Shown here piece after piece: positions 1 to 64,000 of a stretch of DNA of 64,000 bases. The notes under the pieces were generated by a model. The model was given only the letters and a program-made list of their open reading frames with translations, did not search any database and was not told the origin of the DNA. The stretch's first letter is position 1. Every line of letters starts with the position of its first letter. The DNA comes from Savitreella phatthalungensis. Its lineage: Eukaryota. The translations under genes were made by a program, and so were the position numbers. The stretch lies in assembly GCA_051599415.1 (NCBI GenBank), contig AP039712.1, forward strand, positions 1 through 64,000, written 5' to 3'.

Positions 1-78
1 TGTCCGGAAACCTACTTCGTTCAGTTACGTATTGCTAAGGTTAAGACTACTTTCTGCCTTTGCGAGAACAGCTAACCT
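1..78 (+). other. Untrimmed Oxford Nanopore ligation adapter plus native barcode (sequencing artefact, not genomic)
   Basis: 13-36 TACTTCGTTCAGTTACGTATTGCT matches the ONT adapter 3' end. 37-44 AAGGTTAA is the native-barcode flank. 45-68 GACTACTTTCTGCCTTTGCGAGAA is recognised as NB06. CAGC..ACCT then approximates the CAGCACCT flank. Confidence 0.95.
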
Positions 79-79
79 A

Positions 80-181
80 CCCTAACCCTAACCCTAACCC
101 TAACCCTAACCCTAACCCTAACCCTAACCCTAACCCTAACCCTAACCCTAACCCTAACCCTAACCCTAACCCTAACCCTAA
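80..181 (+). repeat. Telomeric repeat (CCCTAA)n = (TTAGGG)n, about 17 perfect copies
   Basis: Perfect CCCTAA hexamer array at the contig start, with the C-rich strand 5' as expected for a left chromosome end. Confidence 0.98.
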
Positions 182-269
182 CCCCCCGCCCGGTTTACCT
201 GAAACATCCCATGCCATTTGCTCCCCACATTCCTACTCTTAAAAACCCTGCCATCTGTTTCATCTGCAA

Positions 270-1140
270 TTGCACCATCACCTGCCAAATGCCGTTTCCT
301 GCATGTCACCTGCCACACGCTGTTGCCTGCATGTTGCCTGTCAAATGCCGTTATCTGCACTGCCACCTGTCAAACATGTTTATCTGCTACGCTCCCGCTG
401 GTCGTCAACATCATCACCTTGCTACCTCCTTGCTGCCCCCTTGTTGCTTCACTCCCTGCTGTGCTCCTGCTCTCACTCCTGCTGCTGTTGCTTACTTTGT
501 CACTCCATGTCACTCCACTCTCCTTGACCCATACACTGCTCATCCTTCTCACTTCTATCACCCTCATCTATTTGACATTCTTCTCCATTTACCCAACACA
601 CCCCATGCAAAATCACCCCACATTCTTATTGTTAACTGCCTCCCCATCTGATTCATCTGCAACTGCACTGTTGCCTGCTGAATGCTGTTACCTGCATGTC
701 ACCTGCTAAATCCTGCTACCTGAACTGCCACCTGTCAAATGCCGTTACCTGCACTGCCTCTTGTCAAACACTGTTACCTGCCCTGCTGCCTGGCAAATGC
801 CGTTACCTGCCAAAATGCCTGTCAATTGTTGAATCCACTCATCAATTCCATTACCTGCCCTGTCATCCCGTCAAATGCTGTTACTGCCCTGTCTCTGTCA
901 AATGTTCTTACCTGCCTGGTCTCCTTCAAATCCTGTTATTTGCACGGTTGTCTGCCATGTGCTGTTGCCTGCACCATCATCTGTCACCCGGTCTTATCTG
1001 CACTGTCACTTGTGTCATCATCTCTCAAATACCGTTACCTCCGCTACTACTTGCCTCATTGCCCTGCTCTGTGGCCTGGCATTTGTCAAACCCTGGATTG
1101 GCCAATTGCTGTTGACCTGTCAACCCCTGTTGTGTATCAC
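270..1140. repeat. Degenerate ~29-bp subtelomeric minisatellite (consensus approx. CACCTGTCAAATGCCGTTACCTGCACTGC)
   Basis: Recurrent CTGTCAAATGC(C/T)GTTAC(C/T)TGC units at ~278-385 and ~660-915, with decayed copies to ~1140. Confidence 0.75.
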
Positions 1141-1427
1141 ACACTTGTTGCCCGCACAATACCTTGTTTCATTACTGCACTGCCATTGGCTGAATGATGT
1201 CATCTGTTCAAACTGTGCTGTCACTTGATGCGTCATTGCTGCACTGTCACTTGTCACTGTCATTTGTCACCTGGCCCTGCCACTGACTCTGTCTCTGCTT
1301 GTTATAAACACCACCTGCTTGGCCCTGGCCCTATCCTGTTGCCTGCATTCTCATTCCTCTGTCTGTAATTGGCACTGGCGCCTGTTGTGCAACATCAATC
1401 GACTGCAATTGACTGCAATGTCACATG

Positions 1428-1500
1428 GCATGCACTGTTTCCTCCACTGTTGCTTGTCACATCGCATGCACTGTTACCTCCACTGTTGCTTGTCAAATCC
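1428..1500. repeat. ~36-bp tandem duplication (GCATGCACTGTT(T/A)CCTCCACTGTTGCTTGTCA(C/A)ATC) x2
   Basis: Two near-identical adjacent copies are visible. Confidence 0.8.
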
Positions 1501-1699
1501 ATTGCTTGCACTGCGCTGTGCCCTTCATGCCACGACTGACTTCAATTCACTCTCACTTGCTCCTCTTGACTGTCTTGTGCACTGTCGCATGTACTTGCCA
1601 CTCTCATGCACTGTAATCTGTCCACTATGTTGTGTCTGTGCCTGTCTGTGCTCCTTGTATGCCTCATTCTACTATCTAGTCTGTGTTTCATTGACTGTG

Positions 1700-2010
1700 A
1701 TGGCTGCTACTGCTACCACACTGACTACTTCTGACATTCCCTTCACTCCTTCTAATGCTGCCACTACTACAGCTACTGCTGCATTTACTACTGCTGCTGT
1801 TCCTACTGCTGCTACTGCTACTACTGCCATCAGCACCACCATTACCACTGCTACTGCTGCTACTACTACTGCTGGTGGGCATGTTGCTGCCGTGCTGTGC
1901 CGTGCTGTGCTGTGCTGTGCTGTGCTGTGCTGTGCTGCTGCTACTGCTGCTGCTACTGCTGCTGCGACTGCTGCTGCGACTGCCGCTGCTACTGCTGCTG
2001 CTACTGCTGA
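1700..2010. repeat. Compound microsatellite: (GCT/ACT)n trinucleotides flanking a (GCTGT)n pentamer array at ~1885-1935
   Basis: Seen directly. Confidence 0.9.
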
Positions 2011-2039
2011 TGGCAGGCATGCTACAGATTCTCCGAGCG

Positions 2040-2216
2040 CCGCAGTTTGATTTTGCAGTTTTGTTTCGCAGTTTGGGTTTGCAATGTGGTCTTTGCAGTT
2101 TGATCTTTGCTGTTTGGTCTTTGCAGTTTGATCTTTGCTGTTTGGTCTTTGCAGTTTGGCCTTTGCAGTTTGGTTTTGGCAGTTTGATTTTGCAGTCTGG
2201 TCTTGCAGTCTGGTCC
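2040..2216. repeat. ~14-bp minisatellite (TCTTTGCAGTTTG(G/A))n, about 12 degenerate copies
   Basis: TTTGCAGTTTG cores repeat at ~13-14 bp spacing. Confidence 0.85.
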
Positions 2217-5049
2217 TGCGTTCTGATTCATCCCTGACTGCTGTCGCAGAGGACGGCCGCAGGACCCAAGAGCGACGGACAAGCAACACAGACACAAGCC
2301 TGACAACATAGGGGAACACAGGCGGAGTCAACCAGAGAACACAGGGAGATACAAACAAGTACAAACAGACACAGAGGGACTACAAGAGACGGTCTAGGCA
2401 GTGACACTGACCATGCTATAACTGATACAAACCACAACTCTGCTGACATGGCAGGTTGGTAGGGGGTACAAAAGAACACAACATGCTGTACGGAGACAGC
2501 ATGCCAGATATCCCCGATACCAGGACCTAGCACAGAACCATACTATTTGACAGCTCCATACAGGGCTGCTATCTTGTCATACATAGAGCAAGTGATTGCG
2601 GAAGTGACAGCGTCGTGTACAAACCGTATATGGTCGATCTGAGCCACAGAGTGGTCGCAACAACTGTAGATTATAAGTTAGGGATGCAATGCAGTGTTCC
2701 ATTGGTGAATTCATGGCTACAATCCGGCTCCGCTGAAAACAGTTTGGAATTTTCGAACAGAATATGATTAGATCATCGAGTTCCGAATTCTTCTCGTTCA
2801 ACCATGAAAGTCACACGCCGTCGCCCTTGCTGATCAATCAAAAGACTTTCGGAATCTCTTCATCACTGCCATGCAAGAGCTCTTGTTGAGGACGACGGCG
2901 ACTTGCGCGCGCGCATTTTCACGCTCGACACGACTGATAGACACTGTGGGGCCATCACTTATGCAGTAACCCAGAACCGTCTCGAGCTCAGAAACGCATC
3001 AACAAGGCTTTTCTGCTGCCGCCGAGCAATCTGTCAATCCGATGTCCCGAGGAATAACCTCTGCTATCATTGCGCCAGCCTTTTCTAAATGGGTGCGCTC
3101 TGCCTGCAGCCTTGTGTGTCCCTCTGTTTATCACTAACGCTTTGCACACTGTGCCTAGCAGCTGTTGTAGAATCGGTGGGCAGTCTGCAACGGGTTTCAA
3201 TTATTTGTCATCGGCTCGGCAGCATTTCCGCCTTTTCATAGCGAAAACAGCTTGACCTCAACTCAAACATTTGTATTCCTAGTTGAGCAATTTGTGCCTT
3301 TAGAGCACTCCTGCTGCTCAATTGAAATTCGCAGTGATCCAAAAAAACGCTTTGAGCAGAACTTGTATTTCGGTTATGCATGCATGGAAAGAAGTCAATG
3401 TCATCAGGATTCATGGTTTGACGTCAAGAATTCAGTTGGATGTTTGCTAGTGTCAATTTGGACTATGCGACCATCAGAAGCAACAGACGGGCCTTCATCA
3501 TTGTCTGCCATAGCCGCATTTGATAGAGATTAAGGCGCAAATCCACATGAGCTTGTCATTTGCTGAAGATTTGCGGTTTTCAAGTATCACTGAAGCGCGT
3601 CTCAACGGTCCGAGACGCCCATTCCGCCTATCCAGTGTCACAAATCGGCCACGCAGCACTGCCTGTAGCGACCATTTCTTGCCAATATCAGCCCTGCTTT
3701 TGTGTTTGATAAGTATGCTTGATCAGGACTGAGAGCTATTTGAGACTTTATAAAGCCCCCATTGTCGTCCGATGGGCCTTGTGCAAATGCGTCTCGCACC
3801 TCAAGATTGGACGGGGCAATCACTGTCACACACCGATTGTTCACCTTGTGGGCGGTTTCTCTTTGGACATTGAGGCTTGATCTTTCTTCAGGATGAAATA
3901 ATCTGCTAAATTCCAACGCATATACGCACGCGTATACCCTTTGTGCGACTGGGGTCAACACGGACTTCGTTGCAATGGACCGCTATTGCTGCTGCTCAAT
4001 AGCAGTCATTCATCTGGCTGGATAGCACGCAGCCATCTCGTACAGTTCACCACAGCGCACTTGCACGACTGCAAAGAGGCAATGGCGACTGTTGAAATAT
4101 CAGAGTGTCATGCATGAACGGTCCCAGCTTACTCGACTTCCTGGCACAAATGGTCTAGTCGTCCGGCCAGCTTGTATGCAATCGTACAAGATGCCATCGC
4201 TCCCGCAAACACATGGCTCTGCACTATACATGACAAGCTTGTAGCCGTGTACTGGAGCTGTCAATTAGGTGCAGTGTCGTTCTGTGCTAGGTGTCGGTGT
4301 TTCTCGCACGCCTTCTGTGTCGGCGTGCTACATCCTCTTACCTGTATGTCTAGGATGCGTCATACAATGGTCAGGGCAAGTCAGTGAGCCCAATATCTCG
4401 TGATCTGCCGGAATTATTTGAAATGTTCGTATTTCTCGATTTGCTTCTTCAAGTAAAGCCTCCTGTGCCGTTCGGTCCGCGTCCGTGTCGCTTCTTCATT
4501 CGCTCTTGGGTCCTGCGACTGTCCATTGCGGCCATATATTCTTGTGTTGCATTCACGCGTTACTTCAGATGGTGTGCGGCCTAGTTGAACTCATCCGGCC
4601 GCACCAAGATGTAGTGCAGCTATAGCTAGCTGCATGCCCGAACGGTCCGCAGATTATCAGCAGGATCACGAAGTGAAGGATGACTGCCCTAGCAGACTGC
4701 AAGCACGCTAAGGAGTGGCTTGAAAGAAAAGTGACGTCGATGTCTACACGTGTACGGCTTGTCACGAAACCCGGGCGGCCTGGTGGAGTGCTGAAAATTG
4801 CCTCACCCTCGTGTCACTCATTCGCAAGTCTGCTCAAGAACCACGCGGGATCAAAATGGCGTACACAATGGAAGTATTGCCATTAGGGCGGGCCTTCAAG
4901 CACGGAACGCATGATGAGGAATTGCGCAGAACCGTTTCTGTGATGGATCCATTCCTGTTATGGATCGCGTGACGCATTGGTAGAGAAGATCGATGTTTTC
5001 AGATTAAATCACGAGTGTCGCAAATGGACACCAGGGCAAATTCAGATAA

Positions 5050-5666
5050 CTAGTCCTGTTCGTCAAACTTCTGCTCGACGAGATCCGGGATGTCGTCCTC
5101 GTCATCGTCTGCTTCCTTCGCGTCCGCGCCGGCGCCGGCTCCTGCTGCTGCCTTGGCTTCAGCTTGAGCCTGTGACATTTGCTGATAAGACTCTGCGAGC
5201 TTGCGGAGAGAGGCAAGCGACTCTGGGCCGAGCTGGTTCAGGATGCCCGGCAAGAGCTCGCTCAGCTCTTTGTTTTCACCTCGACCATAGACTGCGAACG
5301 TGTTCGACTGCACAGCGGCATGGACTTTACATAGTCAGTCAGACGGAGCTCTTTCTCGAACGTTCAAAGAGAGAAATAGCCTTACCTTGGACGCGAGAAA
5401 AGTGAAGCACAGATCCATCCTCCTTGAACATATTGACCTCGTCAATGCCCGTGATGGGCTGAACATTGATCTTTTTCAGGGCTGCCTGGATCTTCCGGTC
5501 ATCTGCAGCCGAGTTGCGCTGGACCTTCTTAATCGTACGGCGGGGAGTACCCTTGCCGCCCGTGCGGGGGGCACCGCGAGCTTGCAAGCGCTTGAGTACC
5601 TCGGGATCTTGTCCGTGTCAGCAAAGATGTATGCACGTCGCATGAGAACTCAGATCACTTACCCAT
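5050..5666 (-). CDS. EGD1: Nascent polypeptide-associated complex beta subunit (BTF3/Egd1), 3 exons: 5666-5663, 5607-5386, 5324-5050
   Basis: Spliced product reads [25 protein letters not shown]...[58 protein letters not shown]. Donors are GTAAG, branch points CTGAC, acceptors AAG. Confidence 0.93.
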
Positions 5667-5864
5667 AACGTCCTATCGTCCTGTGGTCTCCTTGAGCTAT
5701 AGAGCAAAATGTCGCATTTTCTTAGTTGAAGAACCGTGCGAAATCGCTGAGGATTGCGATTCATGCATTGGGACACGAATGATTCTTGCATGAAGGATAT
5801 TGTGATCAACCAAAAGGCTTGCTATGATATTCCAAACTAACTGGTGCGTGCTGGCGATTCTCGC

Positions 5865-7279
5865 TCAGTTCACGCTAGTGTCTTGCCCGGCCTGTTGCTG
5901 AAGATGGGTGGCGAGGGCGACAAGAGCGGCGCCAACGCCGGAGCCGTCCTTGGCGACGCCGATGACAAAGTTGTGAGCCTTGTCGCCGAGTATCTCAACG
6001 AGAGCCTCACGCATCATTTCCTGAAAGCCTGGGTAGTACTCCACAACGGAGCCGTCCACTCCGATATTATACTTTCGCTCCAGCCCTCCAGTCGACATGG
6101 CCAATGCCGCGATGGGAATGGCGGAGAGGCGCGCCGCACGCCGACCGATTGCGAAAGTGATATCCTTCAGAGCCTTCCGATTGTCCGTTGTGTCTTCCAG
6201 GCCGAGCTCCTTCGCAATCTTGCCGGTGTTCTCGAGAGTGCCCGTGTCTGCGCAAATCTCGGACATGATGGCTGTGTCGAGTGTGAATGGCTCGGATGCA
6301 CTAGCTCCATAGAGGGCAAGCGTCTGCCGCAATAGCTCTCCCAGGAACATGCCCGAGATGCGCTTCTCGAACAGCTGTTTGCCGGGATTGACCGAAATCG
6401 CATCAAGTGCGCGGTCAAACCTTGTGTCTGGCAGAACGGTGAGCTTTCCATCGTCAAACGCACCCCACTCTGTGTTGACGACCATGTGCGTAGGGTTGCC
6501 CGGGATCTCCGCCTTGAGCTTCTTGAGCTTCTTGATGTCCTCGAGATATGCGCCATTTGTACCGGTTCCAAAGATGGCTCCCATATCAGCCCCACCCGTC
6601 TGCGGCGAGCCATAAGACCGTGCCATCATAGTGCCGACAGTGTCATTGACCAGGGCGACGACATGCACCGGTACGCTTTTGGCGTTCAGCTGCTGTTGAA
6701 GAAGAGCGACGACGTCCTGTCCGACTGCTGATTCGACGGTGAAGCCTTTCGTCCATCGCAGAAGAATGCCACTGTCAATTGCGGTCTGTTCGACGGGAAA
6801 GCTGAAGGTGAAACCGAGACGCAGATGGTTGTCCGGGTCGTGGTCGTATGCCTCGCCGTGATGTGTCTTCACGAAGTCTTCGACCTTTTCCGCAATGAAA
6901 CCAAAAAGCTCTTCTTGCTTGGGTGTCACCTGCAGGGCCTTAGAAACGGGGTACTTGGCTTGCTCCATCTCAAAAGTGCCATCGCCGAGCAGAGTCACGG
7001 AGCACACACGAAGATTCGTGCCTCCGAGATCAAGGGCAAGGTAGGTGCCGGTCTCGGATCCATTGGGAACCTGTGTCACGTACGATGGAATCATTGCGAG
7101 TGGCTGATTGTCGTTGGACAATCCATAATCGGCAAGTTCGTCAAAGCGTCTCACAGCATCCTTGAGTTGCTGTGACGAAAATTCATACTCGGAGACAATC
7201 TAGTGAGCAGGGTTAGCGCCATGTCTTGAGTTGTTCATACAGAGCGACTTACTCGTTCTCGTTCGCCGGATAGAGACAT
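5865..7279 (-). CDS. Hexokinase/glucokinase, 2 exons (7279-7253, 7199-5865)
   Basis: Motifs LALDLGGTNLRV, LGFTFSFP, LLRWTKGF, VNDTVGT, IFGTGTNGAY, NTEWGAFD, DGSGVGAAL. Intron GTAAGT..GCTAAC..TAG restores the frame from MSLSGERER. Confidence 0.95.
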
Positions 7280-7427
7280 AGTAGGGCCTGTGTTCTGACG
7301 CTTCGCTTCTTGGACTCGGTCTCGTTGATGTTTCGTTACGACGTCATCCCACTATAAATCCGGCATATGGGGTAGTGCAGTACAATGCAAAAAGTGTCGT
7401 TGACGCCGCGAACAAAAATCGTTCGCG

Positions 7428-8078
7428 ATGCCCGGCAAGGTCTTCACAATTCGACACGGTGAGACTGAATGGTCACGACTTGGCAAGCACACCGGATTGA
7501 CTGATGTGCCGCTGACGTCTGCCGGAGAGACTCGTGTGGAGAAGTCAGCATCCTGCTTGGTCGGACCAGGCCGGCTTTGCGATCCTGCTACAATCGCACG
7601 CGTAATCGTCAGCCCACGTCAACGCGCAAAACGCACGCTTGAGCTCTTGAAACTACCGAGCTCGATCCCAGTAGAGGTTTCTGATATGATTTCTGAGTGG
7701 GATTACGGAGTCTACGAGGGCAAAACGAGCAAAGAGATCGATGCCAACTTGCCGCAACAGACTCAGGCTTGGAACGTTTTCAGAGACGGATGTCCGTCAG
7801 GCGACGGCCAGGAGAGCATCACGCGGCGCCTCGACGAGCTCATCGCATACGTACGCGCCCTTCAACGGGAAAATGAGGGACTTTGCGGCAACGTGCTCAT
7901 TGTAGCACATGGACACATTCTGCGGGCGTTTGCCGCCCGATGGATCGGAGACCCGGTCACGACAGGTGCACATTTGCTGTACTCGGCAGGGGGGTTTGGC
8001 GTACTTGGATACGAGCATCATTCATACGAAGAGCCGGCCATCGAAGTGTGGAATGTGACAGCTGATCTGTGGAGATAG
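7428..8078 (+). CDS. SHB17: Histidine phosphatase (PGM family), sedoheptulose-1,7-bisphosphatase Shb17-like
   Basis: RHGETEWS..GKHTGLTDVPLT, SPRQRA, EWDYGVYEG, VAHGHILRAFAARW. Confidence 0.85.
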   Translation: MPGKVFTIRHGETEWSRLGKHTGLTDVPLTSAGETRVEKSASCLVGPGRLCDPATIARVIVSPRQRAKRTLELLKLPSSIPVEVSDMISEWDYGVYEGKTSKEIDANLPQQTQAWNVFRDGCPSGDGQESITRRLDELIAYVRALQRENEGLCGNVLIVAHGHILRAFAARWIGDPVTTGAHLLYSAGGFGVLGYEHHSYEEPAIEVWNVTADLWR

Positions 8079-8144
8079 GGGATAAAGATTCAACATGTTG
8101 CAATCACGTAAGATTGGGTCGTAGGAGACATGACATCGACTTGT

Positions 8145-8672
8145 CTACATAATGACAAGGTTGCCGAACTTGTCGGTGTAACCAGGCACGACCCAGCGTC
8201 CCTTCGTTACCATGGTCTCCACATTCTTCTGGATGTCTGGTCTGGCGCGCATAACATCGTCTACGGTGAGCTCCTCGAAGGGACGAGCGCTCTCGATGTT
8301 CTTTAGCGTCTCTTGAAGTTGGGTAAGTTCCTTGTCGATAGACTGTTCCGTTTGCTGCGCATTGTCAATAGCCTTAGCCTCAAATTGCTCAATAGCCTTG
8401 AGCTGACCCTGCACATCATAGGTGGCAGGCTTGAAGCTCTGGTAAGCTTGTTCGATCTCGCGAACGACAGCCTGATTCTTCAGAGTCTGCTTGTAGAAGT
8501 CGAAGTCGATCGTCTGCTTCTGTGACTGCAATTGAGCAACCTTGTCCCGTGCATCCGTGTTGCGCTTGCGGAAGGATGACAGGCTCGAGAGAGTATTCTG
8601 ACCAAGTCCAAGCTTGGTCGTGACCTTCGTCCAGTCAACAGACTTTGCGGCAGCAGCAGCACGACTAGCCAT
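8145..8672 (-). CDS. ATP7: Mitochondrial F1Fo ATP synthase subunit d
   Basis: VDWTKV..L..F.KRN, IDFDFYK..LKNQ, L.NIESARPFEELTVDD, KGRWVVPGY.DKFGNL. Confidence 0.95.
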   Translation of the reverse strand: MASRAAAAAKSVDWTKVTTKLGLGQNTLSSLSSFRKRNTDARDKVAQLQSQKQTIDFDFYKQTLKNQAVVREIEQAYQSFKPATYDVQGQLKAIEQFEAKAIDNAQQTEQSIDKELTQLQETLKNIESARPFEELTVDDVMRARPDIQKNVETMVTKGRWVVPGYTDKFGNLVIM

Positions 8673-8931
8673 CTCTTAGTGTGTGTTCTTTACAATGTGT
8701 CGCTGATGCGCTCGATTTCTGCTATGCAATATCGCGACCCGAGAGCCGGCGATGCCCTAGAACACCATGCATGGAAAAAAAAGTGATCAGCTGGAAAATA
8801 CGCTGGCATCCAGGTTATGCAATAAATGCTGTATTCACCATGTACTATAAAGCAGCCGACTATGAAGCCATGGCTTAAGATGTCGTAAATTGTCATGTCG
8901 TGAAATCATCTCGTGTCTCTGCTCACCATTG

Positions 8932-9786
8932 TTACGGGGACAAAGCGTCAAGAAGCCGGGCTTGCAAGGTCTCCTTCTTGCCTGTCGCCTGTAGGCCTCT
9001 TTGTCGCAGCTCCGTTTTGAGCTGTGCAACGGTCATTTCCGACACATCTTCAGGAATGTCGTACTGAACGGCTGGTCTCCTGCTGGGAAGACGGTCAATC
9101 CGGATACTGCCGCGTTCATTGATTTCTAATGAGGGGGAAGACGTGGCGGTCGGCCAGCTATCGGCGAACGCTGTTTCTTCGACCAACGCACTGGCCATTG
9201 ATTCCGGCGCGAGCGGACTATCCGTCCGACTTGCCATACTGTTTGATGGTCCATAGACGGCTTCGACATCTTCAAATGGTGCATACTCAAACAAGTCGAA
9301 GCGTGCCATATCTAGCGTCTGAGCCGAAGCATTGCTTGACCCTATCATGCCGCTGCCAGCAATCATAGTGCTCCAGTCGAGCTTCTGCTCTGCCATGTCA
9401 GTCGTCTGCGTGTTTTCGTAAGGGAAATTCATGGAATAGTTGTCGATTCCGAGCGCTTCTGGCGCGAGCATTTCCCCGACCGCTGCAATTGCCGCCTGAG
9501 CGGCCGTGTTCACTATTGGCCAAGGCTGAGCATGTGTTTGAGCTTGTTGAACGGACAGTGGCACTGACTGCCTGTGCGGCCTTGCGATGCCAGAATACGG
9601 ATGAAATTTTGGCGACGGGTTGTTCTGTCTGCGCCTGATGTCGCCGCCTGCGAGCATCGGCAATGCCGCTGCTGCCTCATTACGTACAAAAGCCGGCCCT
9701 GTAGGCGTATCGTAGTATGAGTACCCCTCCAGCTCGCATTCTGGCGAGATGGAAACACGCGAAGGCTGTTCGCCTGCGCCATTCAT
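8932..9786 (-). CDS. Low-complexity protein with a C-terminal SAP domain
   Basis: C-terminus SEMTVAQLKTELRQRGLQATGKKETLQARL matches the SAP consensus; 284-aa ORF. Confidence 0.8.
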   Translation of the reverse strand: MNGAGEQPSRVSISPECELEGYSYYDTPTGPAFVRNEAAAALPMLAGGDIRRRQNNPSPKFHPYSGIARPHRQSVPLSVQQAQTHAQPWPIVNTAAQAAIAAVGEMLAPEALGIDNYSMNFPYENTQTTDMAEQKLDWSTMIAGSGMIGSSNASAQTLDMARFDLFEYAPFEDVEAVYGPSNSMASRTDSPLAPESMASALVEETAFADSWPTATSSPSLEINERGSIRIDRLPSRRPAVQYDIPEDVSEMTVAQLKTELRQRGLQATGKKETLQARLLDALSP

Positions 9787-11097
9787 TGCGCCTATTCAAA
9801 GAAATCCTCGAGACATGCGCGTAATAAGTTTCGGGCCTGCGTCCTGGTAATTAATTCAGTTGCCTGCTATGACCTCTGTGCATAAGTAGAAGAGACTCGA
9901 TCGTGTCGCGCGCCGTAGCCATGCCCCGCCCGCAGAGATCGGCTCACGTGCAGCTGCCCACAGAAATGCTGCAATTCGTGCTCTCGAGACCTCTCAGAGG
10001 CAATCTCTCCGAGGTCAGCCTGGGGAAATTGGTCAAATTCGAAAAACATCCGGATTTGCACCTATATTTGAGCGAATTTTTGGCCGACCATTTGAATGGG
10101 TTGACTGGCATCGTTGAGAGCCCGGGCGCTTTCAGCGCTCTGCACCATCAAAGGTTTCCGCGCCTCAAGTCCCATCAAGGGGCTGATGCATGTGCCAACC
10201 TGCCCCCACTCCGCAGTGCTGGATCTATACATAATGCCCGGGCTACGTCGCACCCTAGCAAATTCCTGGCGACGGACAAATATGCGCTGGGCTGAGCGTG
10301 TGGCTCAGCACAGACACCCGGGTGTCTTATGTCCATTTGAACAACCTAGATTCGCAGATCCGAATTTCCTCCAAAAAGGCGTCATCATTTACAGATCGGG
10401 CAAGAGATGCAGCACGTCCTCCATTGGTCAGATTCCCGCGAACGGCACTGAAAGATGCGCCATTTCTGCAGTACCACAGAAATTATCTATTCTGACGTTT
10501 AGAGGAGTCTCGTCGCCATCACTAGTGGCTAGTCAGTATACACATAATATTTGATTCAGGATGTTGTATAATCTCGCGAGAACTCAAATTCCTTGTGCGA
10601 CCTTTGACTGCATGTATTCGGACTCAAGAAGTTCTCTCTCGATAACATATCTGAATTCTTCCTCATTGATTACCGTTTTCAAACGGGCAACTGGTTTTCT
10701 TTTGGCAGCTCGGTGGATCATTCATTTAGGGGCTCCGCCGAAGTACCGCCACCAACCAATCGTCATCTCGTTCGGGAACTTTGTTTGGCCAGGCAGAGCC
10801 ACGTTGCATGGTCATGGAAAAGGTGCAGTCTGGAAACTCGGGTGGACACCTCCGTCCACAAGCAGGTGCGGGCCAGCCAGTCCATATGGTGATGCGCGCT
10901 CACAGGCCTATCCTGACGTGGAAAGACGTCCATTGTGCTGCAACAGAGCCTGACATGCGGCCCCTCGGGTGGGTTTGATTGACGCCTTTCCGATTGCCTA
11001 CCTTAAGTGACGCACACCCACATAAGACTCTCGTGCCTCCCATTCTGTCGTCCCGACTTCCTCAGACATGTCATGAGAAGACGGCCACATAACTATC

Positions 11098-12190
11098 ATG
11101 TGTAGCAGGCAGGACGAAGGGGCCAAGGATGACAACGATTCTGTCGATGGCCAACAGCACGAGAAGCGCAAAGTCAAGCTTGGATACATCCGGCAGTCAG
11201 TTGCATGTTGTGAGTCGTCCAGATCCAGTGCTGAGAGCGCGACTGACAGACTAACACCAATCAGCATACTGCCGCATACGCAAAATACGCTGCATTGTGG
11301 CTCAAGATAGTCGAGATGGCCGCTGCGAGAACTGTATAAGACTAGGAAAGCATTGTGTATACGTCCGTGTGGGCGAGAACCATCCTTTGGAGGCGCTCAA
11401 TCGCCCGCAAGCTGGCTCACGCTCGCGCAGGCTTGATGCGAGACCGATGCAGGATATGTGGTATGCTGGAATGTCGATTGGCTCAGCTCCTGTTACGCCG
11501 TTGCTACCACCAGCAGGCTTAGCCGGAGGATTTCCGGTCGCCGTCGCCGGCTACCGAGAGACAACTAATCCTAGGCCGGGCCTGCCGCACAGGCACACCG
11601 CACCGTTCGCGATGTCTGATCCCCTTCAGCCGGGCGCATTGCCACTCTGGAACACAAGCGTTGACGACTCAGGACTTACATACGCTCTCCCGACCACGCG
11701 TTCCAGATCGCTAGATCAGCAGATGCTTGAGACAGGTGACGCAGGTCAGTACGCTTCATCATCCATGGCATGCGACATGCGACACACACACGGTGTCAAC
11801 AGCCTCTATCCGTTTACAGTACAGACTGCATCAAGCACGACCACGACAACGTCCGATGAATACGAGAGCGAATTTGTCTTCGACTTGCCTGCCGACACGT
11901 CCACATCACCATCGCCGCTGATTACGGGTGGCACGACGCCGAACGATTGGACATCGGTCCCGGCAGCGGCAGAGCTCGCAGCAGCCGTCGCCATGCAGCA
12001 AACGAGCTCTTATGGAGAGCAATTGATCAGCCGGCAAACGTCCAGACCCCGCGAGAGGCCTGTGCCATATGCAGTCGGATATCAATCAGGGAACTCAAGG
12101 ATGCGTGCGGCGCATGCTGCGCGGTTTGTGCTGCCGCATCATGAACAGCATAGAAATGAACAGGACCCGCATGATTCGAGTCGGCAATGA
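11098..12190 (+). CDS. Zn(II)2Cys6 transcription factor, 2 exons (11098-11209, 11265-12190)
   Basis: Splicing GTGAGT..CTAAC..CAG gives KLGYIRQSVACSYCRIRKIRCIVAQDSRDGRCENCIRLGKHC, a complete six-cysteine cluster. Confidence 0.9.
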
Positions 12191-12204
12191 AAAGCTCAAT
12201 ATAT

Positions 12205-12357
12205 TTACTGCGCTCCGGATGCACCGAGATATGCCCAGTCATCGTCGTCGTCGCCGGCTGTGTGACTAATATTCATGGACGCTGCACCATTGAAGCTGGC
12301 TGGCGTTGCGCTCGTTTGCACCGCTGATTGTGGTTGATGCGTAGAATATGATTGTTG

Positions 12358-12388
<31 letters not shown>

Positions 12389-14685
12389 TGGTGGTGGTGG
12401 TGTTGGTGGTGGTGCTGGTGGTTGTAGACGTTGTTCGGCGAGAAAAACATAGCATTGCCACCGCCGGTATAGGAAGACGCGGTTGAGGCGCTGCCGTCCT
12501 CTCCTACGCGAGCTTTCTTGGGTACTTGGAAAGGCCTGGCTTGCATGTTGTGCTGTTGCTGTGGAGCAAATGCGCCTTGTCGGAGTGATAATGTTTCCGA
12601 CTTGAAGCTGGAGCTTAGCGGGCCTGAAAGCACGGGCGAGGCGAGTTGACTACTTAGAGCACCAGATGCCGGTGGCGGCGTGTTTTCCGCCGAGTTCGTA
12701 GTGTTCGGAGACGTGGTATTCGACTGCGCATACACATGCGAACGAGCATAATGATGCGGCTGTGATTGATTTCCGATAGTGATTGCGGGTTTAGGCGATG
12801 GTCGGATCCCAGCATTGGATCGAATCGGAGGTGGGTTCGAGATTGTTGTCGTCGATGAGACATTGGCCGAGCCGGCATTGCCCGAACGATTGCGCTTTTT
12901 GATCACATCCGTCTTGAGCGACAGAGGTCGCACGACCCCGTGCAGCTTGAGGAACAGTCCGCATGCGTTGCACAAGGGCTGTCCCTCTGGATTACGACGC
13001 CAAAGTGGCGTGGTCTGTGTGCCACAATTCGTGCATTGGGGTTGCTCGGCTGTCGATTCTTTGGAAGCGGAATCTGATGAAATCGCTGCGGATGTACGAC
13101 TTCCGTCTGGGGACTGCGCTCGCGAGGATCTGCCTGATCTCGATGCCATTGTCAATGTCGCTGCCGGCGTCATTGTTGTTGCTGCTGCTGTTGTTGTTGC
13201 TGTAGCAGCGGTGTTGACCTCGGTACTGGCAATCGTTCCTGCCTTCACATCCAGATACGGTTCAGGATGCCCAGTCGCGCTCCGACCCGAGGCAGTGACG
13301 GAGGACGGACGAATCTGCGTCATCGACAGACTCATGGCGCTTGGCATCGAATTATTGCGGGGGAGACCGCTGCGCTTCGACATAGAGTTCTGTCGAGAAT
13401 GGTGCAGACGTCTCCCTTCTCCGTTATTAGGCCGCTTGACTGTGGTACCTGTGCCTCTGCCTGCTGATGATGAGAGCTGCGGCCTCGTAGCGCCCTGAAC
13501 AGTGTCGATTTGATCGGACAGATTTGAGCGAGCTGGAAACTCGCGCGAAAAATCCATGACTTCACCCATGTGGTCCTCCTCCGCAAAGCTGAAGATCGGC
13601 CTACTCGCGAAGCTCCCGGGCATTATCTGATTTGGGTCGATGTGCTGATGCTGCTGTTGTGTCGGGAGGAACGAGCTTGCGGACGCGTATGAGGGCGCGT
13701 GCCCGCTGCCCAGTGAAGAAGGCGAAAAAACATCAGCGAGACTTTGATAAGAAGCAGACGCGTCGATAAATGAGGTGACCGGACTTGTAGCAGCAAAGTC
13801 CTGAACGTGATTGGCGTGTCTGGCTGCCATGAGATTCTGTTGTAAAAGAGATGGAGCTCGCTGGGCAGTGGGGAAATTTGGCAACCCGGTCGCCGGCTGC
13901 ATTGATCCTCGTCGGAGACTGTCCTGAAGACTCGCCACAGTTACTGTTGGCCCAGCGTTGAAGAAGCCAGTTTCTTGAGACTCGCTGATCGGATGCGGCG
14001 TGGTTACTTGCGATGTTGGTCCGGACGCCATCGGTGTTGTGAAGGCGTGCGAGCCTATTGAAGAAGCCATCGAGTGCATGCTGCTGCCAAACATCATGAG
14101 TTCATGCGCTGCCTCGAGACCGCATGTTTGTGAGAACCCTTCTGGCCCCTCCATGGCAAGTGGATCTAGCCCGAAGAGATTTGGGTGCGAAGTATGCAAG
14201 GGGAACTGTGGTGGATCTGACAGCATGCTTGCCGCGATCTCGCCATTCAAGTAGTAGTCAGTAGGACTTGCCACTTCTTCCTGGCGCTGAGGCTGCATTT
14301 GCTGATGTTCTGTTTGCGAGCGAGCATGATGATCGCTAGCATCCGCTGCAGTGATAAAGGGGGAGAAATCTGCAGGTCGCTTCTCCCTCGTTCCACGAGC
14401 GGAAGGGCGCGAGCCCGGCTCGTTTAGCGAAGTTTCTGTGACAGCCCGCGCATCGCGTTCAGCTGCTTCCTTCCTCAGATTCATGGCCATCATGCGCCAA
14501 GACAAGTTTTCCATGCGGGCAGCATTGGGTAATTCGTTCTTCTGTTTAGTGTACATGCGCCATATCTGCGCAGCAATGCCGTCTTTCCCAGCGACCTCGC
14601 CTGTATCGTCTTCGCCTGATACATTTGCGAAAGGCAGCGTTGCTGAGGCCAAGACCTCATCTGCGCGTGAGCGTCCAGTCGTCAT
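12205..14685 (-). CDS. areA: GATA nitrogen regulator, AreA/Gat1/Nit-2 type
   Basis: Zinc finger [51 protein letters not shown]-terminal [18 protein letters not shown] motif, and C-terminal DWAYL resembling the AreA terminal motif. Confidence 0.93.
12352..12424. repeat. Coding trinucleotide repeat giving a poly-H/poly-Q tract in AreA
   Basis: (TTG)n(CTG)n(GTG)n runs; protein [24 protein letters not shown]. Confidence 0.9.
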
Positions 14686-15126
14686 TATGTTCGCCCTAAC
14701 AGGGGCGGTCGCTGCCGTAGATATATGCTCAGTAGCGGCGCCCGGTCAGCGCGTGCGCAGAAAGGCGCCTCGTGATGCTCTTGCAACGTTGTCCGCGCAC
14801 GTGTGTAGGATGGACTGCCGGTCTTCAATGGCGCAAACGACGTCTGTTCCTTTCCAGGTCTACCGCTCTGTAGCAGTACGCAAATCCCATCAACGCTTTT
14901 CATCAGCACGAGGATTTTAGCTAGTCCACATGTGGATTGATCGCAGTCAGATGCACGACGAAATGCCATAACTTGCCTAGAGCTCGATGTGTCTGAAAAG
15001 AACTTTATACACGAAATCACGCCCTGAGAGCTCACCAAGACGGGTAAGGGTTTACCGGGCTTATAGCATCCGTCGCGCGAACACTTGTTGACAAGACCGC
15101 GAGCAATACTGCGCGCTCTCGACGCG

Positions 15127-16179
15127 ATGCAGTCGAGTCAGTCGATGTACAATCTGGGCACACCAGCGTCAGGACAATATGTGCCGTCCCACCTCCGTCA
15201 ACATATCGGAGGCGGTAGTCCATCGTCCACCAGACAGCAAGTCTTGCCGCTGCGAAGATCTAGTACTGTAAGTCGATTCGGCGGTGCATCCTTTGGCACG
15301 CCTCGTACCATCCGGCATCCCTCTAGAGGAACACATGGCCACGAGGATCATACTTCCACGAGCTTTGACGAAGCTCCTCCTATGGCAAGCATTTACGACG
15401 CAGAAGTGACGTCCTCATCTAACGCCCCTCCATCCCTTGCTCGTGGTCAGGCGAACGTAGAATCGCCGGTCTCGCCACCATACAAGACGAATTATGCGCC
15501 CCGCTCGGCTGTCATCGTCTTTGGTTTTCCCGATCAGCTTCTCGATCATGTGCTAGAATATTTCGGGCGGTTCGGTAGCATTGTCGAATACGCTCAGAGC
15601 GCAGCCTCATCCATAGCCATCGAACGAGAAGTTGGGCGCAACTGGCTCAGGCTGACTTATCAGGATACTGCAAGCGCAAGTCGCGCCGTCGCTGCGAACG
15701 GTGTTCTTCTCGGGGATGCTTTCATGATCGGATGCGTCTGGGCTGGTGACGAGCCCGAGATACGGCCGTCTCAGCGTGGTGATGATGCTATGGAGATCGA
15801 TCCAAAGACACCGGAACAACGACAGCCTTCGACTCGGCCACTGAAAATGCCTGTAGGAGAGCACATGCAGCCGCAGACTCTGCATCTAGACAGTGACTCA
15901 CCCACATCTCCACCTAAGAGCCCAGCAGCAGTGCGTGTCTCCGGCGGTACACGAATAAAACTACTGACGAGCGAGGACATCTACAAGCAACACGTCGCGA
16001 CATCCTCTCCAGATCCGCAGTCGGCCTCAAACCTTGCTGACTGGCTGTCCGGCTGGATGTCTAGTTCGAAGAACAAAGTCGAGCCGATGCCCGCGACAAC
16101 CTCCAAATCTGTACAGCAAACCGCGCAAAAACAATCTTCACTACTCCGTACTTTGGTGGACATTGTATTTGGTTTCTAG
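15127..16179 (+). CDS. Nucleoporin Nup53/Nup35-like (RRM) protein; exact start uncertain
   Basis: PPMASIYD, AVIVFGFP...VLEYFGRFGSI, NWLRLTY...A.RAVAANGVLL...MIGC, and a C-terminal amphipathic helix ..LVDIVFGF. Confidence 0.85.
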   Translation: MQSSQSMYNLGTPASGQYVPSHLRQHIGGGSPSSTRQQVLPLRRSSTVSRFGGASFGTPRTIRHPSRGTHGHEDHTSTSFDEAPPMASIYDAEVTSSSNAPPSLARGQANVESPVSPPYKTNYAPRSAVIVFGFPDQLLDHVLEYFGRFGSIVEYAQSAASSIAIEREVGRNWLRLTYQDTASASRAVAANGVLLGDAFMIGCVWAGDEPEIRPSQRGDDAMEIDPKTPEQRQPSTRPLKMPVGEHMQPQTLHLDSDSPTSPPKSPAAVRVSGGTRIKLLTSEDIYKQHVATSSPDPQSASNLADWLSGWMSSSKNKVEPMPATTSKSVQQTAQKQSSLLRTLVDIVFGF

Positions 16180-16305
16180 ATAGGGACGACTTTTGCCGGT
16201 CCAAACTACAAATAAACACTTTGTAAGTGACGAACGTGAAATGGTCATAAAGAAAGTTGGGTCGTCAGGACATGATATATCGGCCGGGTTGTTAGTGCAC
16301 AAGGC

Positions 16306-16848
16306 CTATGCATGTGTTTTCAGGTGGCGCCGCAGGTTGGAACGCACGGAGAAGGACTTGTCGCATCCGGCGACCGTGCAGGAGAACGGTCGCTCGCCTG
16401 TGTGTGAATGCAAATGGATCTTCAAAGAGGAAGGTCGTGAGAATGGCTTGAAGCATTGTTCGCAAACATATCTATCACGCCCGGCTCCGGAAAAGGATGA
16501 GGCCGAAGCGGCTGACGACATCTCAGTTGGAGAGTCCGATCGGGTCGGGCGTGCCTCTGCTTCGTAATGACGGATGGGTCCGCCCGCATAGTGTACCGGA
16601 TGGATACTTGTTTGTGCGATAAGACCTGGCAAAGGCGCCAGCTGTCTGCTGAAGGATCCGCGGTGAGATTCGGGGGACGCGCAGGGCGATGCGACGTGCC
16701 TTGCGCGGGTTTGTGCATCGATGTCTGCGAGTAAGCTCTTGATGGACGGCAGTGTCATCGAGCGCGTGTGTTCTGTCGTGGTGCAATTACTGCTTGCAGG
16801 GCTCGGCGGCATGTTGAGATATGGTGATGTGAGAGTTGCAACGTTCAT
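16306..16848 (-). CDS. C2H2 zinc-finger transcription factor (two fingers, Nrg1-like architecture)
   Basis: YVCEQCFKPFSRPSSLKIHLHSHTGERPFSCTVAGCDKSFSVRSNLRRHLKTH; TLPSI motif. Confidence 0.9.
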   Translation of the reverse strand: MNVATLTSPYLNMPPSPASSNCTTTEHTRSMTLPSIKSLLADIDAQTRARHVASPCASPESHRGSFSRQLAPLPGLIAQTSIHPVHYAGGPIRHYEAEARPTRSDSPTEMSSAASASSFSGAGRDRYVCEQCFKPFSRPSSLKIHLHSHTGERPFSCTVAGCDKSFSVRSNLRRHLKTHA

Positions 16849-19800
16849 GTTAGGCGTCCTGAAAAGAATAGTGTCGCCGTATATGGGGACCGGGGATCTT
16901 GATATATGCTGGCAACGATTCTAGCACTCTGCAAACCGTAGTTCCTCCCAGACTGTACACAGTCTCAATGCCAGATCAAGGATTGATGGATAATATCAAT
17001 CCTTGTGGGGCTCGATCTGCAGGGTGGATGAGGAGCGAGAGCCAAGGCTGGAAAATTTCAAGCGTCACGCCCAGGGTCGATCCTCGGACGAAGCCCATTT
17101 TCTTGTACGCAAACGAGCGCACGCGGACATAGCTCACTCCACCAGTTCTGAGCGCTCACCCTTCGGCTAATCAGCCGCGCAGAAGGCAACATCTCCGAGT
17201 CGTCCAAGCACCATCACACGGTGGGCAGGCCGGAGATCGGTCGATCCTCTTGGAGAATCTGTTGCCCGTGAATTTTGTCGATCCAGTGGGGGGAGCGTTC
17301 GCAACCAGAAGCTGGGAGGGGAGCACGAATGAATTCAATACTTGTGACATGCTCCTCCGAGGCCGATCCTCCACAGAGTCACGCGCCACGCATGTCACAG
17401 TCATACCATCATCCGGCTCGTATAGCCAGACTGCCTACGGCGCTCTATCCCTTTTAGGTAGTCCAGACGAGCACCACGCCAGATTTGCTTTTTCTGACCA
17501 ATGACGCCTGTTGATCTCCCAAGCAAATCTCTCACAAGATCTCCCGTGCATATCGAAAATTTCCTGATCGCATATCTCTCTTAGAAACGGGCGCAGCCGG
17601 CTCAATGTGGCTCCAGTAAGTATGCAACAGGTTTTTCCCATACGATCGAATGCAGAAGATCTTGGATCGCTTGAGGAAAGCACGAAATCTGACCGATGGC
17701 CTGCATGTCGACCGATGTGTCGGGTAAGGATTCAGATTTTGATACACGTGAAAGCGCTTTTTTGTATCTTGTCAGCCTGCGTAAGGATCTGTGCAGCTCG
17801 AGAAGTCTTGTGGCTTTGTGCCGAGAATCAAAGCCGTGCACGTCGCATCGAGGAGCGCAACGTGATCGGTGCATTTGAGCCCTGAGCTGCATCGTTAAGA
17901 TTTTCTGGATCGCAAGAAATGCTCCGGGATGCCATCCAGTGCCATCATGGATACTCCGAGGCAGTGCTTGAGATCGTTTCACCATTTCGTATGCTATCTT
18001 TATATTGAAGGAGGGCTCTTGCGACACACAGCTCGCTCGCGAGCTCAGCCATGTCGAGCCCCGCGCATACACGCATTTGCGCGTGCAGTCGCACGACAAC
18101 TTGTACTTGGCTCATCAATGTACCGCGAGAAAAGCACGATTGCTATCTATAGAGACCTGTTACAATCATGCCCGGAACCTCGCAAAGATGTGCGAGACAC
18201 ATCACGTTCTGTCCAATATATTCCGCGAATCGAGGAATTGCGTAGGGCGCAATGCCAAAGAAAGACTTCCATCGATCGAATGGATCATCGCGCAGAATTT
18301 TGTCGACCGCGGCTGGCCCAACTAAGGAACTTGATAGTCATTAGCCACTACATTGTCGTTCATAAACCAGACCAATGACAAATTTTTCGGCGTGTTATCG
18401 TTCTTGTCTGGGGCAGGACATGTCGTACATCCCACAGCCAACGCACGCTCATTCAACGATAGCGCATTTTTACAGGCGTCTTTATATGATCGGACCTTGC
18501 AAGCCATGGGGCTTTAGTGGAGATGATCGCGGCGTGGCAAGGCAGCGAGTCCAAGACGCGACAGTGGTGTGGTATGCAAGCTCGGTGTGTTCGACAGACT
18601 GAGGCGATCTATCGATTTCGCCTCTGTATGTCATTAAGTCGAGTTGATTGCTTCTGAAGCGAGGACCGTTTTAGCTCTCCTGCTTCACTTCGGCTGGCGC
18701 GACTTGTGATGAGGACGCGCGCCGCGCTAGAGGTTGCTTCTGCCAGACGAGCGATTATAGACAGCCTGGCGCAAGTCCTGGGCAGCAGACATGTTCTTTG
18801 AATCAGAGCGTGTGGCGACACGATGTCCAGGAGTGTGCGGCAGCATTACCAGTCAGCTGAAGACTTGCTTGGCTTAGATACCGCGAAGCGTGGTTGCAAC
18901 CATGCATTCCAGTTGATTGGTCAGGCGAGCTGATGTGCTATTTCTGTCCGGGCCGTTCCATCTTTGATATAGTTCGATTGTGATCATTGTGCATGTTCCA
19001 GTGACGATCCTTGGCAGAGACAGCTAGGCTCCAGCGGGCACTCTCCCTGAAGGCCTCAGCGTTCTCGAATGGGGATGAGCTTGGTGGATCAGGGGCAATG
19101 TGCCGCGCCTCAGACTGGCTTTGTTTTGATGGTATCAAATTGATTACTTTACAGATTGAAACAAATTCACCCCTCGCAGAGCTCGATCCTGCCGCAGGTC
19201 ATACTCAGAGTCTTGGCCAAGGCAACTGTTGTCCAGGCTGAGCCCACATGAAAACGCGATTTAAATTTTCGAAAAAGCTCACCAGGCTTAAGCCCTAAAC
19301 TTCGTTCCAGTCCAGCGTTAAAAATCACTGGTCCAGCTAAAGGCAATACTTAATCGAATACAAAGCAACAAGTTGAAAATTAGGTCGAAACTCCCTGTAC
19401 GCGTGAAGGCGCAGCAGGCAAACCTAGCTAAAACACTGTTCCTGTTACTTTTTATATATCATTCCCAGCTTCCTGTGCTTGACGGTCTCCAGCTATTGCC
19501 AATACTCGGGGTATGATTGATTGGATTTAAAATATTGTCAGAGTTGCGAGAGACGAAAGGCCCGGGAGTCGCACAGGCTCCGACACGGAGATCCACCAAG
19601 TCAGTGAGTGAGCATATGCTTGTGCGCGTGTGTCGACGGTGGTACCGGCGCGGTAGGAGGTCCTCGTGTGCATGCCAGTTCCTTGTCCTGCTTTGATTCT
19701 TGCTGTGTTCGTCTGTAGAACCGTTTGGGCCATCGACCACAGCATTCTTGCGGAAAATCGGTCGGAAAGCAACAATTTTGGGAACCTTGTAGAGGCCAAT

Positions 19801-19951
19801 CTGTCGACCAGCGCTTGCGTCCCCAGTCTTAGAGTTTCGCTACAATTCTGCGCGACAAGTATCGAAGCCTCATTTCGCTGGTCACGCTTGTTCCTGCTAT
19901 CGGCTTCCGCAGCCACAATCGCTGAAGAGTTCTCGGCGCTGATCAGGACGC

Positions 19952-22108
19952 ATGCCCTCGACGATGGGAGTGTCTTCGCCAGACTCGAGCCGGTTGCGAG
20001 TGCTATCGGTCGGTAGCAACGCCGTCTCGGCCTTCATCTCATGGAGGCTGCAAGAGTCTCGCGCAGCTGACGTGACACTCGTTTGGCGATCTCAGTGCGA
20101 GGCTGTCCAGCAATATGGTCTCAGCTTCAGGTCAGACGTGTTTGGTCATGATCGATTCAGGCCCGGACGTGCAGTTAGAACTGTGGAGGAGGCTGCACAG
20201 GCGCACGAAGGCTATGACTACGTCTTCGTGTGTGTCAAAGCGCTTCCGGATGTGTACGACCTGGCAGAGGTCATTCGACCAGTCGTAACACCATCACACA
20301 CGTGCATCGTTCTGAACACCACGTCCGCCATCGGTATTGAAGACAGACTGATGGAAGCATACCCACGTAATATGCTGCTATCGCTGTGTTCAAGCGTTGA
20401 TATAACACAGACAGGTCCGCTCGACTTCGAACACAATGGCGCAAAGAATGTGCATGTCGGCGCTGTACGCTCGAATGCAACGCTCCCTCCCGAGGCTCAG
20501 CAAGATATGACGGAATCTCTCGTACTCACTCTCGAGGCCGGAGGCGTCGACTGCGGCCAGACGCAGAATATTCGTAAACATCAATGGGAGCGGCTGATGG
20601 GTCCGATATCCCTTTTCAGCGTCGCCTGCCTTTCGCAACAGCCTGATCTCTCGCAGCTATTGAAGGAAGAGCGCACTTCGACATTGGTCAACAATATTTT
20701 CGATGAGTTGCTAGCTCTAGCGGACCGTCAAGGTTGTGACTACAGCTTTGACTTTAAGCAGCGTACCCTATCGCGCATGACAGCGACTAATGCACCCAAG
20801 GTTGCTAACACGATGTGGCAGGACCTACAGGCGCGCCGTCCTCTCGAGATTGAGGTGTACCTGGCGACTCCCCTACGCATGGCTCGGGAAGTCGATTTGG
20901 CCGTGCCAAGGCTCGAGGCTGTCTACGCGCTACTTTATCAGCTCAACAAGTCTAACCAGGAGATTGCTCCTGCGCTAGGTGGCGCTGCTCCTCCAGCTCA
21001 GCGCCTCGCGCCACAACACACTGGGCAGAGCATGATGATGGGCGGACAGATGCGTCCCATGCTCCAGAGAAATATGACGGACGGAATGGCTATGCAGGGT
21101 AATCCCAATTCTGGCCGTGCGATGTCACTCATGTACGGCCCGCCGCCCCAGCAGCAGTCGTATCAGAACAATGGGTTCGGCAGAGGACCACCGCCAGCGG
21201 CGCGGCCGCCGGGTCCTCGTGCCATCTCCCGCCAGAACTCCTTAGACGGACTAGAAGAATTTGCCGTCTACAACGAGATGTACGAAGGTGAACAGTCACA
21301 GGGCGACGCTCGTCGTCCGCGTGCACAAGAGAACGGCTCTCGCGGGACATTCGCCAATATGAACAAGCGCCTCGCAAATATGCGTGTCGGAAAAGGGAAA
21401 AGTCGAAGGCACGCTGCTTTTGATGAAGATGATGACGAAGATGACGTATACGAAGACCCTCAGCATGCGAATGGACAATACGCGCATGTCGATCCGGATC
21501 AGGTCGATATGTTAGCTATGACAAGACGAGCTGGCAGAGCATCTTCAATGGGCAACCGAGCGCCTTCGATGCACCCTGGTCGCGGCGGTAGCCGTCCTCC
21601 GGCGCGCCAGACTCGAAGTTCATCTCAGCTGCTTCTTGGATCCATGCCCGGAATGCACGACTCCATCACCCAATCGGCGCTCTTTGGCATGGGGGATAAC
21701 AGGTATGGCACTGTTGACAGCCGGTCACTGGTGAAAAATGGCGGCTCGCGCTCAAACACGATGCAGAGTTCAGTACAGCCACCGTCGCAGTCAAACAGGT
21801 CTGCCGGCCCACCGAACAGCATGCAATCTCGCGGGCCCTATCGCAATAATCAGGCTAACATGTCCACGCAGTCTCTTCGCAGCGGACCGCCCCCTCCAGC
21901 CATCCAGCGCCAGCAGATCCTAAGCTCGAGCAACGCGGCAGCAATGGCTGGCGGATACCCGACAATGACGAGTGAGAAGCCGACCGAGGGTCATCATGGT
22001 GGTAGTCGCAGTGTAACCGGTTCCGCTTCCGCCTCCTTCGGCAGTCTCGGCAAGTCATCTGGATCGTCCAGTAGTAGCCTTGAGCGACAGCAAGCGATGC
22101 ATCGCTGA
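19952..22108 (+). CDS. Ketopantoate-reductase-like (ApbA/ApbA_C) protein with a long disordered tail, Pam1/Svl3 family
   Basis: LRVLSVGSNAVSAFISWRLQ, YDYVFVCVKALPDVYDLA..I.PVVTP.HT, RRPLEIEVYLATP. The start may be 19964. Confidence 0.85.
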   Translation: MPSTMGVSSPDSSRLRVLSVGSNAVSAFISWRLQESRAADVTLVWRSQCEAVQQYGLSFRSDVFGHDRFRPGRAVRTVEEAAQAHEGYDYVFVCVKALPDVYDLAEVIRPVVTPSHTCIVLNTTSAIGIEDRLMEAYPRNMLLSLCSSVDITQTGPLDFEHNGAKNVHVGAVRSNATLPPEAQQDMTESLVLTLEAGGVDCGQTQNIRKHQWERLMGPISLFSVACLSQQPDLSQLLKEERTSTLVNNIFDELLALADRQGCDYSFDFKQRTLSRMTATNAPKVANTMWQDLQARRPLEIEVYLATPLRMAREVDLAVPRLEAVYALLYQLNKSNQEIAPALGGAAPPAQRLAPQHTGQSMMMGGQMRPMLQRNMTDGMAMQGNPNSGRAMSLMYGPPPQQQSYQNNGFGRGPPPAARPPGPRAISRQNSLDGLEEFAVYNEMYEGEQSQGDARRPRAQENGSRGTFANMNKRLANMRVGKGKSRRHAAFDEDDDEDDVYEDPQHANGQYAHVDPDQVDMLAMTRRAGRASSMGNRAPSMHPGRGGSRPPARQTRSSSQLLLGSMPGMHDSITQSALFGMGDNRYGTVDSRSLVKNGGSRSNTMQSSVQPPSQSNRSAGPPNSMQSRGPYRNNQANMSTQSLRSGPPPPAIQRQQILSSSNAAAMAGGYPTMTSEKPTEGHHGGSRSVTGSASASFGSLGKSSGSSSSSLERQQAMHR

Positions 22109-22246
22109 GAGCGTCCCGCAATGAGCCTAATCACGAACCTTTTCCGTCGCTCTCTCACAAGACACTCATGCATTCTCATTTTTCACTGACGACAATGACC
22201 CAGCGTCTCTTCGACTTAATGCTTTAGCTGCGGCTTCTCCGCTTTC

Positions 22247-22756
22247 TTACCAGTCGAGCTTATGCCCCAGATGGACGGCGTGAGCAATTAATGCAAACAT
22301 GCCTACGAGATTGACCGAGGCCGACAGCGAGTGAGCGATGTTGAATTGTGTGTTGATTGTGCTCATCTCTGGCGATACCTCTCGATCAGTGTACTTGGTT
22401 CCCGTGGCACGTTCCATCTTGTGCCGTCTATTCATGATGCTCGTTGTCCACGGACCAAGCACGAATAGATTGAGCATACCAGAGAATGCGACCAGCCCGC
22501 CAACTATAAGATCGTTGTATGTGGTTGTAGCTGATCGCAAGCTTGTTGAAAGCATTGTCACCCCACAGATCGATTGAATGGCAAATACAGGTGGAGTTAA
22601 CGCTGCCTGCAGATTGCCGAACTGCTGTCGGGGCAGCGTTTTATACGCTAGCGGGCCATTTACCAGACTGTGGTAGATCGTGGTCCCAGTGACGAGTCCG
22701 TAGGATAGCACGTGTATAGTCGAGTTACGGCTTGCATATTGCAGGTATGTATTCAT
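22247..22756 (-). CDS. TMEM205/DUF4149-type membrane protein
   Basis: H.LSYG...G...YHS...GP.AYKTLPRQQFGNLQ, LNLFVLGPWT, F...H.LS...NL; four hydrophobic segments. Confidence 0.85.
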   Translation of the reverse strand: MNTYLQYASRNSTIHVLSYGLVTGTTIYHSLVNGPLAYKTLPRQQFGNLQAALTPPVFAIQSICGVTMLSTSLRSATTTYNDLIVGGLVAFSGMLNLFVLGPWTTSIMNRRHKMERATGTKYTDREVSPEMSTINTQFNIAHSLSASVNLVGMFALIAHAVHLGHKLDW

Positions 22757-22998
22757 CGTCGCCGGTAACAGAAGGCTTTGTCGGAGTCTATTCTAGTGAA
22801 GGCTTTGCTGACGAGAGCGATCATTGATAATCCTGTGCGCGCGTGATCAATCATTGGCAGATCAATCACTGACAGTGACGCAACCGGGCTGTTCAATCAA
22901 TTGCACCGGCCGCTTGAGATATCGTCGCCATTTGATATATATCATTCGCGCTCGGGATAAGCGCACCTCAAGTGCGGTTCAACAGGCATCCCTACAAG

Positions 22999-23232
22999 AT
23001 GAGCAATAAGGAAGAGCAGAAGGTAAACGTTTGCTAAGATTGCGGTCGCTTCACGATTGCTGACCGTGTACAGTTTGGCATCGACAAGACCATGATGGAC
23101 CCGAAGGTGACCGATCCAAAGGCAACCACGGGCCCTGGTCACGTCCACCTCACAGACGAACAGATCGCTGGTCTGGAAAAGCCCAAGAGCAAGGAAGAGC
23201 TTCAGGAGCTGGCTGCAAAGCTCAACAAGTAG
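22999..23232 (+). CDS. 60-aa spliced microprotein (exons 22999-23022, 23074-23232), absent from the ORF track
   Basis: ATG in CAAGATG context; intron GTAAAC..GCTGAC..CAG. Product MSNKEEQKFGIDKTMMDPKVTDPKATTGPGHVHLTDEQIAGLEKPKSKEELQELAAKLNK, with strongly C/G-ending codons. Confidence 0.8.
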
Positions 23233-23730
23233 CCGACAGCATTAGAAACCAATGTATTTGCAATGCACCGCTAATCGAGCTAGTCCCCTGCAGACTGCAA
23301 GCCCGACTGAAAGTGCCGGTCTGTATTATGCACTTCCATGGAAAACTTGTCAGCTATCGAATGTGTTGCTGATCTTTTCAAGAACCGTTGATGAGCGTCC
23401 TTGCCTCTGGGAAGACTTTCATTCTTCTTGTGTCCATGAAAAATATGCGAGAGCGCGAGATGCGGCTTCTCGTTGCTGGCATTCAGCGCGCTGACGACGT
23501 TGCAAGCGCGTTGCAGTCTGTACTTTTGCCCAGTTGTGCCATCCGCCTGTAGGTTGACGGTAGAGATCCTCTGCCTGATGTTGCCGCCGTCCGGGCGAGA
23601 CCCAGCCGTCAGAAGATCATGAAGCTGCCGACGGTCAAAATAAAACGCGGGGACCCCAAAACCAATCGCAGATCTTTAGAAAATGCCCTAACAAGAGACA
23701 CGTAGACTGCACTTCGCAACAACATTCGAC

Positions 23731-24156
23731 ATGTCCACAAACGCTGCAACCATATTTCCAATCGTCGCGAAGACGCTCCGCGATGAGCCACGCGTGGTCA
23801 AAAAGCTGCGGGGTCATTTCCAGTTCATTGTCACTCGACCGGGTTCTGGGACCGATGATGAGATCTGGTATCTATGCGTCGATGGCCAGAACCGACCGCC
23901 TCATCTTTCTCAGGATCCCGTCAAGAACACAAAAGGAGTGCCTCTTGTCGTCATACACATCACCGACAAAGACTTATTGGCCTGGGTAGCAGGCAAGGTC
24001 AGTACGATGCGCGGTATAGTCGGTGGGCGCATCAAGACTATCGGAGATGTAAACTTGGCATTCGAGATCGAGGATGTCTTCCGCGAGGCAGGTGGCATTA
24101 GGAAGACACGTGAGTACCTGAACACACGACGCGAGAAGAAGACCACCAAGTTGTAG
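23731..24156 (+). CDS. SCP2 (sterol carrier/lipid transfer) domain protein
   Basis: VKKLRGHFQF.V....W.L.VD, ..I.ITDKDLL..VAGK......IVGGRIK..GDVNLA. Confidence 0.75.
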   Translation: MSTNAATIFPIVAKTLRDEPRVVKKLRGHFQFIVTRPGSGTDDEIWYLCVDGQNRPPHLSQDPVKNTKGVPLVVIHITDKDLLAWVAGKVSTMRGIVGGRIKTIGDVNLAFEIEDVFREAGGIRKTREYLNTRREKKTTKL

Positions 24157-24416
24157 CACAGCGGTCATTGGATTCTCTGATTGTGCTCAGCCAAACTATC
24201 GAAACTACTCTAAATCAGCATGTGCCTCGTACAATGCAGAAATTAACGTATCTGTGTTTATACATGATATAAATGTATGTGAATTCATCAGACCTTAATT
24301 ATCCATCGTATTTCGACTGTTTAGATCAACGTCTCGTACGCGTTCCATGACGTAGCAGGATCTACCTCGATGGCAGTATAGAAGACTATGGGCCCGCTTG
24401 GGACTGCACTCAGGCT

Positions 24417-25910
24417 ATGGTCGCATCAGACTCTGAGCAGGCCCGCAGTGCATGTGCTCTGCAATTGCACGAAGAGGCACGCCTCGAATCGACAGACCCG
24501 CCGTCAAGCACGGAGGATGACAAGTTTCTGGTCGATTGGGAACAGGACGACCCAGAATGCCCGTTCAATTGGTCGACACGCAAAAAATGGGTCATCCTGG
24601 GATTCTATTGCCTGATCGAGATTTTGGCATCAGCCCTGTCATCTGTCTACTCATCTGGTATCAAAGGTATCGAAACAGAGTATTCGATCTCTCAGCAAGT
24701 CGCGCTGCTCGGTCAGAGTCTATTCGTAGTAGGTCTGGCTGTGGCTCCGCTCCTGCTTGGACCGTTGAGTGAATACGTTGGACGTCATCCTGTGTATTCA
24801 GCCAGTCTCTTCCTAATGGCAGTATTTCAGATTCCAGCAGCCTACCAGCACAATGCATGGACGCTTATCATTGTGCGCTTTATCGCCGGTTGCGCTGCGT
24901 CTGTACCTCTCACGAACACCGGAGGAACTGTCGCTGATTTGTTCCCGCGCGACCAGGCGGGCCGCGCCGTTGCACTCTTCGCATTTGCCGGCGTTGCAGG
25001 CCCACCCTTCGGGCCACTTATGGCAGGATACATATATGTGCAGAAGGGCTGGCGATGGATCTTCTGGGTGTTCCTGATCATTTTGGGAGCTCTTACTTTG
25101 GTACAGATCCTGTTCCTCCCCGAGACTAAGCAAAGCGTCCTCCTCGAACGTCGAGCCAAATGCCTGCGTAAAAAATACCGGTCAGACAATTTCCACACGG
25201 ATCAAGACAAGGATACTATCGTTCGCGCGATACCGCATCTCGTCGGAGGTGCTTCAGGGATGCTGGTGACAGAGCCGATCGTTCTTGCGCTTGCATTGTA
25301 CAATGGGTATCTCTACGGATTGCTGTATATTTTCTTCGAGGCATATCCGCTCGTTTTCGAGAAGAATCATGGTTGGAATACCGGCGAGGTTGGTCTGGCT
25401 TTCCTGGGAATCGTTGCGGGAGCCTTTGTGGCTTTGCTGGCTCATGCATTCTTCGAACGTCGATATCAACGCAAGCTTGAAACCGACCGAGGAGCACAGC
25501 CAGAAGATCGTCTCGAGGGCGCACTCGTCGGGTCTGTCACGATACCAATTGGGCTATTTTGGTTCGCTTGGACTGTCAAACAGGAGGTCAATCCGCTTTC
25601 ACCCGTCCTTGCGGGTATACCATTCGGGTTTGGTGTATTCTACGTCTATTATGGTGTGGTCAATTTTGTCACGGATGGTTATGGCGCATCCGCCGCATCG
25701 GCTCTTGCAGCCATATCCTTCGTGCGGTCTTCTATTGGTGCAGGCTTAACCCACGTCGCGGATCCAACCTATATGACTCTTGGCTATACATGGGCAACTG
25801 CGATGCTTGGTTTTATATCCCTTCCAATGATCTTGATTCCCTGGGCGATTTGGAACTACGGCCCTGCACTGCGCAAGCGGTCCAGACATGCTCCCGATCC
25901 AAAGAAGTGA
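24417..25910 (+). CDS. MFS drug:H+ antiporter (DHA1 family, polyamine/multidrug)
   Basis: VDWEQDDPECPFNWSTRKKW, GPLSEYVGRHPVY, GWRWIFW, LPET, PEDRL; about 12 TM segments. Confidence 0.93.
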   Translation: MVASDSEQARSACALQLHEEARLESTDPPSSTEDDKFLVDWEQDDPECPFNWSTRKKWVILGFYCLIEILASALSSVYSSGIKGIETEYSISQQVALLGQSLFVVGLAVAPLLLGPLSEYVGRHPVYSASLFLMAVFQIPAAYQHNAWTLIIVRFIAGCAASVPLTNTGGTVADLFPRDQAGRAVALFAFAGVAGPPFGPLMAGYIYVQKGWRWIFWVFLIILGALTLVQILFLPETKQSVLLERRAKCLRKKYRSDNFHTDQDKDTIVRAIPHLVGGASGMLVTEPIVLALALYNGYLYGLLYIFFEAYPLVFEKNHGWNTGEVGLAFLGIVAGAFVALLAHAFFERRYQRKLETDRGAQPEDRLEGALVGSVTIPIGLFWFAWTVKQEVNPLSPVLAGIPFGFGVFYVYYGVVNFVTDGYGASAASALAAISFVRSSIGAGLTHVADPTYMTLGYTWATAMLGFISLPMILIPWAIWNYGPALRKRSRHAPDPKK

Positions 25911-25941
25911 TAATTCTAAAATTGTAAAGAATAATGAACGA

Positions 25942-27609
25942 CTACCAATCCTCGTCTGATTCATCGTCGCTTCGTGCTGCGACCTTCTTGTTTCGAGAGC
26001 TGAGCATGGCAGCGAGCTGTCCTGCCATGTCATTCGGGGCTGGCGGAACAGATCCAGCAGGTGCGCCTGTAGTGCTACCTGGCAGGACGGGAGCCGATTT
26101 GTCCACGGTCGTAGTCTTTCGCAATCCTTTGCCGCCGCTCGACCGAATAGATGCGAGTAGGTTGTCACGGCCTGTCTGGGATACAGGAGCAGCACTGAGG
26201 GTGGACATCATTGATGACGTCGTGTCTGCCGATGGTGGCGGGGGCGGGGGCGGCGGAGGACCAGCCGAAGAAGTGGGTTGAAGCGGCGGAGCCGGAGGCA
26301 CATTGGTCCTGGCAGGAGGGCGTGGTGGTTGATCTTGACCAGTGCGAGGCGGTGGAGGGGGCACCACGCTTCTGCCAGGGGCGGCGGGCACTTCTCGAGC
26401 CGACGACATCAGTCTAGCCGAAAGTGGCGGGACAAGGGGTCCGCGTCCTGGAGGGGCAGGTGGCGCTGCCCGTGCGCCGTCGAAGGGAGGTGGGTCATTG
26501 AACTTGCGCGGCGCATCCTCGTCAGGCACTTTCGCCGGGATCGACGGAGCGTACGAGGGCGGGCCCTCGGATGTCTCACGCTTGCCACGCGAAGGTGGGG
26601 GCGGCGGGCCAGCCCGTCTCGCAGCGCGGCTCGCCGGTGGGGGCGGTGGTACAATCCTAGCGCTCGCCGCGTCGCCTGAGGACGCGACCACAGCTGGATT
26701 TAATGTAGGACTTGCGGCAGGCCTCGAAGAGTCTGCGTCCAGGAGGATTGGCTTGGCGTTTGCAAGTGGCGGCGGTACGGCTCGTCTGCCGCTGGGAGCA
26801 GAGGGCACGCGACCTGGATTAGCAGATATATCCGAGGTATCTACAACGGCGGAAGACATTATGGCAGATGTATTGTGTGATGCTGGGAGACTCGGTGGAG
26901 GGGGGGCTCGAGCTCTTGGCGCAGTGGTCGCCGGGGCATGCGCAACATCCGGGACGGGTTCTTGCTGTTGCTGCTGCATGAAAGATTGAATCATCTCTTC
27001 ATTGCCTTCGATTTGATCCTTCGAGATGCCCATACGTGCTAGTGCTTCAACGAGGCGAGCCCATTCAGCTCCATCCCGATCCATGGGTGCAGGTCCAGTA
27101 CCTGGACGGACGCCGACCGACATCTGTGTCGCTTGCACAGAATCTTGGCGGTGTTCCAACTTGTCTACCTTGGAGCTTCCGCCGCCGAACAGTCCTTTGA
27201 CGCGTGAGCCGATACCCTTGCCGCCGACCTTTTTTGCACGCGATTCCACTTTCGACAAGAAGTTTGAAGCTTCGCGCTCATCAGAGAAGCTGAACGCTGC
27301 GAGGCAGTCGGTTATCTCGAAGGAATGAAAATACGTTCGATCCTGATGATAGTGAAATCCTTCATAAAGCTCCTGATCCCAGAGAATTCCTTGTCCACCG
27401 ACCACGTCCACGAGCTTAAAGAAGAAACACTTGCCGACCTCATCGTAAGCCAAAACTGCGGCGCCTGCCAGACCTGTGTAAGTCCAAGAGCCGCTATTCG
27501 GGAGAGATATGTACAGTCTGGCGATACCGGCTGTGATAATTTTATTGCTGCTTTGCGGCACGAATCTCTTGATGGTCGCCTTGTTATCCGGCGTGATCAG
27601 AGCTGGCAT
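25942..27609 (-). CDS. LAS17: WASP homolog (Las17/Wsp1): WH1, polyproline, WH2 and acidic tail
   Basis: WH1 (ARLY..W.YTGL.GA..LWDQELY..F.YHQDRTYFHSF), polyproline runs, GRDNLLASIRSSGG..LRK, C-terminal DDESDEDW. Confidence 0.93.
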   Translation of the reverse strand: MPALITPDNKATIKRFVPQSSNKIITAGIARLYISLPNSGSWTYTGLAGAAVLAYDEVGKCFFFKLVDVVGGQGILWDQELYEGFHYHQDRTYFHSFEITDCLAAFSFSDEREASNFLSKVESRAKKVGGKGIGSRVKGLFGGGSSKVDKLEHRQDSVQATQMSVGVRPGTGPAPMDRDGAEWARLVEALARMGISKDQIEGNEEMIQSFMQQQQQEPVPDVAHAPATTAPRARAPPPPSLPASHNTSAIMSSAVVDTSDISANPGRVPSAPSGRRAVPPPLANAKPILLDADSSRPAASPTLNPAVVASSGDAASARIVPPPPPASRAARRAGPPPPPSRGKRETSEGPPSYAPSIPAKVPDEDAPRKFNDPPPFDGARAAPPAPPGRGPLVPPLSARLMSSAREVPAAPGRSVVPPPPPRTGQDQPPRPPARTNVPPAPPLQPTSSAGPPPPPPPPPSADTTSSMMSTLSAAPVSQTGRDNLLASIRSSGGKGLRKTTTVDKSAPVLPGSTTGAPAGSVPPAPNDMAGQLAAMLSSRNKKVAARSDDESDEDW

Positions 27610-29024
27610 GACGATTGCACGTCGTGGAACGAAGCTCCGTCGACTTACTAGATGAAGCCGGTCCTAGAACGGGCGGATGTGTGGTATCGCTTTGCGTGTG
27701 CTAATCAAATAAGTCGTCATATACTGTATCCACAAAATGTGTCCATGTCTCTCAGATATGGTTCAAGCAGAGCTCGGTTTCACTCTACATTGATCTATAG
27801 CTGCGACAGAATTGATCGTTTTGCGATTGATATCATGGCAGCTGGTGGCATCCAATTTTCGTCAAACACGTGTAAGCATCACTCTGCATCTTTGGGATCC
27901 TGATGCAGAGCACCGCCAGTGCGACTGCCCTGTCGCCGTGGATGCCGCGCAGAACAGCAGGAGACCGTGCAGTTTCGATCAACGCCGATGTGAATTTATG
28001 CAAGGCTTATCGGAATGAGGGAGTTCTCAATGTGGATTTGCCGAAAATTATTTCGAAGACTCGGTCTTCCAAGACAGCATAGAATTGCACGCATCCTGCT
28101 CTCCACATTAAAGGGTCTGTAAGTGCCATCATCGCTCCTTCGGAGCGATGATATGATAATGCCTGTAGGGCAGAGTCGCCAATTCAATAAGGCTATCTTA
28201 AAGATATATGGCAAATAGAAGGCCAAATGCATCCCATTGTCTGTCCTCATCACGACGCGCTGTCCTTGGAACAGGTCTCTTTCAAGGGGAACTCGAGATT
28301 GATGACCCTCCGCGAATCGCACAGCTGCCCGGACGACAGCGATGTAACATCGAGGAGCTGCGCGATCGCCGTAAGCTGCTCCTCTCGGATGGTCCCCCCA
28401 GCAGACGTTATCTCAAAATTTCTTGTTTCGATACACTAAGGAAATACCGTCCGCCAAAAAATGTTTGATACGCTCACTAAGGAGGCTTGAGCAGCTCGCG
28501 ATGACAACTTTCACTCATCTGTATTGGCGGACGCACATGCAGACGTCGGGTTGCTGCTTTTGCAGCGTCGAATCGTACGTGACAAATGCCATACTCCAAT
28601 GCTCGTCGGAGAAACAGCTCGGCCGGGCGATCTCGCAAGAGACCGAATTTTGGCGTGAGGCATGTGGCCTTGTTCTGCAATGGCTGCAAGCCTTTCAGGT
28701 CTATCAATGGCAATGCGCAGCACTTGAGCACGCGACACGGCTCTTGCGGAGGCTTCCTCCCAGGTACCACGGCACGTGGGTGATTGTGACAGCTCGGTCG
28801 TGGTTCGATTGGCCCACCGTCCGTCCCGAGATAAGTAAAGCTCGCTCCGATTGGCTGATTGCCGTCGATCATTCAATGTGATCTCGCGTCAAAAAGCTTA
28901 ATTCCGATTTTTGTGGAGGCGGGACTGTAGATCGTTTCGGGTGCCTGGTCTGTCAGGGTGGGATCTAAAATTCTGATCGGAATATGCCATGGAAGACGTC
29001 CTCCGCTAATCTTGCACTGTGCTT

Positions 29025-29066
29025 TGGGAGCATGAACACAGAGTATGGGAGCATGAACACAGAGTA
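29025..29066. repeat. Perfect 21-bp tandem duplication TGGGAGCATGAACACAGAGTA x2 upstream of the subtilisin gene
   Basis: Two identical adjacent copies. Confidence 0.9.
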
Positions 29067-29148
29067 TAAGAAGTCCGGCTGTCGCACCCAAGACATACTA
29101 TTCTTCCAACCCTCCTTCCAGCCCATACTAGCCCTAAACAAATAATCG

Positions 29149-30345
29149 ATGCTTCTCTCGACTATTCTGTCTCTTGCCGGAGGCGCCTTCGCATCGATCA
29201 GCGACGATTCTTTCGAGCGTCGCGATGCCGCGATCAACGCTGCCCAGGGCTACATCGTCTCCCTGCCCGCGCTGGTCAAAATCGACGCCGTGCTGAGCCA
29301 GATTCCAGGACTTAATGCACACGTCACTAAGACATGGGACGTGATCAACGGCTTCCATCTTGCTGAATCGGCATCGCCGCTGATTGCCGCTTTGTCTGCT
29401 CTTCCGGGTGTTCTCGTGGAAAAGGATTCTTTGATGAGCATTCAGGCCGCTGCTACGCAAACGAACGCCCCGTGGAACCTTCAGCGTATCTCGTCTGATT
29501 CTGCCGTAGCGTCTCGCTCGACAACGAAGTCTCAGGAGGGTGCTGCAGCCTACACATTCAAGTATGACACGAGCTACGCTGGCTCAAACGTCCAGGTCTA
29601 TGTCGTTGACACCGGCATCAATTGCGACCACCAGGCTTTCGGAGGCCGTGCCACTTGCGCCACTGATGCTGACTTCACGAACTCTGGATCTTCCTACGAC
29701 GGCAATGGTCACGGCACTCACTGTGCAGGTACAATCGGCTCGAGTCCGTATGGTGTTGCCAAGAACACGAATCTGTTTGCAGTCCGTGTGCTCGGCTCTG
29801 ATGGTTCTGGTTCGACATCTAACATTATCTCCGGTATCCAGTACGTGGTGAACAAGAAGAAAAACAGCGGCAAGCCGACTGTGATGAGTATGTCTCTCGG
29901 CGGTGGTAAATCGACTTCGCTGACCAACGCTGTCAACTCGGCCATCTCGAACGGCGTTCACACAGTCGTTGCTGCTGGCAACTCCTATGCGGATGCATGC
30001 AACAGCTCGCCATCCGATTCAAACGCGATTGTTGTGGGCGCAACAAATATCACCGACACCTTCGCTTACTTCAGCAATTACGGTTCGTGTGTCGACGTCC
30101 TCGCACCTGGCTTCAACATTTTGTCTGCATGGAAGGGTTCGACCACTGCAACGAACATCATTTCTGGCACCTCGATGGCGACGCCTCTCACCGCTGGAGT
30201 TATTGTCGAGCTGCTCTCGCATTCACAATACGCCAACTACTCGCCATCCCAGATTCGTACGCTTCTGCTCAATAACGCTGAGCAGAACGTCATTTCTCAA
30301 GTCCCAGACCAGACGAACAATCTGCTGGTCCAATACGTCTACTGA
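29149..30345 (+). CDS. Secreted subtilisin-like serine protease (S8A, proteinase K family) with signal peptide and I9-like propeptide
   Basis: Catalytic motifs VVDTG, GNGHGTHCAGT, SGTSMATP; AAGN; APWNLQRIS; hydrophobic N-terminus. Confidence 0.95.
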   Translation: MLLSTILSLAGGAFASISDDSFERRDAAINAAQGYIVSLPALVKIDAVLSQIPGLNAHVTKTWDVINGFHLAESASPLIAALSALPGVLVEKDSLMSIQAAATQTNAPWNLQRISSDSAVASRSTTKSQEGAAAYTFKYDTSYAGSNVQVYVVDTGINCDHQAFGGRATCATDADFTNSGSSYDGNGHGTHCAGTIGSSPYGVAKNTNLFAVRVLGSDGSGSTSNIISGIQYVVNKKKNSGKPTVMSMSLGGGKSTSLTNAVNSAISNGVHTVVAAGNSYADACNSSPSDSNAIVVGATNITDTFAYFSNYGSCVDVLAPGFNILSAWKGSTTATNIISGTSMATPLTAGVIVELLSHSQYANYSPSQIRTLLLNNAEQNVISQVPDQTNNLLVQYVY

Positions 30346-30603
30346 GTCGTTTATCGCACAGCTGACACTGAGCAATCAGTCGCGTTGTCAAAGATTGACA
30401 TATTCTTTCCAGTACAAATTTACCGTCCATAGGATTAAATACTGCATGGTGTTTCTGATTGCTCGTAAGCTATACCTTTGACTTGTTAGACTGCAAGAAT
30501 GCATTTTTACGTCATGCAACGTTGAACTCTGTCAAACGACGTCAACCCAAAATTATAAGAGCAACCGACCCACAACTTAGCCGCGGGCACCGCGTATCCG
30601 AAG

Positions 30604-31054
30604 ATGTTCATTGTGAGAAAACAAGTCCTACGTGGCCGTCACTGGGCTGCTGTCAGATTCAATTCGTCTGTGAACGATATTGCAGCTGCACAGCACACGG
30701 GATCTCGAAAGGCTCCCGAGCCAACGACTGAAACTGGGACCTCGACACAACGTCCGACAGACACAGCTAAGACAAATCCGCCGGGTGGTCAAAGGGTCCC
30801 AAATGCGGACCAGCAGAAGCAGCCTGAGACAGAGCGCGGCGCGGAAGGTCCGATGGCAAAGACGCACGATGATCCGAATGCCGAGCTGAAAAGCAACACG
30901 CCGTTTCGTGCTGCGCCGATTGAAAAGAGCGCAGGGTAAGGACCCAGACTCTATTCACACTGAAGACTACATGACTAACGCGCGCTACAGAGCTAGGACA
31001 GTGCCGCCTGACCTTGAAGCTCTTGAAAAAGACCCAAACGCTAAAGCTAAATGA
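30604..31054 (+). CDS. Small hydrophilic protein with a probable mitochondrial presequence, 2 exons (30604-30935, 30991-31054)
   Basis: N-terminus MFIVRKQVLRGRHWAAVRFNSS is Arg-rich, lacks acidic residues and ends in an R-x-x-S-type cleavage motif. Intron GTAAGG..ACTAAC..CAG adds ..GARTVPPDLEALEKDPNAKAK*. Confidence 0.7.
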
Positions 31055-32235
31055 ATCTGTTGAATAGACCGGCATGACCAAGAATCGAAGGTCCGCGTTG
31101 CATTGAGCATGCACTCGATGAATCCGGTCGTCACAGCGGACTGCATCAAGCAGCGAGTAGACAAGATCTCGTCCGAAGATAGTCTTGTAGCTTTTCAGAC
31201 AGGCTGATAACGACTTTGCAAATTGCCCTTCACCTGTGCTATTCTCGAAGTGTTCTATGCATTTAATCATCAAGTGGGTATGTAGCGACTTTGGCTAGGC
31301 ATTCTCGAGAACGAGGCCGACAGCAGGTCTGCAACCAATGAGAAACATATCCGCCGCGTGGTGCTCGAGATTGGATTTTATGTATTGCTGACATCATGAT
31401 TACCGAGTCTATGGTCGATGTATATTTATTGCAGGTCAAACGGGGCTTTGATTCACCGAGATGGTGGTTTGGATGCCAGAGAATCTGAATGGTGTCAAAA
31501 GATCCAGTTGAGATAATTGACCCATCTGACGACAGTGCAGGTCGGAGATAGAGTCCCGCATGGCTTGTCAGATCAGCTGAGCTCCAAGCTCCGGCTGGTG
31601 GAAATAGCTTCGAAGTCGAGATTTCCACTGATTCCCAGTCAGCTTGACCTAAATCCATGACTGGCCGCAGATATGATATAGATCATGCTTACATATCAGC
31701 AGAACTGGTTTTACGCAAGCATTTGGCATGCCTGATTACTTGCTTGCGTGATTTAGCCATGCTTCCTTGGATGAAGAGAGAAATGATGTAAAGACGCGGC
31801 CGTGCGCGCGGAAAAATGACCCTGGCCGATAGCATATTATCTTCCTTCTCTATTCTAGACTTGACTGCAATAAACTTTATCATTCGAGAGGTAACAACTT
31901 GGGACCTCCACCAGTGATTCTGCTCACTCAGCAAAGACGATCGTTGACAGCATCGACGTCAACATCGACGAGCACGCCCCTAGGATATATTTCTTGTAGT
32001 CAGCTTCCCCACAGCTTTCGCGTCTCTCGCCAGATTTAACCAAGCCTCGGCGAGATCAAGAGTCTCGCATAAGTACACAACCTTGCACACCGCAATACAG
32101 CCAACGATTCGAGGATTTCTGCTGTATCTTGCGAAGGGTCTTCTCGACCGTCCTTCAACGCTCTTATTCTGAAGTTCACGATCTCTCTCTGTCGAAAAGT
32201 CCACATTGTCACTCAGGTCGACTGCAAACGGCATC

Positions 32236-32898
32236 ATGTCTGCGCCACCAAGTCCTCCACAAAGTCCCTCGAGCATTGACGAAAATGCTGTGTTGACCAG
32301 CGTTATGTCGACCCTTCGCCTTGAGGCAAGCGCCATCAACCTGCTCGCCAGGCGCATCTCGCTGCAGAAAGAGCTGCAGGCTAACCTCATCGCTGCGATA
32401 TCACTCATCAATTCCGCAAATAAGGTGGTTGTCACAGGTGTCGGAAAGTCCGGCATCATCGCTCGCAAGGCTGTTGCCATGCTGAGATCTTTGGCGATAG
32501 TCAGCGTGTTCCTCGATAGCACAGATGCCCTACACGGGGATCTTGGCCTCGTTCAGGAAGGAGACGTGGTCTTAATGCTTTCTAATTCTGGCAAGACGGC
32601 AGAGCTGCTTCAACTGATTGACCACCTCAATTTGCGAAGCGTAAAATTGGTCGCCTTGTGCTCTTCACCGGATTCGCCTCTGGGCAAGGCTTCTCATGTC
32701 TGGCTCGATACCAGCGTGCCTTGCGAAGCTACACCGAGTTTCCCTGCCCCAACATGCTCGACGACCTTGACGCTTGCCCTGATTGATGCATTATGTGTGG
32801 CTAGCGCCGAACAGCGGCAGATGGACGCAAAGACGTTTAAGTATCACCACCCGGGAGGATCGATTGGCTCAGCTCTCGTGCCACCTGTTGAGCTCTGA
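32236..32898 (+). CDS. SIS-domain sugar-phosphate isomerase, KpsF/GutQ (arabinose-5-phosphate isomerase)-like, without CBS domains
   Basis: VVVTGVGKSGIIARK, ALHGDLGLV, LSNSGKTAEL, APTCSTT, F..HHPGGSIG. Confidence 0.88.
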   Translation: MSAPPSPPQSPSSIDENAVLTSVMSTLRLEASAINLLARRISLQKELQANLIAAISLINSANKVVVTGVGKSGIIARKAVAMLRSLAIVSVFLDSTDALHGDLGLVQEGDVVLMLSNSGKTAELLQLIDHLNLRSVKLVALCSSPDSPLGKASHVWLDTSVPCEATPSFPAPTCSTTLTLALIDALCVASAEQRQMDAKTFKYHHPGGSIGSALVPPVEL

Positions 32899-33254
32899 GC
32901 GTACCAACTACATGGATGTCAGAAGGCGAAATACGAGATTTTTGAGCTGGAGAATTCATGGTGAACGAATGACACAGACACGACCTTTTGCTACCACCAG
33001 CGGAGAGGGATCTGACGACTCCGGTGGCGAGCTTTACTGGTCACAGCAGCGACGATCACCGAAATATGATAATAGTGTGTAAAGCTAGAATGGATGAGGC
33101 CGAGGAATGTCGATGCACAACATGTTCTGAAAACGCGAATGTCCTCGTGTGTGGAAAATTAGCACATTCATTCCGTTGTATACTGCCTGAAAATCCTAGA
33201 CGGATTAACTTCTTCTTGCGGCACGTTCATCATAGGACAATCAACTTCCCTTAG

Positions 33255-34160
33255 ATGCATCTGGCGTCGTCGTTGCGGGCGAGATGGGGCAGATTGACCC
33301 GCCGCGAACAGGTCGCCGTTGCGGGGTTCGCGTCTGCTCTTCTCGGGACGCTTGTCCTCTTGACTTTCATTTTCCACAAGGACCTGCTTGAGTGGGCAAA
33401 GCCGATCGCACAGAAATACACGCAGAAGCCGGGTGGCTTCCTATTGCCTGCTATTTTGCTCGTCATTGTCTCGTTTCCGCCGCTTTTTGGACACGAATTC
33501 ATCTCGATCCTCGTCGGGTTCGTGTACGGTAACGTCGGCTTCCTAATCGTGGCTGTGAGCATCACGGTCGGCGAATCGCTCCTCTTCCTGGGTTTTAGAC
33601 ACGTTTTCCGCGATCGACTCGTTGCCTTCCGGGAAAAGTATGCCAACTATGATATCTTTGTCCGCGTCATTGAACGTGGAGGCTTCCCGATGCTGTTGGC
33701 AGTGCGGATTAGCGCGATCCCGGGACACTTTTCGACACCGCTCTTCGCTTCCATCCTCACTATGCCATTCAAGACGTGGCTGCTGGCGTGCGTGGTCTCG
33801 AGCATTACACTCTATCCACCTGTCTACTTTGGCTGGCTCCTACAACGTGGTCAATCGTCAGAGGCCACTCCCTGGCTTATCGGCTTCGCTCTCGGTATCA
33901 CTGTCGTCGTAGGCGCTTGGATCTACATAGAGTACACGCGCGAACGGCGAGCTTTAGGGCTCGAGCGCATTGATCGGGGCAATGACCTCGACAGGCCTGA
34001 CGAAGAGACTGCCGGGGTAGATGGTGCACCCTATGATCTCGAGAGCGGGCGCCAAATGAAAGCTCGACCGGATGGCCATCACCATGCTGCTAGCGATTCT
34101 CGCGACCGCAATGATGAAGACGACTTCGACATCGACGAACACGATCCACTGGCACGCTGA
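33255..34160 (+). CDS. TVP38: Tvp38/TMEM64 (DedA/VTT, SNARE-associated) Golgi membrane protein
   Basis: IVSFPPLFGHE...LVGFVYG, ..GE...FLGFR, RISAIPGHFSTPLFA. Confidence 0.82.
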   Translation: MHLASSLRARWGRLTRREQVAVAGFASALLGTLVLLTFIFHKDLLEWAKPIAQKYTQKPGGFLLPAILLVIVSFPPLFGHEFISILVGFVYGNVGFLIVAVSITVGESLLFLGFRHVFRDRLVAFREKYANYDIFVRVIERGGFPMLLAVRISAIPGHFSTPLFASILTMPFKTWLLACVVSSITLYPPVYFGWLLQRGQSSEATPWLIGFALGITVVVGAWIYIEYTRERRALGLERIDRGNDLDRPDEETAGVDGAPYDLESGRQMKARPDGHHHAASDSRDRNDEDDFDIDEHDPLAR

Positions 34161-34213
34161 GACCGAATTGCCTACCTCGTACTGCTGCCTGTCGTTAGAG
34201 CTACAGCTGATAC

Positions 34214-37200
34214 CTACTGCTGCCTAGATGTCCGAGGACCATACACAGGTGCGGGCGTTGAGATGCACGTAGCCGTGGAAAGGGTATCCCCTTTCTTGAC
34301 GAGCTCGACGCGGTCGCTGCCCTCTTGAGATGTCGGTGGGGAAGTGCCCCAGCTGGAAGGTCGAGCGTCGGCGCGACTGAAAGAGTGACCATCTGCTGAT
34401 GCATCCGCTTCATCTACGAACGGATTCGTGCGGCCACTGCTGCCACTGCCATTTGCTGCGCCAGGGTGGTGCTTGTCAAAGGATGGCGTTTCAGATGCAC
34501 CTTCGCTCGAGTCGCTCTTCGCTGCGCCTGTGAATTCGTCTCCAAAGTAGCCGAGCTTGACCTGTTCGCGCACGATGTCGGCATCTTGCGGAGCGTAGAG
34601 CGATCTATAAGCAATGATGCAGAAGCGAGGCAACAAGGCTGCGACTACTGTCACCAGCAAGACGGCCCAGAAGGTCAGAGAGCCATAGACATGGCTGGCG
34701 AGGTGGTAGAATTGCGGGTTCGCTTCAAATTGCGCATAGATGCCTGTCCACAGCCATAGCAGCAAGTTGCTGATCGCCCAGATGAGCATGAAGAGCCAGT
34801 CCCACCGGGACGTATTGATGAGGACAAAAGTATTGACCACAAGCACAGTTGGGTGAGCGATGTACGCTCCCAGCTCAACGAGCGAGTTGTTAGTATGTCC
34901 ATCCTGCTGAATGAAGGTGCCACGCCCGGACGCATTGTAAAGTAGAAATGGGAAGAAGAAGCAGATAGCCGATGCGTACAGGCCGTCTATCATGTATGAC
35001 CAGAATTTCATCGGCCTCCAGTCCTTGCGCAAGATGCCGCGCATGTAGAGTTGCGGCACCTTCATTGACACCCTCGCGCTCACGTCCTGGTCAAATGCGC
35101 CCATGAAGATGATGGGCAGCGAGGTGAAGGCGAGGTTGTAGAGTAGGATGTAGGTGTAGTCAAAGTGGTACTGACCGTCGAACTGGTCGTAAATCTGATA
35201 CCAAAACAACGTAAATGTCCAGACGATGTTTTTGTTGAAGAAGCAAGCGATCATCTCCGCAAGCCGGCGATACGACCATCGGCCGTGCACGAGCAGAAGC
35301 TTGGTCAAGAAACGGAACTGTCCAATAGCGTAGTCTGAAGACATCACGGCCTGTCTTCCCTCAACACCGGCGATACCGATGCCGACGTCAGCCTGCTGTA
35401 TCATGGCAACATCATTAGCGCCATCGCCAATTGACAATGTCATCACGTCAAGGCCCAGCTTGACCATGCGAACGACCTCGGCCTTCTGTGCGGGCGAGAC
35501 TCTGCAGCAGAGCACGGCTTTCATCTGCTTGCATAGCAGCAAGAAGCGCGTTCGCAAATCGTCGTGCAGCAGGAGCTTGAGCGTATCGCCATCGACTACG
35601 AGAGCCGTTTTCGAACTGGGTGGAGCGTGATCGTGCCGCGCAACTTTGAGTTCCTCTGGCGATCCGACAAGGTTAAATTTGCCGAGATGCATCGAGAGCA
35701 GGGATGCTGCTGTTTCCGGCTTGTCGCATGCCATTTGCACGACCTCCATATCGGTGTCAAGCAGATTGCATGAATAACCGATGTTGATGGCCGTCTCGAC
35801 CTTGTCGCCTGTCAGCACCCATAGCTTGATACCGGCCTCCCCGAGGAGCGCGATTGCCTCAGGGACGCCGTCTTGCAACCTATCCTCGATTGCTGTACCG
35901 CCGAGGAGGACAAGCTCACGCTCGATCTCATCGCATGATTCTGCAATCTTCTCCTCGCGGTTTGACAAGGAAGCAGCGGCAACACGGTGCTGCTTCGACC
36001 AATCGGCATAGTGCTGCTCTGAGAGGTCGCGATAGGCGATACAGAGTGTCCGCAATCCCTCATTAGCGAAGATGTCGAGATCGCGTGCAGTATCTTGTCT
36101 GACGGAGGTCTTCTGGTCCTCCGCTAGCCTTGCGAAAATAACGCTATCTGCACCCTTGCAGTAGAGACGAATGCCGCCATCCGGCTTCCTGACGATGATA
36201 GACATTCGCTTGCGCGACGAGTTGAATTCGAGCTCGTCCATGAGAACGTACTCGCGACGACAGCTTTCATGCTCGATGACAACGCCGCGCTGAGTACGCT
36301 CGGGCATGGGGAATCCGAGATCACGGGCGGTCGCAACTAGAGCAGCTTCGTCAGGCGACTGAGCCTTATAAATCAGACGCTGGCGATTCTGCGGATCACG
36401 CTCCACCAGGACAGTGTGGCAAAGAGCGAGTGCAAGCATGAATTGCTTACAAGCCTCAGCCTGGGTCTCTCCGTTGTGGCCGTTCATGTCGCGTATGAAT
36501 GTCGAAGAAACGAAAGTCAGCTCATCCTCGAGCAGATATCGGTTTCTTTGCTGTCGTAGTTGCTGCAGCATCGACGCGCGATCCTCCGATACGCGCTGAA
36601 GTTCGCGCTCGCGCATTGCGACTATATCATGACCCTGACGTTTGGCGATGCCAGCCATTGCTTCTGTATATGCCTCGCCGTAGGGGATACCATTGATGGT
36701 GCACTTCTTGAATTCCATGACGTTTTGCGTCAAGGTACCGGTCTTATCAGAGAAAACGTACTCGATCTGTCCGAGGTCATCTGAGATATTCCAGGACTTC
36801 GGCGTACACGGATAGTCGAGCTCTGCGTGGTACATGTCGAGATCACTGTATATGAAGTATGCCTGGGCTGTCTTGACAATCTCGATCGAGATATACAGAG
36901 AAATGGGCACAAGATTCTGAAAAAGGATCAGACAGGTGAAGAATGTCACGACTCCTGCCACGGCCGGGCCGCCAGCTTCTGCACCCATGTCGAAGACATT
37001 GAAAGTCGATGTCTGATCATCGAGATAGATACCGTTGGCTGTGCCACAGACCACGCACATGATGAACAGAAGAACGAAATTTGAAAGGACCGTCCAGTTG
37101 AGTTCACGTGCAATGCGACTGCGTTTCGAAGGCGTCACGCCAGCATTCTGCATGATCTTGGTGTCGTCGCCTGTAAAGACGACAATACCTATGACCCAAG

Positions 37201-38470
37201 CGGTGTTGCGAAGAGTGCAGCCTCGCAAGAGCAAGGTCTCTGCGGAAATGGGCTCGAGCTTCTCTTCAAACTTGGACGGATCCAGCTCGTCACGCTCTGT
37301 CCAGCGGGCCAGAGCCGAATAATTATATAGATGCGGCGATGGCCCTTCGCTCTCGATGATGAAACTAGCAGCCTCGCAGTCCAAGGGAGTCTTGATTTTC
37401 GAAGCAGCACGGAGACCGTGCCGAATCTTGAGATTCGTCTCTCCGTCAAGATTCTTGGTCTCAACATAGCATGCGCTGTCTGCCTCGCTCGTTGCCAGCA
37501 CAACGACGTCGGCTGGAATTGCGTCGTCATTGCGCAAGCGCACGAAGTCGCCCACTCGAACGTTCTTCCAGTAAGTCCTCTCCCATTCAGCTTTGCCAGG
37601 CGTCTGACGAGTCTTGTCGATAACGTCGCCGACGTTGTGCTGCATCGGGGCAAAGTCTGCCTCGTATTCATTGCCAGCCATCGGCTTGAGGATGGACTCC
37701 TCCCCATGAGCTCGGCTCTCTGATCTTCGGAGAAGATCCATACTTCTGCGCAAGTCAGCACTCCTCCGAACCATGTCAGCCGATGGTCGCGTGGTGATGC
37801 GATCGAGATCAAGGGGGTCCCCGACTTGTCCTTTGCGCTGCGCATTGAGCTTGCGAATGAGGCGAGAAGTAGCTTTTTTTATTCTTCTCCAAACACCTAC
37901 TTGCTCGTCTGTGGCATTCGCGTTATGCCAAAGCCCAAGCCTTCTAGTGGGTGTATTATTGACCTGATTGTCAAGCACAGTTCTACGCCAGTCCTCGATC
38001 GCATCCTTTATAGCTGTTATAACGACAATGACGATCAGCGGAACGGCTGAGAGCCCAGGATTTGTTGCGCCAAAGATGCTAAAGCACTGAAGGATCACAA
38101 GCAGTAAGAAGTAGAGGTTTGCGACGTTGTGGAACTGGTACCAGAGATTTTTCGGAACAAAGGACAACGGCGTATATTTTGCCGTGCGAATCTTGTTACG
38201 CGGATACCGATGACGGATCAATCGATCTTCGTCGAGATCGACCTCGTCGACAGGCACATTGACATAGATGGTGCGGCGCTCTTCCAGCTTCAGCTCATTC
38301 TCATCGCGTAAATCTTCACCACCGTGGGTAGCGGGATTTTCGCCGCCGAAGTTCTCGCCAATTGTCTCGAGTCGCGGATTTTGCGGTCCTCGGCGCGCTG
38401 ATAGACGTCGAAGAATAGCCTTCGAGCTATTGGCCGGGTGCCGGATTGTCGCCCATCGGACCCGGGCCAT
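34214..38470 (-). CDS. DNF1: P4-type ATPase phospholipid flippase, Dnf1/Dnf2 type
   Basis: NKIRTAKYTPLSF, ETKNLDGETNLK, VPISLY, FSDKTGTLTQN, SPDEAAL, LTGDKVETA, IGDGAND. First ATG is at 38470. Confidence 0.93.
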   Translation of the reverse strand: MARVRWATIRHPANSSKAILRRLSARRGPQNPRLETIGENFGGENPATHGGEDLRDENELKLEERRTIYVNVPVDEVDLDEDRLIRHRYPRNKIRTAKYTPLSFVPKNLWYQFHNVANLYFLLLVILQCFSIFGATNPGLSAVPLIVIVVITAIKDAIEDWRRTVLDNQVNNTPTRRLGLWHNANATDEQVGVWRRIKKATSRLIRKLNAQRKGQVGDPLDLDRITTRPSADMVRRSADLRRSMDLLRRSESRAHGEESILKPMAGNEYEADFAPMQHNVGDVIDKTRQTPGKAEWERTYWKNVRVGDFVRLRNDDAIPADVVVLATSEADSACYVETKNLDGETNLKIRHGLRAASKIKTPLDCEAASFIIESEGPSPHLYNYSALARWTERDELDPSKFEEKLEPISAETLLLRGCTLRNTAWVIGIVVFTGDDTKIMQNAGVTPSKRSRIARELNWTVLSNFVLLFIMCVVCGTANGIYLDDQTSTFNVFDMGAEAGGPAVAGVVTFFTCLILFQNLVPISLYISIEIVKTAQAYFIYSDLDMYHAELDYPCTPKSWNISDDLGQIEYVFSDKTGTLTQNVMEFKKCTINGIPYGEAYTEAMAGIAKRQGHDIVAMRERELQRVSEDRASMLQQLRQQRNRYLLEDELTFVSSTFIRDMNGHNGETQAEACKQFMLALALCHTVLVERDPQNRQRLIYKAQSPDEAALVATARDLGFPMPERTQRGVVIEHESCRREYVLMDELEFNSSRKRMSIIVRKPDGGIRLYCKGADSVIFARLAEDQKTSVRQDTARDLDIFANEGLRTLCIAYRDLSEQHYADWSKQHRVAAASLSNREEKIAESCDEIERELVLLGGTAIEDRLQDGVPEAIALLGEAGIKLWVLTGDKVETAINIGYSCNLLDTDMEVVQMACDKPETAASLLSMHLGKFNLVGSPEELKVARHDHAPPSSKTALVVDGDTLKLLLHDDLRTRFLLLCKQMKAVLCCRVSPAQKAEVVRMVKLGLDVMTLSIGDGANDVAMIQQADVGIGIAGVEGRQAVMSSDYAIGQFRFLTKLLLVHGRWSYRRLAEMIACFFNKNIVWTFTLFWYQIYDQFDGQYHFDYTYILLYNLAFTSLPIIFMGAFDQDVSARVSMKVPQLYMRGILRKDWRPMKFWSYMIDGLYASAICFFFPFLLYNASGRGTFIQQDGHTNNSLVELGAYIAHPTVLVVNTFVLINTSRWDWLFMLIWAISNLLLWLWTGIYAQFEANPQFYHLASHVYGSLTFWAVLLVTVVAALLPRFCIIAYRSLYAPQDADIVREQVKLGYFGDEFTGAAKSDSSEGASETPSFDKHHPGAANGSGSSGRTNPFVDEADASADGHSFSRADARPSSWGTSPPTSQEGSDRVELVKKGDTLSTATCISTPAPVYGPRTSRQQ

Positions 38471-40307
38471 GTCGCGCCTTGCCAATCAGGTGAACGCTTC
38501 CCTGAATCTCGGCTTAAACGACGCTTCTCGATGCGACGCGTGTGCAAGTCCGAGCAGGTCGTGATGACAAAGTGCGACCTTATAAAGAAATTTTGATCAG
38601 CACCTAATTCGATGGCGCGTGAGAGACGTGCGAAGGGAATGAGCAGTCAGATCTTTTTGCAAAGCAGCTTTGCAGTGCCGTCTCTGATAGATGAGGCCGG
38701 TTCGTCCCCGTGTCTATTCTTGTACAGAAAGAATAGCTCGAATCTGCTAACCTCAATTGAGGTAAATGCGACGATCAACACACTAACACCAACTCAGTGT
38801 CCTGTCCGACCCAGAGCTAGACAGGAACCTCGGTGAGCAACGAGTGAAAGTACTTTGTCTATGTGAGCATGAGACGATGAGCACGGATGAGTCAATGAAG
38901 TTCGTCACGGCCAAAGATTGTGTTCGGATTAGTGACTGAGGACGAGTAAATGGCCGGGTGAGCGGGAGAGTTCTGAGGCCTGAGGGATTCAGGTTATTAG
39001 ATCAACGCAAGGGAGGAAGAATTATTGACGGGAAGAAAAGAGCGAGGCCACTAGGAGATTGGTACATCTGAGCAGAGTAAGAAAGTATGATGGAATTTAC
39101 TGTACCAAAAGGTGGCACATTAGTCCGGAGGAATTTCACCCTGACGCGCCGAGATCAATATCATAAGATATAGACAGCCAACCGCACACCCACATGCATA
39201 TACACTCACTCATCCATATGGAACGCGCATGGATGGACGGAAATACGTGAGTGAGTTTGTTCGTTCGTTCGTTCTTTCTTGATTACAAAACAGAAAAATA
39301 GAAAGTGTTGCATAGAGCAATTGAAAGGACGATATCTGTTGACGATCATCGTTATAACTGCGAATAATCGTAGGATCAATGATACTTATTGATTTCAAAT
39401 TGACTTTGATACACACGCAAGCTCTCATGAGAGGTTCGATATCTGCTCATATGTGAGGTATAAATCGATCATGATGAATTTAGATTTGTTACCAGATAGG
39501 AGGCAATTGCTTCTGCTTTCGACAAGGATACGCAGAGCTGCGGATCTGTAGGGGATCCCCAAATGCGTACAGGAGAAGACACCGAGCGGGACAGCGAGCC
39601 TGCTTGAGCCAGCACATAGTCATGTGCACCTCCAGACACTGTCGGCACTTCATGACGCTGTCGGACACGATAGACAGAGTAAGCTAGCCAGCGAGCCATT
39701 GCCGAGGACCGTAGAGAGCAAGGACCTTTGCGTCCTCCTTCGTCCTCAATCCTTTATTCGTGACAGGAGTATCTGTCAACCTAGCAATGAGGCAGCCGAA
39801 TTCAAATAGAGCTATACTTATATAGTGGCCACCGATTCGAGCGCTTTTGATCACCTGCACGACGAGCGTGCAACTATGCATGTGTGCACGCATGGCGGAT
39901 CATGGTCCTCAATATCAAAATGCGTCCGAGTTGCTCAGCACATCAGGTCGTGTCATGCATCTCGCCGCCATTCGTCGGCCTATGTGGCTAAACATCGTGA
40001 CGCTTCGACACGGTACTCGTCGCGCGCTAGCTAGTCTACGTACTCAATCATCGCTTCATCTATCGATCGCTCGGGGCGGATGACCACCCCGACTGCTTGA
40101 ACGACGAAATGATGCATAGTCCGTGGTGATTCACGAGGTGGTCATTTCAACAAATCTCACTGGAACGATCACATCCGCAAATATGGTCTATCAAGAATCA
40201 TTGACGACGATAAATGGTAATGCTGATGAACGATGACGCCCGTGCGCTGCTTTCTACGATAATGCTGCAATGTTCCCTGGCCTTTTTGCCTCCCCTCGCT
40301 GACCCAA

Positions 40308-41516
40308 TTACTGATACGAATTTGTCCTCCCAAAGGCAGGTCCATAGCCAGGCCGCCGATCATAGACGGGCCCAGCAATCGGCGGCTGCACCGGTGGCTG
40401 GTGCTGTGAGTATTGGTGTTGTTGCTGCTGATGCATCATCGGCGGAGGTTGCATTGAGCCTTGTTGATCCCCATAGGCATGGAGTGGAGGCAGCATCCCG
40501 CTTGCACTGAGACCGCCGCTACTGCCCGGGGGCACTCCGGTGCCTGTCGCATGCTGTTGCCTAGGCGATTGCTGCAGAAAGCCCATCTCCCCTTGTGGCT
40601 GTGCGGCTGCTGGTGACAGCATTGGGGGTGGCATGCTCGAAAAGCCAGAGGGCAAAGCGGCACGCATATTGTATGAATCTGCGCTCAACGGTGCATGTTC
40701 GTATGTAGCGGATCTGGGTGTTTGGCGCGGAGTCGAGCGCGAGTAGGTCGAATCCGTCCGAAGCGTTCGATCGCTCGCCACAGATCCTCGTCGTGCATCT
40801 GTCATGATAGTAAGGTCGGCTTCTGCTGTTGGGCCAGAGCCCAAATCGCCGTTGGCACGTTTCGATTGATAATCTCGCAGTACTTCCCAGGCCGAGCGTT
40901 CATTGTCGTTCGAGATGGTCTCTGCCATGTGCGCGTCCTTGCCACGCTGAGTGCGCCAAGCTTGACGCCGATTCTGAAACCATATCTGCACTGTGCGCGA
41001 TGTCATAGCGAGTTCCTTCCCAAGAGCGTTGCGCAGCTCAGTTGATGGGAAGAATGTCTTCTCGAAGATGTCGTTAAGTAGACCAAGTTGCTGTGGGGAA
41101 GCGCGCTTCCGCTTTGCCTTGAGCGTAACTTTCTGTGCAGGCGACATTGGCGGTGAGAATTGGCCGCCTGATGCATATGCTGTAGAATCGAGCGACCGCG
41201 AGAAGGGTAGATCATAGGCCGAAGACGTTGATGCGTAGCGAGAGTGCCCGAACTCGGGCTTGACAGGTGCATCGAAACCCAGACCATAAGGTGCATTCAT
41301 AGGCGCAGGCACCGGATAAGACGGTGGTTGATAGGCGCCGACGCCTGGGGGTTGCATCGTAGCACTCGAGGGCTGTACTTCCTGGGCGCGCGCAAATGGC
41401 GGCAGCGTGCGTGACGCGCCGCCAAGGGCGCTCCAGCCAGCCGGTGCGGCAATGTCATCCGCACCCCTTGGCGTACCGCGCCAGCGCGAATCTTGGAAAC
41501 CGTACGGACTTGTCAT
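40308..41516 (-). CDS. Homeodomain transcription factor (Yox1/Yhp1-like); start uncertain
   Basis: KRKRASPQQLGLLNDIFEKTFFPSTELRNALGKELAMTSRTVQIWFQNRRQ. First in-frame ATG is at 41516; a possible acceptor lies near 41570. Confidence 0.88.
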   Translation of the reverse strand: MTSPYGFQDSRWRGTPRGADDIAAPAGWSALGGASRTLPPFARAQEVQPSSATMQPPGVGAYQPPSYPVPAPMNAPYGLGFDAPVKPEFGHSRYASTSSAYDLPFSRSLDSTAYASGGQFSPPMSPAQKVTLKAKRKRASPQQLGLLNDIFEKTFFPSTELRNALGKELAMTSRTVQIWFQNRRQAWRTQRGKDAHMAETISNDNERSAWEVLRDYQSKRANGDLGSGPTAEADLTIMTDARRGSVASDRTLRTDSTYSRSTPRQTPRSATYEHAPLSADSYNMRAALPSGFSSMPPPMLSPAAAQPQGEMGFLQQSPRQQHATGTGVPPGSSGGLSASGMLPPLHAYGDQQGSMQPPPMMHQQQQHQYSQHQPPVQPPIAGPVYDRRPGYGPAFGRTNSYQ

Positions 41517-44500
41517 CGTATACTTTATTCCATCGTCGCGCTTCAATGCCCCGCCGCTCGAAAGAGAGTCTGAAATATGAGATATGGTCAACAGCGTCGG
41601 TTATTGCTCTGACCGAGCTGGATTTGGCGGGTTCAAATATATGTTTGAGTAGGAGTCTGAGTATGTGCAGGTTATGTATATTGGACTTCGGGTGTGTCAG
41701 AGAAGTGATGAAAGACGATTAATGTCCGGTCGTCAGGATGGTAATATACCGAACAGTGAAGCACAAGCTCGGCAGACTAGAGATCGGGCTATCTGTGCGA
41801 CTAGCTTGTCTAGCGTGCTGACCGAGTACAGAGGTCTAAGGATGTCTCTGATGTCGAGACAATTTTGAATCAGTGTCATAGAGTTCGTTTCTCGCCTCGC
41901 TCATTCCCTGTGGTCCTTCATCTTCACCCTACACCTCGCCCTGCTATTTGGTGGATACTACACATCAGGCTCAATGACAATGACCCTTTGTCGTTCTGCC
42001 TTGTCCACAATCGGATCAGAGCCTAACAGACGGGGCATCCGTCACTTGATCACGAGTCATCGACGGACTGCGCTACTTACACAGGCGCGTGAGCTTGCGT
42101 AGAGTCTCTCCTGCCTCTGCTCAAAGCCACCAGAGCTCTTGTATCAATCTAGCGGGTCTCAGCACAGGTGGGTCTGTCAGCCACAGATCTTGTGGGTTGA
42201 ACGCCAAAAAGTGACGCCCTTTACGCCGCCGCCCCCTCCGCCTATGTAAGCCCAGCAGTGTCAATTTCTTCCATACTGAGGGCAGAGGTTTGTGGATGTA
42301 TTTGGAAAGGGCAAGAGATTAGCTTTTCTAAAATACTCTAGGCATTGAAGCTTCCCTAACTGAGATCGGCTGTTCAGATGAATATGGCTGCCCCTCCCTC
42401 CGATCCCTGCTTCCGTCTCATATACCCCAGTGCCAGGCGTGGTCGTCCGAGAAAAACTCCGGAGGTGGGTCACTTCTTTCCCGTCATTGGGTCCTATTTG
42501 CAAGTGGTTCACCGTCCAGGTCACCAAGAAATCATCGGGCGGAGGGACACAGCCATCCGTCACAGCGCTCAAGCGATAAGACCTTCCCGCAATGCAACAA
42601 TGGATCATACGTCCTCCAAAACCTGTGTATTTGACTAGGGCTTGGCTTCGTGGATTTTGACCCTATCTCCTTGCTAGATCTCCTTTGCCTCGGGAAGCCA
42701 CATGACTGTGGATCAGCTCGCGTCGTGGCCTGGCTCGTGAGCACACTTTGGCGCACGCGTGTTGCGGACGCTGGCATTGATGCCCTTTGTCGCACGCGCC
42801 CCGCCGATCGCATGGCAAAATCCTTGCACGTCGTTGCAAGCGAGTGCGTTCCATCCGCTCCTAGTGTGCGGTGTGTGCGGCTAGCTTTACGATTGTGAAT
42901 CTATAGGCAGCCAGGAAACTCATGCGTTCTGACACACACACCTCAGATACGACGTTCGATCCGGGAACGAAACCAATCATTTTGAGATCAGCTTGCGCGA
43001 TTGGTGCTGTAAGTTAGGATCTCCGCCAATTTTCGAAAACGTTGTCCGTTATCTAGTGGAGAAGAAGTGACTTTCTTTCTATCTTTGGTCTCTGAAATCA
43101 TGGGCACAATTGTGATGCTGAAGAAGGTCAGATCGTCTAAAGCAGAATCCAGCTGCGAACACTTGGTTAGATAAAATATGCAAAGCGACAACCCTTTCCA
43201 GGCTCGTGAACTACTGAGCTACCGTGCCCTGTTCAGGCCGGCGTAGCTTTAGAGCGGGACAGATCATCTGAAGATTGGCTACTAGCTCATCGCTCTGTCT
43301 AATCGAAACACATTGGACTTCTTCGCACGCGCAAGTCGGATCCGAAGACGATCGTCTGTCAGCGAGTCATTTAGTGAGGGCATGATGACCGTCTCGAAGG
43401 ATTCCAGTTGGTCTTTTCATCGGTCAAACTGCGCGCAACGACTAACACTGACTTGAGTTCTGCATCGTTTACCTTATCACCCGTCTGCGAGACTATGGAA
43501 ATTTCGACTAAGTGTAGATAAGATTCCTGTCCGTAAGTGCATAATAATTGAACTCCACCTGAGCTTAGCAATAACCCCTCGAAATGTATATCGGTTTGCA
43601 GATCTCTCGTCCACAGACGTCACCCAAATTTGTTTTCTTAGCCAAGGACGATTGAGCCTCAGCTTTTTATAGCTGAAGGTTCTGCAAGTGCTTTGGTGCG
43701 TGGAGTTCGAACCCGTTTCAGGAAGGACTTCCGGGAGAAAAGCGGGAAGGAGAGTCAGGAAAGGAGAAGATCCAGCACGTAGCATGAAACAAGTGAAATA
43801 TCGCAAATTCATCCATTTCCTGCTGTTCTGAGCATCTCCAGCATCTCCTTGGGGTTATTTCCCCGCAATAGAGGGCAAATCCAATGAGTGGCATCTCGGG
43901 TAAAGTAGAATACGACGTCAATGCTGGAACTTGAGCTGCGCCTTGTGAATGTTCCGCATGATCACTACATGCGCCTGAAGCAGAACCGCGCCTAACAGAT
44001 GAAGGAGAAATTCTAGCGAGATTGCTTGCCTGGCGTGGACCCGCGCAACCCCGTCTTTAGATCTTTATTGGGCCGCCCGGCGGAAGGCGCCAATTACAAC
44101 GTATTGTACAGAACCGCCCCTGGCTAACTCTGCATCCAAGAGCTCTTGCAACGAAACACAAGCGATGTTCGACGTCATATGGCCACTGTGCATCGGTGAA
44201 GGGCGAGGATTATTCGTGATTCATCTAGGGATTGTATTGGAAAACCCGCGGTACAGTGGCACTAGTGGCTGTGACAAAGCGAGATTGCATGTGCCCAAAC
44301 TAATACATCCATGAACGACTAGTCGTCTTATGAGAACTCTGCAGTTTGTGGGTCAAGAAGCAGCCGTTCAGTGAGGACGTACGTGTAGTGCGGCTGGTGA
44401 CATGCGTGAACATAAAGAAACAACGGAGATTTAGGAGATTCACCACTCGAAGCTCGAGACACGGACGTATTGTCGATTGAACTTGTCAGCCCACAGAGTC

Positions 44501-44805
44501 TGCAAGCAGTTTGAAAGGTGGCCTGTCGATTACGATCGACCTGGAACCAAAATTAGAACCTATTTGCAGAGGTGTTTTCTGCCTGTCTGTCGACGGAGCA
44601 TGTAAAAAAGGTCTCCATAGCTGATCACGTGCCGCCATGATCGAGAAACACGTGACTCAGACCTGTCCGGCAGGTACAGTCGAATCGACTGCAATTGAAG
44701 CAAAATCTGGATTCACTTCCTCCTGCGATCGCAACACGAAAAGGACGACAGCACACTTGACAGCAGGCTTTTCACATACACACACACGCACGGCATCAAA
44801 TCGAC

Positions 44806-46312
44806 ATGTCGGCACATCAGCAGGAAGAAGTAAGCCTGCCATCACCCTCCTAGATATACACCATACAGCGGCTGACGCGCGACAAAAGGATCTGATCGAC
44901 TATGAGTCTGACGAAGAGACGTCCCCGCAGACAACTGCCGCCGGTGTCGGTGCAGGGTCTGCAGTAGACTCGAAAAGCAATGGGACAGCAGAAGTCAAGA
45001 AGGACGATGCTAAAGCCAAGGGTTCTTACGTCGGCATTCACAGCACGGGCTTCCGTGACTTCCTTCTGAGACCAGAGCTCCTACGCGCCATCACAGATTG
45101 CGGATTCGAGCACCCATCCGAAGGTACGATTCATCGACTCGACCATTCCTATTCGCTCGCACACTCACACTCTTTCCCCTTACAGTCCAACAAGTCTGCA
45201 TTCCGCAGGCAATCCTCGGCATGGACGTGCTCTGCCAGGCGAAGTCTGGCTTGGGCAAGACCGCTGTCTTCGTCCTCGCCACGCTTCAACAGCTAGAGCA
45301 ACCTGTAGACGGCGAGGTGTCAGTCATCGTCCTCTGCCACACACGCGAGCTCGCATTCCAGATCCGCAATGAGTACGCGCGTTTCAGCAAGTACTTGCCT
45401 GACATCCGAACAGCGACGTTTTATGGTGGTACGCCCGTTCAGGAAGACATCGACGCGCTCAAGGACAAGGCGACCTGTCCTCACATCGTTGTGGCGACGC
45501 CCGGCCGATTGAACGCGCTCGTGCGCGACAAGCATTTGCGCGCTGGCTCCGTCAAGCATTTTGTGCTCGATGAGTGTGACAAGCTGCTCGAGACTGTCGA
45601 CATGCGTCGTGACATCCAGGATGTCTTCCGCGCGACTCCTCACAGCAAGCAGGTCATGATGTTCAGTGCTACTCTCGCTCAAGACATTCGGCCTGTTTGC
45701 AAGAAATTCATGCAGAATCCTCTCGAGATCTATGTCGACGACGAGACCAAGCTGACTCTGCACGGTCTTCAGCAGCACTTTGTCAGGCTTGAAGAGAACC
45801 AAAAGAATCGCAAACTCAACGATTTGCTTGACTCGCTCGAGTTCAACCAGGTGGTCATCTTTGTCAAGAGCGTTCGCCGTGCCGACGAGCTCGACAGACT
45901 TCTGCGCGAATGCAACTTCCCTTCAATCGCCATTCACGGTGGTCTTCAGCAGGCCGAGCGGTAATTGAATCTCCCGGACATTATTGAGTCGATTCACTAA
46001 CCAAGCAGTATCGCGCGCTACAAGCAATTCAAGGCCTTCGAGAAGCGCATCGCTGTCTGCACAGATGTCTTTGGTCGCGGTATCGACATTGAGCGCATCA
46101 ACATTGCCATCAACTACGACATCCCAGGTGAACCCGACACGTATCTGCACCGTGTTGGTCGTGCAGGCCGGTTTGGAACCAAGGGTCTCGGCATCACATT
46201 CGTGTCCTCGCCGGAGGATGAAGAAGTGCTGAAGAAGATCCAGGGCAGGTTCGAGGTCAGCATCACTGAGCTTCCGGATGAGATCGACCAGAACCTGTAC
46301 ATGAACTCATAG
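44806..46312 (+). CDS. SUB2: DECD-box RNA helicase Sub2/UAP56, 4 exons (44806-44829, 44889-45123, 45186-45960, 46009-46312)
   Basis: [61 protein letters not shown]; three GT-AG introns restore the frame. Confidence 0.96.
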
Positions 46313-46404
46313 GTAAAAAATTCACTTACTCATTTGCATTCCCGTCTACCCTCAATAACACCGTCACACGGTCAAGAGATTCTGCCGGGCGACATCGAGC
46401 AGCC

Positions 46405-47651
46405 ATGTCCACGCTTCCAAAGGCTCTTTTCGAGCTTCTTCATGACGCGCAACGCTTTGCCATGCCACCTGTCCTCAATCATCATGGTGATCTGAAGGAC
46501 ATTGCGAGAACGCTCGATATTCGCGCTAAATTGATGGCGGCGGATTGTCCGCTTTCTGAGCAGCTCGATGTCAACCTGGCACGCTCTCTAGGCTTCAGCG
46601 AGAGTGACAGAAGCGTCAGTGACGACGACATCGCTGACGATCATCGACTCAGCGCTGACGTCTTCCGTCCGACACCGCCGAAAGTGCTCTCCCTCTATGC
46701 TACTGTTAAAATCTCTGATATTCGTGAGTGGATTCCCCATGCCAACCCGGACTACCCGGGATCTTCATCATCCACGAGGCACAGCCGACTGACGTATTTG
46801 TGACAGCCTGGGACGCGTCTCTGGAGGACTGCTACGAATTTATCGGCCCACACGCTCCAAACCTTGCGAGGTACACAGCAGCACTTTCTCCTGTGCACTT
46901 CACGTTCGATCGGCTTTCTGGCAAAACGCAGAGTGATGTGTTTGTTGAGTTCGCGACTACGGTTGGGGCGACCGCTTTTGCGAGCGAGTGCTCTGGCAAA
47001 ATGTTGGGTCATCGAGCAGTTTCGATCTCGCTTGTGTCTTCTCGGGAGATGCTCGAGGCGATATTTCCGCGCGCCAGGCCTGATGAAGGCATCTGGGTTT
47101 CTCGTGAAGAGGTCCAGAATATTCTCCTGCACGCACGTACTCGTAAGAGTCCATACACGCGCAAGTGTCCTCAGAGGCCAACGGACAACTTCATCTCCAT
47201 TCTCGCTCTCTTTCCGTGGGCAAATGCTGCCGCGTATACTCTGGAGCAGCGTGTCCTTCTGTTTGAAGGTTACACCGCCCTGGCGGACATACTGCTGTGG
47301 CAGGTACGCCGTGCTGACCATCCAGCCATCACTCATGACCTCCTTGGCAGACTTGTCCTTACAGGCACGATGCTCACGGAGTTCTCTTTTGAAGACAAAC
47401 ATGCGGTGTGCGCTGCGACCGGCATTTCTCCAAGCAGGTCACTTTCGCCAGCATTGCCGACTACGAATGAATGCGCTGGGAGTCTGACAAGGAGCAGCGC
47501 GCCGTTCGGTCTGTTTGCCTCTCAAGCGATTAAACACCCCTCGGTGGTCAAGTCCATACCTTATGTCGCTGCAACTGCCTCCACCGATTGGCGCACCAAT
47601 GCAAATCGCCACGGAATCACCGTCACTCACCCAGACGAAAATAGATCATAG
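46405..47651 (+). CDS. RRM-domain protein of unknown function, 2 exons (46405-46723, 46807-47651)
   Basis: Splicing GTGAGT..ACTGAC..CAG gives TVKISDIPWDASLEDCYEFIG...VHFTFDRLSGKTQSDVFVEF...LGHRAVSISLVS..EML..IFP, followed by PYTRKCPQRP..NFIS.L..FPW. Confidence 0.8.
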
Positions 47652-47757
47652 TTCATTGTTCACTTGCTTCCAGCAGGATTCAGCTAACTTCATTTCATTC
47701 TTTTCGAGTTCAGTAGCGTGATCGATTGTTGAGTCGGTGATATTGAGTATATGTGGC

Positions 47758-49880
47758 TTATAAGATGAGAGTGATGTCGCCGTATGCGGTGTCTTGACGG
47801 ACTTCAATCAGCCCGTCGGACGCAAGAGCTAGGATATGAGCGAGTGCTTGGGCTGCGACGAAACGATTCGTGTCATTTGCGGGTAGCAAAGTCTCGAAGC
47901 TGGTGGCACCATCGTCGGAAGCACCAGATCTCACGAAGCTGTGTAGCAATGTCAGTCTCCACGACAACGTAGTCTGCAGTCAGGAATCATTACTTTAGGA
48001 AGCGCTGTGCTTCGAGACGCATGCTTGTGTCGATGGCCTTCGGGCTGTTGAGTCGACGGATTTCCGATTCTTCAAGATACGAGTCACCCCGATCAGCTCC
48101 GGAGGCCGGGCGTAGGCGATCTCTCGCAGCTCTCTGAGAACCGAAACGACGTGATCCAGGTGGCGTCACATCAGGATTTAGGGGAGTGATTCCTAGCTCG
48201 AAATCTTCTTCTTCTTCGAGGAGTGGAAGTATTTGCGCAGGAGCTGGTTCGTCCTCGAGCAAAACGTCCTGTGTCAGCAAAAACGTCGGTCGACGAGAGC
48301 CGCTACGGCGGCCACGAAGTTGAGATGAGGTCTCGAAGACATAGCTTTCAGACAGGTCTCTCCCGGAAAGTGACGGAGCACGCGTGCGTCCGAGCTCAAT
48401 CGCTGGTGTACCGCGCTCACTGGTGGTAAGATTCCATGGGGCAATCGAAAGAGGACTGATAGGTTGTGGTGGGCCAAACTGAGCGCTGACAGGGCGTCCA
48501 AGCTCGACGGTGGGCTCTTCATGCATCTCGAGAGGGACAGGAGGAGCTAATTGCTCGTCAGTGTGTCTATCGTCTTGCCTCTCTCGTGCGACAGTCATTG
48601 GGCGAATCGCTTCATCCCGAGCATCAAAGGCATTCTCGAGCAAACTCACTAGTTGCGGGTGAAGGAAGGGAAAGCTGAAAGATGACAGCCTCATATCGAG
48701 TTTTGAGAGTCGCTGACGCTTGCGGTGCCGTTCATTGGCTAGAATCGATCTTGCGAGATAGCCATCGCGCGCAGAAATGAGCTGATTCGTTGTAAACTGG
48801 GTATTGGAATCGATGATCAAATGACCACGGGTCCTCTTGCGAGCCGGGGCCGCCACGGTGTCGTCCGCTTGCGACTGATCAATATCGAGGTCCGCACCTG
48901 GCTCAGCTTGCAGGTCTTGCAGGCCTTGCTGAAACGTGCGCGCAGGCGTTGATCCTTGCAAAGGTTCGTCACGAATGATACCCTCAAAAAGGCCGGGGGC
49001 AACGGAAAGTGCCTGCTAGGTCAGTCACGTTGCGAATGCCTCGATGATTACCCACCTCTGGGATTTCCTCCCTCTGTTGAGCCGAAACAGTAGCTCTCTT
49101 CGGGAATCTTGGTGTACTTGGCATTGCCAACTCAAGCGGTTGGGGTTGCAGCAATGATTCTCGTGGACTGAGTGCCGGCAGCTCGACCATTTGTCCTTCC
49201 TCGTTGAACTCGAAGTGGAGTTCTTGGCGGGCAGCTTCCCCCAGAAGCTCATCGTCGTCATCAAGGAGAATCTCATTTGTATCACCCGGAGGAACAGTGG
49301 CCTGCAGCTGCAAGCGCCTCCCAGGGGGCGTGAGTCCGACAAGCTTGGAGATATCTAGTCTGTCCTGCGTGATATCGAAATCCATCATGTCGAGTTCTCG
49401 GGATAGACGAGCGCTCAAACCATAAGCATTGATATCAAACGCTGGATCATCCTCAAGTGTAAGCTTCTTTCCGCCTTTCCGTTGCCGTCCGGCCGTGTCC
49501 CGAATATCCAGGTTCAGCTTGGCAGTTTCCACTTGGTTGAAGAAGAGAGCATGCTTAAGGTCTTGTTGAAGATGGTTGACATCGGTGGAGTAATGATTAA
49601 ACTGACGCGCCCAGACACGTGTGACGCCCATCATAAGAGAGCTACTCATACGGAGAGCAAGCGGCTGTGGTGGAGCTTGAAGGTATTCGCATGTCTTAGG
49701 TACGTTGACAGACATGATGTCCTTCTTCTGAAGTCGCTTGAAAGAAGAACTCTCGCCAAGCGTGGCAGCCAACCAAACAACGCCTAGGCCAGATTTGCGG
49801 TCAGTCAGGAGATCCTAATATCTGGTCAGCAGAGTGCATCACAGCGAAGGACTCTGTCAACATACTTGTTGATAGAACAT
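47758..49880 (-). CDS. rec8: Meiotic cohesin kleisin Rec8 (Rad21/Rec8 family), 4 exons (49880-49866, 49814-49056, 49012-47994, 47938-47758)
   Basis: Spliced N-terminus MFYQQDLLTDRKSGLGVVWLAATLG..KKDIMSVNVPKTC..PLALRMSSSLMMGVTRV; C-terminal winged helix RFVAAQALAHILALA....IEVRQDTAYGDI. Confidence 0.88.
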
Positions 49881-50037
49881 GCGGTGATTTGTGAATGAAT
49901 TCCTCGATTGAGGGTGGCCATGACTTTGATTAAGTAGAGGCATCTTTCGCGGCAAAGATCAAGCTGGGAAGCGCTTTGACGCTGTGGTCATCAGACACTT
50001 GAGAAATCGAAAGGTGAGTGAGAAGCAAGTGAGAAAG

Positions 50038-51074
50038 ACGCGTGGAGTCTAATGACGTCGAAATCAAAGCAATTGTACTTGAGAACCACGCGATCGATTA
50101 TGCAGTGGCAAATGGAATGGGTTATGCACGGGCATTGATCAGTCGACAAAATCTAATGATTGGTACAGGGTACAGAGTGAAGAAGAAGTGTTTCGAAAGA
50201 TTGTTCGTATATTAATTGGTTGACACTTCGAGAGCTGCAGCACATGTATTTGAATCTGTACATACATTGCATGCCTTGGGTCCAAGTTGAAGTGTACAGT
50301 ATAAAGAGCGGTAATGCAGTAGATGGATTGTGCAGGCCTTGATTGTCAGAAACGGAATAGGAGAAGCAGATCTCGTTCACGCGCGTGATTGAAACGACGC
50401 ATGGCGAGTACTCTATTTCGGAATCATCTACTACTAAACAGCATTTCATCTACGTATACGTACGTTGCGCATGAGAATGTCAGCCTGGACCTTTTGATTG
50501 TACAAATCGAGTTACATCGAGTGAGCGAGTGAGGCAGTCAATCAGTCAGTCAGTCATCTGATGCATCCTGCAGCTCATTTCATCAACTCGAGCCAAAAAG
50601 TCATCCATCACGAGTTTATGGTGCAGCTTATATTGTTACAACAACACAACAATGTACATGGACCCCAGTGGCGACTGTAATTGTGCTGGTCCAAACTCAT
50701 AAATCCTTTTCTAGTCACTCCGAGACAAGCAAAGGTATAGAAGATTTACACTACCTGCAGTTCACACGACGCTGGCGTGATAGGAAAGAAAGCATCAAGC
50801 TTTTCTGTCGATGTCCCTCGAATCGGCAGGATCGATCGAGTGAGTGTCTATAGTGGATTACACATACATTTTTGCATCACGTGTTTACTTTTATCGCGAT
50901 ACAGTGCATATAAGGAAATACGTGCTTAATTTACGAGCTCGACCAATACATGTCTTCGAATCTCTTGCATGATCGATCAATTTGGGAAAGATTATGGGCT
51001 CGGAGTAGCTTCATCATTTTGTTATTCTTTGATCGACGCGTCTCCACGTGTTGCTGAGATCAACAAAGACGCGT
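50038..51074. promoter_or_regulatory. Divergent rec8/smc5 promoter with MCB-type (ACGCG) and FLEX/forkhead-type motifs
   Basis: ACGCGT at 50038, 51036 and 51069; ACGCG at 50088 and 50379; TGTTTAC (GTAAACA on the minus strand) at 50882. Confidence 0.45.
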
Positions 51075-51248
51075 CGATGCAAGCCCATGGATCAGTACAA
51101 CAGATTAGCAGAAACATCCACGTCGTCATCTGATCATTTCTTAGGTGCTCTACTTGTGCTGGACTTTGTTGACTGCTGGCTGGCTGAATAGCATGTCCTA
51201 GTGCTCTTCTTCCAACTAGCCGGCGACAGTAACGGAAAAGGCTGCGTC

Positions 51249-54200
51249 ATGCCGAGCGTGGCTAGGCGCGCTGAACAAGATGCCTCACCGGCAGTCAAGA
51301 AGCGGAGAGTATCACAAGACTCAGATGAGGATGGTGCAGCTCTGTCGCATGCTGACTTTGCCCTTGGGGCTATCACACGCATCCGCATGCAGAACTTTAT
51401 GACTTACGATGACATTGAGTACCTCCCAGGTCCAGCCCTCAATATGATCATTGGACCAAATGGATCAGGAAAGTCCACAGTTGTTGCGGGCATCTGCATA
51501 GGACTTGGCTTCGATCCCAAGGTCATGGGCAGAGCGTCCACATTGAACGACACCATCAAGCACGGTAGACAAGGTGCGCGACTCGACGTCGAGCTACGCA
51601 CCACAACTGGAACCACCTGTATCTCGCGAATTTACGCTCATGCCGATGGCACGCCAAATAGCAAACCTTCGAATGAGTGGCTGATCGATGGAAGCCGAGC
51701 AACAGCGCGCGCCGTTCATGAACTCGTGTCAGAGCTTCGCATTCAGGTCGATAACCTTTGTCAATTCCTTCCGCAGGACAAAGTCGCCAGCTTTGCTCGG
51801 CTGACGCCGATTGAATTGCTGCGTGAGACTGAGCGCACGATCAGGGATGGCTCACTTGGCGAGATGCACGATGAACTCGTCAAAACGCAGACAGCGTATA
51901 ATGCAGGCGCCACGCAGCTGGCCAACGACGAAGAACGCCTCAAAGTTTTGCGAGACAGGCAGTCCGCTGCTGAGTCAGAGGTCGCTCGTTTTCACGAGAT
52001 TGAGACACTGAAGCGAGATCTGCTCGTCGCAGAGAAGCGCATACCTTTTGCTAAGTACGCCGGCGCTAGACAAGCGCACAAACAGGCCAAGGAGGATCTC
52101 AAACAGGCGAAAGACGTTCTACGTGAGCTTCAACGTCAGGATGAACCAAATAAGAATCGTCATTCAGAATTGGTCGGCCTGGAAGAAAAGTCTCACAAAG
52201 CCGCCAGTAAATGCAAACGCGAGAGCGAAAAGGATCTCGACATGTGCGAGCAACTCGCTGGTCCAATGAGAAGCGCTGAAGACACTGTCGCTGAAATTCA
52301 GCGCAAGATCGAGGCTGAAATATCGTCCGAACGTAGACACAAGTCTCGGGTGGCGGATTTTAAGGAGAAGATCGCGCATGATAGCCAAGAAGTCGGCGTT
52401 CGTCCCGACCATGAAGTCGCATTGCTTGCCATCCGGGACAAGCTGTCAGAACTCAACGCTGCGGTTGCAGCGGACAAGGAGTCATACCAGAAGCTAATCT
52501 CCGAGCTGCGCACCGCTGAATCCAGCCGCAATGGCCGGCAGCGCGATCTCGACCGTAAGAAGGCATCTCTGCTGACAATGACGGACGAGCGTTCCCTAAG
52601 AATGGAGCAGCTCAAGCAGCGATCACCCGACTCGTTTCGCGCTGTCGAATGGCTAGCCGAGAACGCCGATAAGTTTGAGATGCCTGTCTACAACCCGATT
52701 CTTCTCGAAGTCCAGGTGACAGACTCGCGTTATGCTGCGGCTGCTCAGCATGTGATCATCCAGAACGCCTTCACGTTCACCTGTCAAACGAGACGAGACT
52801 ACCAGACCTTCAACCGATTCCTCGTTGACGGCGGTGCAATGAAACTGCGTCTGTACGTAGCTGAATACTCTCACACCGCGGCACCTTCCCTCAGTGATCA
52901 AAGAGCTCCGGTGTCTTCGGAGAAGCTACGCGAAAATGGGCTTGACGGCTTTCTCCTGGATTTTCTCGACGGTCCGGCGCCGGTACTAAACACATTGTGC
53001 CATTTGACCAGCATCCACTCGCTGCCGGTAGGATTGCAACCTCTGCGCCAGGATCAGCAAGATGCTCTTGAAGCTTTGCAATTCAACGCGCGACCGGCGT
53101 TCTCCCGCTACATCGCTGGCAGCGTAGATACGCGTATTCACCGCAGTTATGGCCAGAGATCGACGGCTTCAGAAATCATCCGTGCGAACGGGAAGATCTT
53201 CTCCCGAGCGAGTCAGGAAGACAATCGCAAAGATGAACTCGAGCAAAGCATTGCATCAATTGCCAAGAGTCTCAATGACGAGCTCCCCGAACTGCACGCG
53301 AAGAATGACAGGCGACTGAGTCTCAAAGAATCGATTGAACAGGTCGAGCGACAGAAAGATGAGCTCAAGAAGCGGCGTGAGTACCTCACCTCGGAGCTGA
53401 ACAAGTACGAGGTGGCCAAGGTTCGTATGGAGACAAATCGACGGCGACTAGAAGAGCTACTCCTGCAGCCCGCCGTCTACCAAGATAATATTGCGCGCTT
53501 CCGAGGCGAGCTGACGGACTTGGTCCGAGGTTATGTAGGCCAGATGGAAGAGCTCAAAGGAGCGTTGACCGCGGCAGCCATGTCACGCGAAAAGCACGTC
53601 ATTGCTTCAACCCTGGCGATTCAAGCGGAGGCTGACAGGATGGCATTTGACAGATACAACAAAGAAGCGCAATCGCTAATCGAAGCTGCGGGGCGGCGTG
53701 TCGAGGAATTGTCGGAAGCACGTAATGTCGCTCATCGGGAGGGCGGAAAGTGGCTGGCTGCATGTCAGCAAGTCCAACAGGAACTCTCCGATGAGATTCG
53801 CGAGCTTGTGGAGGCTGACTTGAGCGCAACAGAAGAAGACCTTGAGCTCCAGATGGACGATCTACGAGGTCAAATTCGCCTCATCGATGACATTGACGGA
53901 GGCGTGCTCACTACTTACGAAGCGCGCAAGCGTGAGCTCGAGGAGCTTGAAGGACAAGTAACAACGACACGAGATACACTAGCGGAATCCGCAGGCGAAT
54001 TGGAGAAGCAGGCAGCGTCATGGACGACGGGCGTCGAGGAAATGCGCGAACTCTTGGACGTCAGCTTCCAAAATGCCTTCCGGAGCATCAATTGCGTAGG
54101 CGAAGTGCGATTAGGCAAAGCTGAAGACTACGCGGAGTGGCAACTGGAAATCTGGGTGCAGTTCCGGAACGAGTCGTCTCTGCAGATGCTCACAGGCCAA

Positions 54201-54533
54201 CGTCAATCGGGAGGCGAGCGATCGGTGTCGACGATTTTCTTCTTGCTGGCTTTGCAAGCACTTGCGCGTGCGCCCTTCCGTGTCGTCGACGAAATCAACC
54301 AAGGCATGGATCCACGCAACGAGCGAATCGTTCACCGCCGAATGGTCGAGGTGGCATGTGGCAAGGGTGCTTCGCAGTACTTCTTGATTACGCCGAAATT
54401 GCTCAACGACCTCGATTACCACGCAAACATGAAGGTTCATTGCGTCACTGCGGGCGACCTTGGTCAAACAACCAACAAGATCGGCTACACCAAATACCTC
54501 GCTGCCTTGCGACGGATTCAGGAACGCAACTAG
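51249..54533 (+). CDS. SMC5: Structural maintenance of chromosomes protein 5
   Basis: NFMTYD, LNMIIGPNGSGKST, IQVDNLCQFLPQDKV, coiled coils, QSGGERSVST, PFRVVDEINQGMDPRNER, SQYFLITPKLL. Confidence 0.96.
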   Translation: MPSVARRAEQDASPAVKKRRVSQDSDEDGAALSHADFALGAITRIRMQNFMTYDDIEYLPGPALNMIIGPNGSGKSTVVAGICIGLGFDPKVMGRASTLNDTIKHGRQGARLDVELRTTTGTTCISRIYAHADGTPNSKPSNEWLIDGSRATARAVHELVSELRIQVDNLCQFLPQDKVASFARLTPIELLRETERTIRDGSLGEMHDELVKTQTAYNAGATQLANDEERLKVLRDRQSAAESEVARFHEIETLKRDLLVAEKRIPFAKYAGARQAHKQAKEDLKQAKDVLRELQRQDEPNKNRHSELVGLEEKSHKAASKCKRESEKDLDMCEQLAGPMRSAEDTVAEIQRKIEAEISSERRHKSRVADFKEKIAHDSQEVGVRPDHEVALLAIRDKLSELNAAVAADKESYQKLISELRTAESSRNGRQRDLDRKKASLLTMTDERSLRMEQLKQRSPDSFRAVEWLAENADKFEMPVYNPILLEVQVTDSRYAAAAQHVIIQNAFTFTCQTRRDYQTFNRFLVDGGAMKLRLYVAEYSHTAAPSLSDQRAPVSSEKLRENGLDGFLLDFLDGPAPVLNTLCHLTSIHSLPVGLQPLRQDQQDALEALQFNARPAFSRYIAGSVDTRIHRSYGQRSTASEIIRANGKIFSRASQEDNRKDELEQSIASIAKSLNDELPELHAKNDRRLSLKESIEQVERQKDELKKRREYLTSELNKYEVAKVRMETNRRRLEELLLQPAVYQDNIARFRGELTDLVRGYVGQMEELKGALTAAAMSREKHVIASTLAIQAEADRMAFDRYNKEAQSLIEAAGRRVEELSEARNVAHREGGKWLAACQQVQQELSDEIRELVEADLSATEEDLELQMDDLRGQIRLIDDIDGGVLTTYEARKRELEELEGQVTTTRDTLAESAGELEKQAASWTTGVEEMRELLDVSFQNAFRSINCVGEVRLGKAEDYAEWQLEIWVQFRNESSLQMLTGQRQSGGERSVSTIFFLLALQALARAPFRVVDEINQGMDPRNERIVHRRMVEVACGKGASQYFLITPKLLNDLDYHANMKVHCVTAGDLGQTTNKIGYTKYLAALRRIQERN

Positions 54534-55671
54534 CCAGAGAGATGACAGAAACGAATTGATTTAAGAGGGAACATTTCTCTCGATAAGAAAACAGTTGTCG
54601 GAAACACTTCGAGTCGTGCCTTCATGTTAAAAATAAGTCAGGACGATAGATACGGAGTCCGATTTGGTCGTCATCTGGCGGACGAGGTATTCGAGCGGGC
54701 GGCAGGACGTCAAACTTTACCGCAACTGTCTCCCTGGCGAAGCGAATACCCCATGTCGCGTTCAAAGTTGACGTCCTTGACACGACGCGTCAGGGTGTAA
54801 TAAGCGCATTCAGCGGCTGCCTTGCTGCGACTTGCTCGGGGATGCATACAAGGCGAGGTGCGCGCATCGGAATCACGCGTCCACCTTTCTTTCGAGTGTG
54901 GCGCAGCGAGGCTTATACTATGCGACCTCCCCGGGGCCCAGACCCCGAGCCCATTCCAGCTGCCTCTGGATGAGCCCTGGCGGTCGATGGCTCCCAGAAG
55001 TATTTGCGGTTGCAAAGAAGACCCGCGCCAGACAGCTCGCAGCATGGCATATCGCGCATGGACTTGAGTGCTGAGGCGTGGGAGGATGGTTTGGTCAGCA
55101 AGTGACTTCGATGCTCGATGCGTGCATGATTACACTATTCGTATCTGTTTCAAGGTGATCAGAGTAAACTGCATGTTGACGTTACTTGAAGGAAGTAGGG
55201 CGACGGTGAACTTGACACAGGATAAAGCTCTATGGACTAAAAGGCACTGTGGGTGACAGTCACTCGTGTCAACGTCGACCGACAGAAAACATGGATGTCG
55301 GCGGAGAATTGTCCGAGCTGAGCTGATCTGAGTTAAGCCGAGCTGATCTGGACTTTACGATGCCAGCTGACATCCTCACGGCTATGAAGAGCAATGTTAT
55401 TTGACGGCGGTCTTGGCGCCGGCCTGTCCACCTGGTGAGATATGTTCTTCCCATTGCTGTAAGATCCGCGTGGTCGAGCGAATTCCTTCTTTTATTGGCG
55501 ACCTCTCAGGCAGTGACGAGATTTTCAAGACCAAGTGGCCGACGTCGAAATCTGATTGGCTGACACACGAGCCTCACCGTCGTCATCACACTGCAGTGCC
55601 AACCCCGGAGTAATTTATAAAATCCTCGAGAGCTGCAAAACTTAGATGTCCGTACATCAAATATCCTTGCC

Positions 55672-57327
55672 ATGTCTCTTCACAAGCACGTTGACGCTGC
55701 TGAAGTCCTTAAGAAGGCTCGTGGAGGATCTAGGGTTGATCAGGTCCGCGCTCAGGGCCAGACAACCCTAGGAACGCCGTACAGTGGCCGATACGAAGCC
55801 TACACGGACATCCCAAAGTACCAGATTCCCAAGCAGGGCATTCCTGCCAATGCAACTTATCAGACGATTCACGATGAGCTCGACTTTGACGGCAGACCCA
55901 ACCTGAACCTGGCGTCATTCGTCCACACTTGGATGGAGCCTGAGGCAGAGAAACTGTACATGGAGAATGTTTACAAGAATTTGTCTGACAGCGATGAGTA
56001 TCCCGCCATGGTCGATATCCACGCACGTTGCGTGTCGATGCTCGCCGACCTGTGGGGAGCGAAGGACTCGAAGGCGATCGGCACAGCCACTACAGGCTCT
56101 TCCGAGGCCATCATGCTTGGTGGTCTGGCAATGAAGCGAAGATGGCAGGAACGCCAGAAGGCTGCTGGAAAGGATTACTCCAAGCCAAATGTCATCATGG
56201 GCAGCAATGCTCAAGTGGCAATTGAGAAGTTCGCTCGGTACTTCGAGTGTGAGAATCGGCTGATTCCAGTCTGCGCAGAGTCTCGCCACTGTCTCGACGT
56301 AGAAAAAATCAAGGAGAATCTCGATGAGAACACGATCGGCGTGTTCGTTATCCTGGGGTCGACTTACACGGGCCACTACGAGGACGTGCTCGCCGTGTCG
56401 GATCTCCTGGACGCTTACCAGAAGGAAACCGGCCTAGACATTCCAATCCACGTCGATGGTGCTAGTGGCGCAATGGTCGCGCCGTTCGTCCACCCGTCAG
56501 TCAAGTGGGACTTCACGCTACCTCGCGTCAAGTCAATCAACACGTCCGGACACAAATTTGGTCTCGCAGCTGTTGGCCTCGGATGGATCATCTTCCGTGA
56601 TGCAGAGCAATTGCCAAAAGACCTCATCTTCGAGCTGCACTATCTCGGTGGCACGGAAGAGTCTTACACGCTCAATTTCAGTAGACCGGCAGCACCAATG
56701 CTGTGTCAGTACTACAATTTCCTGCGCCTCGGTTTCGAGGGCTACAAGGCAATTGCAGAGGCTGACCTTGAGAATGCCCGCGTCTTCTCGTCAGCGCTCG
56801 AAGGGTCTGGCTACTTCGAATGTGTGTCAGACGTCCATCGCAAGAAGGGAGAGCATCTTTTCAATGTCGAGAGCCTGCACAGCGGAGACGAGCTGGTCGC
56901 GGGCGAAGATGTGAATGCTGAAGACTTCAACGCCGGTCTGCCTGTCGTCGCCTTCAAGCTCACCGATGCCTTCCACAAGGACTACCCGCACGTTCAGCAG
57001 GCCAGCGTGTCGACAATGATGCGAGTTAAGGGCTGGATTATCCCGAATTACCCATTGCCAGAGAATGAGGAGAAGGTGGAAATCCTGCGAGTGGTCGTCC
57101 GCGAATCATGCTCGACATCGATGGTTGATCGTCTGATCGAGGATTTGATCTCCACCGTCGAGACACTTCAGAATGCTGATGCTGTGGACATGAACGCACT
57201 CGCTGGCCGCAAATTCCAGCCAGAGTCACACGAGCAGAAGCACGCCCGCCGTGGCAAGAAGGCAGGTACAAAAGCTCACAAGGAGCACATGTCAAAGCAC
57301 AAGCACGGCTACGCTCGACCATGCTAG
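55672..57327 (+). CDS. GAD1: Glutamate decarboxylase (PLP-dependent)
   Basis: DGRPNLNLASFV, DEYP, GSSEAIMLGGLAMK, IHVDGASG, SINTSGHKFG, LNFSRP, GWIIPNY. Confidence 0.96.
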   Translation: MSLHKHVDAAEVLKKARGGSRVDQVRAQGQTTLGTPYSGRYEAYTDIPKYQIPKQGIPANATYQTIHDELDFDGRPNLNLASFVHTWMEPEAEKLYMENVYKNLSDSDEYPAMVDIHARCVSMLADLWGAKDSKAIGTATTGSSEAIMLGGLAMKRRWQERQKAAGKDYSKPNVIMGSNAQVAIEKFARYFECENRLIPVCAESRHCLDVEKIKENLDENTIGVFVILGSTYTGHYEDVLAVSDLLDAYQKETGLDIPIHVDGASGAMVAPFVHPSVKWDFTLPRVKSINTSGHKFGLAAVGLGWIIFRDAEQLPKDLIFELHYLGGTEESYTLNFSRPAAPMLCQYYNFLRLGFEGYKAIAEADLENARVFSSALEGSGYFECVSDVHRKKGEHLFNVESLHSGDELVAGEDVNAEDFNAGLPVVAFKLTDAFHKDYPHVQQASVSTMMRVKGWIIPNYPLPENEEKVEILRVVVRESCSTSMVDRLIEDLISTVETLQNADAVDMNALAGRKFQPESHEQKHARRGKKAGTKAHKEHMSKHKHGYARPC

Positions 57328-57622
57328 ACGAAGGCTACGGTGTGGGCTTCGCCTCACGATGAATCTCCGGCTGAATCTCCATTTCAACGTTCAGCGAGTA
57401 GGGTAGAACGGTCTTAGTATATAGTCATCAAATGATCACACGTAATCGCCATATGCCGCTATGGATCCATGCATATATATACGTATGATAAAAGAGGCTG
57501 ACGTACAATATAAGCACAACTTTTAGAAGCACAAGATCTAGCTAGGCGAATCACAGTGTATAAGACTACGCATTACGGCGAGATCATCCTTCCTTTCAAC
57601 TGGATAGGGGTACACAGAAAGG

Positions 57623-58012
57623 ATGAGTATGATGCCGAAGTCGGAGGGCGGGCGCAAGTAAGTATCCAATGTTCCCACATACCCCGTCACTCGATGACTA
57701 ACCTCTCGTCACAGAGCGCTCGCCATGGCCATGTGGGGTGGCATCACAATGGCAGTGGGCTGGGCTTTCATGCGATTCACGACGCCAAACGATGCACAGA
57801 TCTACGATCGACTTTCGCCGGAGCTCAAGCGGCAGTTTGATCGGGAAAAGGAACGGCGGAGACAGCTCGCAGACGTCCAATTCCAGCAGATGATGGGCCA
57901 GCGTAACCTTGACAGACCTGCCTGGAGGACAGATGTGCCAAGAGACGCACCTGGATCTACGTCAAAGCAGACGATTCCTGTCTCGCCAGATCCCCACGCC
58001 CTGGAGAAATGA
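57623..58012 (+). CDS. CBP4: Cytochrome b assembly factor Cbp4, 2 exons (57623-57657, 57715-58012)
   Basis: GG......GW..MRFTTPNDAQIYDRLSPELKRQFD, ..DRPAW; intron GTAAGT..ACTAAC..CAG keeps the frame. The start could be 57629 or 57632. Confidence 0.85.
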
Positions 58013-58120
58013 GTAAGGTTGAGCATCACTGCTTCCCGCACAAGGCAATCGTCAAGCCTTCATACATCGCTGTATGGTTCAACTGTCTCATGCTTGTTAA
58101 TGATATATGCTAGCTACAAT

Positions 58121-58672
58121 TTACATGTCTGGGTCGTCTTCATCGGTCGTGATAGGATCAGGTCTGTCGTGCATCGGTCAGTTCATCTTAGTTCTACCCA
58201 TGTATTGTGGCATGACGGAGGTTCAAGCAACATACGCGTCTGCTGGCCACAACCCATTCTTTCGCCATCCCTGCTTGAGGATGGGCATAAGTTGGGCAAG
58301 GTTGATAGGAATCTTCGGCTTCTGACGCTGGTCAACGATGCGCTCGTACACTCTCAGAAGCTGAGCAGGTCGAGCGTGCTCCAGCCCGAGTTTCAGCCCA
58401 CGCTGCCGTCTCTTGTGCAGGACCTTTTCAACCTCATCCGTCCGCGACTCGCTTGACTTGTTTCTGTCGCTGGTGTTGGCACTAGCACTATCACTTGGGC
58501 TTCTCGTGCGCATATGTCGTCCTGGCAGCAATGCTTTGACAGCTGTCAGTGTGCCGCTGCCGCTGCCGCTCGTAGAAGTATCGGCTCCAGCAATCGCCAG
58601 AACCTGCGTTCTATCCGTCCATTCCGCCCGTCTAGACTTCCACCTCTCGAGTCCAGGCACTACAGTCCCCAT
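58121..58672 (-). CDS. Gag1-like clamp / DUF4050-type protein, 2 exons (58672-58236, 58163-58121)
   Basis: GLERWKSRRAEWT...YERIV......KIPINLAQLMPILKQGWRKNGLWP; intron GTATGT..ACTGAC..CAG gives the tail APDPITTDEDDPDM*. Confidence 0.75.
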
Positions 58673-59023
58673 CTCGTGTGCGCATGCTCTGGTTGAATAG
58701 TGATTGGGAAAGCGCGTCCGATGTCTGTGTAGATCAAGCTACCTGTGAGATGAGTAAGTCACGACGATACACCGACCTTATGTCCCACACGCGCGTCAGA
58801 GCCACTGGTGAGATGCAGTCGCTAACGCAACTACTTCTTCTGCCGCCCTGTTGTGTATTCCCTTGAACTTCACTTTTGACCTCAGACATGCATTTGACAG
58901 GAAATTTGAGCATCCTCTGCATCCAATGCACAAAAGCACATGCACAATCGATCAACCTTCAGAACATTCACAATCCACCCACGCATACACACTTACAACC
59001 ACACGAACGTAGTCAAGCAAGCT

Positions 59024-59070
59024 TCCTCCTCCTCGTCCTCTTCCTCCTCCTCATCATCATCAACAACAAC
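59024..59070. repeat. Compound (TCC)/(TCA)/(ACA) microsatellite upstream of CHS5
   Basis: Seen directly. Confidence 0.7.
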
Positions 59071-59290
59071 ATATACAATAAGACGCAGCATTAGCATCAG
59101 CGCCAGCTTTGAAGACAGGCTGAAGGCTGCAGTTTACGAGTGACGCGGCAAGGCAAGGTAGTAAGACGCAGCATCACCAACCACAAGCAGCCACAAGTTG
59201 CCTGAGCGACAATACTATTAACAGCCTCGCGACACTATAAGAGCAGCACTAGTGCGTTTGCCGGACCGATTGCCTTCTACCAAGCCAATT

Positions 59291-60820
59291 ATGACAACCT
59301 CCAGATTTACCATTGCCAAGCTGGATGCTGGTATGGCCATTCTTCTCACAAGCGACCATCATCTGATAGAGTTCCCATCATTGCTATTACCGCAGGGAGT
59401 CCGTACTGGCTCGATCATTGATCTAGACGTCGCACAAAATAAGATCGAAGAGGACAAGGTCGCTTCGGCATTTGTCTCACTTCAGAAGGAGATTCGCTCC
59501 CTCTTTGCAGTCCACACACCGTCCACACCAGAGCTATGTGTTCGCAATATAACTCAGACGAGCATTGTACTTGAGTGGAAGCTGCTGGATCTCGCGACTG
59601 CGAACTTCCGCAGCCTTGCTCTTTACAAGAATGGCACAAAACTCGGCAAAATTCCGAATGCCACCACAACAGTCACAAAACTATCAGGTCTTTCTCTCGA
59701 CACGGCGTACACCTTCCAGCTCGTCTTGCGGACGTCTGCGGGCACCTACAAGTCAAACGTCCTTGAAATTCGCACGCATAAGATGACAGAACTGACAGGT
59801 CTCAACGTGTGCTTGGCCGGCCACCTATCGACGAATGACCGCGATCGCGTCACTGCCGCGTTGGACCGCATCGGTGCAAAGCCACCGCATGATAAAATAC
59901 GCATTGATACCACCCACTTTGTCGCATCCTCTCCGCAAGGCGACGAACATAGGAAAGCTCAGCAGACAAATGTGCCGATCGTCGTCGCTGACTTCGTCGA
60001 GGCATGCGAATCAGAAGGTCGCATCGTTCGCGTGGGCTTGTATTATCTCGACAGTGATCCGTCCCTTCGGCCTCGACCAGCCAGCAGACAACCGACCATC
60101 TCAGGAGCTGCTCCACCAGCTGCTTCAACGGTGACAGCAGAAGCAGCCTCAGCTGGAGAGGTACGAGCAGCCGCGAGTGTACCCGTACCGCAGACGCCAG
60201 CAGCCGAAGCACCAAATCCAGTGGACGAGACTGAAGGCCCACCTCGACGCTCGGCTGGTACGCAGCCAGCGTCAGCACAGACGCGGAGAACAGTCTCCGA
60301 GGCTGACGAGTCACCAAAGTCGCCGCTGCGGTCTGGCAGTGAAGGCTACAACAAGCTCGCAGGCTACCTCGAAGGTAAAGACGAGGAGCCATCTCTCCCA
60401 GAGCTTGCTCCGAAGCCTGTTGAAAAAGAGGTGGCCGCGCCAGAGGAGATTGCACAGACAGCTTCGTCCTCTGCGGATCCGGCAGATGCACCTCCAGTCC
60501 AGGCGGATGATGAGGTAAAGGCAGAAGTTGCCAAGGCAGAAGAGCCTGCTGCTGTGCCGAATCAAGAGGCAGCGACTGAACCCGGTCCAGCGGTTTCTTC
60601 CTCGTCTCCAGCTCCAAAGCTCGACACTCCAGCAGATCCGCCTGCTGAGCCATCTGTGCCAGCTGTTGCCGAGACTGAGGCTGAGGTAAGCTCAGACTCA
60701 GTCGCAAGTAAGCCGAAAGCGAAGGGCAAGCGCAAGAACAAGGGCAAGGGCAAGGCCAAGGAGGACGAGGCTGTCGCAGAAGATGCGGCGAGTGAGACAT
60801 TCGATAACGTCGCCCTGTAG
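59291..60820 (+). CDS. CHS5: Exomer component Chs5/Cfr1 (N-terminal domain, FN3, BRCT, acidic tail)
   Basis: FTIAKLDAGMAILLTSDHHLIEFPSLLLP, RNITQTSIVLEW..LDLATA, TKLSGL...T.Y.FQLVL.T.AG, IRTHKMT.LTG, IDTTHFV. Confidence 0.93.
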   Translation: MTTSRFTIAKLDAGMAILLTSDHHLIEFPSLLLPQGVRTGSIIDLDVAQNKIEEDKVASAFVSLQKEIRSLFAVHTPSTPELCVRNITQTSIVLEWKLLDLATANFRSLALYKNGTKLGKIPNATTTVTKLSGLSLDTAYTFQLVLRTSAGTYKSNVLEIRTHKMTELTGLNVCLAGHLSTNDRDRVTAALDRIGAKPPHDKIRIDTTHFVASSPQGDEHRKAQQTNVPIVVADFVEACESEGRIVRVGLYYLDSDPSLRPRPASRQPTISGAAPPAASTVTAEAASAGEVRAAASVPVPQTPAAEAPNPVDETEGPPRRSAGTQPASAQTRRTVSEADESPKSPLRSGSEGYNKLAGYLEGKDEEPSLPELAPKPVEKEVAAPEEIAQTASSSADPADAPPVQADDEVKAEVAKAEEPAAVPNQEAATEPGPAVSSSSPAPKLDTPADPPAEPSVPAVAETEAEVSSDSVASKPKAKGKRKNKGKGKAKEDEAVAEDAASETFDNVAL

Positions 60821-60853
60821 TAATTGCAAGACTGATGACGGTTTCTGTCTGGA

Positions 60854-61051
60854 CTATCCGCGTGTCGTGTGAGTCACCTTATCCTGCTCGTCCGTAAACA
60901 CATTCAACCGCTCTTCCCGAAAATCGCGCGTCATCATCGTGCCCGGCGGGCAAATGCGGTAGCATTCTGGCAGCTTCGAATGAGAAACTTCGTTCTTGGA
61001 TGATGCCGCATCTCGAACCATCACTTTGCCGACCAACTCCTTCGGATCCAT
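60854..61051 (-). CDS. Small serine-protease inhibitor-like protein (I78/potato inhibitor I-like fold)
   Basis: 65 aa; LVGK...LPECYRICPPGTMMTRDFREERLNVFTDE..KV......G matches the reactive-loop pattern xTxD(F/Y)R.(D/E)RLNV. Confidence 0.78.
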   Translation of the reverse strand: MDPKELVGKVMVRDAASSKNEVSHSKLPECYRICPPGTMMTRDFREERLNVFTDEQDKVTHTTRG

Positions 61052-61232
61052 TGTCGACAGCACCTCAAGTCGACGCAGGAGTATGACTCGATGTAATCAG
61101 GTGTCTATTCTGCATGTGATCACGATACAATATCCGCTTAGAGACAAGTTTGGCAACACCGAAATTTCCGTCATTCTAAAGTCCGGTACGTGTACAGTGG
61201 AAAAGTCCTCTATTCCAACAGGGAGAAAGCCC

Positions 61233-62489
61233 ATGCACGGTTGCCTCGCGCGAGGTGCACCGTCGTATGCTTCCAACTTTATTCGCCTGGCCCTTGGAGG
61301 TGGACAGCCGAGCATTGGAGGCGGCGGTCTGCATTTGCGACAGAGATTGACGAACAATATTCGACCTCTGGTGCGCTATGCTCATGGATCGACCGTAAAA
61401 GAGCGGCCACGGCCTCCTCTGGAGCGCGCACTACTAGAACGGTCACTGCTGAAGTCGGCGTCACCAGAACTCCTTGTCCGTTGCACGGAATTCGATTCCA
61501 CCGGAAACGTCCGCGTCGTGTCCGGCGAGTTCAAGAAGGCAGAACTCTGCACCAAGCACGGCCTGCTCCCTCGCGATCTTCGAAAAGTCGATACTGGTAT
61601 TCACACAATCATCCCGTCGATTCTTGTTAGAAAGAATTCGATCCTCGTCAACTTGCTACATATCCGAGCTCTCGTCAAGGCCGACCTCGTCCTTGTCTTC
61701 GATGTCTATGGCAGCACGGACTCTCACACGCAGTCGGTGTTTATGTACGACCTTGAAAACAGACTTCGTCAGGGTTCAAAGGGGCTAGGTGGATTGCCCT
61801 ACGAGTTCCGTGCTCTAGAGGCAATCCTCGTGTCTGTGGTGACATCGCTTGAGGCGGAACTACGAATGCTCAAGGCTATGGTCGAGAGACTGCTGGGGGC
61901 GCTCGAGGACAACATTCACCGTGACACCCTCCAACAGCTTCTCGTACATTCTCGCAAGGTTTCGAACTTCGCCAGACGAGCGACGCTGATTCGCGACCAC
62001 CTGGACGAGTTGCTCGAATCAGATGATGACCTTCACGACATGTATCTTACAGAAAAAGGCGATGCGCACGATGAGGTCGAGCTGCTTCTGGAGTCGTACC
62101 TCAAGCAGACTGATGAAATTGTCCAGACGGTCGAGAACCTGACGGAGAACATTCGAAACACCGAGGACATTGTCAACATTATTCTCGACGCCCATCGCAA
62201 CTCTCTCATGCTGTTTGAGATCAGAGTAACGATTGCGACGTTGGCCATCGCGGCAGGCACATCGATTGCTGGTCTCTACGGTATGAACCTGCCAAACTAC
62301 CTGGAGGAAGCACGATGGGCGTTCCCGACGGTCACCGCCACAGCCGCTATGCTCACCTTGGTCACCATGGTGTTTTTCAGGAGGAAACTCAGGCTGATGC
62401 AGAAGCTCACGCTGACCTCGCCAAGAGAGCGATCGAGACTCGCACAGGGCAAAAAGGGCAACAAGGAGGTTGCATCGATCGAGTCATAG
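61233..62489 (+). CDS. MRS2: Mitochondrial Mg2+ channel Mrs2/Lpe10 (CorA family)
   Basis: RCTEFD..GNV, K.ELC.KHGLLPRDLRK, LPYEFRALE, E.ELLLE.Y, LD..RN.LM, and the GMN motif (LYGMNL). ATG at 61233 gives a presequence-like N-terminus. Confidence 0.9.
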   Translation: MHGCLARGAPSYASNFIRLALGGGQPSIGGGGLHLRQRLTNNIRPLVRYAHGSTVKERPRPPLERALLERSLLKSASPELLVRCTEFDSTGNVRVVSGEFKKAELCTKHGLLPRDLRKVDTGIHTIIPSILVRKNSILVNLLHIRALVKADLVLVFDVYGSTDSHTQSVFMYDLENRLRQGSKGLGGLPYEFRALEAILVSVVTSLEAELRMLKAMVERLLGALEDNIHRDTLQQLLVHSRKVSNFARRATLIRDHLDELLESDDDLHDMYLTEKGDAHDEVELLLESYLKQTDEIVQTVENLTENIRNTEDIVNIILDAHRNSLMLFEIRVTIATLAIAAGTSIAGLYGMNLPNYLEEARWAFPTVTATAAMLTLVTMVFFRRKLRLMQKLTLTSPRERSRLAQGKKGNKEVASIES

Positions 62490-63884
62490 AGGCAGCTCAA
62501 GTTCACGATCTGCTCTGGTCTCACTTCTTTGACAAGGTGGGTCAGGACGTGATAAGACAGTCTGCAATTTCCGGCGGAGTTACCATCGCAAACTTTGTCT
62601 CACGTACCACGAGTCATCATCAGCTACTCGACAGCGGAGTGCTAAGGTCTTGTACATCATAGGCTTTCGGACAGTTTCTAGACAGGTGTTGGACAACGGC
62701 TCAGACGCTAAGCGTGGCGCAGTTGGAGTTGGCTCCCCGATGTACCTTTGAGAACTGCCAAGCCTGCTCATAAAAATCGCAAGCCCTTGCGATACGTAGG
62801 CAATCTAGATCTTACGCGTTGCGCCTACATTCCGGTCACTGAAGACGTATCTCTCATCTTGCACGCACGCTGCACCCTCTCAGGCCATGGAAGATGATGG
62901 CCTTTCCCGCCCCTCTCTCTTTTCACGCAATACTCTGCATAATCACCCTGCTTCTGGGTGATGCATCGTCGTGTTGTGTCCTGCAGTAGTATATGGATCG
63001 ATACGTTGTGACGCTCATCCGCGATGACCAGTCTGACACGAGTCTGTTTGATTCTATGGAAAATCGGCGTAACAATTTCGAGGCAAGCTGAGCGGGTGAG
63101 GCTTAATTAAGCTATTCCCATTCGACGCCTCCGACGTGCTCTTCCATCGACACAGCCATACCCAGTCAGCTATAACTTCTCTGGAGACAGGCTTCATAAC
63201 CATCACAGATACGTCGACAGCTCCGTTTCAGTTGGTCACTTAGCCGATCTATCGTAGCGTATCAGCCCAGAAGTCTATCAGCTCTCAATTACTCCAATGT
63301 GAGCAGTAAAGACCATTGCAGCAAAGCCCCAGCCCCACAAGCCTGTACTGCTTGAGAATAGAGGCGCTACTGCTATACATTTAGTGCTTCGACCAGGATG
63401 ACGTAGCGATCCTCAGCGCTCGTTTCAATCCATCTGTGGTGGGAGTACTCCCAGGCTCGATCAAGGCGATGTGAGTACTCGAAATCTGTACCGTCATCGA
63501 TCACCACCAGTTTCTGGAGAATTGTATCTTCCGAAAGCCCGAGTCGGTCTAAAGTTAGTCAGTCACCTTACACACCATCACCTCAGAACCGAACCGAATT
63601 GACAGACCCAATTCAACCATATCGATAGCACTACAACCAGTGAAACTCTCAAACAAACAGCCGCCTCCACGAATAGACTCTCTCTTTGTATTCCGTATTC
63701 CTTCCATTCCAGCTAGCACCCAACGGCAAAGTCGAGTTCCAATCGCACTTACCTCTCCAACCATCACCTCTACTACGCAAACACCACCTTGGCAGCGACG
63801 ACACCACGCAACAGCTCTCCTAAAATCCTTTACCTTGCAAGACTCCCAAGTGACAACAAAAAAATAGACCTAGCTCGAACAAAT

Positions 63885-63945
63885 ATGGCTGGTACTGGAT
63901 CGCTGATTGTTGAGGTCATCCTCGACATTATTCTGCCCCCACTGG
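63885..63945 (+). CDS. First exon of a Pmp3/UPF0057 proteolipid gene (remainder beyond the window, or a pseudogene)
   Basis: MAGTGSLIVEVILDIILPPL-G matches the Pmp3 N-terminal I(L)xxxLPPLG motif; AAATATGG start context; followed by donor-like ATAAGT. Confidence 0.65.
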
Positions 63946-64000
63946 ATAAGTAGCCCCCGTGTGCCGGCTGCGGAAGTCTGCTGGATCTCTATTTGATTCG

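Follow-up and report, generated by a model that had tools for sequence, protein, structure and literature searches.

CpG depletion bounded by telomere-associated repeats at a chromosome end of the yeast Savitreella phatthalungensis

Background

Neurospora RIP and Ascobolus MIP, both of the RID/Masc1 family, act only on homologous or repeated DNA; MIP consists of methylation only. Sequences altered by RIP are recognised by AT-enrichment, a TpA/ApT ratio above 0.89, a (CpA+TpG)/(ApC+GpT) ratio below 1.03 and a CRI above 0. The yeast Cryptococcus neoformans carries DNMT5-dependent CG methylation on its subtelomeric repeats. CG methylation of the centromeric repeats of this yeast is reported to be maintained by DNMT5 (bioRxiv 10.1101/149385). 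TpCpG hypermutation has been described for transposons of Pucciniomycotina (Horns et al. 2012, PMC3318451) and a CpG signature for the transposable elements (TEs) of Tuber melanosporum, Microbotryum, Puccinia and Melampsora (Amselem et al. 2015, PMC4352252); the latter authors linked Masc2-like Dnmt1 with the CpG signature and RID/Masc1 with a CpA/CpT signature.

It is unsettled whether early-diverging ascomycete yeasts retain a genome defence that is based on DNA methylation or resembles RIP. Taphrinomycotina are reported to be without RIP (Cisse et al. 2013, PMC3648899; van Wyk et al. 2021, PMC7882544), and the screens described in these two papers relied on CpA/TpA-based indices, such as the composite RIP index, and on sliding windows; in our judgement, such screens would miss a 2.4-kb CpG-only footprint at contig ends. 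RID- and DIM-2-like sequences have been reported in Taphrina deformans and Saitoella (van Wyk et al. 2021, PMC7882544). The supplement of a further study (PMC10538959) lists DNMT4, a UHRF1-like protein, a class II zf-4CXXC_R1 protein (CDCA7F) and HELLS for T. deformans, and in the tree of that study the DNMT4 groups with Neurospora RID. DNMT1, Dim2 and DNMT5 are all absent from the same listing, so that a maintenance CpG methylase is not apparent in T. deformans, which among documented species is the nearest relative of the yeast studied here. The Taphrina gene inventory given there thus holds a RID-type methyltransferase and two families of hemimethyl-CpG readers, despite RIP screens reporting nothing.

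Results and discussion

Layout and copy number of the repeat block

The DNA analysed is a stretch of 64,000 nucleotides (the window; positions 1 to 64,000 of contig AP039712.1, assembly GCA_051599415.1) from Savitreella phatthalungensis, a Taphrina-like leaf yeast of the Taphrinales, for which a literature search returned taxonomy papers only. All features are given on the + strand. The window opens with a non-genomic, adapter-like leader (1-78), read off the sequence and lying outside the block, which by its look we take to be an untrimmed nanopore (ONT) adapter plus barcode. It is followed by 17.7 copies of the telomere C-strand repeat (ACCCTA/CCCTAA; 79-184, TRF period 6, 100% matches) and then by a telomere-associated zone (185-1690) that base and dinucleotide counts and TRF describe as pyrimidine-rich (66% C+T), CpG-poor and ApG-free; before position 1678, ApG is found only inside the leader. 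The tandem units of this zone are degenerate and measure 28/29 bp, 10-13 bp and 36 bp, and the zone contains an internal duplication, with copy A at 208-387 and copy B at 602-781. From 1691 to 2242 there are CTG/GCT-rich micro- and minisatellites with units of 5, 12 and 14 bp (TRF arrays at 1756-2009 and 2042-2215), which are CpG-poor with normal ApG. The block ends with a high-copy, CpG-poor, non-satellite element with TGT...ACA ends (2243-2621), recognised from depth, contig joints and loose ends, which may possibly be a solo LTR. Between 2622 and 2760 (no strand assigned), contig starts, depth and the observed/expected ratio (o/e) of CpG place the transition to single-copy DNA in which CpG is normal again.

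Depth and copies were taken from contigs of sequencing runs, of which X1 and X2 come from the same sample and X3 comes from another study; run X6, from a further sample with the same organism label, contributed no contig here, which is no sign that the repeats are missing from it. In X1, summed contig depth is 2.4-50x the single-copy depth over 185-1690, as over the block as a whole, and 26-50x over the element 2243-2621, which reaches up to 117x in X2; bin 1851-2001 has no contig cover (repeats skipped). Contig joints cluster at 2240-2242, the left edge of the element, and 11 loose ends at 2620-2630 lead into differing, CpG-containing flanks beyond it. Single-copy contigs of X1 and X2 begin at 2601 and reach 4700 with 0 differences from the window. 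Depth is still 170.8 (X1) and 236.6 (X2) in bin 2757-2907 and settles at 90.5 (X1) and 189.5 (X2) in all bins from 2908 with the exception of 4418-4568; a tRNA gene was looked for as the cause of this small bump and none was found. Two scans of metagenome contigs, exact and degenerate, for the part of the element at 2481-2512 returned 0 loci.

Two origins of the block were rejected. Eight ORFs of the block, including 76-651, 636-1115 and 1229-2050 on the + strand and 1672-2379 and 1688-2227 on the - strand, have no Pfam family and the long open frames reflect how rarely TAG, TAA and TGA occur there, which rejects a coding origin. Descent from degenerate telomere repeats is rejected by the R/Y autocorrelation, which is weak at lag-3 (0.10) and absent at lag-6.

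CpG depletion ends at the repeat boundary

A preliminary description of this DNA, made by eye, had noted few CGs and abundant TG and CA in a C-rich block at 190-2560. Counting bears this out: there are 41 CGs against 140.2 expected (o/e 0.29), TG occurs 311 times against 142.2 expected (2.19) and CA 214 times against 138.1 (1.55), and the estimate of about two dozen CGs in the first ~1.5 kb corresponds to 22 in 190-1690. The block is real but was ended too early, as low CpG runs to ~2621-2650. From 190 to ~2621, CpG o/e is 0.27-0.30 and ~70% of the expected CGs are missing (190-2621: Poisson P = 1.8e-25 at the window background o/e of 1.06). At background o/e, 85.3 CGs would be expected for the 22 in 190-1690; there are 10 against 38.2 expected in 1691-2242 and 12 against 25.8 in 2243-2621 (P = 0.002), the remaining dinucleotides of this last part being near normal. 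The three sub-blocks are unrelated to one another, and all are depleted. In the block, CG is depleted whichever of the four bases precedes it (NCG) and whichever follows it (CGN).

Sliding windows, already proposed as a check, separate the block clearly from the rest. All 236 of the 236 2-kb windows past position 3000 have a CpG o/e of 0.88-1.24 (median 1.07), and of 1272 400-bp windows, 48 fall below 0.55, 47 of them within 51-2750 and the sole other at 42101-42500 (0.55). The depletion is not general to noncoding DNA, because the 18 non-ORF segments in the rest of the window have a CpG o/e of 0.79-1.17 (pooled 0.97). In the 250-bp window 2626-2875 the ratio is back at 0.99, and the depletion ends at the junction of multi-copy and single-copy DNA at ~2601-2630 (one chromosome end). 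Only multi-copy DNA is thus depleted, and the depletion breaks off sharply where the repeats end.

We give a probability of about one half to the reading that the depletion has arisen by CpG decay, with repeat-targeted cytosine-5 methylation followed by deamination as the most likely cause. In this case, 190 to ~2621 would be a telomere-associated compartment of multi-copy repeats of the Taphrinales yeast S. phatthalungensis, or of a very close relative, in which ~70% of CpGs would have been lost by C>T at CpG: a change of the C on the + strand would leave TpG and a change of the C on the - strand would leave CpA, while single-copy DNA 30 bp further inward would be unaffected. The process may take the form of a methylation mark as in MIP or of mutations made directly by a CpG-preferring DNMT4 (RID/Masc1-type); both the part played by methylation or a methyltransferase-like enzyme and the targeting of repeats, as opposed to chromosome ends, are inferred. 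Pfam scans of 38 ORFs found no cytosine methyltransferase within the 64-kb window. Among relatives, the methyltransferase and reader proteins listed for T. deformans favour this reading, and the missing maintenance methylase counts against it.

Satellite composition and variation between repeat copies

The alternative that survives best is an inherited composition: the satellites would have grown by slippage and unequal exchange from a few seeds of the CTG/TGC/CAC type that had neither CG nor AG, and the locus would be an ordinary subtelomere. We regard this as possible but doubtful. CTG (159) and TGC (148) are indeed the commonest trinucleotides of 190-2230, TRF returns 27 rows, repeated 10-mers make up 11% where dinucleotide shuffles give 1.5%, and the tandem parts are CpG-poorer, with 16 of the 44 CGs in 1334 masked bases; a limited motif vocabulary would also account for deficits of ApG, GpG and GpA and for an excess of TG that is fourfold that of CA (see below). 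However, 1400 of the ~1492 10-mers in 190-1690 are distinct, and when all TRF arrays, repeated 10-mers and the internal duplicate are masked, the 1098 of 2432 bases that are left still contain only 28 CpGs against 63.6 expected (o/e 0.44, P = 4.6e-8). Tandem-motif composition alone is therefore insufficient for the CpG loss, and the element 2243-2621 is depleted too, although it is not a satellite and its other dinucleotides are normal.

Ancestry alone would also not yield the CA<->TG doubles and the sites with three states (CG, TG and CA) that are found between copies. The unit variants cited in the preliminary description are present: AATGCCGTT is found at 288, 344, 738 and 796 and its counterpart AATGCTGTT at 681 and 874, and CATGTCACCTG at ~302 stands against CATGTTGCCTG at ~330. 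In the 29-bp unit, the column that varies between C and T reads CG in five units and TG in six, and further genomic copies have CA at this site (802 and 1034). Among the 5-bp units in 1691-2242, TGCCG is in the minority (two, among eight TGCTG). The two copies of the internal duplication have 37 differences over 178 aligned positions, of which 23 are transitions, with one CG<->TG change among them. CA<->TG doubles number four where 0.73 would be expected (P = 0.007); genomic copies show two more, at 672/673, which is also the site of one of the internal doubles, and at 830/831. In X1, 330 places vary between copies, by 224 transitions (unpolarised: C>T 74, G>A 52, T>C 56, A>G 42) and 106 transversions. 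The 40 best-supported of 473 variable places include 28 transitions, 16 touching CG, TG or CA (15 when place 1099 is discounted for its pairing with a G>T at 1100), and among these 40, T>C is located at TG in 7 of 11 cases, the baseline being 41% (202 of 496 T); the numbers behind this enrichment are small. The CG, TG and CA states at the same sites and the excess of CA<->TG doubles are what CpG deamination would predict of paralogues, but the spectrum between copies is not one of C>T alone, a third of the X1 differences being transversions.

Strand asymmetry and other compositional rules

That the depletion is restricted to repeats, as claimed earlier, is supported at this chromosome end by depth and by the junction at 2601; to call it CpG-specific is too strong in view of ApG and of strand asymmetry. 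On the + strand of 190-1690 ApG occurs once where base composition (265 A x 242 G / 1501) predicts 42.7, or 25.5 when counted among purine-purine steps, a deficit exceeding that of CpG; GpG and GpA are likewise in deficit, and the base before G is T in 202 cases, C in 22, G in 17 and A in one. This second rule (G nearly only after T, ApG absent) is superimposed on the CpG loss and is unexplained by a CpG mechanism, so that something besides CpG decay shapes 190-1690. With the Y-R steps taken as given, 190-2621 lacks 134 CGs, and this is balanced, as in CpG decay, by an excess of 117 TG and 28 CA. The two strands are unequally affected, which symmetric CpG methylation does not predict, and amplification of TG-bearing units could mimic it. 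Base composition is asymmetric as well, with 33% C and 16% G on the + strand of 190-1690, a polarity as in the telomere, and at ~2230 the asymmetry flips and the + strand becomes purine-rich.

CpG loss, purine/pyrimidine asymmetry and ApG deficit would share one origin if chromosome ends mutated without methylation, by exposure of single-stranded DNA and one-way replication or transcription over the last 2.5 kb that result in strand-biased deamination and skewed repair. The telomere-like polarity is consistent with this, as are the large surplus of TG over CA, the G-rich strand keeping C nearly only before A (202 of 242) and a strand-coherent cluster of G>A changes at 2472, 2475 and 2478, which is in AG, GG and CG contexts and so is not CpG-limited. 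We nevertheless consider such an origin unlikely: the CpG depletion goes on to 2621 after the asymmetry has reversed, it stops at the repeat boundary with no decay with distance, a purine/pyrimidine skew is not creatable by transitions, and exposure of the G-rich strand would predict an excess of CA on the + strand, whereas an excess of TG is seen.

Sequencing or assembly artefacts, that is systematic miscalls from few nanopore reads at a contig end, are a very improbable cause of the depletion. The adapter-like leader would fit, the best X1 contig over 353-616 has two differences, and at 349 the window has C where contigs have T (X1 3966.3 of 3966.3 depth in 7 contigs, X3 17.3 of 17.3, X2 130.8 of 151.2). 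However, the two runs of the same sample match parts of the block exactly (X1 2129-2372, 0 differences), 105 pieces have at least 99% identity, many divergent copies, also those in X3, share the composition, and the remainder of the contig is compositionally normal.

Classical Neurospora-type RIP (CpA>TpA), which repeated DNA and a RID-type gene in a relative might suggest and from which the preliminary description had rightly set the block apart, is excluded by the RIP indices of 190-2621 (TpA/ApT 0.68, (CpA+TpG)/(ApC+GpT) 1.60, CRI -0.92, with only 2243-2621 borderline at a CRI of 0.07), by a GC content of 0.50 against 0.53 in the rest and by TG and CA being enriched and not consumed.

Comparison with known systems

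Like the fungal TEs with a CpG signature, the block combines repeats that are CpG-poor and TpG/CpA-rich with a remainder of the genome that is spared. Of the NCG contexts, TCG has the lowest o/e (0.16; 1.37 in the rest of the window), which may recall the TpCpG hypermutation of Pucciniomycotina, but there are only 7 such sites and all NCG are depleted. The CpG-signature cases come from basidiomycetes or Pezizomycotina and not from Taphrinales, their targets are annotated TEs whereas the block consists of telomere-associated satellites and one short element, and they are tied to Masc2-like Dnmt1 while the nearest documented relative of our host is listed with the DNMT4/RID type only. The block probably extends a footprint of a kind already described to a further lineage. 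With C. neoformans it would share, in a yeast, a CG mark (putative here) that is limited to repeat-rich chromosome regions and persists or decays over the long term, but DNMT5 is not detected in the T. deformans listing (PMC10538959). The likeness to Neurospora RIP and Ascobolus MIP lies in the limitation to repeated DNA and in the presence of the enzyme family in a relative; the negative RIP indices and the enrichment of CpA and TpG set the block apart from RIP, and, like the Taphrinomycotina reported to be without RIP, it contains no AT-rich, TpA-rich RIP relic. Schizosaccharomyces pombe and Saccharomyces cerevisiae, with which the DNA had been compared before, are the wrong yardstick for a Taphrinales yeast.

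Under the CpG-decay reading, we tentatively suggest that Taphrinales may run an active, DNMT4-based pathway of repeat-targeted, CpG-directed methylation or mutation that marks telomere-associated repeats, unlike the CpA-directed RIP of Neurospora. A bolder and less likely extension would have deamination act on the G-rich strand alone and leave methylated CpG untouched; C on this strand would then survive almost only at former CpG positions, which would also explain the ApG-free zone. A sharp, repeat-bounded footprint of CpG decay in a small culturable yeast would make the question of genome defence directly testable, and S. phatthalungensis would be a compact system in which to study the workings of a DNMT4-only lineage. 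Nanopore reads of this yeast apparently exist already.

CpG depletion next to the telomere

The CpG-poor repeat block next to the telomere is real. Between 190 and 2560 the observed/expected ratio (o/e) of CpG is 0.29 (41 observed versus 140 expected) with enriched TpG (o/e 2.19) and CpA (o/e 1.55), whereas all 236 sliding 2-kb windows over the remainder range from 0.88 to 1.24, which bears out the scarcity that the preliminary description had read from the sequence. 48 of 1272 sliding 400-bp windows fall below 0.55: all lie within 51-2750, bar one marginal window at 42101-42500. Non-ORF DNA outside the block has a CpG o/e of 0.97 (18 segments, range 0.79-1.17). The end originally placed at 2560 was too short, as low CpG reaches ~2621-2650. 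Every NCG (4/4) and every CGN (4/4) context is low in the block, and the most depleted NCG is TCG (0.16 at 7 sites, versus 1.37 in the rest). Given its count of pyrimidine-purine steps, its local base composition and the background preferences of the window, the block has a CG deficit of 134, a TG excess of +117 and a CA excess of +28.

Composition of the block

The block consists of three dissimilar parts, each CpG-poor, and 44 CpG are left in 190-2621 as a whole. The first (185-1690; 22 CG versus 85.3 expected) has a + strand of 66% pyrimidine and holds degenerate 28/29-, 10-13- and 36-bp units; it is no simple satellite, with 1400 of ~1492 10-mers distinct. The second (1691-2242; 10 versus 38.2) combines CTG/GCT-type micro- and minisatellites with a 14-bp array. 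The third (2243-2621; 12 versus 25.8) is a high-copy, non-satellite element of ~380 bp, with near-normal dinucleotide usage except for CpG. Its TGT…ACA ends hint that it may be a solo LTR; other genomic copies have opposite-orientation joints and different flanks, no target-site duplication was seen around the element and no transposon protein was found within the window. A Pfam scan of ORFs recognised no gene in 185 to ~2621.

The alternative that survives best is that low CpG was inherited with the composition of the founding satellites. However, when all TRF arrays, all 10-mers that recur and the internal duplicate are masked, the remaining 1098 of 2432 bases still have a CpG o/e of 0.44 (28 versus 63.6 expected, P = 4.6e-8 against background), and 2243-2621 is depleted although it is no satellite. 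Motif composition accounts for the low CpG partly, but not wholly, and we consider inherited composition a possible but rather unlikely explanation.

Variation between copies

The unit variants quoted in the preliminary description exist: …GCCGTT versus …GCTGTT and CATGTCACCTG versus CATGTTGCCTG. Within the internal duplicate (208-387 versus 602-781), 37 of 178 aligned positions differ and 23 of the differences are transitions; CA stands against TG at four sites (8 of the transitions) and CG against TG at one more. Four such CA/TG doubles compare with 0.73 expected (P = 0.007) when the observed frequency of transitions is applied to the 44 CA/TG steps. One C/T column of the 29-bp unit reads CG in 5 units and TG in 6, and at 802 and 1034 further copies from the genome have CA. 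Among the best-supported 40 of 473 differences, 28 are transitions, 16 of these touch a CG, TG or CA site, and TG>CA doubles between genomic copies occur at 672/673 and 830/831. The copy differences would fit CpG decay, but, as the best 40 of 473 with unpolarised direction, they are suggestive only.

Outer and inner edge of the block

At the outer edge, positions 1-78 look like an untrimmed nanopore ligation adapter with native barcode, directly before the C-strand telomere (79-184, + strand, (ACCCTA)x17.7 by tandem-repeat finding). If this identification is correct, 1-78 would be contaminating sequence in the assembly and, at the same time, a sign that the contig stops where a molecule really ended.

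At the inner edge, contigs of X1 and X2, two sequencing runs probably of the source sample, were placed on 190-4700 at at least 80% likeness. Across 190-2756 the summed depth of X1 is 2.4-50x single-copy depth and that of X2 reaches 117x (at 2304-2454); the bin 2757-2907 is still raised (170.8 in X1, 236.6 in X2), and from 2908 to 4700 depth stays level at the single-copy value (90.5 and 189.5) in all bins but 4418-4568. A single-copy contig begins at 2601 and 11 paralogous records diverge from the window at 2620-2630 into differing, CpG-containing flanks. Thus, the edge of the CpG-poor DNA falls together with that of the repeated DNA, and the proposed restriction to repeats holds at this chromosome end: CpG-poor domain and multi-copy DNA end together. 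Given these coinciding edges, we regard a mutational environment of the chromosome end, independent of methylation, as improbable.

The bump at 4418-4568 (178.4 in X1 and 1033.1 in X2) corresponds to a short repeated stretch of normal CpG content that holds no tRNA gene. X3, a run from another study labelled as another organism, has the repeat family while the adjacent unique flank is absent. Contigs of X6, another sample with the source's organism label, gave no placement on 190-4700 at this likeness. Either the label spans diverged strains, or X3 assembled only high-copy DNA. A sequencing or assembly artefact could be suspected behind an adapter-like contig end, but with the repeats present in X1, X2 and X3 it is very improbable.

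Possible mechanism

Classical, Neurospora-type RIP is excluded by the RIP indices of the block (TpA/ApT 0.68, substrate index 1.60, CRI -0.92, GC 0.50) and is the least probable explanation of all. The best-supported reading, with a probability of about 0.5, is methyltransferase-dependent decay of CpG in repeats: cytosine methylation would be targeted to repeats and subsequent deamination would erode CpG or, alternatively, a RID/Masc1-type enzyme would mutate CpG directly. The methylation or RIP-like defence suggested initially is partly supported: repeat-bounded CpG loss stands, a purely CpG-specific process does not.

The RIP screens reported for T. deformans and other Taphrinomycotina, with indices based on CpA/TpA, were negative (PMC3648899, PMC7882544), and DIM-2- and RID-like sequences are reported from T. 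deformans and Saitoella (PMC7882544). The supplementary table of PMC10538959 credits T. deformans with a DNMT4, which clusters with Neurospora RID in the tree of that paper, and with HELLS, a UHRF1-like protein and a zf-4CXXC_R1 protein of class II (CDCA7F); its row of the table has no DNMT1, Dim2 or DNMT5. Repeat mutation with a CpG signature is described from Pucciniomycotina (PMC3318451) and from Tuber and Microbotryum (PMC4352252). In the literature searched, neither 5mC nor CpG-directed mutation of repeats was found described for Taphrinales. This is probably a new lineage for an already known kind of footprint. The footprint matters as existing data allow an immediate test and as CpG decay does not explain its ApG-free, strand-asymmetric composition.

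Strand asymmetry and the ApG-free zone

On the + strand, the ~1.7 kb from 71 to 1770 contain a single ApG, at 1678. The 242 G of 190-1690 are preceded by T (202), C (22), G (17) or A (1), and AG makes up one of the 99 purine-purine steps versus 25.5 expected; the paralogue fragments displayed likewise lack AG. TAG, TAA and TGA are rare, so that all three + frames have long open stretches. CpG decay is no explanation for this zone. The putative decay is itself strand-asymmetric: on the + (C-rich) strand of 190-2621, surplus TG outnumber surplus CA four to one. The 330 variable places in X1 include 106 transversions, C>T (74) and T>C (56) are about equally frequent among them, and a strand-coherent G>A cluster (2472, 2475, 2478) lies in AG, GG and CG contexts. 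A CpG-specific process, as first described, is therefore right about the loss of CpG but not about its exclusivity, given the ApG deficit, the TG/CA asymmetry, the transversions and the G>A cluster.

Neighbouring genes and host

Inward of the block, Pfam recognises ordinary housekeeping genes, including a conserved glucokinase (5865-7199), an AreA-type GATA factor and a Nup35-type nucleoporin, so that the subtelomere is very short, ~2.5 kb from telomere to the onset of single-copy DNA; no subtelomeric gene family was seen in 2622-7199. The ORF of the glucokinase matches, at 100% identity, an NCBI protein named for Savitreella phatthalungensis; among the other named relatives, Taphrina deformans (66%) and Protomyces (65%) come next. 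This makes the host a Taphrinales yeast, and not the kind of relative of baker's and fission yeast that the comparison made earlier had in mind. Further inward, 26001-27000 has a GC content of 0.64 (+ strand G 0.39) and lies inside a - strand WH1/WH2 (WASP-like) ORF, presumably as its proline-rich region.
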